NCBI GenBank assembly: GCA_030612025.1
Contig: JAUWOR010000004.1
Coordinates: forward strand, 76,358 to 140,357
Direction of reading: 5' to 3'
From: Dehalococcoidia bacterium
Lineage (GTDB): Bacteria; Chloroflexota; Dehalococcoidia; GIF9; AB-539-J10
DNA: 64,000 nucleotides
The position numbers were made by a program, and so were the translations under genes. The notes under the pieces are model-generated. The model was not told where the DNA came from, did no database searches, and was given only the letters and a program-made list of their open reading frames with translations. Of this stretch, positions 1 to 64,000 are shown piece by piece (positions within the stretch are counted from its first letter, which is position 1; the number at the start of each line of letters is the position of its first letter).

Positions 1-6
1 GGACGC

Positions 7-138
7 TCAGTCAAATTTGGCATGTATGCTATCGACCTTGTCTTGCAGTTCGATTGTCAGGCGAATTGCCTTAGCGTTTGGAATATTAAGATCAGAATGC
101 CTCTTTAATCGGTTATCTATAATATCATGTGTGGGCAT
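7..138 (-). pseudogene. Chimeric remnant: N-terminus of a PLD-SNF2-helicase-like protein fused to the C-terminal tail of a type ISP-like restriction-modification enzyme
   Basis: Hand translation MPTHDIIDNRLKRHSDLNIPNAKAIRLTIELQDKVDSIHAKFD*. MPTHDIIDNR resembles the start of RM-associated PLD/helicase proteins (recalled); the tail AIRLTIELQ recurs at 1390-1460. Confidence 0.5.
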
Positions 139-141
139 TGG

Positions 142-585
142 TCACTCCTGTAGCAGGTTTGGGTAGCTAGTGCGGAGCCATTTTACCACAGAAGCCCGGA
201 GATTCCCTGCCAGAATTACCATCTCTTTAACCTCCTGGTCAGATACCACCCCTGCCCGCTCATAGTCGCTGATGTTCCGTTTCTTTCGGAAACCATCAAA
301 TTGGGTAATCAGCCTGGCATCAGCCCTGATGGTATAGGCAAGCGACTGGATCACCCGATAGTGGTGGGCATCCCGTGCAGCACGGTAGCCAGCTGCGGCC
401 AGGGCTGCAGTCGCCATCTGGAGAGCAGCGTTATAGGCGATATTTAACTTCCAGTCCGGGCTCAACCCGGCTGTCTGGCAGTTATGTAGGTCGCGATCCG
501 CTACGCTCAGTAGGTCTGCAATCTCCTGAGGGCTAGTCTGGTGTTCGATCAGCCAGCCGTTTTTCAACCAGTCGTGCAAGCTCAT
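142..585 (-). CDS. HEPN-domain protein (partner of MNT, type VII-like toxin-antitoxin)
   Basis: About 147 aa helical protein with AYNAALQ and RKKRNISDY (RX4Y) motifs; overlaps the upstream MNT gene. Confidence 0.75.
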   Translation of the reverse strand: MSLHDWLKNGWLIEHQTSPQEIADLLSVADRDLHNCQTAGLSPDWKLNIAYNAALQMATAALAAAGYRAARDAHHYRVIQSLAYTIRADARLITQFDGFRKKRNISDYERAGVVSDQEVKEMVILAGNLRASVVKWLRTSYPNLLQE

Positions 586-1171
586 GTTCATCTCCAATTA
601 GATATATTTTACTCCCGCTCAAGACTGACTTGAGGAAATGATGTCCCTCGGTGATTTTACTTTTAAACTCGTCCGGGGGATACACTGTGGGATTGATTTC
701 CCGCCCCAGCGTCTCCTGGGCAAGGCTAAGTCTCTCAACGACTTCAGCGAATGTCACTTCGCCCACTACTAAGATGTCCACGTCACTGGATTGGTATTCT
801 GAGCCACGGGCTACGGAACCGTAGATTAGGGCAATCGAGATGTTGTCTACCAGTGGAGCCAGAGCAGACCGTAATATATCTCCAACCCCGGCCGTCTTGA
901 CCACGAAGCTTCTCAGCTCAGCAAAGATAGGACATTTGGGATTAGCCTGATAATAAACTTGCTTGCCTCTCACAGTCCGCCGGATAATTCCTGCAGCGGA
1001 AAGCTGTTTCAATTCCCTTTGTATAGCACCCAGGCCTGTGCCGGAGAAGCGGGCGATCTGACGCAGGTAAAAAGACTCATCGGCATGACTGTAAAGCAGG
1101 GACAGAATCGCCCGACGGGTCTTGCCAAACAGGGCTGCAGACAGATTATAGCTTTCAGTCATTGTACCCAT
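533..1171 (-). CDS. wHTH-fused minimal nucleotidyltransferase (MNT antitoxin)
   Basis: N-terminal wHTH (LRQIARFSGTGLGAIQRELKQL) plus YGSVARG...SDVDILV nucleotidyltransferase motif; start chosen at MGTMTES. Confidence 0.85.
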   Translation of the reverse strand: MGTMTESYNLSAALFGKTRRAILSLLYSHADESFYLRQIARFSGTGLGAIQRELKQLSAAGIIRRTVRGKQVYYQANPKCPIFAELRSFVVKTAGVGDILRSALAPLVDNISIALIYGSVARGSEYQSSDVDILVVGEVTFAEVVERLSLAQETLGREINPTVYPPDEFKSKITEGHHFLKSVLSGSKIYLIGDEHELARLVEKRLADRTPD

Positions 1172-1229
1172 TATGGGGACAATTGTACCCTTTTTAGTTA
1201 CGGTATTCAAGGCTCTCTTTTGGCTGCCT

Positions 1230-1335
1230 CACTCTCTTTGCCTTTGGCTCCAGGCGTTTGTATCCCTCACTAATTTGCTCCAGCGCTTCGCGGTTTGCGG
1301 TGTTGCCTATAAGGAGCTTGAGCTTTAATGCTCCC
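1230..1335 (-). pseudogene. Fragment of PLD-SNF2 helicase-like protein
   Basis: LKLLIGNTANREALEQISEGYKRLE resembles the N-terminal region of the same family whose start lies at 7-138; boundaries approximate. Confidence 0.45.
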
Positions 1336-1389
1336 TCGAGTTCTTTATGAGTAGGCTTTATAGTGGGTATGAAAGAGAGCAAAAACTAG

Positions 1390-1728
1390 CTAATCAAGCT
1401 TCGCATATTCACTATCAATCTTACCTTGCAACTCGATCGTGAGGCGGATTGCCTCGGCTGCCCTCATATAATGATTAATCTCATCCAGAGATAACTTCCG
1501 TCCCTTTCCATCCTTCAAAATGCCCTATAATGCCTCTGGCTTTTCAAGTGAAATAAGAACGCCTGCTTTACCCTGGAGCGGGAAAAGCTCAGAACACTCT
1601 TTAGCAAGCTCCTTTAAGGAGGGATAAAAGCTCTCCTCTCTAAAATTACCCGCCACATAAATCTTATGGATTTCCTTAAAGTAGCTAGTGAGAGTTCTCT
1701 CCAGTTTGCCTTTTTCTGCCTTTTTCAT
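1390..1728 (-). pseudogene. Internally deleted type ISP / N6-methylase restriction-modification gene (only N- and C-termini remain)
   Basis: 1525-1728 encodes YFKEIHKIY..NFREESFYPSLKEL (N-terminus-like); 1390-1518 encodes LKDGKGRKLSLDEINHYMRAAEAIRLTIELQGKIDSEYAKLD* (C-terminus-like); no methylase core in between. Confidence 0.6.
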
Positions 1729-1854
1729 TTGTTCCTTTTGCTTAAGGAAGCGATCATCTTGCCTAACATTCCACGATCAAAGGAAGTTGCCGAGGTAATT
1801 AAGGTGAAGGGTAGCAAGCTGCAAGTATGCTCTAACACAAAATTAGGCCTAAGA

Positions 1855-2661
1855 CTATGAAGATTCATCAGGGATTAGATTCTTCTTTGCATTTATTTGC
1901 TTTTCCCATTGTGCAAACCGAAGTTTTACTGCTTGGATATTATCTTTATCAAGCGGATTCATATGACAAACAACACATCGGGATTTATAAACTTCGTCGA
2001 CGAACTGCGTGAACCACTCCAAGGACGAAATGATATCTGGCACAACTTCTCTTTCTATCTTTCTCATAAGAGCCGATAATTGATTTAAATCGAGATAATC
2101 AATAGGACGAGCACCTCTTCTTTGATGCCAGGAGTTTCTTTTTTCATCAGCCATTCGCTTACTTACAGCATCCCTGAGCGGTTTAGGCGCTTCAGAATCC
2201 CACCAGTTGTTACCATATCGGGAAGTCATAACACGGTCAATAACCTGCCGAATTGAATTTTCTAGAATATATAGGAGAGGATATATCTCTGCCATCTCCT
2301 TTGCTTCTGAAATCTTTTTTTGCGGAAGGATAGGGTCGGCAACCTTGAATTCCTGACCACCTATTATAATAACCCCTTGCTTTCTTCTTAATTCCTCTTT
2401 TCTTTGTCGGGTTGCTTTGCTTACAGAAGGCAAAGTTTGAACTGGAGGAGAAATCTGTTGCAGAAGGACTCTGACATGATTGATGATCTCTTTATCAAGA
2501 TATTTGTCGATGATGATGCCTTCTTGCTGAGCAATTACATAAGTAGCATCTTCCGTAGTCATTGCATATCGTCTTTTTAATTTTTTGACTCGCTGAGAAA
2601 CAGCTTGGGGAGTGACCCCCAATTTTTCGAGCAGCGCCTTACGAAGTTGCCTGTTCGTCAT
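1855..2661 (-). CDS. N-terminal HTH plus Swt1-like HEPN domain protein (putative RNase effector)
   Basis: LGVTPQAVSQRVKKL HTH; YPLLYILENSIRQVI...YGNNWW...DYLDLNQL and an RX4H motif (RCVVCH, 1963-1980); start at MTNRQ overlaps the upstream gene. Confidence 0.75.
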   Translation of the reverse strand: MTNRQLRKALLEKLGVTPQAVSQRVKKLKRRYAMTTEDATYVIAQQEGIIIDKYLDKEIINHVRVLLQQISPPVQTLPSVSKATRQRKEELRRKQGVIIIGGQEFKVADPILPQKKISEAKEMAEIYPLLYILENSIRQVIDRVMTSRYGNNWWDSEAPKPLRDAVSKRMADEKRNSWHQRRGARPIDYLDLNQLSALMRKIEREVVPDIISSLEWFTQFVDEVYKSRCVVCHMNPLDKDNIQAVKLRFAQWEKQINAKKNLIPDESS

Positions 2662-2917
2662 TGGATTTGCCTTCTTCAAAAAGTCCTTCTGCCTTGCCTT
2701 TTCCACCCCTAGCTTTCTTTCTAATGTCAGACAAGGTGACGCTGACTGTGTTTGCAGTGGTTCCTAGTAGCTTGGCGATTTCTTTTGGTTGAAAACCAAC
2801 GCTGGAAAGGACTGCAATTCTATCCCTCTGGATTTGATCCCTCGTAGCAGTTAATGCTAGGAGCTTAGTAATGCGCTGGAGTTCTTGCAGGATTTCCTCT
2901 TCTTTGGAATCATTCAT
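2639..2917 (-). CDS. Small HTH protein (sigma-70 region 4 / LuxR-like)
   Basis: GFQPKEIAKLLGTTANTVSVTLSDIRKK; paralogous to 2914-3165; ATGA overlap. Confidence 0.75.
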   Translation of the reverse strand: MNDSKEEEILQELQRITKLLALTATRDQIQRDRIAVLSSVGFQPKEIAKLLGTTANTVSVTLSDIRKKARGGKGKAEGLFEEGKSNDEQATS

Positions 2918-3165
2918 TCCGCTCCCGCCTCCTCTGTAGCTTTTTCACCCTGCGATTTGCTTTTCTTTCTAGCTTCCGACAGCCGAACACTAACTGTGCC
3001 TGGAGTTGTCCCAACTATTTCAGCAATTAGGTTTGTATCTAGGCCTAAAGCACCAAGGGTTAAAATAGCCTCGGTTTTTCCCTTTCCCTCAATAGCCTTA
3101 TTTCCAAGCAGCCGAATTATAATATCAAGTTTTGTGTCGATTCTTTCAAGAATTTCTTCCGTCAT
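2914..3165 (-). CDS. Small HTH protein (paralogue of 2639-2917)
   Basis: GLDTNLIAEIVGTTPGTVSVRLSEARKK; AAGGAG ribosome-binding site upstream. Confidence 0.75.
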   Translation of the reverse strand: MTEEILERIDTKLDIIIRLLGNKAIEGKGKTEAILTLGALGLDTNLIAEIVGTTPGTVSVRLSEARKKSKSQGEKATEEAGAE

Positions 3166-3181
3166 TGGTCCACTCCTTTTA

Positions 3182-3221
3182 TCATCGGCAAAATCATCAT
3201 CTCATCGGCAAAGTCATCATC
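3182..3221. repeat. 20-bp tandem direct repeat (2 copies, 1 mismatch) inside the HTH operon
   Basis: tcatcggcaaaatcatcatc / tcatcggcaaagtcatcatc. Confidence 0.85.
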
Positions 3222-3239
3222 TTTTTCCTTCAGATTACC

Positions 3240-3659
3240 TTATTTTTGACTAACTTGATCGGTCTTTCGTCTTTTGGAGCGTTCCTTCTTGCCAGCAGCA
3301 ACTTCAATCCCAAACTCACCAAGCGACACAATTTTGCACCGGCGGCCTCGCACCTCTTTAGATTCTTCCACTATCCCTTCCCTTTGCCACTTGTCCCACC
3401 AGTTAGATACGGTATCTTTACTCACTCCAGTAATGGATTCAATCTGTCTTGTACCATTGTTACCCTCTGTGGCTTCAAAGACGCGCTTTTTGTCCTCAGA
3501 ATCCAGAATCGTTATTAGCCGATTTCTTATATTCTCATAATTAGCTAGCTTGGTGTAGATAATGAACTTATGTAACAAGGGTATGAAATCATCACCCTCC
3601 AGTTTCTGTCCGGATTGCTCTTGGCTAGCGGCGAGTCTTTCCCGCTTGCTTTCATTCAT
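3240..3659 (-). CDS. Winged-HTH protein
   Basis: TRQIESITGVSKDTVSNWWDKWQREGIVEES; AAAGGAGG RBS before MNESK. Confidence 0.75.
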   Translation of the reverse strand: MNESKRERLAASQEQSGQKLEGDDFIPLLHKFIIYTKLANYENIRNRLITILDSEDKKRVFEATEGNNGTRQIESITGVSKDTVSNWWDKWQREGIVEESKEVRGRRCKIVSLGEFGIEVAAGKKERSKRRKTDQVSQK

Positions 3660-3702
3660 AGTAATGCCTCCTTTACCCATAGCAGATGCCTTTTTGAAGT
3701 TT

Positions 3703-4020
3703 TTATACTTCCCATCTTTTTCGGTAAACCCTTTTCCCTTCTTTATCTTGCACTGATACGAGTCCTGCGCCCACTAGTGCCTTCAGGTGAAGAGAGACAT
3801 TCGGTTGGCTGGTTTTTAGCAACTTTGTGATTTCCCCAACACTTCTTCTTCCGTCCAACAGTTCGTAGATTTGTCTTTTAGTCGAATCCTTATTACCTAA
3901 TGATTGCTCGGCTCTTTCGCGTGCTAGCCGAAGCTGATCTTGATATACAAGCTCAAATTCGTCTAACAGACGTTGGAGAAGATCCCTTATTTCTGATAAA
4001 GTTTGTTCTTGACTATCCAT
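3703..4020 (-). CDS. ArsR-like winged-HTH protein
   Basis: RQIYELLDGRRSVGEITKLLKTSQPNVSLHLKALVGAGLV. Confidence 0.8.
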   Translation of the reverse strand: MDSQEQTLSEIRDLLQRLLDEFELVYQDQLRLARERAEQSLGNKDSTKRQIYELLDGRRSVGEITKLLKTSQPNVSLHLKALVGAGLVSVQDKEGKRVYRKRWEV

Positions 4021-4048
4021 AAGCAATTTTACTAATACTTACAATATT

Positions 4049-4077
4049 ATTATATACAATGCTAACTAAGATGTCAA
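4049..4077 (-). promoter_or_regulatory. Consensus sigma70/sigmaA promoter for the HTH-HEPN operon
   Basis: Minus strand TTGACA-N17-TATAAT, exact consensus. Confidence 0.8.
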
Positions 4078-4368
4078 ATCACGACGTTAAATTCAATCTT
4101 TTTGTAGACTTATGAGAACTTAGTAAATAAATTCTGACTAATATTTCTTCAGCCAATAACTTCTGTCTATTCAAGATAATTAGAGTTCGAGTGTAGTGCC
4201 GGCTTCCCCATCCAGGATTCAAACTTGCCCGTATATCAAACTATTCTCCGATGGAAAACGGTCTTATCTAGGAACTTGCTCTCTAGCCTTTAGTGGCAGA
4301 ACCAAATGCTATGTTTTATCTAGCTTAGTACAGTTTGTATGTTATGTCAACTTTATTATATAACAACC

Positions 4369-4472
4369 TCAGACATTCCCTAAGTCTTTCTTCAGTTCCT
4401 CAGTAGGATAATCGAAAACAGGAATTTTATGTTTCCCCAGGATTTCTACGAAGGCTCTTTTGGAATAACCAG
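4369..4472 (-). pseudogene. 3' remnant of a UPF0175-like antitoxin gene, copy 1
   Basis: Translates GYSKRAFVEILGKHKIPVFDYPTEELKKDLGNV*; about 90% identical (8 mismatches in 82 bp) to 5641-5722. Confidence 0.55.
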
Positions 4473-4507
4473 CAGGAGTGGAAGCTTGCCACCCGTATCT
4501 CATACAT

Positions 4508-4762
4508 TTAAGCTTCCTTCTCCACCTCCTTCACAACCTCCTCAAATAATCGCCCTCCAGTTATTCGAAACTCATTCTCAGCCTCCATCATGGCTTTTAG
4601 ATCCTCTTTATCCTCCAAAGCCTCCCTTTTTTCAAGCCACTCTCGGAATGCCTCGATAGTGATTTCTCGAATCGATTTACCTCGCTCGATAGCAGCAATC
4701 TTTATCGCTTTAAGGAGTTCCTCACTTCCTAAATCTACAGTTATTCGCGTTCCTTTAGCCAT
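4508..4762 (-). CDS. Ribbon-helix-helix antitoxin-like protein (orphan)
   Basis: RITVDLGSEELLKAIKIAAIERGKSIREI with acidic C-terminus; GGAGGTG RBS; followed by a truncated MYEIRV start. Confidence 0.65.
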   Translation of the reverse strand: MAKGTRITVDLGSEELLKAIKIAAIERGKSIREITIEAFREWLEKREALEDKEDLKAMMEAENEFRITGGRLFEEVVKEVEKEA

Positions 4763-4977
4763 ACTCACCTCCTTCGCTTGCATTATAGCATAAAGACATA
4801 AAAATGAGTAACTGCTATGCAAAAGTTATTTCATCTAAAAGGGTTCCAATTCTTCGGCAACCATTTCTGGTGAGGTATCGATGACCCACGCATCATATAG
4901 CCTCTCAAGTGGGCCAGTATCGTCGGTGTAGATTCCGCTGGGATATGGTCGAGATATGAGCTTGATATTTAGGCTCA

Positions 4978-5223
4978 TTATGTCCTGTCATAAGCTTTCA
5001 AAAATTCGTCTCTGGATATTCCAGCTTGTGCACATATTGTTCTTAGTGTTGAACTTTTGATCCTCGGATGGTTAGGCATCGTCAAAGGCGTTCTACTTCC
5101 ATCGGGATTTTCACGTACCATGGCAATGTGCTCCTTTTCTCTAACAAACTCGAAACCAAGAAGTCCAAAAGCCTTTATTACTCGCCTCTTAGGAACATCA
5201 ACCGGGAACTTTCTCTCAAACAT
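4978..5223 (-). CDS. hicA: HicA-family toxin
   Basis: 81 aa; GFEFVREKEHIAM...LTMPNH...TLRTICAQAGIS. Confidence 0.8.
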   Translation of the reverse strand: MFERKFPVDVPKRRVIKAFGLLGFEFVREKEHIAMVRENPDGSRTPLTMPNHPRIKSSTLRTICAQAGISRDEFLKAYDRT

Positions 5224-5443
5224 TTACCCCCGTTTCAGTAATGAAAGCCTCAAGAACGGGGGGCTCTGATTCAATTACTTCTTTACCAAAGGTCTCGATA
5301 TGAAACCGGATAGCTGATTTCACATCTGACACAGCTTCTTCATAAGTATCCCCTTGCCCTACCACGATGCCTTTCAAGCCCAGGGGATATGCGACATACC
5401 CATCGGGGGTTTTTTCCACTACAATTTTAAACTGATGTACCAT
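5216..5443 (-). CDS. hicB: HicB-family antitoxin (short)
   Basis: GYVAYPLGLKGIVVGQGDTYEEA; overlaps hicA. Confidence 0.8.
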   Translation of the reverse strand: MVHQFKIVVEKTPDGYVAYPLGLKGIVVGQGDTYEEAVSDVKSAIRFHIETFGKEVIESEPPVLEAFITETGVNV

Positions 5444-5600
5444 AATTTACCTCCTGGATTTACGTCCTTGGCATTTTTAAGGAAGCAAGCTCAATCATGC
5501 TCTTGCATTGCCAATTATAGCACTACTAGTGCAAATTTTGTGGTGGAGGGTAAAGCTATATTTTTATCTTGGATGAGCAGCTTTTATTGGTATGTCAAAT

Positions 5601-5722
5601 TCATTGCGTATAATAACCTGCGGCATTCTCTAACTCTTTTTTCAGTTCCTCGGCAGGATAGTTGAAAACAGGAATTTTATGTTTTCCCAGGATTTCTGCG
5701 AAGGCTCTTTTAGGATAACCAG
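5601..5722 (-). pseudogene. 3' remnant of a UPF0175-like gene, copy 2
   Basis: GYPKRAFAEILGKHKIPVFNYPAEELKKELENA; direct repeat of 4391-4472. Confidence 0.55.
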
Positions 5723-5915
5723 TGTGGCACCCAGATTTTAATTTAATAGCCCCTCTATTTCCCGTTTGATGCTTTGGTTAAGTTTTTCAGGCAAGGGGGG
5801 ATTTTGTCTCAGCTAAAAGATTATAGAAGGTAGTCCTTAGGATGGCCACTTTTTGAATAAGGGGGGATATAGCAAAAGTTCATTGAAGTCGATCTTAAGA
5901 AGTAAGATGGCTCTT

Positions 5916-6260
5916 TTAGCAAGTCAGGTGCAAAGCCGCTATAACCTGCTCTTCCGCTTGAGATTTTTCGTTGTAGATTTTAGATGCTTTATCAGTTGGC
6001 TCCGCTATTAGTTCTATATTATTGGACTTCAAGAATTCCTTTACCTCCTGTTTAACTTCAACATAACCAAAAGCTCCGGTTCCAACTATTAAAACCTTCG
6101 GCGCAGCTTCAATGATTCCCTTCATATCTTCCATATTCAGCTCGTGTCCTTCTTTACGCCACCAACCACTATTAACCTTGTTGGGAAAGACAATAACATC
6201 GCTCGTATATTTCTTACCGTTTATCACTACCTCTCCAAAGGAATAAAAATCAATACGCAT
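5916..6260 (-). CDS. Mth938-like (DUF498) protein
   Basis: YSFGEVVINGKKYTSDVIV...WWRKEGH...GTG...AALHLTC. Confidence 0.85.
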   Translation of the reverse strand: MRIDFYSFGEVVINGKKYTSDVIVFPNKVNSGWWRKEGHELNMEDMKGIIEAAPKVLIVGTGAFGYVEVKQEVKEFLKSNNIELIAEPTDKASKIYNEKSQAEEQVIAALHLTC

Positions 6261-6363
6261 ACTTTCCTCCCTGGTTTGGCTTTTAAGCTTATCATACCAG
6301 CCTGATTACCTATTTTTGAAGCACAAACCAATTGTGTAATGCTCTATAATATGTTGTAAGTGT

Positions 6364-7062
6364 ATGTCATCAGATTTAGCCAAGCGGATTGAAGCCCTAG
6401 CTCAATGGATGTTTGAAGCAAGGCATCTGGTTGTCTTCACCGGTGCCGGCATAAGCACGGAATCAGGTTTGCCTGATTTCCGCGGGCCCGATGGCATCTG
6501 GACACGCCAGGCAAAAGGACTCCCTCCAAAGGCAAGACCATTTGGCTCTGTAGAGCCTAATGCGGGGCACATGGCTATTGTGGAGCTACAGAAACTGGGC
6601 AAGCTGAGTTTTCTTATCTCGCAAAATGTGGACAATCTTCACTTGAGGTCCGGAATACGCCCTGATTTACTGGCAGAGTTACATGGCAATATCACCAAGT
6701 TGCGGTGCACTCGCTGTGAAGCTGAAGTGGATAAATCTGCCGGGCTGAGGAGATGCTCTTGTGGAGGCAGACTGGTTTCCAGTGTGGTTAACTTTGGTCA
6801 GCCCTTGCCTCGAAAGGCACTGGCAGATTCCTATTGGCATTCGGAAAACTGTGCCCTTTTCATAGTCGCTGGCTCAAGCCTCGTGGTCACTCCGGCCGCT
6901 GACATGCCTAGAGTGGCTCTGAAATCAGGAGCCAGGCTGGTGATTATCAATCAAGGTGAAACGCCATTCGACCGGGTTGCTCATCTGAGATTCTGGGAAG
7001 GGATAGGAGAAGTCTTACCTCCAGCAGTGGCTCAGTTAAAGGAACTCATGAGAGTATCTTGA
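6364..7062 (+). CDS. cobB: Sir2-family NAD-dependent protein deacylase
   Basis: TGAGISTESGLPDFRG, SQNVDNLH, ELHGN, Zn-binding Cys pairs. Confidence 0.9.
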   Translation: MSSDLAKRIEALAQWMFEARHLVVFTGAGISTESGLPDFRGPDGIWTRQAKGLPPKARPFGSVEPNAGHMAIVELQKLGKLSFLISQNVDNLHLRSGIRPDLLAELHGNITKLRCTRCEAEVDKSAGLRRCSCGGRLVSSVVNFGQPLPRKALADSYWHSENCALFIVAGSSLVVTPAADMPRVALKSGARLVIINQGETPFDRVAHLRFWEGIGEVLPPAVAQLKELMRVS

Positions 7063-8209
7063 TTGGGCTGTTTCCCAGATGGGAAGTTATCTTACTCAAA
7101 AGCTTATCCACTCCCCAGCCTTTGGTGGCGGAGATAAGGGCTATGTTTTTATCAGGCAGCACGATTTGTTCCTTAAGACAAGGAACAGCAGTCAGGATTT
7201 CTAGCTCCCCTTCACTGCTCAGGGCTAAGTCTAATTTGTTGAACACTGTGATTCTAGGCTTGTCTTTAAGGTTTAGCTCGTCAAGGATTTCCTCTACTGT
7301 GCAGCACTGATTAGCGGCGTTTTTATGCGTTATGTCAACCATATGCAGGAGTAAGTTGGCTTCACCAAGCTCCTCCAGCGTGGCTCGAAAGGCGGCAATG
7401 ATTGATGACGGCAGTTTTTGAATAAAGCCTACAGTGTCAGTCATCAAGAATTGCTGACTGTTGGGTAAGTTCAAACGGCGAGTTACTGGGTCGAGGGTAG
7501 AAAAAAGCTTGTCTTCTACAACTACACCAGCCTGGCTTAAGGCGTTAAATAAGGTGCTTTTGCCAGCATTAGTATAGCCAACAAGGGCTACAATTGGCAT
7601 TCCTATTTTCTTGCGTTGCTTTCTATAAAGAGCTCTGTGCTGTCTTACCTCTTCTATTTCATGTTGCAGACGATTGATGCGCTTATGAATAAGGCGGCGG
7701 TCAGTTTCTAATTGCGATTCGCCAGGACCTCTGGTGCCGATACCGCCACCAAGTCGCTCTAAATGGCTCCACTGACCCACAAGCCTTGGCAGAAGGTATT
7801 GGTGCTGAGCTAACTCAACTTGAAGCTGTCCTTCATGGGTTCGAGCTTGTTTGGCAAATATGTCCAAAATGAGGGCTGTGCGGTCAATAACCTTGACCTG
7901 TAATAATTCTTCCAGGTTTCTTTGCTGCCGCGGTGATAGCTCATCATCAAAAATCACTGTGTTGTATTGAGTTTGCTCTTTGAGGCTAATTAGCTCGGCA
8001 ATCTTTCCCTTGCCGATATAATAAGTAGGTGAAGGCGCTTTTAGTTTCTGGGTAAACATACCTACCACATTGGCGCCGGCTGTCCTGGCTAGATAAGATA
8101 ATTCCTGTAGAGAATCAACAGCTGACCAACCATGGTTAGAGGCCTTGCTCTCTACTCCTACCAGGAATGCTTGCTCCTCAGTTTGGGTAGCGAAAAGCTC
8201 CTGCTTTAT
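7046..8209 (-). CDS. hflX: GTPase HflX (probable ATA start)
   Basis: GTRGPGE, GYTNAGKS, DTVGF, NKLD; GGAGG RBS 6 nt before in-frame ATA at 8209; the longer TTG ORF runs into a repeat. Confidence 0.93.
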   Translation of the reverse strand: MKQELFATQTEEQAFLVGVESKASNHGWSAVDSLQELSYLARTAGANVVGMFTQKLKAPSPTYYIGKGKIAELISLKEQTQYNTVIFDDELSPRQQRNLEELLQVKVIDRTALILDIFAKQARTHEGQLQVELAQHQYLLPRLVGQWSHLERLGGGIGTRGPGESQLETDRRLIHKRINRLQHEIEEVRQHRALYRKQRKKIGMPIVALVGYTNAGKSTLFNALSQAGVVVEDKLFSTLDPVTRRLNLPNSQQFLMTDTVGFIQKLPSSIIAAFRATLEELGEANLLLHMVDITHKNAANQCCTVEEILDELNLKDKPRITVFNKLDLALSSEGELEILTAVPCLKEQIVLPDKNIALISATKGWGVDKLLSKITSHLGNSPIKILS

Positions 8210-8231
8210 TTGTTCCCTCCTGTTTACCCTG

Positions 8232-8331
8232 AGGCTGTTTAATTTTGATTTCTCGTTCAAATTTTTGTAGTTGCCTGATTTATCAGGCAGAAGCGCCCAA
8301 TAAATTGGGCAACTACATTTCTAAACAGCCT
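8232..8331. mobile_element. MITE/REPIN-like element family A (GGCTGTTT termini, internal GTAG palindromes)
   Basis: aggctgttt...tgtagttgcctgatttatcaggca...gcccaataaattgggcaactaca...aaacagcct; related copies at 15575, 18349 and 38560. Confidence 0.8.
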
Positions 8332-9487
8332 TCCAATTTAATAGGCGGTTTACTCCTTCCTCTAAACGGTCATCAGCCAGAGTTAGAGAGAATCTAATGT
8401 AACCCTCTCCCTCCTTTCCATAGCCAATGCCAGGAGTGACAGCTATGCCAGCTTCATCAAGCAACTTTTTAGTGAAATCTATCGAAGTATAGCCCTGAGG
8501 AACCTTAGCCCAAATATAGAAAGTGGCTTTGGGTATCCTGGCTTTTAAGCCTATTTTAGCCAGGACTTTTATCAGTTTATCTCGGCGCCGCTGCAAAATG
8601 GCATTATGCTCAGCGATATGGTTCTGAGAGCCACGCAGGGCTTCGATAGCAGCCTGCTGAATTGCTTGAGGGATGCCCGAATCCAGATTGGATTTAACTC
8701 GCAATAAGGCATCTATCATCTCAGCATTGCCTACCACCATGCCTATTCGCCACCCTGTCATGTGATAAGTTTTGGACAAGGAGTGAAATTCTACGCCAAC
8801 TTCCTTAGCTCCTGATGCTTGCATAAAGCTTGGTGGCTTGTAGCCATCAAAGAAAACTTCGGTGTAAGGAGCATCGTGGCAGACAGCTAGATTATTGTGC
8901 TGGCGAGCAAAATGAACTGCCTTTTCGAAGAAATCAATGTCTGCTGTAGCCCCAGTGGGATTGTTGGGATAGTTTAACCACATGAGCTTTGCTTTGCCGG
9001 CTATCGGCTCAGGGATGGCTTCGAAGTCAGGCAAGAAGTCATTCACCTCTTTCAAGGGCATAAAATAAGGCTCGCCACCAGCCAGTATAGTGCCCATAGA
9101 AAACGGTGGATACCCTGGGTCGGGTACTAAAGCTATATCACCAACCTCAATAAAGCACAACGCCATATGCCCAATTCCTTCCTTGGAGCCAATGAGCGGC
9201 AGCACTTCTTTATCTGGATTTAGAATAACCCCGAATCGCCTCCCGTACCATTCGGCAATAGCCTGTCGGAGTGCAGGCAAGCCGCTAGTCTCGGGATACC
9301 GATGATTAGCCTGGTTGTGTGCTGCCTGGCACATGCATTCAATAATGTGAGCCGGCGTGGGCAAATCAGGGTCACCGAGGGCGAAGCTGATGATGTCCTC
9401 TCCCCTAGCTCGAAGTTCAGCGATTTTCTGATTTATGTCGACAAAAAGATAAGGGGGTAACTTATTAAGTCGTTTGGCTAATTCCAT
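8321..9487 (-). CDS. dapL: LL-diaminopimelate aminotransferase
   Basis: NYPNNPTG, SLSKTYHMTGWRIG; adjacent to dapF. Confidence 0.88.
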   Translation of the reverse strand: MELAKRLNKLPPYLFVDINQKIAELRARGEDIISFALGDPDLPTPAHIIECMCQAAHNQANHRYPETSGLPALRQAIAEWYGRRFGVILNPDKEVLPLIGSKEGIGHMALCFIEVGDIALVPDPGYPPFSMGTILAGGEPYFMPLKEVNDFLPDFEAIPEPIAGKAKLMWLNYPNNPTGATADIDFFEKAVHFARQHNNLAVCHDAPYTEVFFDGYKPPSFMQASGAKEVGVEFHSLSKTYHMTGWRIGMVVGNAEMIDALLRVKSNLDSGIPQAIQQAAIEALRGSQNHIAEHNAILQRRRDKLIKVLAKIGLKARIPKATFYIWAKVPQGYTSIDFTKKLLDEAGIAVTPGIGYGKEGEGYIRFSLTLADDRLEEGVNRLLNWKAV

Positions 9488-9490
9488 TGG

Positions 9491-10378
9491 CTATTCTCCT
9501 TTAGTTAGATACTCCCCGGTGAAAACTTCTTCCACCGGGCCGGTGAGCAATACCTCCCCTACCCTATCCCACGATATAGTCAAGGTCCCACCTGGAAGTA
9601 TTATGTCAACTATATCGTCCACGTAATTATGTAGCTGGGCAGCTACAGCTATGGCACAGGCACCACTACCACAAGCAAGAGTCTCTCCCACACCTCGCTC
9701 CCATACTCTAGCTTCTATCTCCCCCCTACTCAAAACCCTAGCTATCTCAAAGTTTGTCCTTTGTGGAAACAGGGGATGTCTTTCCACCCTGGACCCCACC
9801 TCGGCTAAGGGAAAACTAGCTACTGGCTCAGATACAAAGCTCACCGCATGGGGATTGCCCATAGATAAGAGGGATACTGATAGCTGATAGCTGTTAGCTA
9901 TCAGCTGATAGGTGATTACTGGAGACTGCTTCGCTTCGCTCGCAACGGCATCTGTGGTGAGGGTGACGGGAATTTGTTCTGGTTGGAACTGGGGCGTGCC
10001 CATGCTTACCTCGACGCGGCTCACTTTATTTCTCAACATGTACGCTTTAGCCTGTCTCATGCCCGATAAAGTTTCTATCCTTAAATTTGTTGTACTAACT
10101 ATGCCCTTTTCAATAGCATACTTGGCAAGACACCTTAATCCGTTGCCACAGGTCTCAGCCTCGGAACCATCTGAATTAAAGATGCGCATCTTTAATTCGC
10201 AATAGCTAGAATTCTGCACTAATATCAAGCCATCAGCCCCTACGCCAAAGTGACGGTCACACATAATTTGAGCTAACTGACAGGGGGCGAAAAGTTCAAG
10301 GTCAGGATGACAAAATGGGGCTCTGGCATCTACCAGAATAAAATCGTTTCCTGTAGCCTGGAATTTGGAGAATTTCAT
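9491..10378 (-). CDS. dapF: Diaminopimelate epimerase
   Basis: GNDF, CGNG, GNPH, ERGVGETLACGSG. Confidence 0.95.
   Translation of the reverse strand: MKFSKFQATGNDFILVDARAPFCHPDLELFAPCQLAQIMCDRHFGVGADGLILVQNSSYCELKMRIFNSDGSEAETCGNGLRCLAKYAIEKGIVSTTNLRIETLSGMRQAKAYMLRNKVSRVEVSMGTPQFQPEQIPVTLTTDAVASEAKQSPVITYQLIANSYQLSVSLLSMGNPHAVSFVSEPVASFPLAEVGSRVERHPLFPQRTNFEIARVLSRGEIEARVWERGVGETLACGSGACAIAVAAQLHNYVDDIVDIILPGGTLTISWDRVGEVLLTGPVEEVFTGEYLTKGE
9877..9950. repeat. In-frame insertions in dapF: heptamer array (ctgatag)n plus a family B half-element
   Basis: 9877-9911 ctgatag ctgatag ctgttag ctatcag ctgatag; 9922-9950 reverse complement tgccgttgcgagcgaagcgaagcagtctc (AVASEAKQS). Confidence 0.8.
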
Positions 10379-11319
10379 GCCATAAAGCCTCTTATTAGAT
10401 TCTTCGCTTCGCTCAGAATGACAGGGAGCGAAGGGCTCAGAATGATAGACGACGGGCTGACATCAAACCAGCAAATTCTTTCGTCGTCCAGATGAAACCA
10501 AGCATATTGATGACGAGCAAAGCGATGGGTTTCATACTTTATCTGTTCAATAGCTGCCGGCAAAGTCAACTGGCCTTGAAGAAACTGGCCCACTTGCTTA
10601 TAACCTACACCCGACATAGCAGACAAGGAAAAGCTATAACCCATTTTTACTAGCTCCTCTATCTCCGCAACTAATCCCTCTTGTATCATTTTATCAACAC
10701 GCTGATCAATCCTATTATACAACTTGCTTCTTTCTACGGTTAAACCGATGATGCGGATAGGAAAACCTGGCGCCTCCTTGCGCCATAACTGAGAGGGAAG
10801 CTGCCCTGTCATGTGGTAAATCTCTAAAGCCCTGATGATACGGCGGATATTGCCAGGATGGATTTTGGTTGCGGCGAGAGGGTCGATCTGCTGAAGTTCT
10901 TTATAAAGCACATAGCCACCTTCTCGCTTCGCTCTGGCTTCCAAATCACATCTTAGTTTAGGGTTAGGTGGCACCTGGGGTATTTTCCATCCTTCTAATA
11001 TTGACCACAGATAAAGGCCACTGCCACCTACCAATAACGGCAGTTTGCCTTTTTGCTGGATAGCCTTGATTGCCTCGGTAGCCAGTTGATGATACATAGC
11101 TAGGTTAAAATCTTCATCAGGGTTAACTATATCAATAAGGTGATGAGGGACTGATGCTCTTTCAGCTAAAGTGGGTTTATTGGTGCCGATATCCATATAG
11201 CGGTAAACCTGTCGGCTATCAGCGCTTACTATCTCTACCGGGAAATCTCGAGCTAAGTGTAGAGCAAGCTCACTTTTGCCTACTGCTGTGGGACCAACGA
11301 TGGCAACAAGGCATTCCAT
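10375..11319 (-). CDS. miaA: tRNA dimethylallyltransferase
   Basis: GPTAVGKS, SADSRQVY, VGGSGLY. Confidence 0.95.
   Translation of the reverse strand: MECLVAIVGPTAVGKSELALHLARDFPVEIVSADSRQVYRYMDIGTNKPTLAERASVPHHLIDIVNPDEDFNLAMYHQLATEAIKAIQQKGKLPLLVGGSGLYLWSILEGWKIPQVPPNPKLRCDLEARAKREGGYVLYKELQQIDPLAATKIHPGNIRRIIRALEIYHMTGQLPSQLWRKEAPGFPIRIIGLTVERSKLYNRIDQRVDKMIQEGLVAEIEELVKMGYSFSLSAMSGVGYKQVGQFLQGQLTLPAAIEQIKYETHRFARHQYAWFHLDDERICWFDVSPSSIILSPSLPVILSEAKNLIRGFMA
10397..10447. repeat. Family B palindromic repeat inside the 3' end of miaA
   Basis: agattcttcgcttcgctcagaatgacagggagcgaagggctcagaatga, read as ILSPSLPVILSEAKNL. Confidence 0.85.
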
Positions 11320-11322
11320 TTC

Positions 11323-11376
11323 CAGCTACCAGCTATCAGCTATCAGCTTAATGCTGACCGCTGACTGCTGAATGCT
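11323..11376. repeat. Inverted heptamer tandem repeats at the tpiA stop
   Basis: cagctac cagctat cagctat cagc...gctgacc gctgact gctgaat. Confidence 0.75.
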
Positions 11377-12131
11377 CCCTTGATTGCTGCCGTTTGCTCA
11401 ATAATGCTCAAGAATTCCTCGGCCTTGAGGCTACTTCCACCAACTAAAGCGCCATCAATCTCCAATTGGGATATAAACTCAGCGATGTTGTCACTAGTAA
11501 CGCTGCCGCCATAGAGGATACGTAAATCTTGAGCCACATCCTTGCCCCACAGCTTAGCTATAATATTGCGGATGAACTTGATGGTAGCTGCTGCTTGTTC
11601 GCTGCTAGCTGCCTTGTCGGTGCCAATGGCCCATACTGGCTCGTAAGCAATCACCAAATCGCGGGCTGGTTTTATATTGTTTAAACCTTGACTAACCTGC
11701 TTACTAATCACTTCCTCTGTCCTGCCGGCTTCGTTTTCCTCAAATCTTTCTCCAACACATAAAATGGGCTTAAGCTTGTTTGCCAGAGCTATTCTTATCT
11801 TCTTATTAACTATCTCGTCAGTTTCACTGAAATACCACCGTCGCTCAGAATGTCCCAGAATAACAAATTCACATAACTCTGTGAGCATTGCCGGTGAAAT
11901 CTCACCGGTATAAGCTCCTTTGGCTTCAAAATGCATGTTCTGCGCACCGAGTTTAACAGAAGAACCTTTTATTAGTCCCCTTATCATAGTCAGAGAAGTA
12001 AATGGTGGGCAGATTACCTTCTCTACCCCCTCTATTCTGTCCAGGCTATCTAGCATGTCATGGGTGAGCTTTTCAGCTTCATCCAGTGTGGTATTCATTT
12101 TCCAGTTGCCAGCGATAAGGGGAATGCGCAT
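11343..12131 (-). CDS. tpiA: Triosephosphate isomerase
   Basis: AGNWKMN, GHSERR, YEPVWAIG, LVGG. Confidence 0.96.
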   Translation of the reverse strand: MRIPLIAGNWKMNTTLDEAEKLTHDMLDSLDRIEGVEKVICPPFTSLTMIRGLIKGSSVKLGAQNMHFEAKGAYTGEISPAMLTELCEFVILGHSERRWYFSETDEIVNKKIRIALANKLKPILCVGERFEENEAGRTEEVISKQVSQGLNNIKPARDLVIAYEPVWAIGTDKAASSEQAAATIKFIRNIIAKLWGKDVAQDLRILYGGSVTSDNIAEFISQLEIDGALVGGSSLKAEEFLSIIEQTAAIKGAFSSQRSALS

Positions 12132-12140
12132 TAGCTAACT

Positions 12141-12225
12141 CAAATCCTAAACTCTAATTTCTAAGCTCTAAACAAATTCAAAATCCAAATTCCTAATTTT
12201 TTAGGATTTAGATATTAGTATTTAG
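12141..12225. repeat. AT-rich heptamer-like inverted repeat (family D)
   Basis: caaatcctaaactctaatttctaagctctaaacaaattc...ttaggatttagatattag; similar to 46731-46925. Confidence 0.65.
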
Positions 12226-13424
12226 TGCTTCTTTTTAATCTTATCTGGCAAGATTTCCACTCCAGGCAAAGTAGCGCCTTCTAAGAATCTTAAGCTGGCA
12301 CCGCCTCCAGTGGAGACATGGGTCATTTTATTAGCCAGTCCCATTTCCTGGACTATCTCAGCACTAGAGCCGCCACCGATAATGGCAGTAGCGTTGACAG
12401 TAGAAAGAAGCTTGGCTAATGACCTGGTCCCTTGAGCAAACTGAGGTATCTCGTAAATTCCCATGGGTCCATTCCACATAATGGTGTGGCACTTCCTTAG
12501 CTCGTTGGAGAAAAGCTCGATGGTCTGAGGTCCGATATCCACAATGTAGCTATCAGGCGATATATCGCTTATGGACACCACTTTAGTTTTTGCCTCAGCT
12601 TTAATCTCCTTGGCTACAACCACATCAACTGGCAGCAAGAATGGCACCTTCCATTCTTCGGCTTCCTTAAGCAACTCTTTAGCCAGGCTCAATTTATCCC
12701 TTTCCACTAAAGAGTGTCCCACTTCGTATCCCTGCGCCTTCAAGAAAGTAGCCACCATACCACCGCCAATAAGCAAGATATCGAGCTTCTTTAGCATATT
12801 TTGCATCAGGCCTATTTTGTCGCTTACCTTAGCACCACCTATCACGCAGGCGAAAGGATGCACTGGAGCACTCAGAAGGTTACCCATAGCTTCTAATTCT
12901 GTTTCCATAAGGAAGCCGGCCACCGCTGGCAAGTATTTGGCTACACCCACAGTAGAGGCATGAGCTCTGTGTGCCGTGCCAAAAGCATCGTTAACGTAAA
13001 TGTCAGCTAAACGGGCTAATTCTTGGGCAAAATGAGGGTCGTTTGCCTCTTCCTCGGGGTGAAAGCGCACATTTTCCAGAAACAGAATATCGCCTTCTTT
13101 AAGTACTTTTACCTTATTTTCTACCTCTCGGCCCACGCAATCAGGTACTATGCCGACAGGTAAACCTATAAGCTGTGACAAGCGCTGTGCTACTGGTGTC
13201 ATTCGTAATTCCTCAACTACTCTGCCTTTGGGACGTCCCAGATGAGAGCAAAGAATTACCTTGGCTTTATGCGCAACAAGATAATTAATGGTAGGCAATG
13301 AGGCTCGGATGCGGCTATCATCACTAATGGCGCCGGTATTTACATCCAACGGAACGTTGAAATCAACTCTAACCAGCACCCTTTTCCCTTCAACATCTAT
13401 ATCCTTGACAGTCTTTCTCTGCAT
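12222..13424 (-). CDS. pgk: Phosphoglycerate kinase
   Basis: [29 protein letters not shown]. Confidence 0.97.
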
Positions 13425-13433
13425 TTTTCCCTC

Positions 13434-14474
13434 CTAGTAGTCGCACTCCATTAAAAAACGTGCTGCCGCGCTTAATGGAGCTCGCCTGGATGGATCAAGA
13501 CCAGTAGCTTCAAGCTTTGTCAAAGCTTGGTGATAATATTGTTGCTCCAAATCCTGGGCATAACCCCTGGCACCTGAACGATTGAGTATTTCTACCACTT
13601 CAGTTACATCCTCCTCTTCGACGGATTCCTGAGAGTAAAGTTTCACAAGCCTCTGCTTATCTTTGCCCCTGCTGTTTTCCAATCTGTAAACTACCGGCAA
13701 AGTTTTCTTCCTGTGTAAAATATCACCCTTTACAGACTTGCCAATTTTTTCCTCTGTTCCCCAAATGCCCAGTATGTCATCATGAATTTGATAAGCCACG
13801 CCCAAGTTTTTGCCAAACTCGTGGAAGTAGCTCACTATCCCCTCATCCTCTGTAACAAGGCATGCTCCGATAGAGGTTGATGCAGCCATTAATGCCGCTG
13901 TTTTCTTCGTTATCATTCTAAGGTAATCTTCAGTGGTAACATCGCCACGACCCTCATAGGCAATATCTAGATATTGGCCTTCACAAAGCTCCAGGCAAGC
14001 TTCGCCCAGCACTCGGATTGCTCGCATAACTTTTGTCCCGGCTATCCCATTCCCCCGCAGTTTAAGCAAAGCTAAATAAGCTAAGGCAAACATGGAATCG
14101 CCAGCATTTATAGCTTGCGGCTGTCCCCATAATTTCCATACAGTTGGGCGATGGTGGCGCTCACAGCTAGCGTCTTCAATATCATCGTGGATTAAAGAGA
14201 AGTTATGAATGAACTCTAAGGATGCCGCGGCAGGCAATATCTGTGACGTATTTCCACCTACCGCTTGACAGCTAAGAAGACAAAGAACAGGGCGAGTAAA
14301 TTTACCAGACTTCTTACCACAGGGATGACCATGTGTATCCTGCCAACCCAGATGGTATCGCAACATATCATAAAGGGCTGAAGGTTTACTACCAATAATT
14401 CTCTTTAACTCAGCCTCTACTTCTCTTCGGTAGGAGGTGTAACTTTCAGGCAAGATTTCATCTGTGCTTATCAA
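13434..14474 (-). CDS. Polyprenyl diphosphate synthase
   Basis: LIHDDIED and YQIHDDI aspartate-rich motifs, GQYLD, KT; TTG start inferred from RBS. Confidence 0.9.
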   Translation of the reverse strand: MISTDEILPESYTSYRREVEAELKRIIGSKPSALYDMLRYHLGWQDTHGHPCGKKSGKFTRPVLCLLSCQAVGGNTSQILPAAASLEFIHNFSLIHDDIEDASCERHHRPTVWKLWGQPQAINAGDSMFALAYLALLKLRGNGIAGTKVMRAIRVLGEACLELCEGQYLDIAYEGRGDVTTEDYLRMITKKTAALMAASTSIGACLVTEDEGIVSYFHEFGKNLGVAYQIHDDILGIWGTEEKIGKSVKGDILHRKKTLPVVYRLENSRGKDKQRLVKLYSQESVEEEDVTEVVEILNRSGARGYAQDLEQQYYHQALTKLEATGLDPSRRAPLSAAARFLMECDY

Positions 14475-14525
14475 AACCACCTTTATATTAATGGCCAAAG
14501 GGGCAAATTGTCAATAAAGCTAATT

Positions 14526-14702
14526 TAGAGCCTGTCTGTTTTGTCACCCTGAGCCGAAGCTCCGAGCGAAGTGAGGAGGCGGTGAAGGGTCTAGATTCTT
14601 CGCGGAGTTTATCCTGAGCGAGATTCTTCGGTCGCTTCTCTCCCTCAGAATGACAGGAAGCGAAGGGCGTAGAATGACAATTTGGAGTTGCTAGACACTC
14701 TA
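14526..14702. repeat. Composite family B palindromic element (intergenic)
   Basis: tgtcaccctgagc...agattcttcgcggagtttatcctgagcgagattcttcggtcgc...ccctcagaatgaca, with imperfect terminal inverted repeats. Confidence 0.8.
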
Positions 14703-14714
14703 CTAGTTAAAGCC

Positions 14715-14769
14715 TTGAAAAAGTCTCCTTATTGTAATATAATTAGCACTCTGAATGTTAGAGTGCTAA
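14715..14769 (+). promoter_or_regulatory. sigmaA promoter with CIRCE operator (HrcA site)
   Basis: TTGAAA-N17-TATAAT (14715-14743) and a perfect TTAGCACTC-N9-GAGTGCTAA (14743-14769). Confidence 0.93.
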
Positions 14770-14786
14770 TTATTGGAGGTAATTAG

Positions 14787-15011
14787 ATGAATTGTGCTGT
14801 TTGCGGGAGTCCACTGCTTTTCGACAGGGTCGTTTTCCACTGTTCCTGTGGAGTTTTTGTGCATGCCTATTGCTGGGATAAGCATGTGTTGCAAGCTCAT
14901 AGGCCGGCTTTCGAGGTAGGCACCGTTGATTTGAACAGTGAGTTTAAAGTAAAAGAGAGCAAGGTAGAGGAGGAAGCCTCAGATAAACAGGTAACACCGT
15001 CTATAGAATGA
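14787..15011 (+). CDS. Small Cys/His Zn-finger protein, unknown function
   Basis: CAVC...HCSC...HAYC..KH...H; GGAGGT RBS. Confidence 0.75.
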   Translation: MNCAVCGSPLLFDRVVFHCSCGVFVHAYCWDKHVLQAHRPAFEVGTVDLNSEFKVKESKVEEEASDKQVTPSIE

Positions 15012-15024
15012 AAGAGGAATAAAA

Positions 15025-15270
15025 ATGCCTACTTATCGATACCAGTGTGAGAACTGCAACCGGCGATTTGAGCTCAGGCAAGGATTTAATGATAAACCAA
15101 TAGTTGTTTGCCCTGTATGCCGTGGAGTTGCCCATCGCCTTTTTTCTCCCGTGCCTATCTTGTTTAAGGGGCCAGGGTTTTATGTTACGGATTCCAGGGA
15201 AGAGAGCAAAGAAAGGCTTGATACCAAGGGGCCGAAGAAAAGGGAGATGGATGGGGGTAGAAAGTCATGA
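15025..15270 (+). CDS. FmdB-family zinc-ribbon protein
   Basis: MPTYRYQCENC...CPVC...FKGPGFYVTD. Confidence 0.9.
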   Translation: MPTYRYQCENCNRRFELRQGFNDKPIVVCPVCRGVAHRLFSPVPILFKGPGFYVTDSREESKERLDTKGPKKREMDGGRKS

Positions 15271-15371
15271 AATGCCCTGTTTGTGGCAGGGAAGCCAGAA
15301 CCCACATCTTCCACTGTGCTAAATGTGGTGTTTATGTGCATGAAAAGTGCTGGCGAAAACATATTGCCTAA
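15267..15371 (+). CDS. 34-aa Zn-finger microprotein paralogous to 14787-15011 (possibly with a premature stop)
   Basis: Not in the ORF track. MKCPVCGREARTHIFHCAKCGVYVHEKCWRKHIA*; ATGA-coupled to fmdB; similarity continues AHKK* to 15386. Confidence 0.65.
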   Translation: MKCPVCGREARTHIFHCAKCGVYVHEKCWRKHIA

Positions 15372-15574
15372 GCTCACAAAAAATAGCTTGTGTTTTTGCT
15401 CCATGCCTGTCAAATCATTTGAGACGGTAACCCAAGTTTAGGTTGTGGCATCATAATTCGGATTCAGCTCCTTCCACACAAAGGAGATTTCCTCCCTTGT
15501 CTCCCTTTCAAGGCGAGCCTGGTTTGAGACCGCTCTTTGACCTCAAAAGGTGTAACGCCTCCGTCAGGTAACAT

Positions 15575-15723
15575 GGCTGTTTGATTTTGCCTCAGACTCA
15601 AAATCAGGCTCAAACTAGATTTGCCTCATTCGGTTTTCATGGTCTTCACCTCAAAGATTTTGTAGTGCGACCCTTTAGGGTTGTGCACGAGGCTAAAGCC
15701 TCGCACTACATTTCCAAACAGCC
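15575..15723. mobile_element. Family A MITE/REPIN-like element (variant core)
   Basis: ggctgtttg...tgtagtgcgaccctttagggttgtgcacgaggctaaagcctcgcactaca...caaacagcc. Confidence 0.7.
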
Positions 15724-15949
15724 TCGGTAACAATAATTTTGAGGCAATTTGACTTATTGACTAGTTAAAAGGTACCATTTTATAATAGAGTATAGAGAGT
15801 CCGCTACTTATAGTGGACGAATTGAGCATAGCCGAAGGCGATACTGGAGACTGGTAGCAATGTCGGAAGGAGGTGGTGCTATGTAGAAAGAATGTATGCT
15901 GGGGAAGGGTGAGGAGCGCATTAACTTTTAAGAAAGGAGGTAATTAAAA

Positions 15950-17239
15950 GTGGCGGAAAGACGTAGAGGTGGTTATTTTGGTTTTCCCCTGATATATAAG
16001 ATAGCGATAGGACTGGGTGTGGGGATTGTTGTGGGGATTATTGCTGGACCTGCCATAGCGCCAGTAAAACCACTGGGAGATTTCTTTGTGACATTGCTTA
16101 AAATGTGTATCATGCCAATAGTCCTCTTTTCCCTTGTGGTGGGTGCAGCAAGTATATCGCCGGCACGCGGAGTGAGAATCGGCGTCAAGACGATAGTTTT
16201 TTACTTAGTAACTACATTTATTGCCGTCCTGATAGGTTTAGCTATAGCAAACCTATTCAAGCCAGGATTGGGATTGGCACTTGTTGGAGAAGAGGTAGTA
16301 AAGGAGGTAGCAGCACCGGCAATAAAAGATGTTTTGCTCGGGCTAATACCAAAGAATCCCTTCGCGGCTTTAGCGGAAGGAAAGGTATTGCCCACAATAG
16401 TATTCGCTATACTAGTGGGAACAGCGTTGTCTTACCTCAAAGAGATGAAAGTTCCCAGAATCAGCGAAGCTGCCGACACTGTATTAAGAGTTTGTGACGG
16501 ATTAGCTGAAGTGATGTATAAGTTGGTTCGCTGGATATTGGAGATTGCACCTTATGGTGTATTTGCCTTGATAGCGGTAGTTGTTGGTACGCAAGGGGCA
16601 AAGGTTTTGGGTCCCTTGGGCGTTGTCACTGGGGCAGTATATTTAGGCCTCATTATTCATTATTTAGTAGTCTACGGAGGAGCGTTAAGAATATGGGGCT
16701 TTAATCCGGCCAGATTTTGGCCCAGAGCTAGAGACGCCTCGCTTACAGCTTTTGTCACTAGAAGCAGCAGCGGAACTTTACCAGTTACAATGACCGTTGC
16801 CAGAGAAAAGCTGGGGATTGATAGAGGTATATACTCTTTCACGCTACCACTTGGTGCCACTATAAACATGGATGGGACCTGTCTGTATCAGGCTGTTTGT
16901 GCCATGTTCATCGCCAATGCGGTAGGAATGCCCTTGGCAATAGGGGCACAGATGCTAGTTATGATTACAGCGGTTTTAGCCTCTATAGGAACAGCCGGAG
17001 TCCCCGGGGCTGGTGCAATAATGCTGCTCCTGGTTCTTGAGTCAGTGGGGCTACCTGTTGAAGCAGGAACATCCGTGGCGCTAGCTTATGGTATGATTCT
17101 GGGCATTGACGCCATACTGGATATGGGCAGAACAAGCCTGAATGTTACTGGCGATCTGGCAGTGACTTCAATAATAGCGAAAACTGAGAACATGATTAAT
17201 TTAGACTTTTGGCGTGGAGGAGCAAAAGCTAAGGCATAA
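15950..17239 (+). CDS. Dicarboxylate/amino acid:cation symporter (GltPh-like aspartate transporter)
   Basis: [29 protein letters not shown] motifs. Confidence 0.92.
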
Positions 17240-17242
17240 TAA

Positions 17243-18367
17243 TTGATACCTTTCAAGGTAGTCTGCTGTAATTGTGGAAAGGAGGCCCGCAGGGGTGAAT
17301 GGCGGTGGCGGGATGATTGTGGGGGTGTATTTGATATTGTCCTCGATTTCCAAGGAAGGGAATTTCCAGAATTAGTAGATGTAAAAGAGGAAAATATCAG
17401 GAGATATGCTCAATTTCTCCCTGTAGAAGGCCTCCCTTCCGTGCACCAAGGGTGGACTCCAATAGTCAAGAAAACTATAGCTGGAGTTGAGGTTAACTTC
17501 AAACTTGAGTACTTAAGCCTGGGAGGTTCTTTCAAGGACAGAGGGGCTTATGTTAGCACAGCAAAAGCTAAGGAACTGGGTGTAAAAGGGATAATTGTAG
17601 ATTCCTCGGGTAATGCAGGGATAAGTTTCACTCTCATGGGTCTCCTTTCCGGAATAAATGTTGACGTGTTTGTCCCCAAGCATGCCCCGGAAGGGAAAAA
17701 AAAATTGCTCAGACTTTTACAGGCCAATGTCCATGAAATTGATGGAGATAGGATGGATGTTAATCGGGAAGCGATAAAAGCTGAAAGAGAGGGCTTTGTT
17801 TATGTCGGACATTGGTGGAATCCCTATTTTATAGAAGGCGAGAAAACTATGGCTTACGAAGCTTATGAGCAGATAGGTAGTAGTGACTATGTAGTAGTTC
17901 CCGTTGGGAGCGGTACCATTTTACTTGGTTTGTATAAAGGGTATCAAGAATTAGTAGAACTCCAAGTTTTAAATAAGGTACCCGAAATTATCGCCGTCCA
18001 AGCTTGTGGCTACTCGAAGATATGCAGAGACCTCGGTGCTAAAGAAAGGTGTCTAACTAAATCGAAGCTTGCTGATGGTATAGCTATAGCTGATCCACCG
18101 AGGAGACGACAAATAGTGGAGGCAGTGAAAAGGACGAATGGGCATGCCATCATAGTTGAAGATGAGGAAATAAAAGAGTCCTTGGTAGAATTGAGGCGAC
18201 TTGGCTTTATTGTTGAACCTACCAGCGCAGTGCCTTATGTAGCCTTAAAGCAATCCATAAAAGAGGGTTTCATCAAACCTGGAAGCAAAGTTCTGTTGCC
18301 CTTAACAGGCTCTGGGCTGAAATTGGTGGATGAACTTATAGAAATAAAAGAATGTTTAAAAATGTAG
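17243..18367 (+). CDS. Threonine synthase-like PLP enzyme (fold type II)
   Basis: GSFKDRG, DSSGNAG, PVGSG, EPTSA, LTGSGLK. Confidence 0.85.
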   Translation: MIPFKVVCCNCGKEARRGEWRWRDDCGGVFDIVLDFQGREFPELVDVKEENIRRYAQFLPVEGLPSVHQGWTPIVKKTIAGVEVNFKLEYLSLGGSFKDRGAYVSTAKAKELGVKGIIVDSSGNAGISFTLMGLLSGINVDVFVPKHAPEGKKKLLRLLQANVHEIDGDRMDVNREAIKAEREGFVYVGHWWNPYFIEGEKTMAYEAYEQIGSSDYVVVPVGSGTILLGLYKGYQELVELQVLNKVPEIIAVQACGYSKICRDLGAKERCLTKSKLADGIAIADPPRRRQIVEAVKRTNGHAIIVEDEEIKESLVELRRLGFIVEPTSAVPYVALKQSIKEGFIKPGSKVLLPLTGSGLKLVDELIEIKECLKM

Positions 18368-18480
18368 TTGCCCAATTTATTGGGCGACTGTGCCTGATAA
18401 ATCAGGCAACTACAAAAATTTGGGGGTGAAACACCTCTGAGATGGCTGAAATTGAACGGGGAATCAAAATTAAACAGCCT
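18349..18480. mobile_element. Family A element (inverted relative to the copy at 8232)
   Basis: tgtagttgcccaatttattgggcg...gcctgataaatcaggcaactaca...aaattaaacagcct. Confidence 0.8.
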
Positions 18481-18506
18481 TAAAATAAGTTAGGGGGTGA
18501 GTTGAG

Positions 18507-19718
18507 ATGGCGCCACTTATAAGTAAGTTAGGAGGGGAGATAAAGCCCTCGGCGACTCTTCGCTTAATGGAGGAGGTAAGCTCTCTAGAAAAAGAGTATG
18601 GCTTTAAAATTATAGATCTCACTTCTGGACAGCCAGATAGAGGTCCCACTGAAGATGTTTTAGCAGCTCTTTTCGAGGGAGGCAAGCTCAGCAGATATGG
18701 ACCGGTGCAAGGTGACCCCGAGTTAAGGGAAATATTGTCGGGAGTAATAAATAAAGAAATTGGCGTGAGGTATGACCCCCAAGATATAGCAATTACCGTT
18801 GGGGCGAAAGGTGGCCTAGACATATTGATGAGGGTTTTACTTGAGCCAGGAGAGAGTATGGGGATTATGACTCCATTCTGGGTTACCTACCCCGAATCTG
18901 TGAAAATAGCCTATGGTATCCCTTGTTTTCTGGAGCCAGATGGAGGTCTGAGACCAAATCCAGAAAAATTAGGGAGAGAAATAGAAGCTAAGAACATAAA
19001 GGTGTTGCTCTATAGCTCACCGTGCAATCCTTCGGGCGTTGTTTATACCAGGGATGAGCTAGAGGAAATAGCCAAGATTGTGAAAGAAAAAGATATATGG
19101 GTTATAGCTGATGAAATTTACAATAAGTTTCTCTTTGACGGTAAAAAGCATGAGAGCATATTGTCAATCGAAGGTCTAAGAGATAATGCAATATTGGTTG
19201 ATGGCCCGTCTAAGAGATTTGGTGTTCCTGGCTGGAGATTGGGATTCGTTGCTGGCCCAAGTGAAGTTATCAAAGCACTAACAAAATTACAAGGGCATAT
19301 CAATTCTGGAGCTTCGAGGCCAAATCAATATGCTATGCGTGTTGCTTACACCAGCCAAAAGGCTAAGGAAGCTACTGATAACATGAGACAAAGATATGAA
19401 AGGAATAGAAATATTTTTGTCAAGGGCTTGAATGAGATTGATGGCATTAGTTGCCTTAAGCCAGAAGGGGCATTTTACGCCTTTCCTAGCATCGATAATT
19501 TCTTTGGCTCTAAATATGAATTTGCTGGTAAGGAATACATAATAAAGACGTCTGCAGATTTTCGCGATTTTTTGTTAAGAAAAGCACAAGTAGCTGGAGT
19601 TGAAGGTGCTCCATTTGGGATGGATAGCCATATTAGATTTTCCCTAGCAACCGGGGAAGAAAATATTGTAAATGCACTGAATTATATCAACCATGCGATG
19701 AAGGAGTTACACTTATAG
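18507..19718 (+). CDS. Class I/II PLP aminotransferase (aspartate aminotransferase-like)
   Basis: SPCNPSG, ADEIY, SKRFGVPGWRLG. Confidence 0.9.
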   Translation: MAPLISKLGGEIKPSATLRLMEEVSSLEKEYGFKIIDLTSGQPDRGPTEDVLAALFEGGKLSRYGPVQGDPELREILSGVINKEIGVRYDPQDIAITVGAKGGLDILMRVLLEPGESMGIMTPFWVTYPESVKIAYGIPCFLEPDGGLRPNPEKLGREIEAKNIKVLLYSSPCNPSGVVYTRDELEEIAKIVKEKDIWVIADEIYNKFLFDGKKHESILSIEGLRDNAILVDGPSKRFGVPGWRLGFVAGPSEVIKALTKLQGHINSGASRPNQYAMRVAYTSQKAKEATDNMRQRYERNRNIFVKGLNEIDGISCLKPEGAFYAFPSIDNFFGSKYEFAGKEYIIKTSADFRDFLLRKAQVAGVEGAPFGMDSHIRFSLATGEENIVNALNYINHAMKELHL

Positions 19719-19800
19719 CTTTTGCAGTCAGTAAAATTCCCAGTTTTGCTAACCTCCATCTTTATCAATCAATCTCTATTATGTTACACTTAATCTAGAT

Positions 19801-19874
19801 GTCCCTGTAGCTCAGATGGATAGAGCGGCTGCCTTCTAAGCAGCGGGTCGTGGGTTCGAATCCCTCCAGGGACG
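19801..19874 (+). tRNA. tRNA-Arg (anticodon TCT)
   Basis: gtccctg/cagggac acceptor stem, gctgc-cttctaa-gcagc anticodon arm, GGTTCGAATC T-loop; CCA not encoded. Confidence 0.95.
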
Positions 19875-19903
19875 CGGCAAGTTTGAAAGGGGTTAGAAGG
19901 ATA

Positions 19904-20692
19904 ATGGAAAATCCGTCAGTAAAAGAACTTCTGGAAGCGGGGGCTCACTTTGGTCATCCGGCTAGCTATTGGCACCCTAAGATGAGAAAATATATCTTTA
20001 CCCAGCGCAACGGAATACATATCATTGATTTAGAAAAGACAGTTACGATGTTAGACGAGGCATGTGCCTTTGCCCGAGACCTAGCAGCCAGCGGGCAAAT
20101 TATCCTCTTTGTCGGCACTAAGAAACAAGCCCAACAAGTGATAGAGGAAGAAGCTAAAAGATGTGCCATGCATTATGTCAATCAAAGGTGGCTTGGAGGA
20201 ATGCTAACTAATTTTGCCACTATACAAGCTCGGATTGATTATCTGGTTCGTTTGGAAGATAAGAGAGAGAAAGGCGAGTTCGATCAGTTATCTAAGAAAG
20301 AAAGGGTGAAATTAGAAAAGAAAATCTTGAGGTTAAATGAACAAATGGGTGGTTTTAAGGAAATGACTGCTCTCCCTGGAGCTCTTTTCATCGCCGACCC
20401 TATTAAGGACAAAATTGCCTTTGCTGAGGCCAAAAAACTGGATATTCCTGTAATAGCCATCGCAGATACTAATTGTAATCCCGATAATATTGATTACCCC
20501 ATCCCCGCTAACGATGATGCTATCAAAGCAATCAAACTGATTTGTGCCAGAATAGCTGATGCCATAATTGAAGGCAAAGGAATACAAACTTCTGAAGAAG
20601 TAGAGGCTGCTGGGTTACCCTCCGCCGAGACAGAAGAGCCCGTCGAAATTTTAGGTTCTTATACCTTTAATCCGGAGGAGGATCAACCCTAG
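19904..20692 (+). CDS. rpsB: 30S ribosomal protein S2
   Basis: [25 protein letters not shown]; start moved downstream of the tRNA. Confidence 0.96.
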
Positions 20693-20701
20693 GTTATTTG
20701 A

Positions 20702-21205
20702 ATGAGGGTATCAACCAAGGCTATTAAAGAGGTAAGAGGCAGAACTGAAGCTGGTATACTTGAGTGTAAGGATGCTTTGCTAGAAGCAGGTGGAGATATA
20801 GAAAAGGCAGTCAAAGTTTTGAAATGCCGTGGGCTAGTAATTGCGGGAAAAAAGGCGGAGCGTATTGCCAATGAAGGAGTAATTGAAGCTTACGTCCATC
20901 ACACTGGGCGGGTAGGAGCATTAGTAGAGCTAAACTGTGAAACTGATTTTGTGGCTCGCACGGATGAATTTAGACAGCTTGCTCACGACTTAGCCATGCA
21001 AGTAGCTGCTACATCTCCACAGTTTATCACCGCGGCAGAAATCCCAGCAGGGGCGGGGTTAGAGCCTCAAGAAGCTTGTCTCCTTCTCCAGCCCTTTATC
21101 AAAGAGTTCGATAAGACTGTAGAGGAAATTATCGCCGAAACAATAGCTAAAGTGGGCGAGAATATAAAGGTGCGCCAGTTTGCTAGATTTGAACTCGGCT
21201 GTTAG
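20702..21205 (+). CDS. tsf: Elongation factor Ts (short form)
   Basis: ELNCETDFVA, GENIKVRQFARF. Confidence 0.95.
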   Translation: MRVSTKAIKEVRGRTEAGILECKDALLEAGGDIEKAVKVLKCRGLVIAGKKAERIANEGVIEAYVHHTGRVGALVELNCETDFVARTDEFRQLAHDLAMQVAATSPQFITAAEIPAGAGLEPQEACLLLQPFIKEFDKTVEEIIAETIAKVGENIKVRQFARFELGC

Positions 21206-21239
21206 CTATTGGCGTTCTTGTCTTTACTGATAACCGATC

Positions 21240-21797
21240 ATGGTAGAAGAAATACTTATCGAACTGAACTCAAAAATGCAAAAGGCTGTTGATGGCTTAG
21301 CCCGCGAGTTAACTATTATCCGCACTGGACGAGCTAACCCAGCGATAGTTGAGAATATTATGGTTGATTATCACGGCGCGCTTATTCCCATCCACCAGAT
21401 CGCCACTATATCGGTGCCTGAGGCTAATTTAATTGTTATCCAACCTTGGGATCGTACCTCATTACGTAATATCGAGAAAGCTATTCTTAAAGCTGATATT
21501 GGCCTTAATCCTCTAAATGACAGCAATGTAATTCGGGTGGTTATTCCTCCCCTAAGTGAGGAACGGCGTATAAAGCTAGCCAAATTGGTGTCTAAAAGAA
21601 TAGAGGAGCGGCGAGTAGTATTACGCAATATAAGGCGAGACAGCATCGCAAAATTAAGACAAATGGAGAAAAGTAAGGAAATATCACAAGACAAGCTTGA
21701 GGATTCTATTAAACAAGTCGATAAGATTAGCGAGAGCTTTATAAACAAAGCAAACGAAATAGGTCAGAAAAAGGAAAAGGAGATAAGGGAAGAATAA
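21240..21797 (+). CDS. frr: Ribosome recycling factor
   Basis: IRTGRANP, PPLSEERR, RNIRRD. Confidence 0.95.
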   Translation: MVEEILIELNSKMQKAVDGLARELTIIRTGRANPAIVENIMVDYHGALIPIHQIATISVPEANLIVIQPWDRTSLRNIEKAILKADIGLNPLNDSNVIRVVIPPLSEERRIKLAKLVSKRIEERRVVLRNIRRDSIAKLRQMEKSKEISQDKLEDSIKQVDKISESFINKANEIGQKKEKEIREE

Positions 21798-21831
21798 TCT
21801 ACAGCGGCATGAAAGCTGATAAAATTGACTT

Positions 21832-22632
21832 ATGCTTAAGCAAAGGATTTTCACTGCTGCTGTAGGTGTACCTCTCATCATTCTCGCTGTTTGGTTTGGC
21901 GATCCTTGGTTTAGCCTTCTTATCGCTGCCGTAGTATTGCTCGGCACCTTTGAGTTCTATCACATGTCTACCAACCTCAATAAGAGGTACCCCCTAACTT
22001 ATTTTGGCTCGTCATGGGCACTGGTACTCGCCCTGAGCCCTCACTATGCAAATCTATTACCTATAGTTATGACAGCCGCTGTGGTGATTTCCCTAGTCTG
22101 GCTGTTACGACTCTCACCTCAGAAGAAAGCATTCTATGATTGGGCTTGGCTAGTAGCTGGCGTTCTTTATGTAGGGTGGATGCTCAGTTACTGGGTCAAC
22201 TTGCGCATTTTAGAAGATGGGAAAGGTTGGGTTTACTTGGCACTACTCACTACGTTTGCCAATGACACAGGCGCCTTTTTTGTTGGAAGAGCATGGGGCA
22301 AGCACAAGCTAGCCTCTGCTATAAGCCCAGGTAAAACTTGGGAAGGAGCCTTGGGTGGCTTCGTAAGCGCTATTATAGTTGCTGTAGCAATATCCAAGAT
22401 TCCTGTCTTCTTTTCTCATTCACTCCTTGGATACTGTCAAGCCATGCTCCTAGGCTGCCTTATTAGCCTCTTTGCTCAACTTGGTGACCTGGTTGAATCT
22501 TTGCTCAAGCGCAACATGGGGGTGAAAGAGTCAGGCAAGCTGTTGCCAGGGCATGGTGGTATTCTTGACCGCTTTGACAGCCTTATTTTTGTCGGGGCAA
22601 TGGTATACTATTATGTAATATGGACCGTATAA
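21832..22632 (+). CDS. cdsA: Phosphatidate cytidylyltransferase
   Basis: SPGKTWEG, GDLVESLLKR, PGHGGILDRFDS. Confidence 0.95.
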   Translation: MLKQRIFTAAVGVPLIILAVWFGDPWFSLLIAAVVLLGTFEFYHMSTNLNKRYPLTYFGSSWALVLALSPHYANLLPIVMTAAVVISLVWLLRLSPQKKAFYDWAWLVAGVLYVGWMLSYWVNLRILEDGKGWVYLALLTTFANDTGAFFVGRAWGKHKLASAISPGKTWEGALGGFVSAIIVAVAISKIPVFFSHSLLGYCQAMLLGCLISLFAQLGDLVESLLKRNMGVKESGKLLPGHGGILDRFDSLIFVGAMVYYYVIWTV

Positions 22633-23879
22633 AGAAAATAGCTATCTTAGGTTCAACGGGTTCCATAGGGCGGCAAGTTCTGGATGTGATACGTGCCCTT
22701 TCTGCTAGATTTCAGGTGGTAGGTTTAGCCGGGGGTAAAAATCTCAAGCTTCTGGAAAAGCAAATAGCCAAATTTCAACCTGAGATGTTTTATTCCTCAG
22801 TCGAGCCTGACTTTACCTATAGAGGCGAATTCTTATCCATGGAACAAATAGCCAGCCATCCAGATGTTGACCTGGTCATCATAGCCACTTCAGGCAAAGC
22901 AGGGTTGTATCCTACTTTAGCAGCTCTAAAGGCAGGCAAAACAGTAGCTTTAGCCAACAAGGAAGTATTGGTGATGGCGGGGGAAATTATCGTTCGTGAG
23001 GCTAAAAGCTATCAAGCTCAAATTCTGCCTATTGATAGTGAGCTTAGTGCTATCTGGCAATGCTTGCAAGGGGAGGAAAATAAACCACAAAGAATTTTTT
23101 TAACTGCTTCTGGTGGGCCTTTCTACCACTATTCCCAGCCGGAATTAAGAAAAGTAACGGTAGAGCAAGCCCTTCATCACCCTACCTGGAAAATGGGGAG
23201 GAAGATCACTATTGACTCGGCCACACTTCTGAATAAAGGATTAGAGGCTATTGAAGCTCATTGGCTTTTCGCTATTCCTTTTGAGAGCATTGAGATATTA
23301 ATTCATCCACAAAGTATCATTCACTCCATGGTAGAGTTTATGGACGGTTCAATAAAAGCGCAGCTCAGCTTTCCCGATATGAGGTTGCCCATCCAATATG
23401 CCCTTTGTTATCCTGAGAGGTTGCCCAATTCAGAGCTACCACGCCTCAACTGGAACAAAATCCAATCTCTAAACTTCGAGCCAGTAGAGCAAAACAGATT
23501 TCCTTGTCTTAAATTGGCGCTGGATGCAGGTAAGCAAGGAGGAACTTATCCTGTAGTACTTTGTGCTGCCGATGAAGTGGCCGTAGGGCTTTTTCTTAAC
23601 AAGCGTATAAGCTTTACTGATATAGCTAGAATAGTGCAAGAAACTTTGGAACAGCATCGTGGCATTGCTCAGCCATCCTTGGAAGAAATTCTAATTGCTG
23701 ATGCCTGGGCAAGGGAATATGTTGAGCGTCTTTTCATTTGTTATGGCAAGGCTTATCCTGCCCCCGAGCCCTTCGCTTCCTATCATTCTGAGGGAGCGAA
23801 GCGACCGAAAAATCTCGCTCAGGGTAAACTCCGCGAAGGGGAAGAAATTCGACGAGGCAATTTCAGGCCAGTGAGATAA
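22620..23879 (+). CDS. dxr: 1-deoxy-D-xylulose-5-phosphate reductoisomerase
   Basis: LGSTGSIG, LANKE, TASGGPF, MGRKITIDSAT; C-terminal extension derived from a repeat. Confidence 0.95.
   Translation: MDRIKKIAILGSTGSIGRQVLDVIRALSARFQVVGLAGGKNLKLLEKQIAKFQPEMFYSSVEPDFTYRGEFLSMEQIASHPDVDLVIIATSGKAGLYPTLAALKAGKTVALANKEVLVMAGEIIVREAKSYQAQILPIDSELSAIWQCLQGEENKPQRIFLTASGGPFYHYSQPELRKVTVEQALHHPTWKMGRKITIDSATLLNKGLEAIEAHWLFAIPFESIEILIHPQSIIHSMVEFMDGSIKAQLSFPDMRLPIQYALCYPERLPNSELPRLNWNKIQSLNFEPVEQNRFPCLKLALDAGKQGGTYPVVLCAADEVAVGLFLNKRISFTDIARIVQETLEQHRGIAQPSLEEILIADAWAREYVERLFICYGKAYPAPEPFASYHSEGAKRPKNLAQGKLREGEEIRRGNFRPVR
23765..23838. repeat. Family B element within the 3' end of dxr
   Basis: gagcccttcgcttcctatcattctgagggagcgaagcgaccgaaaaatctcgctcagggtaaactccgcgaa, read as EPFASYHSEGAKRPKNLAQGKLRE. 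Confidence 0.88.
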
Positions 23880-23882
23880 AAG

Positions 23883-25187
23883 ATGAACATTGCCATAGTT
23901 ATTATTCTTTTTATTTTGACTCTGTTCGTTGTAATCTCCCTTCATGAATTGGGGCATTTCATCGCTGCCAGGCGTGCCGGAGTGAAGGTAGAGGAGTTTG
24001 GCTTAGGTTTTCCTCCGCGACTTTTTGGCATCAAGCGAGGGGAGACAGTGTATTCGGTTAATGCTATACCACTGGGAGCTTTCGTCAAGAGTACTGGAGA
24101 AAATGACCCCACAGTACCAGGAAGCTTAGCGAGTAAAGGTTCATGGAGCAGACTGGCAGTCTATGCTGCCGGCCCGGTAGCCAACATTTTTCTCGCTTTT
24201 ATCTTGCTTAGTGCCTTCTTTACGCTACCTACAAATGTGCTAGTTGGCAATGGAGTCATGGTGCACTCCATAGTAGAGGGCTCGCCAGCGGAAGAAGTAG
24301 GTATCGAGCCTGGGGATATAATTCTGGAGGTGAATAGGCAGCCTGTTCATAAATGGGGAGATATACAAAATATGGTTAATTCAAGCAAAGAAGGTGAGGA
24401 AATAACCTTGCTTCTGCAAAGGAATGGGAGCCAGAGTGAAACCAGTTTGAAACCGGAGTTTGACCCGGCATTAGGACGGCGAGCAATAGGTGTCCTGCTT
24501 TGCTGGAATATAGTGAATCAAGTGGGGGAAGGTTCACCAGCGGCTAAAGCTGACATTAGACCTGGAGATACCATTTTAGGCATTAATGGACAAGCTATAT
24601 ACAACGGTGAAAGCATGTCACGCGCCCTAGCTTCTGCTGAAGAGGGAGGGAAAATACACATAGCTTTACTTAGAGGACAGGAAGAAATCATTAAAGAGTT
24701 TGATTCCGCCCAACAGGTGACGGGTATAAAGTTAAGCTGGGTGGATGGAGTTTGTATTGGGCAGGAGCGACTTCCTGTATGGAAGGCAGCCTACTTAGGA
24801 GGCTGGTATATTACCCATATGCCTGAGCTGATAGTAGCTTCCATTCCCTTAATCAAAGAAGATCCTAGCAAGGCATTAGTAGGGCCAATAGGTGCTGGTC
24901 AGTTAACTGTAGAAGCAGTGAGAGCCTTTGGTTTCAGCAATATGTTATTTATGGCGGGCATCATTAGTTTGGGGATTGGTTTATTTAATTTCTTCCCTAT
25001 CCCTCCTTTAGACGGGGGGGGAATGCTAGTGGCACTTATTGAGGGAGTTAGGCGTGGAAAACGTCTCTCGTCTCGTGCTATGCGCTTGGCCTATACTATA
25101 GGCACTGCTTTTTTAATCACGCTGATGGTTCTGATAACCTTTTATGATATCCTGCGATTAATCAAAGGTGGGAGCTTCGGATTATGA
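23883..25187 (+). CDS. rseP: RIP metalloprotease RseP (M50, two PDZ domains)
   Basis: HELGH, NFFPIPPLDGG, PDZ repeats. Confidence 0.92.
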   Translation: MNIAIVIILFILTLFVVISLHELGHFIAARRAGVKVEEFGLGFPPRLFGIKRGETVYSVNAIPLGAFVKSTGENDPTVPGSLASKGSWSRLAVYAAGPVANIFLAFILLSAFFTLPTNVLVGNGVMVHSIVEGSPAEEVGIEPGDIILEVNRQPVHKWGDIQNMVNSSKEGEEITLLLQRNGSQSETSLKPEFDPALGRRAIGVLLCWNIVNQVGEGSPAAKADIRPGDTILGINGQAIYNGESMSRALASAEEGGKIHIALLRGQEEIIKEFDSAQQVTGIKLSWVDGVCIGQERLPVWKAAYLGGWYITHMPELIVASIPLIKEDPSKALVGPIGAGQLTVEAVRAFGFSNMLFMAGIISLGIGLFNFFPIPPLDGGGMLVALIEGVRRGKRLSSRAMRLAYTIGTAFLITLMVLITFYDILRLIKGGSFGL

Positions 25188-26245
25188 CACGTCGAGTTTC
25201 CAGACCTATAAGAATTGGCAGAGTAACAGTCGGTGGTGATGCCCCAGTTGTGGTGCAATCGATGACCAAAACTGACACTTGTGATGTTCCAGCCACCATA
25301 AATCAAATTAAGCAGCTAGAAGATTGTGGCTGCGAACTAGTGCGACTAGCAGTTCCAGATAAGGAAGCGGCTGAAAGCATTTCAGCGATAAAGAAGAATA
25401 TTTCCTTGCCTCTTATTGCTGATATTCACTTTGACTACCGTTTGGCTTTAGCTGCTTTACAGGCTGGGATTGATGGGCTTCGCCTTAATCCAGGCAATAT
25501 TCGCCATAAAGAGCAAATCGCCAAGGTAGTGGCTGAAGCTAAAAAAAGGGAAATACCCATCCGAGTCGGAGTAAATGCCGGTAGTTTACCAGCGAACTTT
25601 GAGCTTGATGCTCCGCTATCTGAGCGGATGGTTAACATGGCATTGCAACAAATAAAGCTTTTGGAGAGCCTGGACTTTAATTTAATTAAGGTTTCTCTTA
25701 AAGCTTTTGATGTGTCCACTACCATTCAGGCTTACCAGCTAATTGCTGACAAAATACCTTATCCTTTACACTTAGGTATCACTGAAGCGGGGCTTCCTCG
25801 ATTTGGAGCTATACGCAGCGCTGTAGGCATTGGCATACTTCTTTATCAGGGGATTGGTGATACTATCCGTGTTTCCCTTACTGCTCACCCATGTGAGGAA
25901 GTATTTGTCGCTTATGAAATTCTAAAAAGCCTTGAACTTCGTCAGCGAGGTCCGACCTTGGTAAGCTGTCCTTCCTGCGGTCGAGCTGAAGTTGATGTCG
26001 TTACCCTGGCTGAAGCTGTAAATAAGCACCTTGCGCAGATAAGTAAACCGCTTAAAGTGGCGGTTATGGGCTGTGTAGTTAACGGTCCTGGCGAGGCTAG
26101 AGATGCTGATATAGGCATTGCTTGCGGCAAGGGGAAAGGTGCTATATTTAGGAAGGGAAAGGTAGTAAGCACAGTAAAGGAGGAAAATTTCCTAGAAGCC
26201 TTAATGGCAGAAGTAAATTCCTTCTCCCTTAGGGGAGAGGGCTAG
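25184..26245 (+). CDS. ispG: HMBPP synthase
   Basis: VQSMT, ADIHFD, RLNPGN, CPSCGR, MGCVVNGPGE. Confidence 0.96.
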   Translation: MTRRVSRPIRIGRVTVGGDAPVVVQSMTKTDTCDVPATINQIKQLEDCGCELVRLAVPDKEAAESISAIKKNISLPLIADIHFDYRLALAALQAGIDGLRLNPGNIRHKEQIAKVVAEAKKREIPIRVGVNAGSLPANFELDAPLSERMVNMALQQIKLLESLDFNLIKVSLKAFDVSTTIQAYQLIADKIPYPLHLGITEAGLPRFGAIRSAVGIGILLYQGIGDTIRVSLTAHPCEEVFVAYEILKSLELRQRGPTLVSCPSCGRAEVDVVTLAEAVNKHLAQISKPLKVAVMGCVVNGPGEARDADIGIACGKGKGAIFRKGKVVSTVKEENFLEALMAEVNSFSLRGEG

Positions 26246-26256
26246 GGCGAGGGTGA
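26218..26256. repeat. Family C (CTCTCCC...GGGAGAG) palindrome overlapping the ispG stop
   Basis: ccttctcccttaggggagagggctagggcgagggtg; compare 47428-47475. Confidence 0.7.
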
Positions 26257-26263
26257 AACAAAA

Positions 26264-28006
26264 ATGCGTTTCTCTAAACTTTTTGGCAAGACTTTACGAC
26301 AGGCGCCATCAGAAGCAGAGAGCATAAGCCACAGGTTACTGCTCAGAAGTGGCATGATTGCCCAGATAGCTGCTGGCATCTATTCCTATTTGCCCTTAGG
26401 CTGGCGAGTGCTTAAGAAAATAGAGAGCATAATTAGAGAGGAGATAGATAAAGCTGGCGGGCAAGAATTGATGCTGCCAGTATTGCAGCCCTTCGAACTA
26501 TGGCAGCAATCAGGAAGAGATGTTTCCTTTGGCCAATCTCTGTTCACCCTGACTGACCGCAAGGAGCACAAACTGGTCTTGGGACCCACACATGAAGAAG
26601 TTGTTGCTGAGCTTGCTCATCGCTATGTGCAGAGCTACCGCGATCTCCCTTTACTCCTTTACCAAATACAAACTAAATTCCGCGATGAGCCTCGCCCTCG
26701 TGGTGGATTACTGAGAGTCCGAGAATTCATTATGAAAGACCTTTACAGCTTTGATGTTGATGCGGCTGGTCTGGATGAAAGCTATGAGAAAATGAGCCAA
26801 GCTTACAAGAATATCTATGCTCGCCTTGGTTTACCAGCCTTGATGGTAGAGGCTGACAGTGGTGCCATAGGTGGCAAAGAATCTCATGAATTTATGGTCA
26901 TCACTGAGACTGGCGGGGATGAGGTTATCTATTGCTCCAATTGTGGCTATGCCGCTAATGCGGAGAAGGCTCAAAGTGCCAAAGCCACAATAGAGGATGT
27001 CATTGCGAGCCGAAGTCCTGAACAAAGTGAAGGAGCAGCAAAGCAATTTCTTCCTCTAGAAGAAATAGCCACGCCGCGTTGCAAAACCATAGAAGAGGTA
27101 GCTAGCTTTCTTGGCGTGTCAACGAATCAAACTTTCAAAGCCGTATTTTATTCCGCAGATGGCGAATTTGTCTTTGTCGTTATCCGAGGCGACTTAGAAG
27201 TGAATGAAACAAAGCTAAGAAATACGCTGAAGTGTTCCGAGCTTAGATTAGCTACTGAAGGCGAGGTAAGTGAGGCAGGCATAGTGGCCGACTTTGCTTC
27301 GCCTATTGGTATAAAAGATGTCAAAATTGTTGCTGATGATTCCATAACCTGGGGCGCTAATTTCATCGCTGGAGCTAATAAACCTGGATATCACTTTAAG
27401 AATGCCAATTACCCCAGAGATTTTCAGGTTGACTTAATGGGTGATATTGCCCTGGCTCACTCCGGAGATAACTGTCCTAAGTGTGGTAGTAGACTGTCTT
27501 CTGCTCGTGGCATCGAAGTAGGACATATATTTAAGCTGGGCACCTTTATCAGCGAAAAAATGGAGGCATTCTTCCTAGATCCCAACGGAGCATCTCGGCC
27601 TACTGTTATGGGTAGCTATGGCATTGGATTAGGACGCCTATTAGCAGCTATAGTAGAGCAGAGCCATGATGATAAAGGTATTATTTGGTCCCTCTCTATT
27701 GCTCCCTACCAGGTTTATCTTTGCCCCCTTTATTTAGATAACACCGAAGTTGCCCCCCTAGCTGAAAAGGTATACCAAGAATTGGGCAAAAAGGGAGTCG
27801 AAGTTCTTTTCGATGACCGTGATGAATCCCCCGGAATTAAATTCAACGATGCTGACCTTCTGGGGATACCTCTACGTCTAACCCTAAGCCCGCGCACTCT
27901 AAAAAGCCAAAGCATAGAGGTGAAATGGCGCACAGGGAAAGAAACCCAGCTTTTGCCTTTGGGTAGTGTCGCTGCTGAAGTGAGAAAGCTGCTAAAAAGA
28001 AATTAG
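26264..28006 (+). CDS. proS: Proline--tRNA ligase
   Basis: LGPTHEE, FRDEPRPRGGLLRVREF, GIEVGHIF. Confidence 0.96.
   Translation: MRFSKLFGKTLRQAPSEAESISHRLLLRSGMIAQIAAGIYSYLPLGWRVLKKIESIIREEIDKAGGQELMLPVLQPFELWQQSGRDVSFGQSLFTLTDRKEHKLVLGPTHEEVVAELAHRYVQSYRDLPLLLYQIQTKFRDEPRPRGGLLRVREFIMKDLYSFDVDAAGLDESYEKMSQAYKNIYARLGLPALMVEADSGAIGGKESHEFMVITETGGDEVIYCSNCGYAANAEKAQSAKATIEDVIASRSPEQSEGAAKQFLPLEEIATPRCKTIEEVASFLGVSTNQTFKAVFYSADGEFVFVVIRGDLEVNETKLRNTLKCSELRLATEGEVSEAGIVADFASPIGIKDVKIVADDSITWGANFIAGANKPGYHFKNANYPRDFQVDLMGDIALAHSGDNCPKCGSRLSSARGIEVGHIFKLGTFISEKMEAFFLDPNGASRPTVMGSYGIGLGRLLAAIVEQSHDDKGIIWSLSIAPYQVYLCPLYLDNTEVAPLAEKVYQELGKKGVEVLFDDRDESPGIKFNDADLLGIPLRLTLSPRTLKSQSIEVKWRTGKETQLLPLGSVAAEVRKLLKRN
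26998..27048. repeat. Family B half-element in frame in proS
   Basis: tgtcattgcgagccgaagtcctgaacaaagtgaaggagcagcaaagcaat, read as VIASRSPEQSEGAAKQ. Confidence 0.75.
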
Positions 28007-30405
28007 CTTCGCAAGGTTGCGCCCAGTCCCTGATGTAGTCTATCAAGCATCTGCTTTTGGATTATGTCAACTTCCTCATCAGTTAAAGTATGCTCAGGTG
28101 ATTGATAAACAATCCTTATAGCGAAGGATTTCTTGCCTTCAGGTATTTGCTCACCTCGATAAAAGTCAAAGAGCGTGACTTTCTTTACTAGCGGGAAGCT
28201 CCGGATTACATCCTCCACCTGCTGATAGCTTACTTGCTTATCTATTACTAAGGCGATGTCTCTAGTTATGCTGGGAAACCGTGGGATAGGCTGATACTGC
28301 TTTACTTTAATTGTTTTGCTCAACAACTTCTCTATATCCATTTCAATAAGATAAACAGCATCAGAAAGCTCGAAGGCTTGTGCTACCTTGGGATGCAAGT
28401 TACCTACAATACCAACTTTGTCACCGCCGATGATTATATTAGCTGCCCTTCCAGGTAATAGGCTTTCATCATCGCTGGCTTCAAAGGTTGCTTCTAGTCC
28501 CAATTGGTTCAAAAGGTTCTCTACTACCCCCTTAGCATCAAAAAAAATGAGTTGCGCCTTATTAGCATGCCAGGACAATTCTGCCTCTGGGCCGCTAAGT
28601 GTAGCACAAAGCATCTCCTTTTCTTGTGGCAGCTCATTCCCTTGTGGCAAGAATATCTTGCCGATTTCAAATAATCTTATGCCCTTTTCCTCAATCCTTT
28701 GATTGTGTGCCAAGGTAGTTAGCAAGCCAGGACACAAAGTAGTACGCAAGTATTCTTGCTCCTTAGTCATAGGGTTAGCTATCCTTAGGGGTGGAATCTC
28801 TAGCTCGAACTTTGGAGAAATTTTTTGCAACCTCTCTAAGCTAGTTAAAGAGTAAGTCAGTATTTCTTGAAAACCGCAGCCGGTGAGAATACTTCGTAAT
28901 CTTTGTTTAAACTTGCGCTCTGATGTTGGTTCTTGCTTAGGTAAGGGAGAGCTAAGCCTAGTAACAGGAACCTTGTCATAACCGATAATGCGAACCACCT
29001 CTTCTACCAGGTCAGCAGAGCACCTAATGTCACTACGCCAATAAGAAGTGACTACCAAGATTTGTGACGCTGAGTCGGCATGCTGACATTCAAAGCCCAA
29101 GGATTTTAATACCTTAAGAATCTTAGCTAATGGTACCTTCAAGCCTGAAAGTCGCTCCACCTCCTCAGCAGAAAGTAGTATGTCTTTTGGCTCTAGCTTT
29201 CCTGGATAAACATCAACTATACCCCTGGCTGCTTTACCACCGGCCAGCTCTAGCAGCAATTGAGTAGCCCGCTTCAGCGGCAGCAGTGGTAAGTCAGGAT
29301 TTAGCCCTTTATCAAAGCGAATTGAAGCTTCACTCTGTAAATTAAGGCAGCGGCATCCTTGACGAATGATAGCTTGGTTGAAATTTGCCGACTCCAAGAG
29401 AATAGAAGTGGTTTTATCTGTAACCTCGGTATCTGACCCCCCCATAATTCCAGCAATAGCAACAGCCTTTTCTTTGTCAGCAATGACTAAAGCGTCAGGG
29501 CTAAGGACACGCTCTATTCCATCAAGGGTGGTTATAGTTTCGCCATTTTTAGCCCGACGGACAATAATCTGTTTACCTTCAAGCTTATGATAGTCAAAAG
29601 CATGGAGAGGCTGCCCATATTCCAGCATCACGTAATTGGTAACATCAACCACGTTGTTAATAGGACGCATACCATAGCTACTCAGGCGCTGTTGTAGCCA
29701 GCCAGGAGAAGACGTTACCCTAACCTCCATGATTAAGCTAGCGCAGTACCTAGGACATAAACTTGGGTCAATTATGTCAACCTTGACAAAGGAATCTATC
29801 AGAGCCTCTGTTTCTTCATAGCCTAACTCGGGCAAATGAAGTGGTTGCTCAGTAAGAGCAGCAATTTCTCTCGCAATGCCAATTATGGATAAGCAATCTG
29901 GGCGATTGGGTGTTATATCTAAATCAAAAATAACATCGCCTAAATAGTCTCTAAGAGGCATGCCTATGGGAGCTTCTGGTGGTAATACCATGATGCCCTC
30001 ATGACTATCAGAGATCCCCAATTCCTTTTCAGAGCAAACCATGCCCTCAGAAAGAATGCCACGAATTTCAGCTGGCTTTAGCAAAATAAGTTTCCCAGTA
30101 TGACCATCTATAAGTTGTGCTCCTACAGAAGCGAAAGGCACCTTCTGCCCGAGGCTAATGTTTGGGGCACCGCAAACTACAGTAATCTGCTGGGGGCCGA
30201 GATTAACAGTAGCTAGCCTTAGGCGATCTGCATTAGGATGTGGATTTAAAGCTATCACTTCTCCTACTACTATGTTGTTCCAGGTGCTGCCTGTAATCTG
30301 TAGGTCTTTGACTTCCACGCCGGCCATAGTTAGCTTTCTAGCTAGCTCTTTAGGAGCAAGCTTGATGTCACTATAATCTTTAAGCCATTTAAGCGAAGCT
30401 TTCAT
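28003..30405 (-). CDS. pheT: Phenylalanine--tRNA ligase beta subunit
   Basis: DITPNRPDC, DLVEEVVRI, C-terminal FDX-ACB domain. Confidence 0.96.
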   Translation of the reverse strand: MKASLKWLKDYSDIKLAPKELARKLTMAGVEVKDLQITGSTWNNIVVGEVIALNPHPNADRLRLATVNLGPQQITVVCGAPNISLGQKVPFASVGAQLIDGHTGKLILLKPAEIRGILSEGMVCSEKELGISDSHEGIMVLPPEAPIGMPLRDYLGDVIFDLDITPNRPDCLSIIGIAREIAALTEQPLHLPELGYEETEALIDSFVKVDIIDPSLCPRYCASLIMEVRVTSSPGWLQQRLSSYGMRPINNVVDVTNYVMLEYGQPLHAFDYHKLEGKQIIVRRAKNGETITTLDGIERVLSPDALVIADKEKAVAIAGIMGGSDTEVTDKTTSILLESANFNQAIIRQGCRCLNLQSEASIRFDKGLNPDLPLLPLKRATQLLLELAGGKAARGIVDVYPGKLEPKDILLSAEEVERLSGLKVPLAKILKVLKSLGFECQHADSASQILVVTSYWRSDIRCSADLVEEVVRIIGYDKVPVTRLSSPLPKQEPTSERKFKQRLRSILTGCGFQEILTYSLTSLERLQKISPKFELEIPPLRIANPMTKEQEYLRTTLCPGLLTTLAHNQRIEEKGIRLFEIGKIFLPQGNELPQEKEMLCATLSGPEAELSWHANKAQLIFFDAKGVVENLLNQLGLEATFEASDDESLLPGRAANIIIGGDKVGIVGNLHPKVAQAFELSDAVYLIEMDIEKLLSKTIKVKQYQPIPRFPSITRDIALVIDKQVSYQQVEDVIRSFPLVKKVTLFDFYRGEQIPEGKKSFAIRIVYQSPEHTLTDEEVDIIQKQMLDRLHQGLGATLRS

Positions 30406-30420
30406 GTTAGCTACTAAAAT

Positions 30421-31455
30421 CTAGAATTGTTTTAAAAACCTAAGGTCATTACGGTAAAAGAGGCGAATATCGTCTATGCCGTAGCGAAGCATGGCGATGC
30501 GCTCTACACCCATACCAAAGGCAAAGCCACTATAGATTTCAGGATCAATATCACCACGCTTGAGGACATCAGGGTGGGTCATCCCTGCGCCCAATATTTC
30601 AATCCAGCCGCTGTAGCCACACAGTCGGCAGCCAGTTCCATGACAGGCTGAGCACTCAATAGCCACCTCCACCCCAGGTTCGACAAAGGGGAAGTAATCA
30701 CATCGGAAGCGTACTTTCCTTTCCTCACCAAAAAGGCAACGACTAAATTCAAACAAAGTGCCTTTCAAATCAGCCAAAGTAATATCCTTGTCTATAGCTA
30801 ATCCTTCAACCTGATATAACATAGATTCATGGGTAACATCGGTTGCTTCATATCTATAAACCCGCCCTGGCATTATAGCTCTTATCGGTGGGCGCTTCTT
30901 TTCCATCAGCCTTATCTGCATCGGCGAAGTATGGGTGCGCAAAAGCCTAGATTCTTTATCCATCTCGGGATCTACCCACAAAGTGGCGAACATATCCCGT
31001 GCCGGGTGCCATTGAGGGATATTTAGAGCCTCAAAGTTATAATAATCCCACTCAACATCAGGCCCCTCAAAAACTTGAAAACCCATGTTCTTGAAAACAT
31101 CACAAATTTCCTCCAGTACTTGGGGGATGGGGTGAAGTCGTCCTATGGGGACAGGCCGACCAGGCAAAGTAACATCTAACCCTTCACGCTCTAAGGAAGT
31201 AGCCAGATGGATTTCTTCTAGAAACTTTCTCTTTTCAACTAGGCCAGATTCTAAAGCTCTCTTGATTTCATTAGCTTGGGCGCCTACTTTTTTTCGCTCC
31301 TCTAGAGGTAAGGTAGCTAAAGAGCGCAAAATTTGAGTTAACTTGCTTTTCTTGCCCAACTGGTGAACTCGCCATGAGCTGAGTTCCCTAAGTTCGCTAA
31401 CTTGGTTTAATTCACTCAGAGCCTCTCGGCGAAGTTCCTTAAGTTGCTTGAGCAT
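30421..31455 (-). CDS. pheS: Phenylalanine--tRNA ligase alpha subunit
   Basis: HPARDM, LRTHTS, FPFVEP, GFAFGMG. Confidence 0.96.
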
Positions 31456-31816
31456 TTGTGTTTTCAGATGAAACAGAAGCCATTAATTTAGCCAGGCCTT
31501 CAGGATCCTTAACTGCCATCTCAGCTAGCATCTTGCGGTTTATTTCCCTGTTTGATTTCTTTAAGCTAGCCATAAACTGACTGTAGGAAAGCCCTTGAGC
31601 TCGTGCTGCGGCATTGATGCGAGCAATCCATAATCTCCTGAAATTGCCTTTTCGCTCTCGACGGTGGCAGTAAGCGTAATCCAAAGCATGAAGCATAGAT
31701 TCATGAGCTGTGCGATATAAGGCATGTCGTGCCCCAGAATGGCCCTTGGTTAACTCAAGTGCCTTTTTATGGCGCCTATGAGTGACTTTCCCGCTTTTAG
31801 CTCGTGGCAAAATCAT
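31439..31816 (-). CDS. rplT: 50S ribosomal protein L20
   Basis: PRAKSG...[14 protein letters not shown]. Confidence 0.95.
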
Positions 31817-32162
31817 CCTCCCTTAGCTTTATTTCCGGAAGTCGCTTTTTCTCTTTGGTAATAGAATAAACTACTATTAACGCAACACCAATAAATAGGA
31901 AGACAAGTCCGGGGATACCGGTTGCCTTGCCTATCCGGAAAGCAAAAGCGCTGATGATAAGAGCTATACCTATCCCGGTTACTATGGAGCCTGCAAGCAA
32001 GAATCCCCAACCAGGAGGGCCTAGTGGTTTTGCTTGCTTTGGCTGGTATAGCCCCTTCTCTATTAAAGCCATATCTTTTTTATGCTCCCAATAAATTGCC
32101 CAGCCACCACAAGATATACCAAGGACTATTGCCAAGATAGGAATTAGAAGGGCCCAATTCAT
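31797..32162 (-). CDS. Three-TM membrane protein inserted between rpmI and rplT
   Basis: Hydrophobic segments and an ALIEKG motif (DUF6249-like, recalled); has its own AAGGAG RBS. Confidence 0.7.
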   Translation of the reverse strand: MNWALLIPILAIVLGISCGGWAIYWEHKKDMALIEKGLYQPKQAKPLGPPGWGFLLAGSIVTGIGIALIISAFAFRIGKATGIPGLVFLFIGVALIVVYSITKEKKRLPEIKLREDDFATS

Positions 32163-32180
32163 TTTTTAATCTCCTTTATA

Positions 32181-32378
32181 CTATTTATAAGGCAAAAGTC
32201 TTCCTACTCGCTTTTTATCTGCCGAAGAGACTGACATAAGCTCGTCATAAAGACGCTTGGTTCGAGGAGCTTTTTTCCGTCTTAAGTGGCTTTTGCCACA
32301 CTTAGTCCGCATGAGCTTGCCACTACCTGTTATGTGAAAGCGCCCCTTCACTCCTTTATGAGTCTTAAGTTTTGGCAT
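32181..32378 (-). CDS. rpmI: 50S ribosomal protein L35
   Basis: MPKLKTHKG... Confidence 0.95.
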   Translation of the reverse strand: MPKLKTHKGVKGRFHITGSGKLMRTKCGKSHLRRKKAPRTKRLYDELMSVSSADKKRVGRLLPYK

Positions 32379-32913
32379 CTGATTTCACCACCGTAGATTT
32401 TTTCGCCGGAGAAGGCAAAAGGATTAAAGCTATATGCCTTGCATCCTTAACAAGATGGTCGCTTGCTACTGCTTCTTCTTTTAAGGCTTCGGCCACCTTC
32501 TGTAGCACCTTCCAACCTAATTCGGGATAAATAACCTCACGTCCTCTAAACCTCACCGATACCCTTACTTTACTACCTTCCTCCAGCAATTTTCTTATTG
32601 TTCTAATCTTCGCTTGTAAATCATGTTCCTCAATTTTTGGTCTAAAACGAACTTCTCTAAGCAAGCCAATTTTTTGACTCCTTTTTACTTTCCGTTCTTT
32701 TTTCGATTGTTCATATTTATACTTTCCATAATCAAGAAGCCGACATACCGGTGGAATGACCGTTGGTGATACTTCAACTAAATCAAGGCCATGTTCTAGA
32801 GCAAGCATTGCAGCTTGCTGCAGAGGTACTATACCCAGCTGTTCTCCTTCCTCTCCTATAAGCCGAACTTCTTTAACTCTAATTTGCCTATTAATCCGTA
32901 AGTGTTTAACTAT
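32365..32913 (-). CDS. infC: Translation initiation factor IF-3 (ATA start)
   Basis: Frame extends upstream to ATA-VKHLRINRQIRVKEVRLI with a GAGGTG RBS; LDLVEV, DYGKYKY. Confidence 0.95.
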   Translation of the reverse strand: MVKHLRINRQIRVKEVRLIGEEGEQLGIVPLQQAAMLALEHGLDLVEVSPTVIPPVCRLLDYGKYKYEQSKKERKVKRSQKIGLLREVRFRPKIEEHDLQAKIRTIRKLLEEGSKVRVSVRFRGREVIYPELGWKVLQKVAEALKEEAVASDHLVKDARHIALILLPSPAKKSTVVKSDAKT

Positions 32914-32937
32914 ATCTTTTCCACCTCATAAAGTAAT

Positions 32938-34659
32938 TTAGCGCTTGGCCTCTATATCTCTTCTTATCTTTGCCTTGACCTGTGAAATAGTTTGCGAGCC
33001 TATATCCTCGCCACTCCTTAAGCGAAGCGACACATTGGACGAAGCTACCTCATTATCACCAACTATAATCATGCATGGTATCTTATTTAGTTGGGCTTCC
33101 CTTATTTTCAAGTTCATTCTCTCTGAGCGGTCGTCAACCTGAGTGCGAATGCCCTCTTCTTTAAGCTCATTTCCCACTTGGTGAGCATAATCAATATGAC
33201 GATCCGCTATAGGAATTATTACAGCCTGAACTGGTGATAGCCACACAGGAAAAGCACCACCATAATGCTCAATAAGACAAGCTAAGAAGCGTTCCATGCT
33301 TCCTAAAACAGTGCGATGTATCATTGTTACATTGTGTTCTAAGCCATCAGCACCAATGTAACAAACATTAAATCGTTGTGGCAAATTGAAATCGACCTGA
33401 ATGGTAGGGCCTTGCCAAGCATGTCCTAAAGCATCTCTAAGTTTAATATCAATCTTAGGTCCGTAAAAAACTCCTTCGCCAGGATCCAGTTTGTAGGGCA
33501 ATTTAAGTTTTTCTAAGACCCTTCTTAAAGATTCTGTAGCTCCCTCCCACATTTCAATAGTCCCAGCATATTTCTCCGGACGTGTGGATAATAGCAATTC
33601 ATAATCACCAAAGCCGAAAGTGGACATCATAAACTTTGCTAGTTCTACCACTCCCATTACTTCTGCTTCAGTTTGGTCAAGGCGGCAGAAAATATGAGCA
33701 TCGTCTTGAGTGAATCCCCTTACTCTAGCTAAGCCATGTAGCACCCCGGTGCGCTCATACCTATATACCGTGCCTAATTCGGCATACCTCAGAGGTAAAT
33801 CGCGATAGCTACGCAGTTGACTTTTATAAATCATGATATGTCCCAAGCAATTCATCGGCTTTATTATGTATTGTTGTCCTTCTACTTCCATTGGTGAATA
33901 TAAGTAATCCCGATAAAATTCCCAGTGCCCGCTGGTTTTCCACAAATCTAACTTGGCAATATGAGGAGTATAGACAATATCGTAGCCTTGCTTAATATGT
34001 TCCGCCTTCCAAAAATCCTCAATAATCCGCCGAATTAAAGCACCTTTAGGGTGCCAACAAATTAAACCAGGGCCAATTTCCTCGTGAATACTGAAAAGAT
34101 CGAGCTCTTTGCCTAGCTTCCTATGGTCTCGTTTGGCAGCTTCAGCCTGGCACAATAAATAATCCTCAAGCTCTGCTTGGCTATCAAAAGCTACACTATA
34201 AATTCTCTGCAACATGGGTTGTCTCTCATCGCCACGCCAATATGCTCCGGCGATATGAGTAAGCTTAAACGTTTTCACTTCCCCTGTAGAAGCTATATGG
34301 GGGCCACGGCATAAATCGGTAAAAGAACCTTGCTTATAGATAGCTACTATAGCATCAGGGAGTTCATTAATAAGCTCCAGTTTATAAGGTTGGGTGGCAA
34401 AAAGGAGACGTGCTTTCTCCTTGCTTACCTCCTCTCTGATGAAAGGCAAATCAGCATCAATAATCTCCTTCATTTTGCTTTCAATTATGGGCATGTCTTC
34501 TTGTGTTAACGGACGTGGTAGCTCAAAATCATAATAAAAGCCATTTTCAATAGCTGGTCCAATGCCAAATTTGGCCCCGGGGAAAAGGGATTGCACGGCC
34601 TCGGCCATGATGTGAGCAGCAGAGTGACGCATCCTTTCCAATCTCTCTTCTCTATTCAT
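32938..34659 (-). CDS. thrS: Threonine--tRNA ligase
   Basis: HSAAH, DLCRGPH, KPMNC, RVRGFTQDDAH. Confidence 0.97.
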   Translation of the reverse strand: MNREERLERMRHSAAHIMAEAVQSLFPGAKFGIGPAIENGFYYDFELPRPLTQEDMPIIESKMKEIIDADLPFIREEVSKEKARLLFATQPYKLELINELPDAIVAIYKQGSFTDLCRGPHIASTGEVKTFKLTHIAGAYWRGDERQPMLQRIYSVAFDSQAELEDYLLCQAEAAKRDHRKLGKELDLFSIHEEIGPGLICWHPKGALIRRIIEDFWKAEHIKQGYDIVYTPHIAKLDLWKTSGHWEFYRDYLYSPMEVEGQQYIIKPMNCLGHIMIYKSQLRSYRDLPLRYAELGTVYRYERTGVLHGLARVRGFTQDDAHIFCRLDQTEAEVMGVVELAKFMMSTFGFGDYELLLSTRPEKYAGTIEMWEGATESLRRVLEKLKLPYKLDPGEGVFYGPKIDIKLRDALGHAWQGPTIQVDFNLPQRFNVCYIGADGLEHNVTMIHRTVLGSMERFLACLIEHYGGAFPVWLSPVQAVIIPIADRHIDYAHQVGNELKEEGIRTQVDDRSERMNLKIREAQLNKIPCMIIVGDNEVASSNVSLRLRSGEDIGSQTISQVKAKIRRDIEAKR

Positions 34660-34897
34660 TATTATTAAGCTCTTACCCTGTAACTAAATAAAAAGGCTCA
34701 TGCCTAAAACGCGAGGTTTTATAAAATTAAATCCCATTGGAAATTTAAGACGTGACAAGCTGTTAGCTTTTACCTTCCGATGTTTTAGCCCTTTTTATCA
34801 GCATCCACTAATCAATTGAGAGGAAATGCTCCCCACTACAAAATAACTAACCCCCTAATTCACTCTCATATATTTATATTATCATGTTTGCTAAATA

Positions 34898-34970
34898 TGG
34901 GCGATACTGGATTTGAACCAGTGACCTCTGCGATGTCAACGCAGCGCTCTAACCGCTGAGCTAACCGCCC
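34898..34970 (-). tRNA. tRNA-Val (anticodon GAC)
   Basis: gggcggt acceptor, ctgcg-ttgacat-cgcag anticodon arm, GGTTCAAATC T-loop. Confidence 0.95.
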
Positions 34971-35073
34971 CTTTTGACCGATTGTAGCAGACATATATAG
35001 GAAGTTCAAATCTTCACAATAGACGGTCATTCCACAACACCTACCTGTCATTCCGCGTTTTTCGCTGCCTCCT

Positions 35074-35142
35074 TGCGGAGTTTACCCTGAGTGCGATTCT
35101 TCGGTCGCTTCTCTCCCTCAGAATGACAGGAAAGCGAAGGGC
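35074..35142. repeat. Family B element (intergenic)
   Basis: gcggagtttaccctgagtgcgattcttcggtcgcttctctccctcagaatgacaggaaagcgaaggg. Confidence 0.8.
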
Positions 35143-35244
35143 CAGAGCTTCACCTCAGGATAATAAAATAAACGGTCTTCAAGATGGCGAGAATTATAGT
35201 ACGTGATATAATAGAGTTACCCTTGCCACATAATATGGGCTAAG

Positions 35245-35667
35245 ATGATTGAGAAGGCTTTTGAAATCACTGATCATACTGCTGACGTAGGCATTATTGC
35301 TTATGGAGCTAATATTAAGCAGCTCTTTTCCAATGCTGCTTTAGCCTTGTTTAGCTTGATCACGGAGGTCGGAAGCATTAATGAGAAATTGCGGCGCCAC
35401 ATAGAAATAGTTAGTGAAGACAAAGATAGCTTACTAGTAGAATGGCTTAATGAGCTTATTTACCTCTTTGATGCTGAGCACGTTTTGTTTAGGAGATTCC
35501 ATATCGAGAGTTTGGCTAATAACCAGCTTAGAGCCACCTGCTATGGGGAAGATTTTGACCCTCTAAAGCACAAGATAAAGACGGGAGTGAAAGCAGCTAC
35601 ATACCATATGTTAAAGATAAACAGGAATAACAGCGGTTATGAAGTTCAAATAATTTTTGATGTTTAA
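35245..35667 (+). CDS. Archease
   Basis: DHTADVG, WLNELIY, VKAATYH, IFDV C-terminus. Confidence 0.93.
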   Translation: MIEKAFEITDHTADVGIIAYGANIKQLFSNAALALFSLITEVGSINEKLRRHIEIVSEDKDSLLVEWLNELIYLFDAEHVLFRRFHIESLANNQLRATCYGEDFDPLKHKIKTGVKAATYHMLKINRNNSGYEVQIIFDV

Positions 35668-35678
35668 GGAGTTAAGGC

Positions 35679-37136
35679 ATGCCACAATGGCAAGGACAAC
35701 TTGTTAAGATAGACGATTATCATTGGGAAATTCCTCAGAGCTACAAAGATGGCATGAGAGTTCCCGGGTTAATCTATGCTAGCGAAGAGATGCTAGCGTC
35801 CATGCGTGAGGAACAAACACCAGAACAAGTCGCCAATGTTGCCTTTCTTCCCGGCATAGTTAAATTCTCCTTTGCTATGCCAGACATCCACTGGGGTTAC
35901 GGCTTCCCTATAGGTGGAGTTGCTGCCATGAGTGTTAAGGACGGCGTAATTTCCCCGGGCGGTGTGGGTTATGACATAAACTGCGGGGTAAGGTTGTTAC
36001 GTACCAATCTTAATGAAGCTGAAGTAAGACCTAAGATCGACCAGCTCGTTAACCGACTATTCGCTAATGTGCCCTCTGGTTTGGGCTCTGAGGGAAAAAT
36101 AAAGGTAAGCCGAAAAGAAATGAATGAATTGATGGCTGGAGGGGCCCGCTGGGCAGTAAAGCGTGGCTTCGGTTCCGAGGAAGACTTAGATGCCACTGAA
36201 GAGGGCGGATGCCTGAAGGGAGCCGATCCGAGTAAGATAAGCGATAAAGCCATAAAGCGGGGTATGCCTCAAGCGGGCACATTAGGCTCAGGAAATCATT
36301 TCCTCGAGGTTCAGGTAGTGAGGGAGATCTTTGACCCAAAGATAGCTAGCGTCATGGGTATTAACCAAATAGGCCAGGTATTGGTTCTAATTCACACCGG
36401 CTCCCGAGGCTTTGGTCATCAGGTATGCACTGACCATCTGAGGGTGATGGAAGGGGCGGTATCAAAGTATGGCATAAAACTTCCTGATCGCCAGCTTGCT
36501 TGTGCCCCTATAGAATCAAAGGAAGGTAGAGACTATTTAGCTGCCATGGCATGTGCTGCCAATTATGCCTGGGTTAATCGGCAATGCATTGTTCACTGGG
36601 TTAGAGAATGTTTTTCTAAAGTCTTTGAAAAAAGTCCTGAGAAACTCGGCATGAAACAGATTTACGATGTGGCGCACAACATCGCTAAGATAGAGGAACA
36701 TATGGTAAATGGGCAGAAACTCAAGGTTTGTGTACATCGCAAAGGCGCCACCAGAGCTTTCCCACCTAACCATAAAGACATTCCTCAGAGATATAAGGAG
36801 ATAGGGCAGCCGGTGCTTATCCCAGGAGATATGGGGCGTTGCTCTTTCATTGCTGTGGGCACCCAGAAGGCTATGGAGGAAAGCTTTGGCTCTACCTGTC
36901 ATGGTGCTGGCAGAATGCTAAGTCGCCATGCCGCTAGGCGAAGCTTGAGAGGTAAGGATATAGCTCAAGATTTGAAGAGGAGGGGTATCACTATTAAGAC
37001 AGGGGACATACCCTCTCTAGCTGAGGAAGCATCTCAGGCTTATAAAGATGTCACCGAAGTGATAGAGGTCTGCCACCAAGCCGGCATTTCTAAGAAAGTA
37101 GCCATGACTGTCCCCCTAGGTGTTATTAAAGGCTAG
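35679..37136 (+). CDS. rtcB: RNA 3'-phosphate/5'-OH ligase RtcB
   Basis: MPDIHWGYGFPIGG, GYDINCG, GNHF, HRKGATR, HGAGR. Confidence 0.96.
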   Translation: MPQWQGQLVKIDDYHWEIPQSYKDGMRVPGLIYASEEMLASMREEQTPEQVANVAFLPGIVKFSFAMPDIHWGYGFPIGGVAAMSVKDGVISPGGVGYDINCGVRLLRTNLNEAEVRPKIDQLVNRLFANVPSGLGSEGKIKVSRKEMNELMAGGARWAVKRGFGSEEDLDATEEGGCLKGADPSKISDKAIKRGMPQAGTLGSGNHFLEVQVVREIFDPKIASVMGINQIGQVLVLIHTGSRGFGHQVCTDHLRVMEGAVSKYGIKLPDRQLACAPIESKEGRDYLAAMACAANYAWVNRQCIVHWVRECFSKVFEKSPEKLGMKQIYDVAHNIAKIEEHMVNGQKLKVCVHRKGATRAFPPNHKDIPQRYKEIGQPVLIPGDMGRCSFIAVGTQKAMEESFGSTCHGAGRMLSRHAARRSLRGKDIAQDLKRRGITIKTGDIPSLAEEASQAYKDVTEVIEVCHQAGISKKVAMTVPLGVIKG

Positions 37137-37142
37137 AGCAAC

Positions 37143-37172
37143 ATGTCATTGCGAGCGAAGCGAAGCAATCCC
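37143..37172. repeat. Family B half-element forming the 5' end of the SagB-like gene
   Basis: atgtcattgcgagcgaagcgaagcaatccc, read as MSLRAKRSNP. Confidence 0.8.
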
Positions 37173-37805
37173 CAGCTTGTAATAAAGCTTCCACCTCCTC
37201 AGCTAAAAGGTAAGATGTCGCTGGAAGAAGCTATAGCTAGCCGTAGGTCAGTTCGAAGATATCGCTCAGAACCATTAACATCTTCTCAGTTATCTCAGCT
37301 TCTCTGGTCAGCTCAGGGTATTACCGGGGCCGGGAGACTTAGAGCAGCACCCAGCGCTGGAGCTACATATCCTCTGGAAATTTTTGCCTTTATTGGCAAA
37401 CAAGGTGTCATTGCGAGCGAAGCGAAGCAACCTAAAGAGGAGCTACAAGCTGGCATTTACCACTACGATGTGGATAGTCATTCACTGGTTTTGCATCAGC
37501 CAGGGGACTTAAGGAAAGAGCTAGCTAGGGCAGCTCTGGATGAGGGATTCATTGCCAATGCCCCACTGGATATCGTTATCTGTGCCCTTTATCCCAGGAC
37601 CTCCTATAGATATGGCCGGCGCGGGGAAAGATATGTTCACATGGAAGTAGGGCATGTCGGGGAAAACATCCACCTTCAAGCTGTAGCTCTGGGCTTGGCC
37701 ACAGTGGAAGTCGGTGCATTTGATGATGAGGGGGTAAGAGAAGTTCTAGGAGTGGAAGAACAGATTAAGCCTTTGTACATCATGCCCATTGGCAACCCGC
37801 TGTAG
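37143..37805 (+). CDS. SagB/ThcOx-type nitroreductase-family protein
   Basis: RRSVR, RAAPSAGATYPLE, EVGHVGEN. Confidence 0.88.
   Translation: MSLRAKRSNPQLVIKLPPPQLKGKMSLEEAIASRRSVRRYRSEPLTSSQLSQLLWSAQGITGAGRLRAAPSAGATYPLEIFAFIGKQGVIASEAKQPKEELQAGIYHYDVDSHSLVLHQPGDLRKELARAALDEGFIANAPLDIVICALYPRTSYRYGRRGERYVHMEVGHVGENIHLQAVALGLATVEVGAFDDEGVREVLGVEEQIKPLYIMPIGNPL
37406..37433. repeat. Second family B half-element, in frame in the SagB-like gene
   Basis: tgtcattgcgagcgaagcgaagcaacct, read as VIASEAKQP. Confidence 0.85.
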
Positions 37806-38201
37806 GGAGTAAAATCGCTCGTTCTCCATTCAGTTTTGCCTCATAGCGTGGCTGGCTTTGCAACTGCTGCTATTTGGTGTTTTGCCGGTGGCTTGTGCGT
37901 CATATTCAGCAATGCCTTTAGAAAGCTAGCAGCTAAATAGGCTTAGGTCCTAAGGTGGGAGCTTTCTCATACTCCTTAGATCTCCAATAACAGATTTCAT
38001 CCAACATCCCACATATCCGAGGTTGCCCATAAAGTGGGCAATTTGAGTAAGCGTAAGCGAAGCTCCGTGCCCGCTGTTAAGCAACCCCCTTAGGGACAAG
38101 TAGCGAAGCGCCACAGAGTACCCAAGCTTGATTTTTTTAGATTTTCAAGTCAAGTCTTCCATTCTTTCTCTTAGAAGAAACCATAAGAGAAATAGGGAAT
38201 T

Positions 38202-38534
38202 TTATTCTTTTCCTTTTTCTGAAAACCAGCCTTCCCTTTTCATTACTTCTGTCGAAACCCTGCTGCTTGGACCGTCTCCCCTAGCTACGGCAACAGCGAC
38301 GTTCTCCCCGACTGCCTCCGCTATCTGCGCAACGTTTCTATGTGTAAATCCTGGGCAGAGGAGGATTGAGTGAATGCCTTCATCCTTGACAAGCTTTTGG
38401 CACACTTCGACTGCTCCATCTTGATCCTTGACCAGCACTACAAAGAGTTTGTATTTGGACGTTTCAATCACGCACCTGTGCTTCTCTGGCTCTGCATCCG
38501 GGGTATGAGCCAAGAAGACTGCTTTAAATGCCAT
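38202..38534 (-). CDS. Conserved hypothetical protein (DUF6506-like)
   Basis: EGIHSILLCPGF, VAVARGDGPS; GGAGGTG RBS. Confidence 0.7.
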   Translation of the reverse strand: MAFKAVFLAHTPDAEPEKHRCVIETSKYKLFVVLVKDQDGAVEVCQKLVKDEGIHSILLCPGFTHRNVAQIAEAVGENVAVAVARGDGPSSRVSTEVMKREGWFSEKGKE

Positions 38535-38559
38535 ATTTATCACCTCCTATTGTAATTTC

Positions 38560-38666
38560 AGGCTGTTTAATTTTGATTCCCCGTTCAATTTCAGCCATCT
38601 TTGTAGTTGCCTGATTTATCAGGTACAGTCGCCCAATAAATTGGGCAACTACATTTTCAAACGGCG
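38560..38666. mobile_element. Family A element
   Basis: aggctgtttaattttg...tgtagttgcctgatttatcagg...gcccaataaattgggcaactaca...aaacggc. Confidence 0.8.
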
Positions 38667-38908
38667 TCTAATTTTTATGTGGACCGGCTTGGGCATTTCA
38701 CTTAACTTGGATATATTCGACATCAATGTTAGATATCCTACCATTGAGATGTGCCATCCGAAGTTTACTTCGCATATACCCCGTTTTAGCAGACTGCTAA
38801 TCTTCATTCCCCTCAATCTCCTTTTCAACGTATGAATTTTTTAGTTATTAAATCTAGCGGACTTTTTATTTTGCTTAAATCTTCAGCTATGACTGCGATT
38901 AGCCTTAA

Positions 38909-40504
38909 TCAGCTTTTTGCCTTGCCAGCTCGTTTTACTAGCCAGTATTCTATGCTATCCGCTAAAGCGAGCCAACTGGCCTCAATGATATTAGTTGAAC
39001 TGCCTACAGTTCTCCAGTGCTCCTGGCCATCACTAGATTCAAGCAGCACTCGTACCTGTGAGGCAGTGCCAGCGGTTTCCTCAAGTATGCGCACTTTGTA
39101 ATCGGTGAGCTCTACAGCAGTCAAGTCAGGATAGAATTGAACCAAAGCTTTGCGTAAAGCCTGGTCAAGTGCATTAACCGGTCCATTACCTTCGGCAGCA
39201 GTATGTACTATCCTGTCATCTACTTTCACCTTGATGGTAGCTTCTGATAATGGCTCTTCCTGCTTTCCACTACTAGGAGGGCGGCGGCGTTTCTCCACCA
39301 CTACCATGAAATCAACTAGCTCGAAAGGCGGGCGATAATTTGGTTGGGCACGGTAGAGTAAAAGGTCAAACGATGCTTCAGCGCTATCATATTGAAAGCC
39401 TTGCTTTTCTAACGACTTAATTTGCTTTAGCACCTTTTCGATCTCTCCACCTTTGGGAATGGGTAGTTTACGTTCCTTAGCTTTGTAGATAATATTCCCT
39501 TTCCCCGCTAGCTCAGAAATGACAACATGAGGACGATTACCTACTAATTCAGGATTTATATGCTGGTAACTATCTGCCCATTTTGTTAAAGCGGAAACGT
39601 GGACTCCACCTTTATGAGTAAAAGCATTGGCACCTACGTAAGGAAGTCGAGTATGATGAGGCAAGTTAGCTAGCTCAGAGACATAACGGGAGAGATTGCG
39701 TAATTTGCTTAGCTGCTCCTGGGTGACGCAATCAATGCCCATCTTAAGCTTCAGAGTGGGAATGATAGAACAAAGGTTGGCGTTGCCACAGCGTTCGCCA
39801 TAGCCATTAATAGTTCCCTGAATCTGAATGACTCCCGCTTCAATAGCAGCTAAGGAGTTAGCTACAGCAAGTTCAGCATCATTGTGGGCATGAATGCCTA
39901 GGGGAACAGGAGTCACCTTTCGCACCGCTTTAATAGTCTCTGCTATTTGCTGAGGCAAAGTGCCTCCATTGGTGTCGCAAAGAACTACACTTTCAGTACC
40001 AGCTTTAGCGGCAGCAGTTATTACTGTAAGGCTATATTCAGGGTTTGTTCTATAGCCATCGAAAAAGTGCTCAGCGTCAAAGAAAACCCTTAGCCCTTTT
40101 GAATTAAGATAACTTATGGAGTCTGTGATCATGTTTAGGTTTTCTTCCAATGTGGTTTCTAGAACTTGGATTACTTGCTTATCCCAGGCTTTTCCTACAA
40201 TGGTGACCGCCTTGGTTTTAGCCTCTAATAGAGCCTGGAGGTTGACATCTTCAGCTGCCTTACAATGGGAACGCCTGGTGCTGCCAAAGGCAACCAGTGC
40301 TGAATGCCTCAAGCTAAAATCTTGTGCCTTGGCAAAGAATTCAGTATCTTTGGGGTTAGAGCCAGGCCAACCACCTTCGATGAAATCGATGCCAAGCTCG
40401 TCTAATTTCTGGGCAATCTTCAGCTTATCCTCAACAGAGAAGGAAATCCCTCCCTGTTGGGCACCGTCTCTTAAAGTTGTGTCATAAAGCTGGATTTGCG
40501 TCAC
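38909..40504 (-). CDS. cimA: Citramalate synthase
   Basis: DTTLRDGAQ, GGWPGSNPKD, FDAEHFFDG, HAHND. Confidence 0.92.
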   Translation of the reverse strand: MTQIQLYDTTLRDGAQQGGISFSVEDKLKIAQKLDELGIDFIEGGWPGSNPKDTEFFAKAQDFSLRHSALVAFGSTRRSHCKAAEDVNLQALLEAKTKAVTIVGKAWDKQVIQVLETTLEENLNMITDSISYLNSKGLRVFFDAEHFFDGYRTNPEYSLTVITAAAKAGTESVVLCDTNGGTLPQQIAETIKAVRKVTPVPLGIHAHNDAELAVANSLAAIEAGVIQIQGTINGYGERCGNANLCSIIPTLKLKMGIDCVTQEQLSKLRNLSRYVSELANLPHHTRLPYVGANAFTHKGGVHVSALTKWADSYQHINPELVGNRPHVVISELAGKGNIIYKAKERKLPIPKGGEIEKVLKQIKSLEKQGFQYDSAEASFDLLLYRAQPNYRPPFELVDFMVVVEKRRRPPSSGKQEEPLSEATIKVKVDDRIVHTAAEGNGPVNALDQALRKALVQFYPDLTAVELTDYKVRILEETAGTASQVRVLLESSDGQEHWRTVGSSTNIIEASWLALADSIEYWLVKRAGKAKS

Positions 40505-41586
40505 TTTATCCTCTGGGCAATTAAATCTCCCATTTCCTTTGTCCCTACCTTGGTCTTACCCTCCGACATTATATCGTAAGTTCGGTAGCCCTGCTCTAAG
40601 GTAGCCAAAACAGCATTTTCTATAGTTTGAGCTACGGTTTCCAACTCAAAGGAATAGCGAAGCATCATAGCTACACTTGAAATGGTAGCAATAGGGTTAG
40701 CTAGATTTTGTCCTGCCCGACTTGGAGCGCTGCCATGGATTGGCTCATACATACCAAAGGTCTTCCCTTTAGGAATTCCAGCCAAGCTAGCCGAAGGCAA
40801 CATGCCCATGGAGCCAGCCAGCATTGAAGCCTCGTCAGAGAGAATGTCTCCGAATGTGTTTTCGGTAACTAAAACATCTAAATCAGCAGGACGTTGGATA
40901 AGTCGCATGGCACAGGCATCTACTAACATATGTTGAAGCTCGACATCAGGATAGTCAGCAGAAATTTCTATGGCAATTTGTCGCCATAACCTGGATGACT
41001 GAAGGACATTGGCTTTATCAACTGAGATTAGCTTTTTAGACCGGGTGCGGGCTAATTCAAAGCCAACTCTCAATATGCGCTTAATCTCTGCTTCGGAATA
41101 AGCCATGGTATCAACAGCTTGCCTTCCCTCTGGAGTTTGCCACTGCTTCTTAGGTTGGCCAAAATAAAGCCCACCGGTAAGCTCTCTAACAAAAATTAAA
41201 TCAACACCTTGAACCACATTGGGCTTAAGGTTGGTGGAGTTAACCAGCATAGGTAAAACTTTTACCGGACGCAAATTGGCAAATAAACCTAGCTCTTTTC
41301 TCAAGGCTAAAAGTCCATCTTCCGGACGGACTTTAGCTCGAGGATCATCCCATTTGGGACCACCAACTGCCCCCAATAGTACAGCATCACATTGTTTGCA
41401 CATATCTAACGTTTCCTGGCTAAGAGCTGTACCTGAGACATCTATGGCACAGCCACCTACCAAGCCTTGGTGTAAAAGAAATTTGTGCCTGAATCTTTCA
41501 GCTACAGCCTGTAAAATTTTCGTTGCCTCAGCTACAACCTCGGGACCGATGCCGTCGCCAGGTAAAACTGCGACATCAAAATCCAT
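40501..41586 (-). CDS. leuB: 3-isopropylmalate dehydrogenase
   Basis: GDGIGPE, DKANVL, FGDILSD, EPIHGSAP. Confidence 0.96.
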   Translation of the reverse strand: MDFDVAVLPGDGIGPEVVAEATKILQAVAERFRHKFLLHQGLVGGCAIDVSGTALSQETLDMCKQCDAVLLGAVGGPKWDDPRAKVRPEDGLLALRKELGLFANLRPVKVLPMLVNSTNLKPNVVQGVDLIFVRELTGGLYFGQPKKQWQTPEGRQAVDTMAYSEAEIKRILRVGFELARTRSKKLISVDKANVLQSSRLWRQIAIEISADYPDVELQHMLVDACAMRLIQRPADLDVLVTENTFGDILSDEASMLAGSMGMLPSASLAGIPKGKTFGMYEPIHGSAPSRAGQNLANPIATISSVAMMLRYSFELETVAQTIENAVLATLEQGYRTYDIMSEGKTKVGTKEMGDLIAQRIK

Positions 41587-41632
41587 TCTATTTACCTCTC
41601 ACCTTTCGTTGTGTATCATTTTAAACCGTCAC

Positions 41633-41720
41633 TTGTCATTCTGAGCCCTTCGCCCTTTGTCATTCTGAGGGAGCAAAGCGACCGAAGAATCTCGGAAACC
41701 CTTCGCTATCACCCAAGGTG
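41633..41720. repeat. Family B element (leuD-leuB intergenic)
   Basis: tgtcattctgagcccttcgccctttgtcattctgagggagcaaagcgaccgaagaatctc. Confidence 0.85.
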
Positions 41721-41732
41721 CAGGTAAACACT

Positions 41733-42224
41733 TTATAATCGACTTTTAGTATATTCAATCAATCCACCAGCATTAATGATCCCCATCATAAATTCGGGGT
41801 AAGGATTAGCCATAAATGTCTTATGCTTGGAAATGTTCTTAATTTCCCAACTCGACAAATCTACTTCTAGTATATCGCCATCTTCTATTTCATTTGCTGC
41901 TTCAGCACATTCCAGAAGAGGCAAGCCAATATTGATGGCATTACGGAAGAAAATGCGAGCGAAGCTTTGGGCGATAACACAAGAAATGCCGCATGCTTTA
42001 ATAGCCAAAGGAGCATGCTCCCGAGATGAACCATAGCCAAAATTAGCGGTGGCCACTATAATATCTCCGGGCCTTACTTTGGTGATAAATTCGGGGGCAA
42101 TATCCTCCATACATTGCTTTGCTAGCTTCTCAGGCTCAGAAATATTGAGGTAGCGCGCTGGAATGATAACATCGGTATCAACGTTAGCGCCGAATTTGTG
42201 AACTTTACCTCTTAATCTCACCAC
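41733..42224 (-). CDS. leuD: 3-isopropylmalate dehydratase small subunit
   Basis: [25 protein letters not shown]. Confidence 0.95.
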
Positions 42225-42243
42225 CTAAATACTCTCCTCTAGG

Positions 42244-42696
42244 CTAATGGGTAATAAAATCATTATAGGGGGCATTCAGTGCCAAAGCTGCGTAGATCTC
42301 AAAAAGTGCCTGCGTAATTTGGTCATCAATTTGTATAACGCGTATTTTCATTTGGGCAACGCGGTTCTTCGCTTCAAAAAAGGCTTCATCGAAACCTGGG
42401 GCTTGCTCCAATTCTTTGCGCGTAACATAGGCAGGGATCTCTTTAGCACGCATCTTCTCCTTGGCTAGATTGAAGGCAAATGAGGCGCTATTGTGTGTCG
42501 AACTCAACCTGCCATGCTCTTGAAGCCTTGCCTTGAGTCGATTAGATCGCCCCACATAGAGAACTTTATCATTCTCGTAAAATATGTAGACACCCCACTC
42601 GGGAATGCCAATAAGATTCTCCCGCGTTCGAAAAAGTTGAGACTCCAGACTTTGAAGCAATCCCGGCATCTTTGCTACTAACTCGTTAAAATTCAT
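42244..42696 (-). CDS. GIY-YIG nuclease-family protein
   Basis: GVYIFY-x6-LYVGRS..L..RL..H, with C-terminal E and N (ALFEIY...PYN). Confidence 0.8.
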   Translation of the reverse strand: MNFNELVAKMPGLLQSLESQLFRTRENLIGIPEWGVYIFYENDKVLYVGRSNRLKARLQEHGRLSSTHNSASFAFNLAKEKMRAKEIPAYVTRKELEQAPGFDEAFFEAKNRVAQMKIRVIQIDDQITQALFEIYAALALNAPYNDFITH

Positions 42697-42709
42697 ATTG
42701 ATCTAAGTA

Positions 42710-44071
42710 TTATTGCCTCCTTTGAAGGATTTCCTCTGGACTAGTAATTCTGCCTAGAATAGCGCTAGCAGCAGCTATTGCAGGACTTGCCAAATAGACC
42801 TCGGACTGAGGGCTTCCCATTCTGCCCACAAAATTGCGATTGGTGGTAGCTAAGCAGCGTTCACCGGCAGCTAAAACTCCCATGTGTCCACCAAGACAAG
42901 GCCCACAAGTAGGAGTGCTTACTACAGCCCCGGCTTCTATAAAAGTTTCTATTAGCCCCTCTCTCAAAGCATCAAGATAAACCTTCTGCGAGCCAGGAAT
43001 GATGATGCACCTCAATTCGGGGTATATCTGTCTTCCTTGAAGCAATTTAGCCGCTACTCTCAAATCATCAAGGCGACCATTGGTACAACTGCCAATTACT
43101 ACCTGGTCTAGTTTTATGTCACCCACTTGACTTATGGGTTTAGTATTAGAGGGAAGATGAGGGAAAGCCACTTGAGGCTCAATCCTTGATACATCGTATT
43201 CTATTATTTTGGCGTATTCAGCAGCCTCACTTGACTGAGATTCTTCGCGGAGTTTATCCTGAGCGAGATTCTTCGGTCGCTCTGCTCCCTCAGAATGACA
43301 GAAAGCGAAGGGTTCAGAATGACGAAGCGGGGGCTCAGAGTGATGATATTGGTGAGGGTGTTCTTTTACATATTCCTTAGTCTTATCATCCACATTAAAA
43401 ATGCCAGCTTTAGCTCCAGCTTCAATGGCCATATTTGCCATAGTAAAGCGCCCATCCATTGGCAACTCATCAACTGCTTCACCGCTAAACTCCATAACCG
43501 AGTAAAGCGCTCCATCCACACCGATATCGCCGATGGTATAGAGGATAAGATCTTTACCACTAACCCATCTGGACACCTTCCCATGGTAAATAAACTTAAT
43601 CGTTTGTGGCACCTTCATCCATATTTCACCGGTAGCCATAGCTACAGCAATGTCAGTTGAACCCATGCCTGTGGCAAAAGCTCCCAGGGCACCATAAGTA
43701 CAAGTATGGGAATCAGCGCCAACAATGACTTGCCCAGGCAAGACCAAGCCTTGCTCAGGCAAGAGCACATGCTCAATCCCCATTCGCCCTACTTCGAAGT
43801 AAATCAGTCCTTGTTCTTTAGCGAACTCACGCATCAGCTTTGCTTGTTCAGCAGATTGTATATCTTTATTAGGGCAAAAATGATCGGGAACCATGACTAT
43901 CTTTGTGGGGTCAAATACCTTCGGCACTTCAAGCCGTTGGAACTCCTTTATGGCTAAGGGTGCAGTTATATCATTGGCTAAGACTAAATCAACCCTAACA
44001 TTTATAAACTCGCCAAGGCTGACTTTCTCCTTGCCACTATGAGCTGCCAAGATTTTTTCAGCTAAAGTCAT
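42710..44071 (-). CDS. leuC: 3-isopropylmalate dehydratase large subunit (with repeat-derived insert)
   Basis: [26 protein letters not shown]. Confidence 0.96.
43237..43345. repeat. Family B composite element in frame in leuC
   Basis: Encodes [36 protein letters not shown]; nucleotide sequence close to 14593-14678. Confidence 0.9.
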
Positions 44072-44148
44072 TACTCGCTATCCTCAAATTCCTAGCCACG
44101 AATCTTAGGAATCATTAAAATTCTTACGGTGATACGGAATAGGCTCAA

Positions 44149-45678
44149 CTAAGGTTTTCCTTTCTCAGTCTCTTTCTTGGCTAAAAGTCGGTTCAGAGCA
44201 TTCATATATGCCTTGGCACTAGCCACGATGATATCGGTAGAGGCACCCCGGCCGGTATAGGTGATGCCCTCGCTCTCAATTCTTATTAATACCTCTCCAA
44301 TTGCATCAATGCCTTCGGTAATCGATTTAATAGTGAACTCAGTAAGTTTATTTGGGATGCCAACTATACGATTAATAGCCTTGTAGACAGCATCCACTGG
44401 TCCAGTGCCTAAGGCAGCATCAGCTAGGCTTTGTCCGCCAGGTCCAATGAGCCTCACTGTAGCCGTAGGAAGGCTATGGTCACCACAAGAAACCTCGACA
44501 TGGTCGAGATGGTATACTTCGGTGGTAGCGCGAAGTTCTTCAGCTATCAGAGATTCGATATCACGATCAGTAATCTCTTTTTTCTTATCAGCTAGCCCTT
44601 TGAAGCTCTGAAATGCGCGGCTCAGAGCCTCTTCACTTAGAGTGTAGCCAAGCTCTATTAACCTCTCCTTGAAAGCATGCTTGCCACTTAATTTACTTAA
44701 TACCAGGCTGCTTGCCGGTATACCAACCGACCTTGGATTCATAATTTCATAAGTTATGGCTTTCTTTATTAAACCATCCTGATGAATACCTGATTGATGA
44801 CGAAAGGCATTCGCCCCAACAACGGCTTTATTGGCTTGAATAGAGAAGCCAGTAAGTTCACTCACAAGACGACTCGTCTTGTATATCTGGGTAGTGTCAA
44901 CATTGGTGGTGAGATTAAAGGAATCCTGGCGAGTCTTTAGCGCCATTACGATCTCTTCCAGAGAGGCGTTACCAGCACGCTCTCCAATGCCATTGATAGT
45001 GCACTCAACCTGCCGCGCGCCATTGCGTATTGCCTCAAGGCTGTTGGCTACCGCTAATCCTAAATCATTATGGCAATGAATGCTTATTACGGCTTTATGG
45101 ATATTGGGCACATTAACTAGAATGCTTTGGATCAAGCTGCCAAATTCCTGTGGTGTAGCATAGCCTACAGTATCAGGTATGTTTACTGTGGTTGCCCCAG
45201 CATCAATCGCAGCTTCTAAGATATGATAGAGGTAAGCCGGCTCAGTGCGACTAGCATCCATAGGTGAGAACTCAACGTCGTCAACATAACTTTTAGCTCG
45301 AGCCACCATTTTCTGAGCCATCTCCAGAATTTCCTCGCGGCTTTTATTAAGCTGGTAGAGAAGGTGGATATCCGAGGCAGAGAGGAAAACATGGATTCGG
45401 GGGTGAGCTGCCTCTTTAATTGCCTGCCAAGCTCTATCCACAGCCACAGCATTGGCATGGGATAAAGCGCAAATTATGGGACGCCGAACTTCTCTGCTGA
45501 TAAGTTGAACAGCTTCAAAATCGCTAGGCGAGCTAATGGGAAAACCAGCTTCAATAACATCAACGCCAAGCTTATCTAATTGCTTAGCTATTTCTAACTT
45601 TTCCTGAGCATTTAAACTTGCTCCTGCCGCTTGTTCCCCATCCCTTAAGGTAGTGTCAAAAATGATTACTCTGTCCAT
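44149..45678 (-). CDS. leuA: 2-isopropylmalate synthase
   Basis: [22 protein letters not shown], regulatory domain. Confidence 0.95.
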
Positions 45679-45712
45679 TTAATCCTCCTTGGTAGCCGAC
45701 TCAAGGAGTTTT

Positions 45713-46714
45713 CTAGCTACTAACTCCTTTCAGCCAAGGCATCATTTCCCTAAGCTTTTTGCCTACAACTTCGACTGGGTGTTCAGCTTCCCTTCTTTTC
45801 AGAGCATTAAAACTAGGACGACCAGCCTGGTTTTCCAAAATCCATTCTCTGGCAAAGCTGCCATCCTGAATCTCTGCCAGGATTTGCTCCATTTCCTCTT
45901 TGACTAAATCGTTAATAACCCGTGGCCCTCGGGTATAATCGCCATACTCGGCAGTATCGCTTACAGAGTACCTCATGTAATTCAAGCCACCTTGATACAT
46001 AAGGTCAACAATGAGCTTCAGCTCATGGAAACACTCAAAATAAGCGATCTCTGGTTGGTAGCCAGCTTCCACCAAAGTCTCGAAACCAGCTTTGACCAAG
46101 GAAGATACCCCTCCACAGAGCACTGTTTGCTCACCAAAAAGGTCAGTCTCGGTTTCCTCAGCAAAAGTTGTTTCCAGAACCCCAGCCCTAGCACAGCCGA
46201 TACCTTTGGCATAAGCTAGAGCAATATCTTTTGCTTTACCCGAGGCATCTTGATGAATAGCAACTAAAGCCGGGATACCTGAGCCCTCAATGTAAAGTCG
46301 GCGTAGTATATGCCCCGGGCCTTTAGGGGCTATCATGCTAACATCGACATCAGGAGGCGATACAATTTGTGAATAGTGGATGTTAAAGCCGTGAGCGAAC
46401 ATCAAGGTTTTGCCTTTAGATAGTTCCTTCTCGATTGACTCATGGTAGATTAGTGGATGTAAATTATCTGGAGCAAGCATAACAATGATATCGGCATGCC
46501 TTGTTACTTCAGCGGCGCTAGTCACCTTAAAACCAGCGCTTTCTGCTGCTTTCCAGCCTTCGCTGCCTGGTGCTTCAGCGACAATAACATGGCAGCCACT
46601 GTCCCTCAGATTCTGGGCATGGGCATGCCCTTGGCTACCATAGCCGACAATGCCAATCGTTTTCCCTTTGATTAAGTCTAAGTTAGAATCCTTGTCATAG
46701 TAAATTTTAGCCAT
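45713..46714 (-). CDS. ilvC: Ketol-acid reductoisomerase
   Basis: [25 protein letters not shown]. Confidence 0.96.
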
Positions 46715-46730
46715 AACACTCCCTCCTTCA

Positions 46731-46925
46731 GAGAAATCCTAATTTCTAATATCTAAATCCTAAACAAATCCTAACAAATATCAAAAATCAAAGATAAAAA
46801 ATTAAAATTACAATTCAAAATGCAAAAAGGCTTTACTAAACTGATTTTTAAATTTTGCCCTGTCATTTTGCATTTTTACTTTTGCCTTTTGATTTTCCTT
46901 TAGGATTCGGTGCTTCGGATTTTCA
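46731..46925. repeat. AT-rich inverted tandem repeat (family D) between ilvN and ilvC
   Basis: aaatcctaatttctaatatctaaatcctaaacaaat...caaaaatcaaa...ttttgcatttttacttttg...ttaggattcggtgcttcggatttt. Confidence 0.7.
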
Positions 46926-47414
46926 CTGGGTGCCTCCACGAGTTAGAGCAACCCTTCCTGTTTTGGTAACCTCTTTAATGCCAAAGCTGCGGAGAAGTTC
47001 GAGTAGTGACTTTACTTTATCCTCGTCTCCAGTGACTTCTACTGTTACTGAATCCGAGCTAACATCAACTATATTGGCTCTAAAAATATCCACGATCTGC
47101 ATAATTTCGCTTCTTGTTGAAGCAGTAGCGTTGACTTTGATTAAGGCTAACTCCCTGGCTACTATATCTTCTTCGGTTATATCGGACACTCTAATCACAT
47201 TGATTAGTTTGTCTAATTGCTTCCTAACTTGCTCTACTTTTGCAGAGTCGCCATTAACAACAACCGTCATGCGAGATAAGCCAGGCTGTTCACTGTGTCC
47301 TACAGCAAGGCTTTGTATGTTAAAGGCTCGGCGGCGAAAAAGGCTAGCTACTCTATTCAACACACCAGGCTTATCTTCTACTAAAGCTACTAGGGTATGT
47401 TTTGTATCAGACAA
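46923..47414 (-). CDS. ilvN: Acetolactate synthase small subunit
   Basis: DKPGVLNRVASLF, RELALIKV. Confidence 0.95.
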   Translation of the reverse strand: MSDTKHTLVALVEDKPGVLNRVASLFRRRAFNIQSLAVGHSEQPGLSRMTVVVNGDSAKVEQVRKQLDKLINVIRVSDITEEDIVARELALIKVNATASTRSEIMQIVDIFRANIVDVSSDSVTVEVTGDEDKVKSLLELLRSFGIKEVTKTGRVALTRGGTQ

Positions 47415-47427
47415 TTTACTCCTTTTC

Positions 47428-47475
47428 CACCCTCACCTTATTCCTCTCCCTTCAAGGGAGAGGTTAGGTGAGGGC
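47428..47475. repeat. Family C palindrome encoding the ilvB C-terminus and stop
   Basis: ccctcacct..cctctcccttcaagggagagg..aggtgaggg, read as PSPNLSLEGRGIR*. Confidence 0.85.
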
Positions 47476-49154
47476 ATTTCTACCTTTGGCAGTTCTAAAG
47501 TTTCGGATAAACTTCCCCCAAGCGGTACCATAGGATAGACATTTTCCTCTGGCTCAACAACAAAGTCGATAAGAAAAGCCCCAGGGTAATCCATTGCTTT
47601 CTGTATAGCCGGATTTACCTCCTCCCTGCGTTTTACTCTTATTCCAGGGATATCGTAGGCTTCGGCAATCTTAACAAAATCCGGGTTCCAGAGTTTTGTA
47701 TCAACATAGCGATGCTCATAAAATAACTCCTGCCACTGTCTTACCATCCCCAGATAGCCATTATTAATAATAGCTATTTTTATGGCAATATTCTCCTGTG
47801 TTATGGTAGCCAATTCTTGAATGGTCATTTGGAAGCCACCATCACCAGCGATGCACCATACCATTTCCCCAGGGCAACCAACTTTGGCTCCAATAGCAGC
47901 GGGAAGCTCAAACCCCATAGTGCCCAAGCCTCCTGAGGAGATGAAGCTGTTTGGTTTAGTATAAACGAAATGTTGTGCGGCCCACATTTGATTCTGCCCT
48001 ACTCCAGTAACTACTATGGCATTGCCTCGGGTAGCTTCATAAATCTGGTGGATAACATATTGAGGTAAAAGCTCGTCATTCTGCCTAATATCCAGTGATG
48101 GATGCTCATACCTCCACTGTTCTAACTGAGAGAGCCAATCTAGATGGTCTCTGGAGTCGATTTCCTTATTCATAGCCTTTAATACATTCTTGACATCACC
48201 TACTATGGGCATATCTACCCGCACATTCTTTCCTATCTCTGCCGGGTCAATATCAATATGAACAATATGGGCATTAGGAGCAAAACCGCCGGTATTTGCC
48301 GTAGCTCGATCATCAAATCGCATACCAATGGCGATGATAAGGTCAGCACTTTGCACTGCCATGTTGGCATAAGCCATGCCATGCATTCCCATCATGCCAA
48401 GACTAAGAACATGGTTTTGGGGGAAAGAACCAAGGCCAAGGAGTGTATTAACCACTGGTATTTGTGCCTTCTCGGCTAATTCCTTGAGCTCATCATGAGC
48501 CTGGGAAATAATTATTCCTCTACCGGCAATGATAAGGGGTCTTTGAGCTTGGTTAATAAGCTTGGCTGCCCTTTTGACCTGAACTGAATGACCTCGGGAG
48601 ATGAACTTGTAGCCTGGCAGATTAACCTTGTCAGGATAAACAAATTCTACTTCCTCTTGCTGTACATCCCTTGGTATATCAATAAGCACAGGACCTGGCC
48701 TCCCCGTCTGGGCAATATAAAAAGCCTCCTTAACTGTTCCTGCTAGCTCAGTGGCATCGGAAACAGAATAATTGTGCTTGGTGATAGGAAGCGTAATGCC
48801 CGTAATATCCGCCTCTTGGAAGGCATCCTTGCCAATGAAAGGTCTAGCTACCTGGCCAGTTATAGCTACCATAGGAGAGGAGTCCATAAAAGCATTGGCA
48901 ATCCCGGTTACCAAGTTAGTAGCTCCCGGGCCTGAAGTAGCTAGACATACTCCTGCTTTATGTGTTGCTCTGGCATAGCCATCGGCAGCATGGGCTGCCC
49001 CTTGCTCATGACGAACCAATATATGCCGAAGTTGGGGATATTGAGGAAGGGTATCATATAGCGGTAGCACAGCACCACCAAGAATACCAAAAATAACTTC
49101 TACTCCCTCTTTAATTAAGCTTTCACACAAAATCTGAGCGCCAGTCTTCTTCAT
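47433..49154 (-). CDS. ilvB: Acetolactate synthase large subunit
   Basis: RHEQGA, TSGPGATN, GDGGFQM, LGMVRQWQ. Confidence 0.96.
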   Translation of the reverse strand: MKKTGAQILCESLIKEGVEVIFGILGGAVLPLYDTLPQYPQLRHILVRHEQGAAHAADGYARATHKAGVCLATSGPGATNLVTGIANAFMDSSPMVAITGQVARPFIGKDAFQEADITGITLPITKHNYSVSDATELAGTVKEAFYIAQTGRPGPVLIDIPRDVQQEEVEFVYPDKVNLPGYKFISRGHSVQVKRAAKLINQAQRPLIIAGRGIIISQAHDELKELAEKAQIPVVNTLLGLGSFPQNHVLSLGMMGMHGMAYANMAVQSADLIIAIGMRFDDRATANTGGFAPNAHIVHIDIDPAEIGKNVRVDMPIVGDVKNVLKAMNKEIDSRDHLDWLSQLEQWRYEHPSLDIRQNDELLPQYVIHQIYEATRGNAIVVTGVGQNQMWAAQHFVYTKPNSFISSGGLGTMGFELPAAIGAKVGCPGEMVWCIAGDGGFQMTIQELATITQENIAIKIAIINNGYLGMVRQWQELFYEHRYVDTKLWNPDFVKIAEAYDIPGIRVKRREEVNPAIQKAMDYPGAFLIDFVVEPEENVYPMVPLGGSLSETLELPKVEMPSPNLSLEGRGIR

Positions 49155-49165
49155 AATAGCTCCTC

Positions 49166-50833
49166 TTAGTCAGCAAACACCGCTCCAGTGCTGGCTGAGG
49201 TCACCTTATCAGCATAGCGTTTAAGATAGCCAGTTTTAGTCTTGGGTTCAAAGGGAGGCAATAAGTTTAATCGCTGCTCTATCTCCTTTTGAGGTAATTC
49301 TACCTCTAATTTATGGTTAGGTATATCTATTTTAACAATATCGCCATCTTTCACAGCAGCTATAGGACCTCCCGCTGCTGCCTCAGGTGAGACATGGCCG
49401 ATAGCAGCGCCCCTTGTTGCTCCAGAGAAGCGACCATCGGTAATCAGAGCCACCTTATTATCCATATCCATGCCACTGACAAGAGAAGTCGGCGTTAGCA
49501 TTTCACGCATCCCAGGTCCCCCTTTTGGTCCCTCATAGCGAATGATAATTACCTCTCCAGATTTGAATTCCCCTTTCATTATTGCCGTAGTAGCTGCTTC
49601 TTCACTATCGAAGACCCGTGCTGGGCCTTGATGGATTAGCATCCCGGGAGCTACAGCAGCGCTTTTCACCACCGCACCTTCAGGCGCTAGATTGCCAAAT
49701 AATATACTAATACCACCAGTAATGCTATAGGGATTAGATAGGCTACGAATTACCTCTCTATTCTTAACTTTAGCTTCCTTTATCGTCTCGCCCACTGGTT
49801 TTCCTAACACTGTCTGTGCCTCAAGATTTAGCAATTGGCATATCTCCTGCATCACTGCTGGAATGCCACCAGCTAAGTCTAAATCTTCAATGTGATAATC
49901 GCTTGCCGGGCTTAATTTACATATATGGGGAATACGCTGGCTAATTTCACTTACCAAAGACAAAGGGAAGGCAATACCTGCCTCATGAGCTATGGCCATA
50001 AGGTGCAACGTAGAATTAGTGCTGCCACCCAAAGCCATATCTACAGCGAAGGCATTATAGATGGAATCTCTGGTAATGACGTCTTTAGGCCGAATATCCT
50101 TAGCCAACACATCCATAACTTGCTGGCCGGCTTTATAGGCTAATTGGATTCGCCGCGCTTGTACCGCTGGTATTGTCCCATTACCAGGTAAAGCCATACC
50201 CAAAACTTCAGTAAGGCAATTCATGGTATTAGCGGTAAACATGCCAGCACAGCTACCACAGCCAGGGCAAGCAACTCTCTCTAATTCCGCCAGCTCAGTT
50301 TCAGACATGTTTCCACTGATGGTCGCGCCCACCGCTTGGAAAACTGAGCTAAGGTCGGCTGACTTCGCTTGATTTCCCTGATAAAACTTTCCCGCCATCA
50401 TAGGGCCACCACTTACAAATACGCAAGGCAAGTTAAGTCTCACCGCAGCCATCAGCATTCCTGGTATTACCTTGTCACAATTGGGGATAAAAACTAAACC
50501 ATCAAAAGCATGAGCCTCAGCCAAAATCTCAACAGAGTCAGCAATAAGTTCTCGGCTGGGCAGACTATACTTCATTCCTGGGTGATTCATGGCAATACCA
50601 TCACAAACAACTATGGTATTAACTTCAAAAGGCACTCCGCCTCGACTGCGGGTTCCTTCTTTCACTGCCCGGGCAATAGACTGCAAATGAATATGCCCAG
50701 GGACAACTTCGCTGAAACTGTTAATTACCCCGATAAAAGGTTTATCCCAATCATCTGGGGAGCAACCTACAGCATAAAGTAATGACCTGTGAGGCGCTCG
50801 CTCGATACCTTTCTTTACCACATCGCTTCTCAT
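49166..50833 (-). CDS. ilvD: Dihydroxy-acid dehydratase
   Basis: [25 protein letters not shown]. Confidence 0.96.
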
Positions 50834-50885
50834 CAGCTTCTCCTTTAATTTAAAAAGTGGAAACTACCACAAATAACTAGCAGGG

Positions 50886-51326
50886 TCAATCTGTTTCCAG
50901 AGCTTTTATTTTATTTAATCTTGGGATATGCCTGCCACCTTCAAAATTGGTGGATAGGTAGGTTCTAACAATTTCCAAAGCTAAATCAACATCTATATTC
51001 TCACTCCCAAGGCACAGGATATTGGCATCATTGTGTTCACGAGCTCGTTGTGCCATAAAGGTATCATGGCATAAAGCTGCTCTTATGCCCTTTATTTTGT
51101 TAGCTGCCATGCTCATGCCTATGCCAGTGCTGCATATTAAAATGCCCTGGGCAAAGTCACCCGAAGTCACTGCTTCACCTACTTTGTGAGCAATATCGGG
51201 GTAGTCTACCGACTCAATGTTATAGCAGCCAAAATCACGATAGTTATGATTTAGTTTTGGCAGAAATTCCATAATCGCCTGTTTTATTCTGAAGCCGCGA
51301 TGGTCACAACCTAGAGCGACACGCAT
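50886..51326 (-). CDS. rpiB: Ribose-5-phosphate isomerase B
   Basis: GCDHRG, CSTGIG, HNDAN, FEGGRH; start at MRVALG. Confidence 0.93.
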   Translation of the reverse strand: MRVALGCDHRGFRIKQAIMEFLPKLNHNYRDFGCYNIESVDYPDIAHKVGEAVTSGDFAQGILICSTGIGMSMAANKIKGIRAALCHDTFMAQRAREHNDANILCLGSENIDVDLALEIVRTYLSTNFEGGRHIPRLNKIKALETD

Positions 51327-51948
51327 GACTCTTTGCCTCACAATATTCTTTATAGGCTTTATCAATTTCATGTGCGGATATAATACCTTGACGCAAAATC
51401 GTAGGCACTTCGCCTGTGACATCTACTATAGTTGATTCACTGCCACCAGGGCACTTGCCACCATCAATGATAAGGTCAACTTTATCTCCCAACTGTTGCC
51501 TAACCTCGCCAGCAATCAAAATGCTTGGCTTACCACTGATATTGGCGCTAGTCCCAATTATCGGGTTTCCCAAGCTTTGGATAAGAGTTAGAGGGATGGC
51601 ATGGTTAGGGACACGCACTGCTATGGTAGATTGGGTAGTGAGGTAAGTAGGCAATGAAGCTGCTTTAGGCAGAAGCAAAGTTAAGCCTCCAGGCCAAAAG
51701 TACCTTGCTAGGAACCAAGCAAGCCCAGGTATCTGCTCAGCTACAGTGCTTATTTGAGATATATCAGCAAGGAGCAAGGGAAAGGGCAAATGCCTGGGGC
51801 GTTTTTTTACTGCATAAATTCTCTCTACAGCCTTATGGTTGAAGGCATCAGCTCCTAACCCGTAAACTGTATCAGTAGGGAAAGCAATTATCCCACCTTT
51901 TTTAAGTATTTGAACTGCTTTCCTCACTTGTTCTGGCAAAGCATTCAT
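51304..51948 (-). CDS. tsaC: L-threonylcarbamoyladenylate synthase (Sua5/TsaC)
   Basis: FPTDTVYGL, WPGGLT, TSANISG, STIVD. Confidence 0.92.
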   Translation of the reverse strand: MNALPEQVRKAVQILKKGGIIAFPTDTVYGLGADAFNHKAVERIYAVKKRPRHLPFPLLLADISQISTVAEQIPGLAWFLARYFWPGGLTLLLPKAASLPTYLTTQSTIAVRVPNHAIPLTLIQSLGNPIIGTSANISGKPSILIAGEVRQQLGDKVDLIIDGGKCPGGSESTIVDVTGEVPTILRQGIISAHEIDKAYKEYCEAKSHACRSRL

Positions 51949-51977
51949 GAGAGCATTTACCAATCTTGCTTGTGGGC

Positions 51978-52093
51978 TCTGAGTCCTTCACTCCCTGTCA
52001 TTCTGAGGGAGGGAAATGACCGAAGAATCTCATACCACTCAGGACAGGCTCGGCAAAAAATCTAGAGCCCCTTCACTTCATTCAGGGTGACAA
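51978..52093. repeat. Family B element (intergenic, degenerate doublet)
   Basis: ctgtcattctgagggagggaaatgaccgaagaatctc...cccttcacttcattcagggtgaca. Confidence 0.8.
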
Positions 52094-52170
52094 CAAATAC
52101 CCGCATTCATCGCCTTGACGCTAGTATAGCATGATGGTAAGCTACAGTGCATTAAAAGCGCCGCTCCGAA

Positions 52171-53841
52171 ATGGAAAACGAGCTACAAAGCCACCGAGTC
52201 TCTGCTAGCGATGACATTGAAGTCTCTACTTACCTAGAGATCGCTAAAGAACTGCGTGGCGAGCAACCAACATTTGAGCCTAAGCCACTGCCGCCAGGTG
52301 AAAAAGAAACCATAGTGGTGATTGATTTTGGCTCTCAGTATAATATGCTCATTGTCAGGCGAGTGCGTGAATGCCACGTTTACTGCGAGCTTGTGCCCTA
52401 TGATACCCCCTGGGAGAAGATAACTACTCTTAACCCAAAAGGTTTTATCCTTTCCGGAGGCCCAGCTAGCGTCTATGCTCCTGGAGCTCCTTTGGCTCCA
52501 ACATATATCTATGAGAAACACCTGCCGGTAATAGGCATTTGCTATGGCATGCAGCTTATTGCCTATCAACTAGGTGGTCAAGTATCTCCAGGTGAAAAGC
52601 ATGAATATGGTCATGCTATCCTACACATAAGTACTGAAGACTGCCCTCTTTTCGCTGGCCTCCCTACATCTCTTCCTGTGTGGATGAGCCATGGTGACCA
52701 AATAATGGAGATGCCTCCCGGCTTCAAGGCTTTAGCTTACACCGAAAATTCGCCCATCGCCGTTATGGGCAGTGATAAAGGTATTTTTGGACTTCAGTTT
52801 CATCCTGAAGTAGCTCATACGCCACAAGGGAAAAGCATATTCCAGAACTTTGTCTATCGAATATGCGGCTGCCAAGGCAATTGGACACCTACTAGATTCA
52901 TAGCCGAGAGCATAGATAAGATTAAGAAACAAGTAGGTGCTGGCAGAGTCATCTGTGCCCTTTCCGGTGGCGTTGATTCAGCAGTTACTGCAACTCTTGT
53001 TCACCGCGCTATTGGTGATAATCTGACTTGTTTATTTATCAATAATGGGCTGCTACGTCGTGAGGAGCCAGAGAGAGTGCTTAATACCTTCCAGCGCAAT
53101 CTCAAAATGGATATAGTTCATGTAGATGCTAGCGAAAGATTTTTGAAGCGACTTCGCGGGGTAATTGACCCCGAGATGAAGCGACACCTGATAGGGGAGG
53201 AATTCATCCGAGTTTTTGAGGAGGAAGCAGCTAAACTGGGCCGGTTTGATTTTTTGGCTCAAGGAACTCTCTACCCCGACGTGATCGAAAGCAGCACTGC
53301 TATTGAAACCAAAGCCTCAACCAAAATAAAAAGCCATCACAACGTTGGTGGCTTGCCGGCTAAAATGAAGTTTAACCTTATTGAGCCATTGAGATATCTG
53401 TTTAAGGATGAGGTTCGAGAGGTAGGGCTAGCCTTGAGCCTACCTGAAGACATGGTTTGGCGGCAACCATTCCCGGGACCGGGATTAGCTATCCGCATCA
53501 TTGGCGAAGTGACCAAAGAACGGTTGGAGATACTTCGTGCTGCTGATTGGATTGTGATGAACGAGATCAAAAAGGCTAAGCTTTATCGTCAGCTATGGCA
53601 GAGTTTTGCTGTGCTTACTGGTGTTAAAAGCGTTGGCGTGATGGGCGATCATAGAACCTACGGCTACCTAATAGCAGTTAGGGCAATAAATAGCGAGGAT
53701 GCCATGACTGCTGATTGGGCGAGGTTGCCTTATGACCTCCTGGCTAGAATATCAGACCGCATAGTTAATGAAGTGCCCAATGTCAATAGAGTAGTTTACG
53801 ATGTCACCAGCAAGCCACCGGCAACTATAGAATGGGAGTAA
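52171..53841 (+). CDS. guaA: GMP synthase (glutamine-hydrolysing)
   Basis: [35 protein letters not shown]. Confidence 0.97.
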
Positions 53842-53939
53842 CTGTTCACTTTAGTGTCATTCTGAGGGAGCATGGCGACCGAAGAATCTTAGAGACCCTT
53901 CGCTTCGCTCAGGGTGACACAGGGTGGCTGAACGCTTAC
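53838..53939. mobile_element. Complete family B doublet with terminal inverted repeats, overlapping the guaA stop
   Basis: gtaactgttca...tgtcattctgagggagcatggcgaccgaagaatct...gacccttcgcttcgctcagggtgaca...tgaacgcttac. Confidence 0.8.
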
Positions 53940-53978
53940 GAGTGGGAATAAAATAAGATTAAAAAGGAGGAGAAAAAG

Positions 53979-54239
53979 ATGAATTGCCCCTTTGAAGAGA
54001 GAGAAGAAGAGCAACTGACTTTAGAAGAGGATTTGGAGATGCTTCGCGAGGATTTGATAGGCGAACTGCAAGCTATAAACCAATATCAGGAGCACATAGA
54101 GAGCTTGGAAAGCGAAGAGGCTGTGACTACATTGGAACACATCATTGAAGATGAGAAAGAACATGTTGCCGAGTTGGTTAAACTAATTCAAAATCTTGAC
54201 TCTGTTCAAGCTGAGAAATTTAAGAAAGAGATTTTGTAG
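53979..54239 (+). CDS. Small ferritin-like (two-helix di-iron) protein
   Basis: ELQAINQY and DEKEH (ExxH) motifs; AGGAGG RBS. Confidence 0.8.
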   Translation: MNCPFEEREEEQLTLEEDLEMLREDLIGELQAINQYQEHIESLESEEAVTTLEHIIEDEKEHVAELVKLIQNLDSVQAEKFKKEIL

Positions 54240-54444
54240 AGTGCGATGGCCAATAGACCTAAACTAAAGGGAGTGAAAAAGAATAGAGGCAAGCACAAGA
54301 AGAGAAAGCGATAGCTATCCTTTGAAGCTGAGCTTGAAGTAAATCTGCTAACCAAAAAGCTAAAGCCGACAGAATATTTGTTGCTCTAACTAACAAATGA
54401 GTAAGAAGAACAGGTCACAGCATTCCTCCAAGCTCCCATCAAAC

Positions 54445-54459
54445 ATAGAATGGGAGTAA
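54445..54459 (+). repeat. Direct repeat of the guaA 3' end (att-like)
   Basis: atagaatgggagtaa, identical to 53827-53841. Confidence 0.75.
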
Positions 54460-54491
54460 GGGTAGCTTGAAGGAAAGAGAGGGACGTAGCA

Positions 54492-54935
54492 ATGAAGGTT
54501 ACAACTCAACAAAAGGGGAAGCTCGGCGAACTTTGGGTTTTTGGCAAGTTACTTGATAAAGGTGTTAATGTCTACCTACCACTAGTTGACGAGGAGGGCA
54601 TTGACGCAATAATACGCAAAAGGGATGGGTCGCTCTTAGAAATGCAGGTCAAGTCGACGCGAGCGAAAGACCAAGCGGGGTACTTCAATGTCAATGCAAA
54701 ATTATGCCCCCGACAAACTCTGTTTATTGTCTGCGTAGACCTGAGTCCACTCGACGAGAGCCCTGCCAAGTATCCTGAGGTCTGGATCTTCCCGTCCGAG
54801 AAATTTATACAATACTCCACACTGACGAGCAGTGAATATAGGTTAGCACTACCAGGGGGAAGCATAAAATATAGGAAGCCACTTAAGGAACTCCTAGCAG
54901 AGTTTCTTGAAGCATGGCATCTTTTGACAGAGTGA
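54492..54935 (+). CDS. PD-(D/E)XK nuclease-family protein
   Basis: GKLGE...GIDAI...EMQVKS. Confidence 0.75.
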   Translation: MKVTTQQKGKLGELWVFGKLLDKGVNVYLPLVDEEGIDAIIRKRDGSLLEMQVKSTRAKDQAGYFNVNAKLCPRQTLFIVCVDLSPLDESPAKYPEVWIFPSEKFIQYSTLTSSEYRLALPGGSIKYRKPLKELLAEFLEAWHLLTE

Positions 54936-55021
54936 TAGGATAACCCACATGTTAAATTAGGATTTTCTACATTTCGGAGATACAGGGGGCTGACAAACAC
55001 CATAATACTGGAGGATAAACT

Positions 55022-56290
55022 TTGAGGATATTAGTTATTGGTGGTGGGGGCAGGGAACACACTTTAGCATGGAAAATAGCCCAAAGCCCTAAGGTTAACA
55101 AAGTTTTTGTCGCTCCAGGGAACGCGGGCACAGCTCTTATAGGCGAAAATTTAGATATCCACCCCACAGATACAGAAACCCTGGGCAAGGTAACTAAAGA
55201 TAAAAACATTGACCTTGTTGTCGTTGGTCCTGAAGTCCCATTAGCTTTAGGTATAGTGGATTATTTTGATAACTTAAATATCCCCGTTTTTGGCCCCACC
55301 AAAGCAGCAGCTCAAATAGAATCAAGCAAAGTTTTTGCTAGAAACTTGATGGAGAAATATGGCATTCCTTGTCCCAAAGGAAAAGTTTTCTCCTCCTATT
55401 CTGAGGCTCATGAATATCTTAAGCGACAACAATCGCCCATTGTCATCAAGGCAGATGGATTAGCCGCTGGTAAAGGCACAATTATAGCCAGCTCCTTGCC
55501 AGAAGCTAACAAGGCTCTTAGCGACATTATGGAGGCAAAAATCTTTGGCTCCGCTGGGGATAAAGTGATAATTGATGAATATGTTACCGGCAAGGAGGTA
55601 AGCCTGATAGCTTTCACCGATGGCAAAACAATCTCGCCTATGATTCCAGCCTGTGACTACAAGAAAATCTGGGACAATGATCAAGGCCCCAATACTGGGG
55701 GTATGGGAAGCTATAGTCCGCCGGGATTTTTTCCCGCTGAACTAGTAGAGAAAGCTAGCAATACTATTTTATTGCCAGCAGTAAAAGCGATGGCTAGCGA
55801 AGGAGCAACCTACAAAGGGGTAATCTACGCCGGGTTAATGGTCACCAACAAGGAGGAATTATCTGTGTTAGAATTTAATGCTCGCTTTGGTGACCCAGAA
55901 ACTCAAGCCGTTTTGCCTCTTCTCCAAAGTGACCTGGTGGATATACTCTTGGCTGTGATCCAAGGTAATCTCGACCAGGTAGAAATAGAATGGAGCCGTG
56001 ATGCCTGTGTGGGAGTGGTTATGGCTTCCGCGGGCTATCCTGGAAAGTATAAAACTGGCTTCCCGATAAAAGGTTTGGACAAGGTGGATAAAGATTTGTT
56101 GATTTTTCATGCTGGAACTAAATTGGGCGATGATGGGACAGTATATACCAACGGTGGGCGGGTGCTTACTGCAGTAGGCACTGGTGAAAACATGGCTGAA
56201 GCTCGGAAGAAAGTTTATCGCAACTTAGCTAATATTTATTTTGAGGGCTGTCATTATCGCAAAGATATTGCTCTCAGGGAGATAATTTAA
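55022..56290 (+). CDS. purD: Phosphoribosylamine--glycine ligase
   Basis: GGGGREH, KADGLAAGKG, GPNTGGMG, EFNARFGDPE. Confidence 0.97.
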   Translation: MRILVIGGGGREHTLAWKIAQSPKVNKVFVAPGNAGTALIGENLDIHPTDTETLGKVTKDKNIDLVVVGPEVPLALGIVDYFDNLNIPVFGPTKAAAQIESSKVFARNLMEKYGIPCPKGKVFSSYSEAHEYLKRQQSPIVIKADGLAAGKGTIIASSLPEANKALSDIMEAKIFGSAGDKVIIDEYVTGKEVSLIAFTDGKTISPMIPACDYKKIWDNDQGPNTGGMGSYSPPGFFPAELVEKASNTILLPAVKAMASEGATYKGVIYAGLMVTNKEELSVLEFNARFGDPETQAVLPLLQSDLVDILLAVIQGNLDQVEIEWSRDACVGVVMASAGYPGKYKTGFPIKGLDKVDKDLLIFHAGTKLGDDGTVYTNGGRVLTAVGTGENMAEARKKVYRNLANIYFEGCHYRKDIALREII

Positions 56291-56749
56291 ATGGCAAAAG
56301 TAGGCATTGTCATGGGCAGCAAGACGGATAGGGACATAGTCAAGCCAGCAATAGACATGCTAGAGCGGTTAGGCATTGACTATGAGCTTTCTGTTATCTC
56401 AGCTCATAGAAACCCAGAGAAACTAAGGGAATACGGTCTGAAAGCAGAGGAGCGAGGTTTTGAGGTTATCATTGCTGCTGCTGGCGGGGCTGCTCACCTC
56501 CCCGGCATTCTAGCCAGTTGGACAACGCTGCCTGTAATCGGTGTTCCCTTGCCTACTAGCGAGTTGAAAGGCATAGATGCTTTGCTCTCTATGGTTCAGA
56601 TGCCTGCTGGAGTCCCGGTAGCTTGTGTTGGCATTGGCACAAGCGGGGCAAAAAACGCTGCCTTGCTCGCCGCTCAGATTCTGGGAATAAAGCACGAAGA
56701 GGTAAAGAAGGCCTATCGTAAGTATAAAGTGGAGCTAGCGGAGAAATAG
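56291..56749 (+). CDS. purE: N5-CAIR mutase
   Basis: MGSKTD, SAHRNP, AAHLPG, VQMPAG. Confidence 0.96.
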   Translation: MAKVGIVMGSKTDRDIVKPAIDMLERLGIDYELSVISAHRNPEKLREYGLKAEERGFEVIIAAAGGAAHLPGILASWTTLPVIGVPLPTSELKGIDALLSMVQMPAGVPVACVGIGTSGAKNAALLAAQILGIKHEEVKKAYRKYKVELAEK

Positions 56750-56750
56750 T

Positions 56751-58082
56751 ATGATTGAACGTTATTCCAGACCCAAAATGAAGAAAATATGGTCAGAGGA
56801 AAGTAAGTTCGACCAATGGCTTAAAGTAGAAATAGCTGTTTGTGAAGCTTGGGCAGAACTGGGCAAGATCCCCAAAGAAGCCATACCTAAGATAAAGAAA
56901 GCTAACTATAACCTGGATCGTATCGCTGAATCACTCAAAGTGACTCATCATGATATGACCGCCTTTCTTAATTCAGTGGCTGAAAGCCTTGGTGAAGAGT
57001 CGCGCTTCATCCATCTTGGGCTTACCTCCTCAGACATCATGGATACTGCTCTAAGTCTCCAGTTAAAAGAAGCAACTGATATCTTGGGACAAGCCATCAC
57101 CGAGCTTATCGCTGTATTAGAAAACAAAGCTATGGAGCACAAATATACCATTATGATGGGGCGAACCCATGGCGTGCATGCTGAGCCAATCACCTTTGGT
57201 TTAAAGTTAGCCTTATGGACTGAGGAGATGAAGCGTAATGCTCGAAGGTTAACTGAAGCTAAAAAAGCTATCTCTGTAGGAAAGATATCCGGAGCAGTAG
57301 GCACCTACGCTACTGTATCTCCCCAAGTCGAAGAAAGAGTTTGTGCCAAATTAGGTCTTGCTCCAGCCCCCATATCAAGCCAGATAATCCAGCGTGACCG
57401 CCATGCCCAATTTATAACTACTCTGGCCATAATTGCTGGCTCCTTGGAAAAATTTGCCACCGAGGTCAGGAGTCTTCAGAGAACTGAAATCCTCGAGGTT
57501 GAGGAACCCTTCCAAGCCGGACAGACAGGCTCCTCGGCGATGCCTCATAAAAGAAATCCCGAGCTTTGCGAGCGCATCTGCGGACTTGCTAGATTGATAA
57601 GGGGGCATGCTTTGACTTCTCTGGAAAACATTGCCTTATGGCATGAGCGAGATATCAGCCACTCCTCCACAGAACGTATTATCCTGCCTGACTCTTGCTT
57701 AGTAATGGACTATATATTGTCTCTGTTTACCTCAATAATGAAAGGGCTTGAGGTTTATCCCAAGAACATGCGGCGTAACCTTGAGCTTACTCAGGGTTTA
57801 ATCTTCTCTCAAAGAGTGCTTTTGGCATTAATAGATAAAGGGGTAAGTCGAGAAAAGGCCTATAAACTAGTGCAAGGCAATGCTATGAAAGCCTGGCAAG
57901 AAAAGAGGAGCTTCTTATCCCTGCTTGAGGCAGATACAGAAATAACAGCTTACTTATCTAAATTTGAGCTAGAATCCTTGTTCGACTATAATTATTACCT
58001 AAAGTATGTAGATAACGTCTTTGAACGATTGGGGCTAACCGAGCTAAAAGAGGTCTCGGACAAACCGAAGTGGAAAGGTTAG
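56751..58082 (+). CDS. purB: Adenylosuccinate lyase
   Basis: GRTHG, SSAMPHKRNP, HERDISHS. Confidence 0.97.
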   Translation: MIERYSRPKMKKIWSEESKFDQWLKVEIAVCEAWAELGKIPKEAIPKIKKANYNLDRIAESLKVTHHDMTAFLNSVAESLGEESRFIHLGLTSSDIMDTALSLQLKEATDILGQAITELIAVLENKAMEHKYTIMMGRTHGVHAEPITFGLKLALWTEEMKRNARRLTEAKKAISVGKISGAVGTYATVSPQVEERVCAKLGLAPAPISSQIIQRDRHAQFITTLAIIAGSLEKFATEVRSLQRTEILEVEEPFQAGQTGSSAMPHKRNPELCERICGLARLIRGHALTSLENIALWHERDISHSSTERIILPDSCLVMDYILSLFTSIMKGLEVYPKNMRRNLELTQGLIFSQRVLLALIDKGVSREKAYKLVQGNAMKAWQEKRSFLSLLEADTEITAYLSKFELESLFDYNYYLKYVDNVFERLGLTELKEVSDKPKWKG

Positions 58083-58104
58083 CCCCAGAGGCGCTTTAGC
58101 ATAG

Positions 58105-59097
58105 TTGGAAATGTCTGTTTTATTACAAACTGATTTACCTCTTCCTTTATTCCGCCGCGGCAAGGTAAGAGATGTCTATGACTTAGATGACAAACTTCTT
58201 ATAGTGGCTACCGACCGCATCTCGGCTTTTGATTTTGTCCTGCCATGTGGTATCCCTGACAAGGGAAAGGTTCTTAATCAACTTTCTGCCTTCTGGTTTG
58301 AGAAAACTGCTCATATTGTGCCTAATCATCTCATCAAGGTAATTGATAGTTTGAATGCGTTTCAGGATGTCATTGCGAGCACCCCTACTGTCATTGCGAG
58401 GGCTGAAAGCCCGAAGCAATCTCAAAAGAAGAAAGATTCCTCGCTTACGCTCGGAACAAGCCTTATTGGGCGCTCCATGATTGTGGCTAAAGCTGAGCGT
58501 ATTCCTGTAGAATGCGTTGTTCGAGGTTACCTATCTGGCTCGGCTTGGGCAGAGTATAAGAAAAGTGGTACTGCTGGCGATATTCGCTTACCACCTAGGA
58601 TGAAGGAAAGTCAGGAATTGTCTCAACCTATCTTTACTCCTACTACCAAAAGTGAGACTGAGCATGACCGCCCTTTAACTGATCAAGATATAAAGAACCT
58701 TGAAAAAATATTTGCTATGAGACTGGGGCGAAGCAATCTCAACTTGATTAAGGAACTGGAGGAGAAAAGCTTGCTTATTTACCGCTACGCACGAGACTAT
58801 GCTAAAAACAAGGGCATCATAATTGCCGACACCAAGTTTGAGTTCGGCTTTATCAATGGTGAACTAACGCTTATTGATGAGCTATTAACGCCGGACTCAA
58901 GTCGCTTTTGGGATGCTAGTCAGTATGAAATTGGGCATTCGCAGCCTAGCTTTGACAAACAACCAGTTCGTGATTGGCTTTCAACCTCAGGATGGAACAA
59001 GGAGCCACCAGCACCTATGTTGCCATTGGAGGTAATTGAGGCTACCACACAACGGTATAACAGAATCTATCAGTTGTTTACTGGAAAATGTGTCTAG
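58105..59097 (+). CDS. purC: SAICAR synthetase (with repeat-derived insert)
   Basis: GKVRDVY, TDRISAFD, ADTKFEFG, TPDSSR. Confidence 0.96.
   Translation: MEMSVLLQTDLPLPLFRRGKVRDVYDLDDKLLIVATDRISAFDFVLPCGIPDKGKVLNQLSAFWFEKTAHIVPNHLIKVIDSLNAFQDVIASTPTVIARAESPKQSQKKKDSSLTLGTSLIGRSMIVAKAERIPVECVVRGYLSGSAWAEYKKSGTAGDIRLPPRMKESQELSQPIFTPTTKSETEHDRPLTDQDIKNLEKIFAMRLGRSNLNLIKELEEKSLLIYRYARDYAKNKGIIIADTKFEFGFINGELTLIDELLTPDSSRFWDASQYEIGHSQPSFDKQPVRDWLSTSGWNKEPPAPMLPLEVIEATTQRYNRIYQLFTGKCV
58368..58458. repeat. Family B element in frame in purC
   Basis: tgtcattgcgagcacccctactgtcattgcgagggctgaaagcccgaagcaatctc...gattcctcgcttacgctcggaac, read as VIASTPTVIARAESPKQSQKKKDSSLTLG. Confidence 0.88.
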
Positions 59098-59230
59098 CTA
59101 AAATTCGCATTACTCTAAAGCCTACTGCTATTGAAAATTACAGCTTTGAGTTAAAGGAAATTTAGCCTCGACATTGTGCAAAATCTCTCAATAGAGGAAG
59201 CAATGCCTCTCAGCTATAAAGAGTACAAAG

Positions 59231-59848
59231 ATGGAATGGAGCAGCGTAATCAGCGTCATAATTGCCATTTTGGTGATGATTGGTTTGCCTCTAGCTCTTC
59301 GTAAACGAAGGAAAGCTGGTCCCCAAAAAAGAGAGGAGCTTTGCCAGCACCTTCAAAAAATAGGAGTAAGGGCATACATAGCGCAAATCAGAGATAACCG
59401 CGAGAAGATAGGTCAGAGACGCTCTTCGGGAGAGAAGTCTATGGGAATTATTGAGTTGAAGAATAGAAATATAGCTTTCATAAATATTATTGGCGTAGCT
59501 AGCCAGTATGGAACTCACTATTTCATTGATTATTTGGTGAGAAACCCGAATATGACGGAAAAACGAAAGTTGAAAAAGACGAGGTTGGTTAGAAGGAAAA
59601 GCGCACTCCTTTGGGGCAAAGTAGTAGGTATCGAATGGAAAGGAGATGAATCCCTAGCAGAGAGCCTCAATTTTGACTATGGGCTAGAAAATAGATTATT
59701 GCACTCTGAGCTTAAAGATTCGGGGGGAGGCATCTGGATTTTCCCTGAACCCAGGCACGAATATGTCCGGATAAGGACTGCTTATTCTCTTCCCTCCCCA
59801 GAGGCATTTGAGACAATAGGCATCATAGCTAGGTATGTTAAGTCATAG
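59231..59848 (+). CDS. Hypothetical membrane-anchored protein
   Basis: N-terminal TM helix followed by a basic stretch; no recognised motif. Confidence 0.6.
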   Translation: MEWSSVISVIIAILVMIGLPLALRKRRKAGPQKREELCQHLQKIGVRAYIAQIRDNREKIGQRRSSGEKSMGIIELKNRNIAFINIIGVASQYGTHYFIDYLVRNPNMTEKRKLKKTRLVRRKSALLWGKVVGIEWKGDESLAESLNFDYGLENRLLHSELKDSGGGIWIFPEPRHEYVRIRTAYSLPSPEAFETIGIIARYVKS

Positions 59849-59912
59849 TGATGAGGGAATAAAAACATCAAAGTTCGATAACAATATCGCTGTGGTGTTT
59901 ACGGCAGCTTAT

Positions 59913-60890
59913 TCAATAAGCTCGATACCAGTTTTCATTTACTTCACTGGCTTTAAGCTTTGTATACCAGGGAGTCCCATAGGTATTGGCTAATTCAGTT
60001 AAGCTTTGCAGCCTCCCAATTACAGTATTTTCTAAAAATGCCATCCTTTTCTTTCGGGAGCTAATTCGAGTGGCTTCTTGCCATAAGGCACGCCCGGCTA
60101 GAAAGCCTGAAGCTCCCGCCTGGCAAGCTATCTCAACCTCCTGGTAAAAAAGCTCGAAATTCACGCCGGCACTCAGGATAACCCAGGGAACTTGGCTTGC
60201 CTCATTAAGTTGATGACAAAAATCTAACAACCGGCCTTTATCCTTTTCATATTCAAGGTCAGATGGAAATTCGGACTTAAGCACATCAATGGGGAGGGCT
60301 GTGATTTGCTTGGCTGTTTCAATAACTAACCGCGGCTTTACCCTAGCGAAGTTTTGAGGATTGGCCTCTGCTTTCCCTACTTTATAGCTCACGGGCTCAA
60401 CTACGAAGGGCATGTCTTCTACCAGACAATCGCCAGCTAGCTTCTGCACAGTATCCAGTTGTCTTCTAGCAACATCAATGTCGGGGCGATAATAGAGTAA
60501 AAGCTTTGCCCCTGTGGCTCCCATCTTCTTTACTTTTTTCACGCTCCAACTAGGCAGTAAATCAGTAACTCTCGCCTCCGCTTCGCCTGAATAACCAGTC
60601 CCTTCTAAACTTATCAGCAATCCAGTGTCTCTGGGGAGAATGCTAGCAGCAATTGCCTGACCAGCCCCATAAACGGGATCCAGGAGGATAGCACTAGCGT
60701 GAGGGGCCAAGACTCGGCATAGGTCTAACTTAAAATCCACCATTGTCTGATAACCAATGCTCTCAGGATGTTTTTTATTGAGCATCCTCATCAGTGAACC
60801 CCTATGGTCAAAGGCACACATCGCCATGATGCCCTTCTCATTAGCTAACTGCTGCAAACCCCTTATCTTGCCTATAGATAGTTTTTTCAT
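59913..60890 (-). CDS. Tagatose-1,6-bisphosphate aldolase family (LacD-like class I aldolase)
   Basis: AFDHRGSL, ILLDP, DVLKSEFP, LSAGV, GFLAGRALW. Confidence 0.88.
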   Translation of the reverse strand: MKKLSIGKIRGLQQLANEKGIMAMCAFDHRGSLMRMLNKKHPESIGYQTMVDFKLDLCRVLAPHASAILLDPVYGAGQAIAASILPRDTGLLISLEGTGYSGEAEARVTDLLPSWSVKKVKKMGATGAKLLLYYRPDIDVARRQLDTVQKLAGDCLVEDMPFVVEPVSYKVGKAEANPQNFARVKPRLVIETAKQITALPIDVLKSEFPSDLEYEKDKGRLLDFCHQLNEASQVPWVILSAGVNFELFYQEVEIACQAGASGFLAGRALWQEATRISSRKKRMAFLENTVIGRLQSLTELANTYGTPWYTKLKASEVNENWYRAY

Positions 60891-60894
60891 ATTC

Positions 60895-61869
60895 TTAAGT
60901 GGCTAATACCTTCACTAATTGTAGCAAGTTATTATCTAATTCCTTTCTCTTCTCCCATGTTTCTCTCAATGGCGTAAAAGTTATCTTTCCTTTTAATTCT
61001 CCAACCATATAGCCCGTCTTGCCATTAGCCAGAGCGTCAATAGCAGCCGCTCCTAATTTGCTAGCCAAAATCCTGTCCCTGGCCGTTGGTGAGCCACCTC
61101 TCTGTATATGCCCCAGAACACAAACGCGGTAATCTAATCTCAACCTTTCCCACACCTGCTGAGCAACTGGAAATACTCCTCCAGCCTCATCTCCTTCAGC
61201 AACTACTATGATGCTGCATTTTTTGCCCCTCTCAAAGCTACGCTTTATATCAAGGCAAAGCTCCTCTATCTTTGTCTCGGTTTCCGGGATCAGGATATTC
61301 TCAGCTCCACCAGCAATTCCTACATCTAAGGCGATGAAACCTCTATCTCTTCCCATAACCTCAATGAAAAAAGGACGCTGTAGGGATCCTGCGGTGTCTC
61401 TAATCTTATCTATGGCGCTTAGAGCTGTATTTATCGCCGTATCGAAACCAATAGCATAGTCAATGCCATAGACATCGTTATCTATGCTACCCGGAATGCC
61501 GATTACTTTTATTCCTCCCACCTCGGCTAAGGCTAATGCACCACGAAAAGTGCCGCCCCCACCTATGGTTATTAAGCCCTCAATGCCTTCCTGTTGTAAA
61601 AGTGCAACTGCTTTCTTTAAGCCTTCCGCTGTTTTCATCTCTTCACAGCGAGCAGTCTCAAGGATAGTGCCACCACGCTGGATGATATTAGCCACTGCCC
61701 TTGCATCCAATCTCACCAAGTCGCCTTCCAACAGGCCGGCATAGCCTCGCCGAATCCCTATTACCTCTAGTTTATGTTTAACCCCGCAACGGACAACCGC
61801 TCTGATGCAAGCATTCATCCCAGGAGCATCACCACCACTGGTTAAGACACCAATCCTCTTCAATTTCAC
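60895..61869 (-). CDS. pfkA: 6-phosphofructokinase
   Basis: TSGGDAPGMN, IDND, EVMGR, GHIQRGG; the GGDG motif reads GGGG. Confidence 0.92.
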   Translation of the reverse strand: MKLKRIGVLTSGGDAPGMNACIRAVVRCGVKHKLEVIGIRRGYAGLLEGDLVRLDARAVANIIQRGGTILETARCEEMKTAEGLKKAVALLQQEGIEGLITIGGGGTFRGALALAEVGGIKVIGIPGSIDNDVYGIDYAIGFDTAINTALSAIDKIRDTAGSLQRPFFIEVMGRDRGFIALDVGIAGGAENILIPETETKIEELCLDIKRSFERGKKCSIIVVAEGDEAGGVFPVAQQVWERLRLDYRVCVLGHIQRGGSPTARDRILASKLGAAAIDALANGKTGYMVGELKGKITFTPLRETWEKRKELDNNLLQLVKVLAT

Positions 61870-61981
61870 TTGGTTATCCTTTATTGTTACTCAGCGCCCT
61901 ACCGGTCACCTAGCAATTATAACATATCCAATAGCTGGTTTGGCTGAATAGCTCAACTATAGTAAAATATGATTAGAGTCA

Positions 61982-63457
61982 ATGAAGCCGATATGGAGCA
62001 AGGAAAGTTTAGGCAATCTTATAGAAGAGAAATTCTCTGATCAGCACCTTATAATCGTCTCTAATCGTGAGCCATATATTCATAATTACGCCGGTGGTAA
62101 GATTAAATGTGAAACTGCAGTTGGAGGTGTAACCACAGCATTAGATTCCGTAATGTGTGCTACAGGCGGCCTTTGGATTGCGTGTGGGAGTACCAAGGCT
62201 GATAGGAAGACAGTAGACTTAAATAATAAGGTAATGGTCCCCCCTGAAGAGCCACTTTATACTCTGAAGCGAGTGTGGCTGACTAAGAAGGAGATAAATG
62301 GCTACTATTATGGCTTCTCAAATCAAGCACTTTGGCCTCTGTGCCATTCCACTTACGTTCAGCCCATGTTTGATGAATCGCAATGGAACACTTATAAGAG
62401 GGTAAATAGTATCTTTGCCCAAAGTGTACTGGAGGAGATAGGAAACAGAAAGGCGTTGGTTTTCATCCAGGATTATCATTTTGCTCTACTACCGCGTTTG
62501 ATAAAAGAAGCTAGGCCGGAGACTACAGTAGCACAGTTTTGGCATATCCCCTGGCCTAGACAGCAAGTTTTTAGTACCTGCCCCTGGCAAAGGGAGATAT
62601 TGGATGGCCTTTTAGGGAATGACCTTCTAGGCTTTCACACAGTACGCCACTGCCGTAACTTTCTTACCACAGTAAACAGAGTCACCAAAGCCAGGGTTAA
62701 CTATGAAAAGGCAGAGGTGATCTTGCATGAAAAGCAAACACTGGTACGCCACTTCCCTATAAGTGTAGATTTTGAACAACTCTCCCAAGATACCCAGAAG
62801 GGCAAAGTTAAACGAGAAGTAAAACGGTTGAAGCATAGCCTAGCATTGGAAGGGAAATCTATAGCCATTAGTATAGACAGGCTGGATTATACTAAAGGAA
62901 TTCCTCAAAGGCTGATGGCTATAGAGCGTTTTCTAGACAACTGGCCAGAGTATAAGGGAAAAACGGTCTTTATAGAAGCGCAGGTGCCCAGCCGTACCCA
63001 AATCTCAAGCTACAGAAAACTACGAGAGGATGTAGATGCACTGGTGACCAAGATAAACCAGAAACATGCTTTAGGGGATTGGAAGCCGATAATCACTCTA
63101 CCTGGACCTTCGCCTCCCAATACATTGGCAGCTCTAAGATGCCTGGCAGATTTATGCATAGTGAGTTCGCTACATGATGGGATGAACTTGGTGGCCAAGG
63201 AGTTCGTTGCCAGCCAGAGTGATAACGATGGCATTTTAATATTAAGCTCATCCACTGGGGCTGCCAGAGAGCTTGACGATGCTTTATTAATAAATCCTCT
63301 TGCCATCGACCAATTTGCTGCATCAATTAAGGAAGCTCTGGATATGCCTAAATCAGAAAAGCGTAGACGGATGAGAAGAAAAAGAAGCATAGTTAGGAAA
63401 AGCAATATCTATAAATGGGCTGCCGATATTTTCTCGGAATTAGCAAAATTATCGTAG
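61982..63457 (+). CDS. otsA: Trehalose-6-phosphate synthase
   Basis: SNREP, QDYH, HIPWP, DRLDYTKG, DGMNLVAKE. Confidence 0.93.
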   Translation: MKPIWSKESLGNLIEEKFSDQHLIIVSNREPYIHNYAGGKIKCETAVGGVTTALDSVMCATGGLWIACGSTKADRKTVDLNNKVMVPPEEPLYTLKRVWLTKKEINGYYYGFSNQALWPLCHSTYVQPMFDESQWNTYKRVNSIFAQSVLEEIGNRKALVFIQDYHFALLPRLIKEARPETTVAQFWHIPWPRQQVFSTCPWQREILDGLLGNDLLGFHTVRHCRNFLTTVNRVTKARVNYEKAEVILHEKQTLVRHFPISVDFEQLSQDTQKGKVKREVKRLKHSLALEGKSIAISIDRLDYTKGIPQRLMAIERFLDNWPEYKGKTVFIEAQVPSRTQISSYRKLREDVDALVTKINQKHALGDWKPIITLPGPSPPNTLAALRCLADLCIVSSLHDGMNLVAKEFVASQSDNDGILILSSSTGAARELDDALLINPLAIDQFAASIKEALDMPKSEKRRRMRRKRSIVRKSNIYKWAADIFSELAKLS

Positions 63458-63470
63458 CTACAAGCATAGC

Positions 63471-64000
63471 ATGAAACATCTCCTCTCTTACTGGAACGTT
63501 GTTGCTGTCAGGATCAGGGAAGCAAAGCACATATTACTGCTAGTTGATTATGATGGTACATTAACCCCCATCGTAGAAAGGCCTGAATTAGCCCACTTAT
63601 CACCAGAGGTAAAAGAGTGCTTACAAAGGCTGGCTAAAAATCCCCGCCTGACTTTAGGAATTATAAGTGGCAGGACTTTGGGTGATTTACAAGAAAGAGT
63701 GGGTATCGGGGACATTATCTATGCTGCGAACCATGGTTTGGAGATAAAAGGACCAAGTATTAGTTTTATTAATCTGGCCGCTAAGCAGGCAATCCCTTTG
63801 CTACGTTCTTTAAGTCAAGATATTAGTAAAGCTATAGTTGGCATTAAAGGAGCTAGAATAGATAATAAAGAGCTAACATTAAGCCTGCACTATCGACTGG
63901 TAGATGAATCACAGCTAGATGAATTGAACAAGATTTTCACTGAAATCGTTAAAACTTCTCTTGCTTCAGGTCAGATAAGAATCACTCCAAGCAAAAAGGC
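63471..64000 (+). CDS. otsB: Trehalose-6-phosphate phosphatase (partial, runs off the window)
   Basis: Hand translation MKHLLSYW...LVDYDGTLTPIV...ISGR...NHGLE. Confidence 0.9.
   Translation, partial: MKHLLSYWNVVAVRIREAKHILLLVDYDGTLTPIVERPELAHLSPEVKECLQRLAKNPRLTLGIISGRTLGDLQERVGIGDIIYAANHGLEIKGPSISFINLAAKQAIPLLRSLSQDISKAIVGIKGARIDNKELTLSLHYRLVDESQLDELNKIFTEIVKTSLASGQIRITPSKK

What the first reader, a model, noticed from the sequence alone, without database searches (positions are those of the whole stretch)
1855..4077. Five-gene operon: four small HTH proteins upstream of an HTH-Swt1-like HEPN RNase - candidate new defence or abortive-infection system
Seen: one exact-consensus promoter (TTGACA-N17-TATAAT) precedes five co-oriented, partly overlapping genes, and every one carries an HTH. 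Two are winged HTHs. Two are paralogous ~85-aa proteins with an N-terminal amphipathic helix (EEILERIDTKLDIIIRLL / EEILQELQRITKLL) and a GTT.xTVSV.LS HTH. The last is an HTH-HEPN protein with an RX4H motif. The operon is intact while the neighbouring RM genes are shredded, and it sits among TA modules. Known: HEPN RX4-6H domains are frequent RNase effectors in anti-phage and TA systems. Inference: the small proteins may hetero-oligomerise into a DNA-binding sensor or antitoxin complex that gates the RNase. I know no named system with this architecture.
Basis: partly seen in the sequence, partly recalled or inferred. Interest (0 to 1): 0.85.

Follow-up and report, generated by a model that had tools for sequence, protein, structure and literature searches.

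The report
Mini-HTH gene array with HEPN RNase
A tightly packed operon of four small DNA-binding-type proteins and a predicted HEPN RNA-cutting enzyme is one version of a rare, mobile, apparently undescribed gene cassette that most likely works as a toxin-antitoxin or anti-phage suicide module.

Summary
The five-gene operon is real and lies on the minus strand at 4077-1855. It has an exact sigma-70 consensus promoter, two winged-HTH genes (g1, g2), two paralogous mini-HTH genes (g3, g4) and an N-domain + Swt1-like HEPN protein (g5) with an invariant RX4H motif.

The five-gene order itself is not conserved. What is conserved is a variable tandem array of 1-5 small HTH genes of two families, translationally coupled to the HEPN gene. 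This was seen in 54 of 55 loci with enough upstream DNA. The g3-type and g4-type genes are old paralogues that keep their order.

The cassette is rare and patchy: 4 of 401 genomes of the phylum, and none of the close relatives. Its flanks differ between loci, and in this window it sits among TA genes.

The HEPN domain matches PADLOC's untested candidate PDC-M34B, but the PDC-M34A partner is absent. The best structural match is the AbiF toxin.

Best reading (about 0.55): a TA-like or abortive-infection module. The HEPN RNase is the effector, and the HTH array autoregulates and restrains it. Whether the small proteins bind the RNase is not known. I rate it a new variant of a known kind.

The parts
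4049..4077 (-). Promoter, exact sigma-70 consensus: TTGACA, 17-nt spacer, TATAAT
   Evidence: 12 of 12 positions. Conserved in L005, and with one change in each hexamer in L006.
3703..4026 (-). g1: 107-aa ArsR-type winged-HTH protein with an N-terminal helical extension ('W' family)
   Evidence: HTH_5 44 bits, above the cut-off. NCBIfam metalloregulator 47.6 bits, below its cut-off of 55. Orthologues at 76-93% identity occur only in L005, L006 and L016.
3240..3680 (-). g2: 146-aa winged-HTH-like protein ('W' family)
   Evidence: Sub-threshold HTH_28 and matches to the wHTH parts of CasR/Csa3 models. It converges with g1 in jackhmmer, giving 31 ORFs in the loci. Pairwise similarity to g1 is only E 0.027.
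3182..3222 (.). Two copies of a 20-nt tandem repeat in the g2-g3 spacer. The copy number differs between strains.
   Evidence: 95% match. One copy is missing in contigs of runs X12 and X6 and kept in X7. No counterpart was found upstream of the arrays in other loci.
2914..3165 (-). g3: 83-aa mini-HTH protein ('S' family, distal type). Long N-terminal helix, trihelical HTH and a basic tail.
   Evidence: AlphaFold pLDDT 88.6 with four helices. Generic LuxR/sigma region 4/MarR-type fold matches. It sits in the g3-type group of the tree, which is mostly second from the HEPN gene.
2639..2917 (-). g4: 92-aa mini-HTH protein ('S' family, proximal type). Overlaps g3 by 4 nt and g5 by 23 nt.
   Evidence: Paralogue of g3. 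It sits in a clade of 59 rows with SH-aLRT 98, of which 47 lie directly before the HEPN gene.
1855..2661 (-). g5: 268-aa N-domain + Swt1-like HEPN protein, the predicted RNase effector. The longest frame starts at 2706.
2452..2661 (-). g5 N-terminal four-helix domain (residues 1-70), possibly an HTH
   Evidence: Model helices at 4-14, 18-31, 36-46 and 57-70. Weak HTH_24 hit, E 0.004. VIA-align Z 7.7 to the archaeal Rpa1 AROD domain. Absent from solo-HEPN variants that still carry S arrays.
1888..2322 (-). g5 HEPN domain (residues 114-258)
   Evidence: HEPN_Swt1 above cut-off. PDC-M34B E 1.3e-36. VIA-align Z 8.9 to PbAbiF, 6.4 to the yeast Swt1 C-terminal domain and about 6 to HEPN toxins.
1963..1980 (-). 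RX4H catalytic motif (R228 to H233)
   Evidence: Invariant in 23 of 23 sequences of alignment A1. Codons read.

Best explanation
The operon is one variant of a rare, horizontally moving cassette. The cassette is a tandem array of small HTH proteins followed by, and translationally coupled to, an RNase of the Swt1/Abi2 clade of HEPN domains.

Most likely it is a toxin-antitoxin-like or abortive-infection module.
- The HEPN protein is the effector. It cuts RNA through its RX4H site, probably as a dimer as other HEPN RNases do.
- The small HTH proteins are made first, from the same strong promoter. They repress the operon and keep the RNase silent, either by binding it or by limiting its synthesis.
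- When their supply fails or a phage product interferes, the RNase acts and stops growth.

Shown here: the gene anatomy, the conserved linkage, the ordered old paralogues, the intact catalytic motif, the HEPN fold and the patchy distribution.

Inferred: RNase activity, toxicity, the role of the small proteins as repressors or antitoxins, and any link to phage.
For: Linkage:
- In 83 loci (82 fetched plus the window), 55 had at least 700 nt upstream of the HEPN gene. Of these, 54 carried a co-directional array of small HTH genes directly before it.
- About 7 of the 55 are near-copies of another locus.
- Array types, with S = mini-HTH and W = winged HTH: SS 20, SSS 9, SSWS 5, WSS 4, WS 4, S 3, WWS 2, SW 2, and one each of SSW, WW, SWS, SSWSS and WWSS (the window).

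Coupling:
- 50 of 56 junctions between the last small gene and HEPN overlap or are at most 30 nt apart.
- 75 of 80 junctions inside arrays do the same.
- Two of the three long gaps hold a third kind of small HTH ORF.

Ordered paralogues: the g4-type clade (59 rows, SH-aLRT 98) has 47 rows next to HEPN. The g3-type group (36 rows) has 28 rows in second place.

The S array goes with the HEPN domain, not with the N-domain. Solo HEPNs of 170 and 172 aa with an RX4H motif follow SSSS and SS arrays in L092 and L044.

Effector: HEPN_Swt1 is above cut-off. The ENSxR and RX4H motifs are invariant. The best fold match is the AbiF toxin at Z 8.9 over 148 residues. AbiF and PD-T4-5 of the same clade are abortive-infection or type III TA toxins (passages read in PMC13064643 and PMC9519451).

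Accessory nature:
- Close kin: 1 weak partial match (E 2.6e-5) in 60 related genomes.
- Phylum: 4 of 401 genomes, including G000 and the unpublished G395.
- S family at E <= 1e-5: 4 of 401 genomes.
- Locus GC content ranges from 27 to 67%.
- Flanks differ between loci.
- HEPN frames are interrupted in L016 and L081.

In the window the operon lies among HicA, UPF0175 and nucleotidyltransferase genes.
Against: - No experiment or prediction shows that the small proteins bind the RNase.
- The S proteins are little more than an HTH with a basic tail. They have no conserved extra domain that could neutralise a toxin.
- Close relatives manage with either the g3-type or the g4-type gene alone (L005, L006). 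The paralogues are therefore not strictly co-required.
- Neighbours are mostly housekeeping genes: recG, argS, trpS, DegV. Among 150 flanking ORFs only a few R-M or defence hits appeared, for example 2 type IIG and 2 type II methylase members.
- No copies were found in phage or viral collections, and one weak hit in plasmids.
- No operator is evident at the window's own promoter.
- Relatives of the same HEPN clade (AbiF) use an RNA antitoxin, not a protein one.
Confidence: 0.55

Rival explanations
1. Controller-type regulation only. The small HTH proteins are purely transcription factors, like the C proteins placed before restriction-enzyme genes. They set the timing and level of HEPN expression. 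The HEPN protein is self-inhibited and is switched on directly by a phage cue, like single-gene Abi proteins such as PD-T4-5. No protein antitoxin exists.
For: - The S and W proteins are minimal HTH domains with no extra module.
- A perfect 8-nt inverted repeat overlaps the -10 box in 4 of 7 SS-type relatives examined.
- Array content is plastic even between close relatives.
- PD-T4-5 is described as a single gene giving abortive-infection defence (passages).
Against: - Up to five regulators for one small gene is excessive for simple control.
- Old paralogues keeping a fixed order and overlapping the next gene look more like subunits made in fixed ratios.
- The inverted repeat is AT-rich, comes from closely related loci, and is absent at the window's promoter.
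Confidence: 0.28
2. It is simply a member of PADLOC's candidate two-gene system PDC-M34, or of the Abi2/AbiD/AbiF type III TA family. In that case the real partner would be the PDC-M34A protein or an upstream antitoxin RNA, and the HTH genes would be incidental neighbours.
For: - g5 matches PDC-M34B at E 1.3e-36.
- Its best structural match is AbiF bound to its ncRNA.
- A 20-nt tandem repeat lies inside the operon.
Against: - None of g1-g4 matches any PDC-M34A model at E <= 1.
- PDLC04589 (PDC-M34A) has no match in the whole 95.6%-complete genome.
- Pfam Abi_2 gives no hit at E <= 1.
- There is no Rfam match above noise.
- The repeat has two copies in some strains and one in others, and has no counterpart in other loci.
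- The HTH genes are linked to the HEPN gene in 54 of 55 loci, so they are not incidental.
Confidence: 0.07
3. A non-conflict role. The HTH-HEPN protein and its small partners would form a housekeeping or stress regulatory circuit, for example RNA processing tied to a DNA site, with no toxin or defence function.
For: - Flanks are mostly housekeeping genes.
- Some HEPN proteins (MtlR, eukaryotic Swt1) are regulators or sensors (passages).
Against: - The catalytic RX4H motif is invariant, unlike the inactive regulatory HEPNs.
- The gene is missing from nearly all relatives.
- It sits at different places in different genomes.
- It is sometimes broken.
Confidence: 0.05

Closest known systems
AbiD/AbiF (Abi2) group and PD-T4-5: HEPN abortive-infection and type III TA toxins
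   Same: - Same Abi2/Swt1 branch of HEPN domains (classification read in PMC3710099).
- The best structural match of g5 is PbAbiF: Z 8.9, 148 residues, rmsd 4.5.
- There is a weak local PD-T4-5 profile match, E 2.9e-7.
- It is a small accessory module with the neutraliser expected upstream of the toxin.
   Different: - No Pfam Abi_2 match.
- AbiF is held in check by an upstream non-coding RNA. Here the upstream partners are 1-5 protein-coding mini-HTH genes.
- g5 carries an extra N-terminal four-helix domain.
PADLOC candidate system PDC-M34 (A + B), an untested 'phage defence candidate'
   Same: The HEPN domain of g5 fits PDC-M34B: E 1.3e-36, covering profile positions 45-191 of 192.
   Different: - The A component is missing from the operon and from the genome.
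- The first 125 residues of the 283-aa frame scanned are not covered by the B model.
- I found no paper text on PDC-M34. Its definition may sit in files I could not see.
Type II toxin-antitoxin modules with HTH antitoxins; HEPN-MNT (HepT/MntA)
   Same: - Small DNA-binding-type genes lie upstream of, and overlap, a HEPN RNase gene.
- One promoter drives the whole unit.
- The distribution is patchy and mobile.
- The operon sits among other TA genes in the window.
   Different: - There are several paralogous small partners in a fixed order instead of one antitoxin.
- There is no nucleotidyltransferase partner.
- The toxin itself carries an N-terminal HTH-like domain.
- Binding and neutralisation are not shown.
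Controller (C) proteins of restriction-modification systems
   Same: A small HTH gene is placed just before, and overlaps, the gene of a dangerous nuclease.
   Different: - C proteins are Xre-type, but no HTH_3-type match was seen.
- C proteins occur as a single copy with defined C-boxes.
- Here there is no methylase to wait for.

Membership tests
HEPN superfamily, Swt1-like family (Pfam PF18731) | Profile match above the curated cut-off | tested here: met
   35.5 bits against a cut-off of 27.5, covering residues 145-271 of the 283-aa frame.
HEPN superfamily, Swt1-like family (Pfam PF18731) | Conserved RX4-6H catalytic motif | tested here: met
   R228-x4-H233 is invariant in 23 of 23 homologues. 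The upstream ENSxR motif is also invariant.
HEPN superfamily, Swt1-like family (Pfam PF18731) | All-helical HEPN fold | tested here: met
   In the AlphaFold model, residues 114-258 have pLDDT mostly 84-93. VIA-align gives Z 8.9 to AbiF, 6.4 to the yeast Swt1 C-terminal domain, and 5-6.3 to HepT, sacsin, Csm6 and LsoA HEPN domains. Caveat: Z values in this range are common for helical bundles.
HEPN superfamily, Swt1-like family (Pfam PF18731) | Metal-independent endoribonuclease activity | not testable with these tools
   Needs an enzyme assay.
Abi2 / AbiD / AbiF type III TA | Pfam Abi_2 profile match | tested here: not met
   No Abi_2 hit at E <= 1.
Abi2 / AbiD / AbiF type III TA | Upstream non-coding antitoxin RNA | tested here: inconclusive
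   No Rfam family above noise in 1-9000. No conserved tandem repeats upstream of the arrays. The upstream space is filled by protein-coding genes. A new RNA cannot be excluded.
PADLOC PDC-M34 | B component | tested here: met
   PDLC04592 at E 1.3e-36.
PADLOC PDC-M34 | A component encoded beside B | tested here: not met
   No PDC-M34A hit for g1-g4 at E <= 1. PDLC04589 has no match in the genome at E <= 1.
PD-T4-5 | Full-length profile match | tested here: not met
   Only residues 136-175 match profile positions 43-82 of 309, at E 2.9e-7.
Type II toxin-antitoxin module | Small upstream gene(s) co-transcribed and coupled with the toxin gene | tested here: met
   Overlaps of 4 nt and 23 nt in the window. 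50 of 56 junctions with the HEPN gene overlap or are at most 30 nt.
Type II toxin-antitoxin module | Antitoxin binds and neutralises the toxin | not testable with these tools
   Needs co-expression and binding assays.
Type II toxin-antitoxin module | Autoregulation at an operator in the promoter | tested here: inconclusive
   An 8-nt inverted repeat overlaps the -10 box in 4 of 7 SS-type relatives. None was found at the window's promoter.
ArsR/SmtB metalloregulators (g1) | ArsR-type winged HTH; family-level NCBIfam cut-off | tested here: inconclusive
   Pfam HTH_5 scores 44 bits, above its cut-off of 22. NCBIfam HTH_metalloreg scores 47.6 bits, below its cut-off of 55. Metal ligands were not examined.
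R-M controller (C) proteins | Xre-type HTH and C-box operator | tested here: not met
   No HTH_3/Xre-type match above noise for g1-g4; only a weak Xre-like-HTH hit at E 0.05 for g3. No methylase or restriction gene is in the operon.

The most novel reading that the evidence does not exclude
The ordered array of mini-HTH proteins would be a new kind of multi-subunit gate. Old paralogues, made in fixed order and ratio, would assemble on DNA, or on the RNase, into a hetero-oligomer that senses an invader and releases a killer domain. The same array type may serve interchangeable effectors. Variants seen here are HEPN with the N-domain, solo HEPN, and one array followed by an unrelated unknown protein. 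This would define a new family of modular defence systems.
Probability: 0.25. Interest if true: 0.8.

Novelty: new variant of a known kind. Interest (0 to 1): 0.6.

Why it matters
HEPN RNases are the working end of many immune and TA systems, including Cas13, Csm6, AbiF and HepT. What differs between those systems, and what teaches us something, is how the RNase is kept silent and how it is triggered.

Here a sizeable protein family always travels with a variable, ordered set of tiny HTH proteins. The family has 182 clusters at 50% identity with E <= 1e-30. No searched source describes this partner type.

If the small proteins gate the RNase, this is a new control principle for a common effector. 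It is also a compact 2.2-kb cassette with a consensus promoter, which makes it easy to test in E. coli. If they are only repressors, the finding is a modest addition to the list of HEPN Abi-like genes.

Tried and rejected
- Complex prediction of g5 with g4: no verdict, score 0.00. This is not evidence either way.
- ESM Atlas on the g5 N-domain: no usable hit.
- Viral contigs with the HEPN alignment: none. Viral contigs with a degenerate S-motif DNA pattern: none.
- Phage records: none.
- Plasmids: one weak HEPN-only hit, on a Sphaerospermopsis plasmid. Its upstream 174-aa gene has no PADLOC or Pfam match.
- S-family alignments were too variable for the search for related loci.
- Search for longer proteins carrying the S domain, that is fusions: none. 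The tool itself calls this weak evidence.
- S profile in 51 genomes of the phylum of L004's genome: none. The tool notes that an empty answer there shows nothing.
- Loose S profile in 401 genomes:
  - 65 genomes gave hits, including the unpublished G281 and G325.
  - All hits except those in G000, G339, G311 and G188 were partial matches at E > 1e-7 inside ORFs of 157-917 aa. I read these as generic HTH domains and dropped them.
- hhalign of the S profiles against the g5 N-terminus: not significant (probability 1-3%), so I do not claim that the N-domain is a fused S unit.
- Sequence search of PDB with g5: nothing.
- Foldseek on g5: nothing below E 0.001.
- Tandem-repeat hunt upstream of the arrays: nothing conserved.
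- Literature searches for 'PDC-M34' and for 'Swt1-like HEPN' / 'HEPN_Swt1' / 'PF18731': 0 papers.
- Earlier findings of this scan by place and by sequence: nothing.
- RNA-library contigs (X20) cover only 1605-1683 and 2762-3123 at 90-95% likeness. The uncovered parts say nothing, and DNA can be present in such a library.
- Supplementary files of papers were closed. PADLOC's definition of PDC-M34 and the tables of the 2013 HEPN survey may hold relevant rows that I could not see.
Full report
**Anatomy of the operon**

The operon lies on the minus strand.
- An exact TTGACA-17-TATAAT promoter sits at 4077-4049. It is the only 12 of 12 match in the region.
- Five genes follow it: g1 3703-4026, g2 3240-3680, g3 2914-3165, g4 2639-2917 and g5 1855-2661.
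- For g5 the longest frame starts at 2706. Homologues of 99% to about 56% identity are mostly 260-270 aa and align from the ATG at 2661.
- The junctions are a 22-nt gap, a 74-nt gap, a 4-nt overlap and a 23-nt overlap.
- The 23-nt overlap of g4 and g5 recurs in 13 of 56 related junctions.

**The five proteins**

- g1 is an ArsR-type winged HTH (HTH_5, 44 bits).
- g2 has only sub-threshold HTH matches. It joins the same family as g1 on iteration: 31 'W' ORFs in the loci. Pairwise similarity of g1 and g2 is weak, E 0.027.
- g3 and g4 are paralogues.
  - They share 38% identity, E 2e-10. Profile-profile comparison gives probability 99%.
  - They belong to a mini-HTH family ('S') of 143 ORFs in the loci.
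  - The g3 model is confident (pLDDT 88.6). It has a long N-terminal helix, a trihelical HTH and a basic tail. It matches only generic LuxR, sigma region 4 and MarR-type folds.
- g5 has three parts:
  - a four-helix N-domain (residues 1-70);
  - a disordered linker (72-101);
  - a HEPN domain (114-258).
- The HEPN call rests on:
  - Pfam HEPN_Swt1 above its cut-off;
  - invariant ENSxR and R228-x4-H233 motifs in 23 of 23 homologues;
  - fold matches led by the AbiF toxin (Z 8.9, 148 residues), followed by the yeast Swt1 C-terminal domain and several HEPN toxins.
- The tool's own caution about helical bundles applies to these fold matches.
- The 'HTH' of the g5 N-domain is only weakly supported (HTH_24, E 0.004; Z 7.7 to an archaeal Rpa1 helical domain).

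**Is the gene linkage real elsewhere?**

I fetched 2 loci from species genomes and 80 from metagenomes with the HEPN protein. I then mapped the small genes in them with tblastn and jackhmmer.
- Of 83 loci including the window, 55 have at least 700 nt upstream of the HEPN gene.
- Of those 55, 54 carry a co-directional array of small HTH genes directly before it. The exception is L035.
- About 7 of the 55 are near-copies of another locus.
- Array types: SS 20, SSS 9, SSWS 5, WSS 4, WS 4, S 3, WWS 2, SW 2, and one each of SSW, WW, SWS, SSWSS and WWSS.
- The window is the only WWSS. Orthologues of g1 occur only in L005, L006 and L016.

The conserved unit is therefore 'small-HTH array plus HEPN', not the five genes.
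- The genes are packed tightly. Two of the three long gaps hold a third kind of small HTH ORF.
- A quick maximum-likelihood tree of 125 S proteins splits them into two groups:
  - a g4-type clade of 59 rows with SH-aLRT 98, of which 47 lie next to HEPN;
  - a g3-type group of 36 rows, of which 28 lie second from HEPN.
- The careful tree search did not finish, and many forks are unresolved.
- The paralogues are old and keep their order, but they are not strictly co-required. L005 (HEPN 79% identical) has only the g3-type gene, and L006 (78%) only the g4-type.

**What the array goes with**

- In L092 (genome G311), four S genes precede a 170-aa solo HEPN that lacks the N-domain.
- In L044, an SS + 172-aa solo HEPN module stands directly before an SS + N-domain-HEPN module.
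- The partner of the array is therefore the HEPN domain or its expression, not the N-domain.
- In G188, an array of S and W genes is followed by an unrelated protein with no Pfam match. That protein is cut by the contig end.

**Distribution**

- Close relatives: 1 weak partial match in 60 genomes.
- Phylum: 4 of 401 genomes including G000, of which only G339 is full length. One of the four is the unpublished G395.
- S family at E <= 1e-5: also 4 of 401 genomes, namely G000, G339 (SSS + HEPN), G311 and G188.
- The HEPN family has 182 clusters at 50% identity with E <= 1e-30. Most of the best 150 are full length.
- The GC content of the loci spans 27-67%.
- Flanks differ between loci and are mostly housekeeping genes.
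  - A recG-argS site recurs in L003 and L029.
  - Only a few of 150 flanking ORFs hit R-M or defence models.
- No copies were found in phage or viral collections.
- The window's operon DNA is held at half or more of the sampled words by 13 runs from cold-seep and marine-sediment metagenomes. In all, the 20 runs that hold it or a part of it come from 10 studies, one of which may be the source of this DNA.
- Contigs of three other studies cover nearly the whole operon between them, none singly, with short gaps in X12 and X6.

**Comparison with what is known**

- PADLOC places the HEPN domain in candidate PDC-M34B (E 1.3e-36). No PDC-M34A is present in the operon or in the genome.
- PD-T4-5 matches only locally.
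- Pfam Abi_2 gives no match.
- AbiF and its group are type III TA toxins held in check by an upstream RNA (passages read in PMC13064643; abstract listing).
- PD-T4-5 is called a distant AbiF/D relative that gives abortive-infection defence (passages read in PMC9519451).
- The 2013 HEPN survey lists Swt1/Abi2 fusions to ATPases, transmembrane helices, wHTH in giant proteins and others. In the passages I read it does not list arrays of small HTH genes.
- Searches for 'PDC-M34' and for 'Swt1-like HEPN' / 'HEPN_Swt1' / 'PF18731' found no paper.
- Two earlier notes of this scan, from other genomes, describe the same kind of cassette. One claims interchangeable effectors. I could confirm only HEPN variants and the single unknown case in G188.

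**Mechanism**

- Shown: the linkage, the coupling, the ordered old paralogues, the intact catalytic site and the accessory, sometimes decayed, status. HEPN frames are interrupted in L016 and L081.
- Inferred: the HEPN protein is an RNase toxin or effector. The small HTH proteins, translated first from the same strong promoter, repress the operon and restrain the RNase. Loss of that restraint stops growth or aborts infection.
- Open: I cannot tell direct binding from pure transcriptional control.
- A perfect inverted repeat overlapping the -10 box in 4 of 7 SS-type relatives hints at autoregulation. The window's own promoter has none.
- The 20-nt tandem repeat between g2 and g3 has two copies in some strains and one in others. 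It is probably not essential.

**Verdict**

The finding is a real, conserved, apparently undescribed partner architecture for a known effector class, so I rate it a new variant of a known kind.

Noticed in passing
window 3182-3222: The 20-nt unit in the g2-g3 spacer is present twice here. In contigs of two other studies (X12, X6) it is present once, and in X7 twice. This is a strain polymorphism.
   Followed up: partly
window 7-138 and 1390-1518 (minus strand), flanking 142-1210: Two similar short peptide fragments bracket an HTH-nucleotidyltransferase gene (533-1210) and a 151-aa gene (142-597). The fragment at 1390-1518 weakly resembles the end of type ISP R-M enzymes (E about 1e-3). It looks as if an R-M gene was broken up around an inserted NTase module.
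   Followed up: partly
window 4369-5443: This stretch holds a UPF0175 antitoxin fragment (4369-4503), a 104-aa ORF (4508-4822), a HicA toxin gene (4978-5223) and an overlapping 75-aa ORF (5216-5443) in the place of a HicB partner. L003 also has a HicB/HicA-like pair just after its HEPN gene (that pair was read by eye only).
   Followed up: partly
L044 567-2841: Two modules stand in tandem: SS + a 172-aa solo HEPN with RX4H, then SS + an N-domain-HEPN. L054 and L062 also carry a further S gene downstream of their HEPN gene.
   Followed up: partly
L092 (G311) 757-2167, minus strand: Four mini-HTH genes precede a 170-aa solo HEPN (PDC-M34B, E 2.4e-20) in a complete 4.1-Mb genome. The genome search reported stop codons inside two of the S matches. 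This may only reflect matches running across neighbouring genes.
   Followed up: partly
L127 (G188:C115) 1-2441, minus strand: An array of S-like and W-like small HTH genes is followed by a protein of at least 234 aa with no Pfam match and no visible HEPN motif. It is cut by the contig end. It may be a different effector.
   Followed up: partly
L034 2094-2300; L009 2954-3175: A third kind of small protein (68-73 aa, with a basic N-terminus, a helix and an HTH-like stretch) fills the apparent gap between the array and the HEPN gene. It has no PADLOC match.
   Followed up: partly
L013 117-138, L020 1178-1199, L029 4426-4447, L017 552-571: A perfect 8-nt inverted repeat (TGTAATAT, 6 nt, ATATTACA; shifted by one base in L017, with a 4-nt spacer) overlaps the -10 box of the SS-type operons. 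It is a candidate operator. It is absent from L003, L022 and the window.
   Followed up: partly
L016 5001-5813; L081 4986-5791: The HEPN reading frame is split into two ORFs. These are probably decayed copies.
   Followed up: no
window 2762-3123 and 1605-1683: Contigs of a metatranscriptome library (X20, another study) match the g3/g4 region and a stretch at 1605-1683 at 90-95% likeness and high word depth. A relative's mini-HTH genes may be transcribed, although DNA can be present in such libraries.
   Followed up: no
L003 2958-9186; L029 1908-7651: In these two loci the cassette sits between recG and argS. L017 has argS downstream as well. This is a possible insertion hot spot in that lineage.
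   Followed up: no
L087 (G274) 722-1953: A 267-aa protein carries a different N-terminal part plus a Swt1-like HEPN (PDC-M34B, E 5.5e-44). It follows an overlapping 142-aa gene with no family match. This is another partner type for the same HEPN clade.
   Followed up: partly
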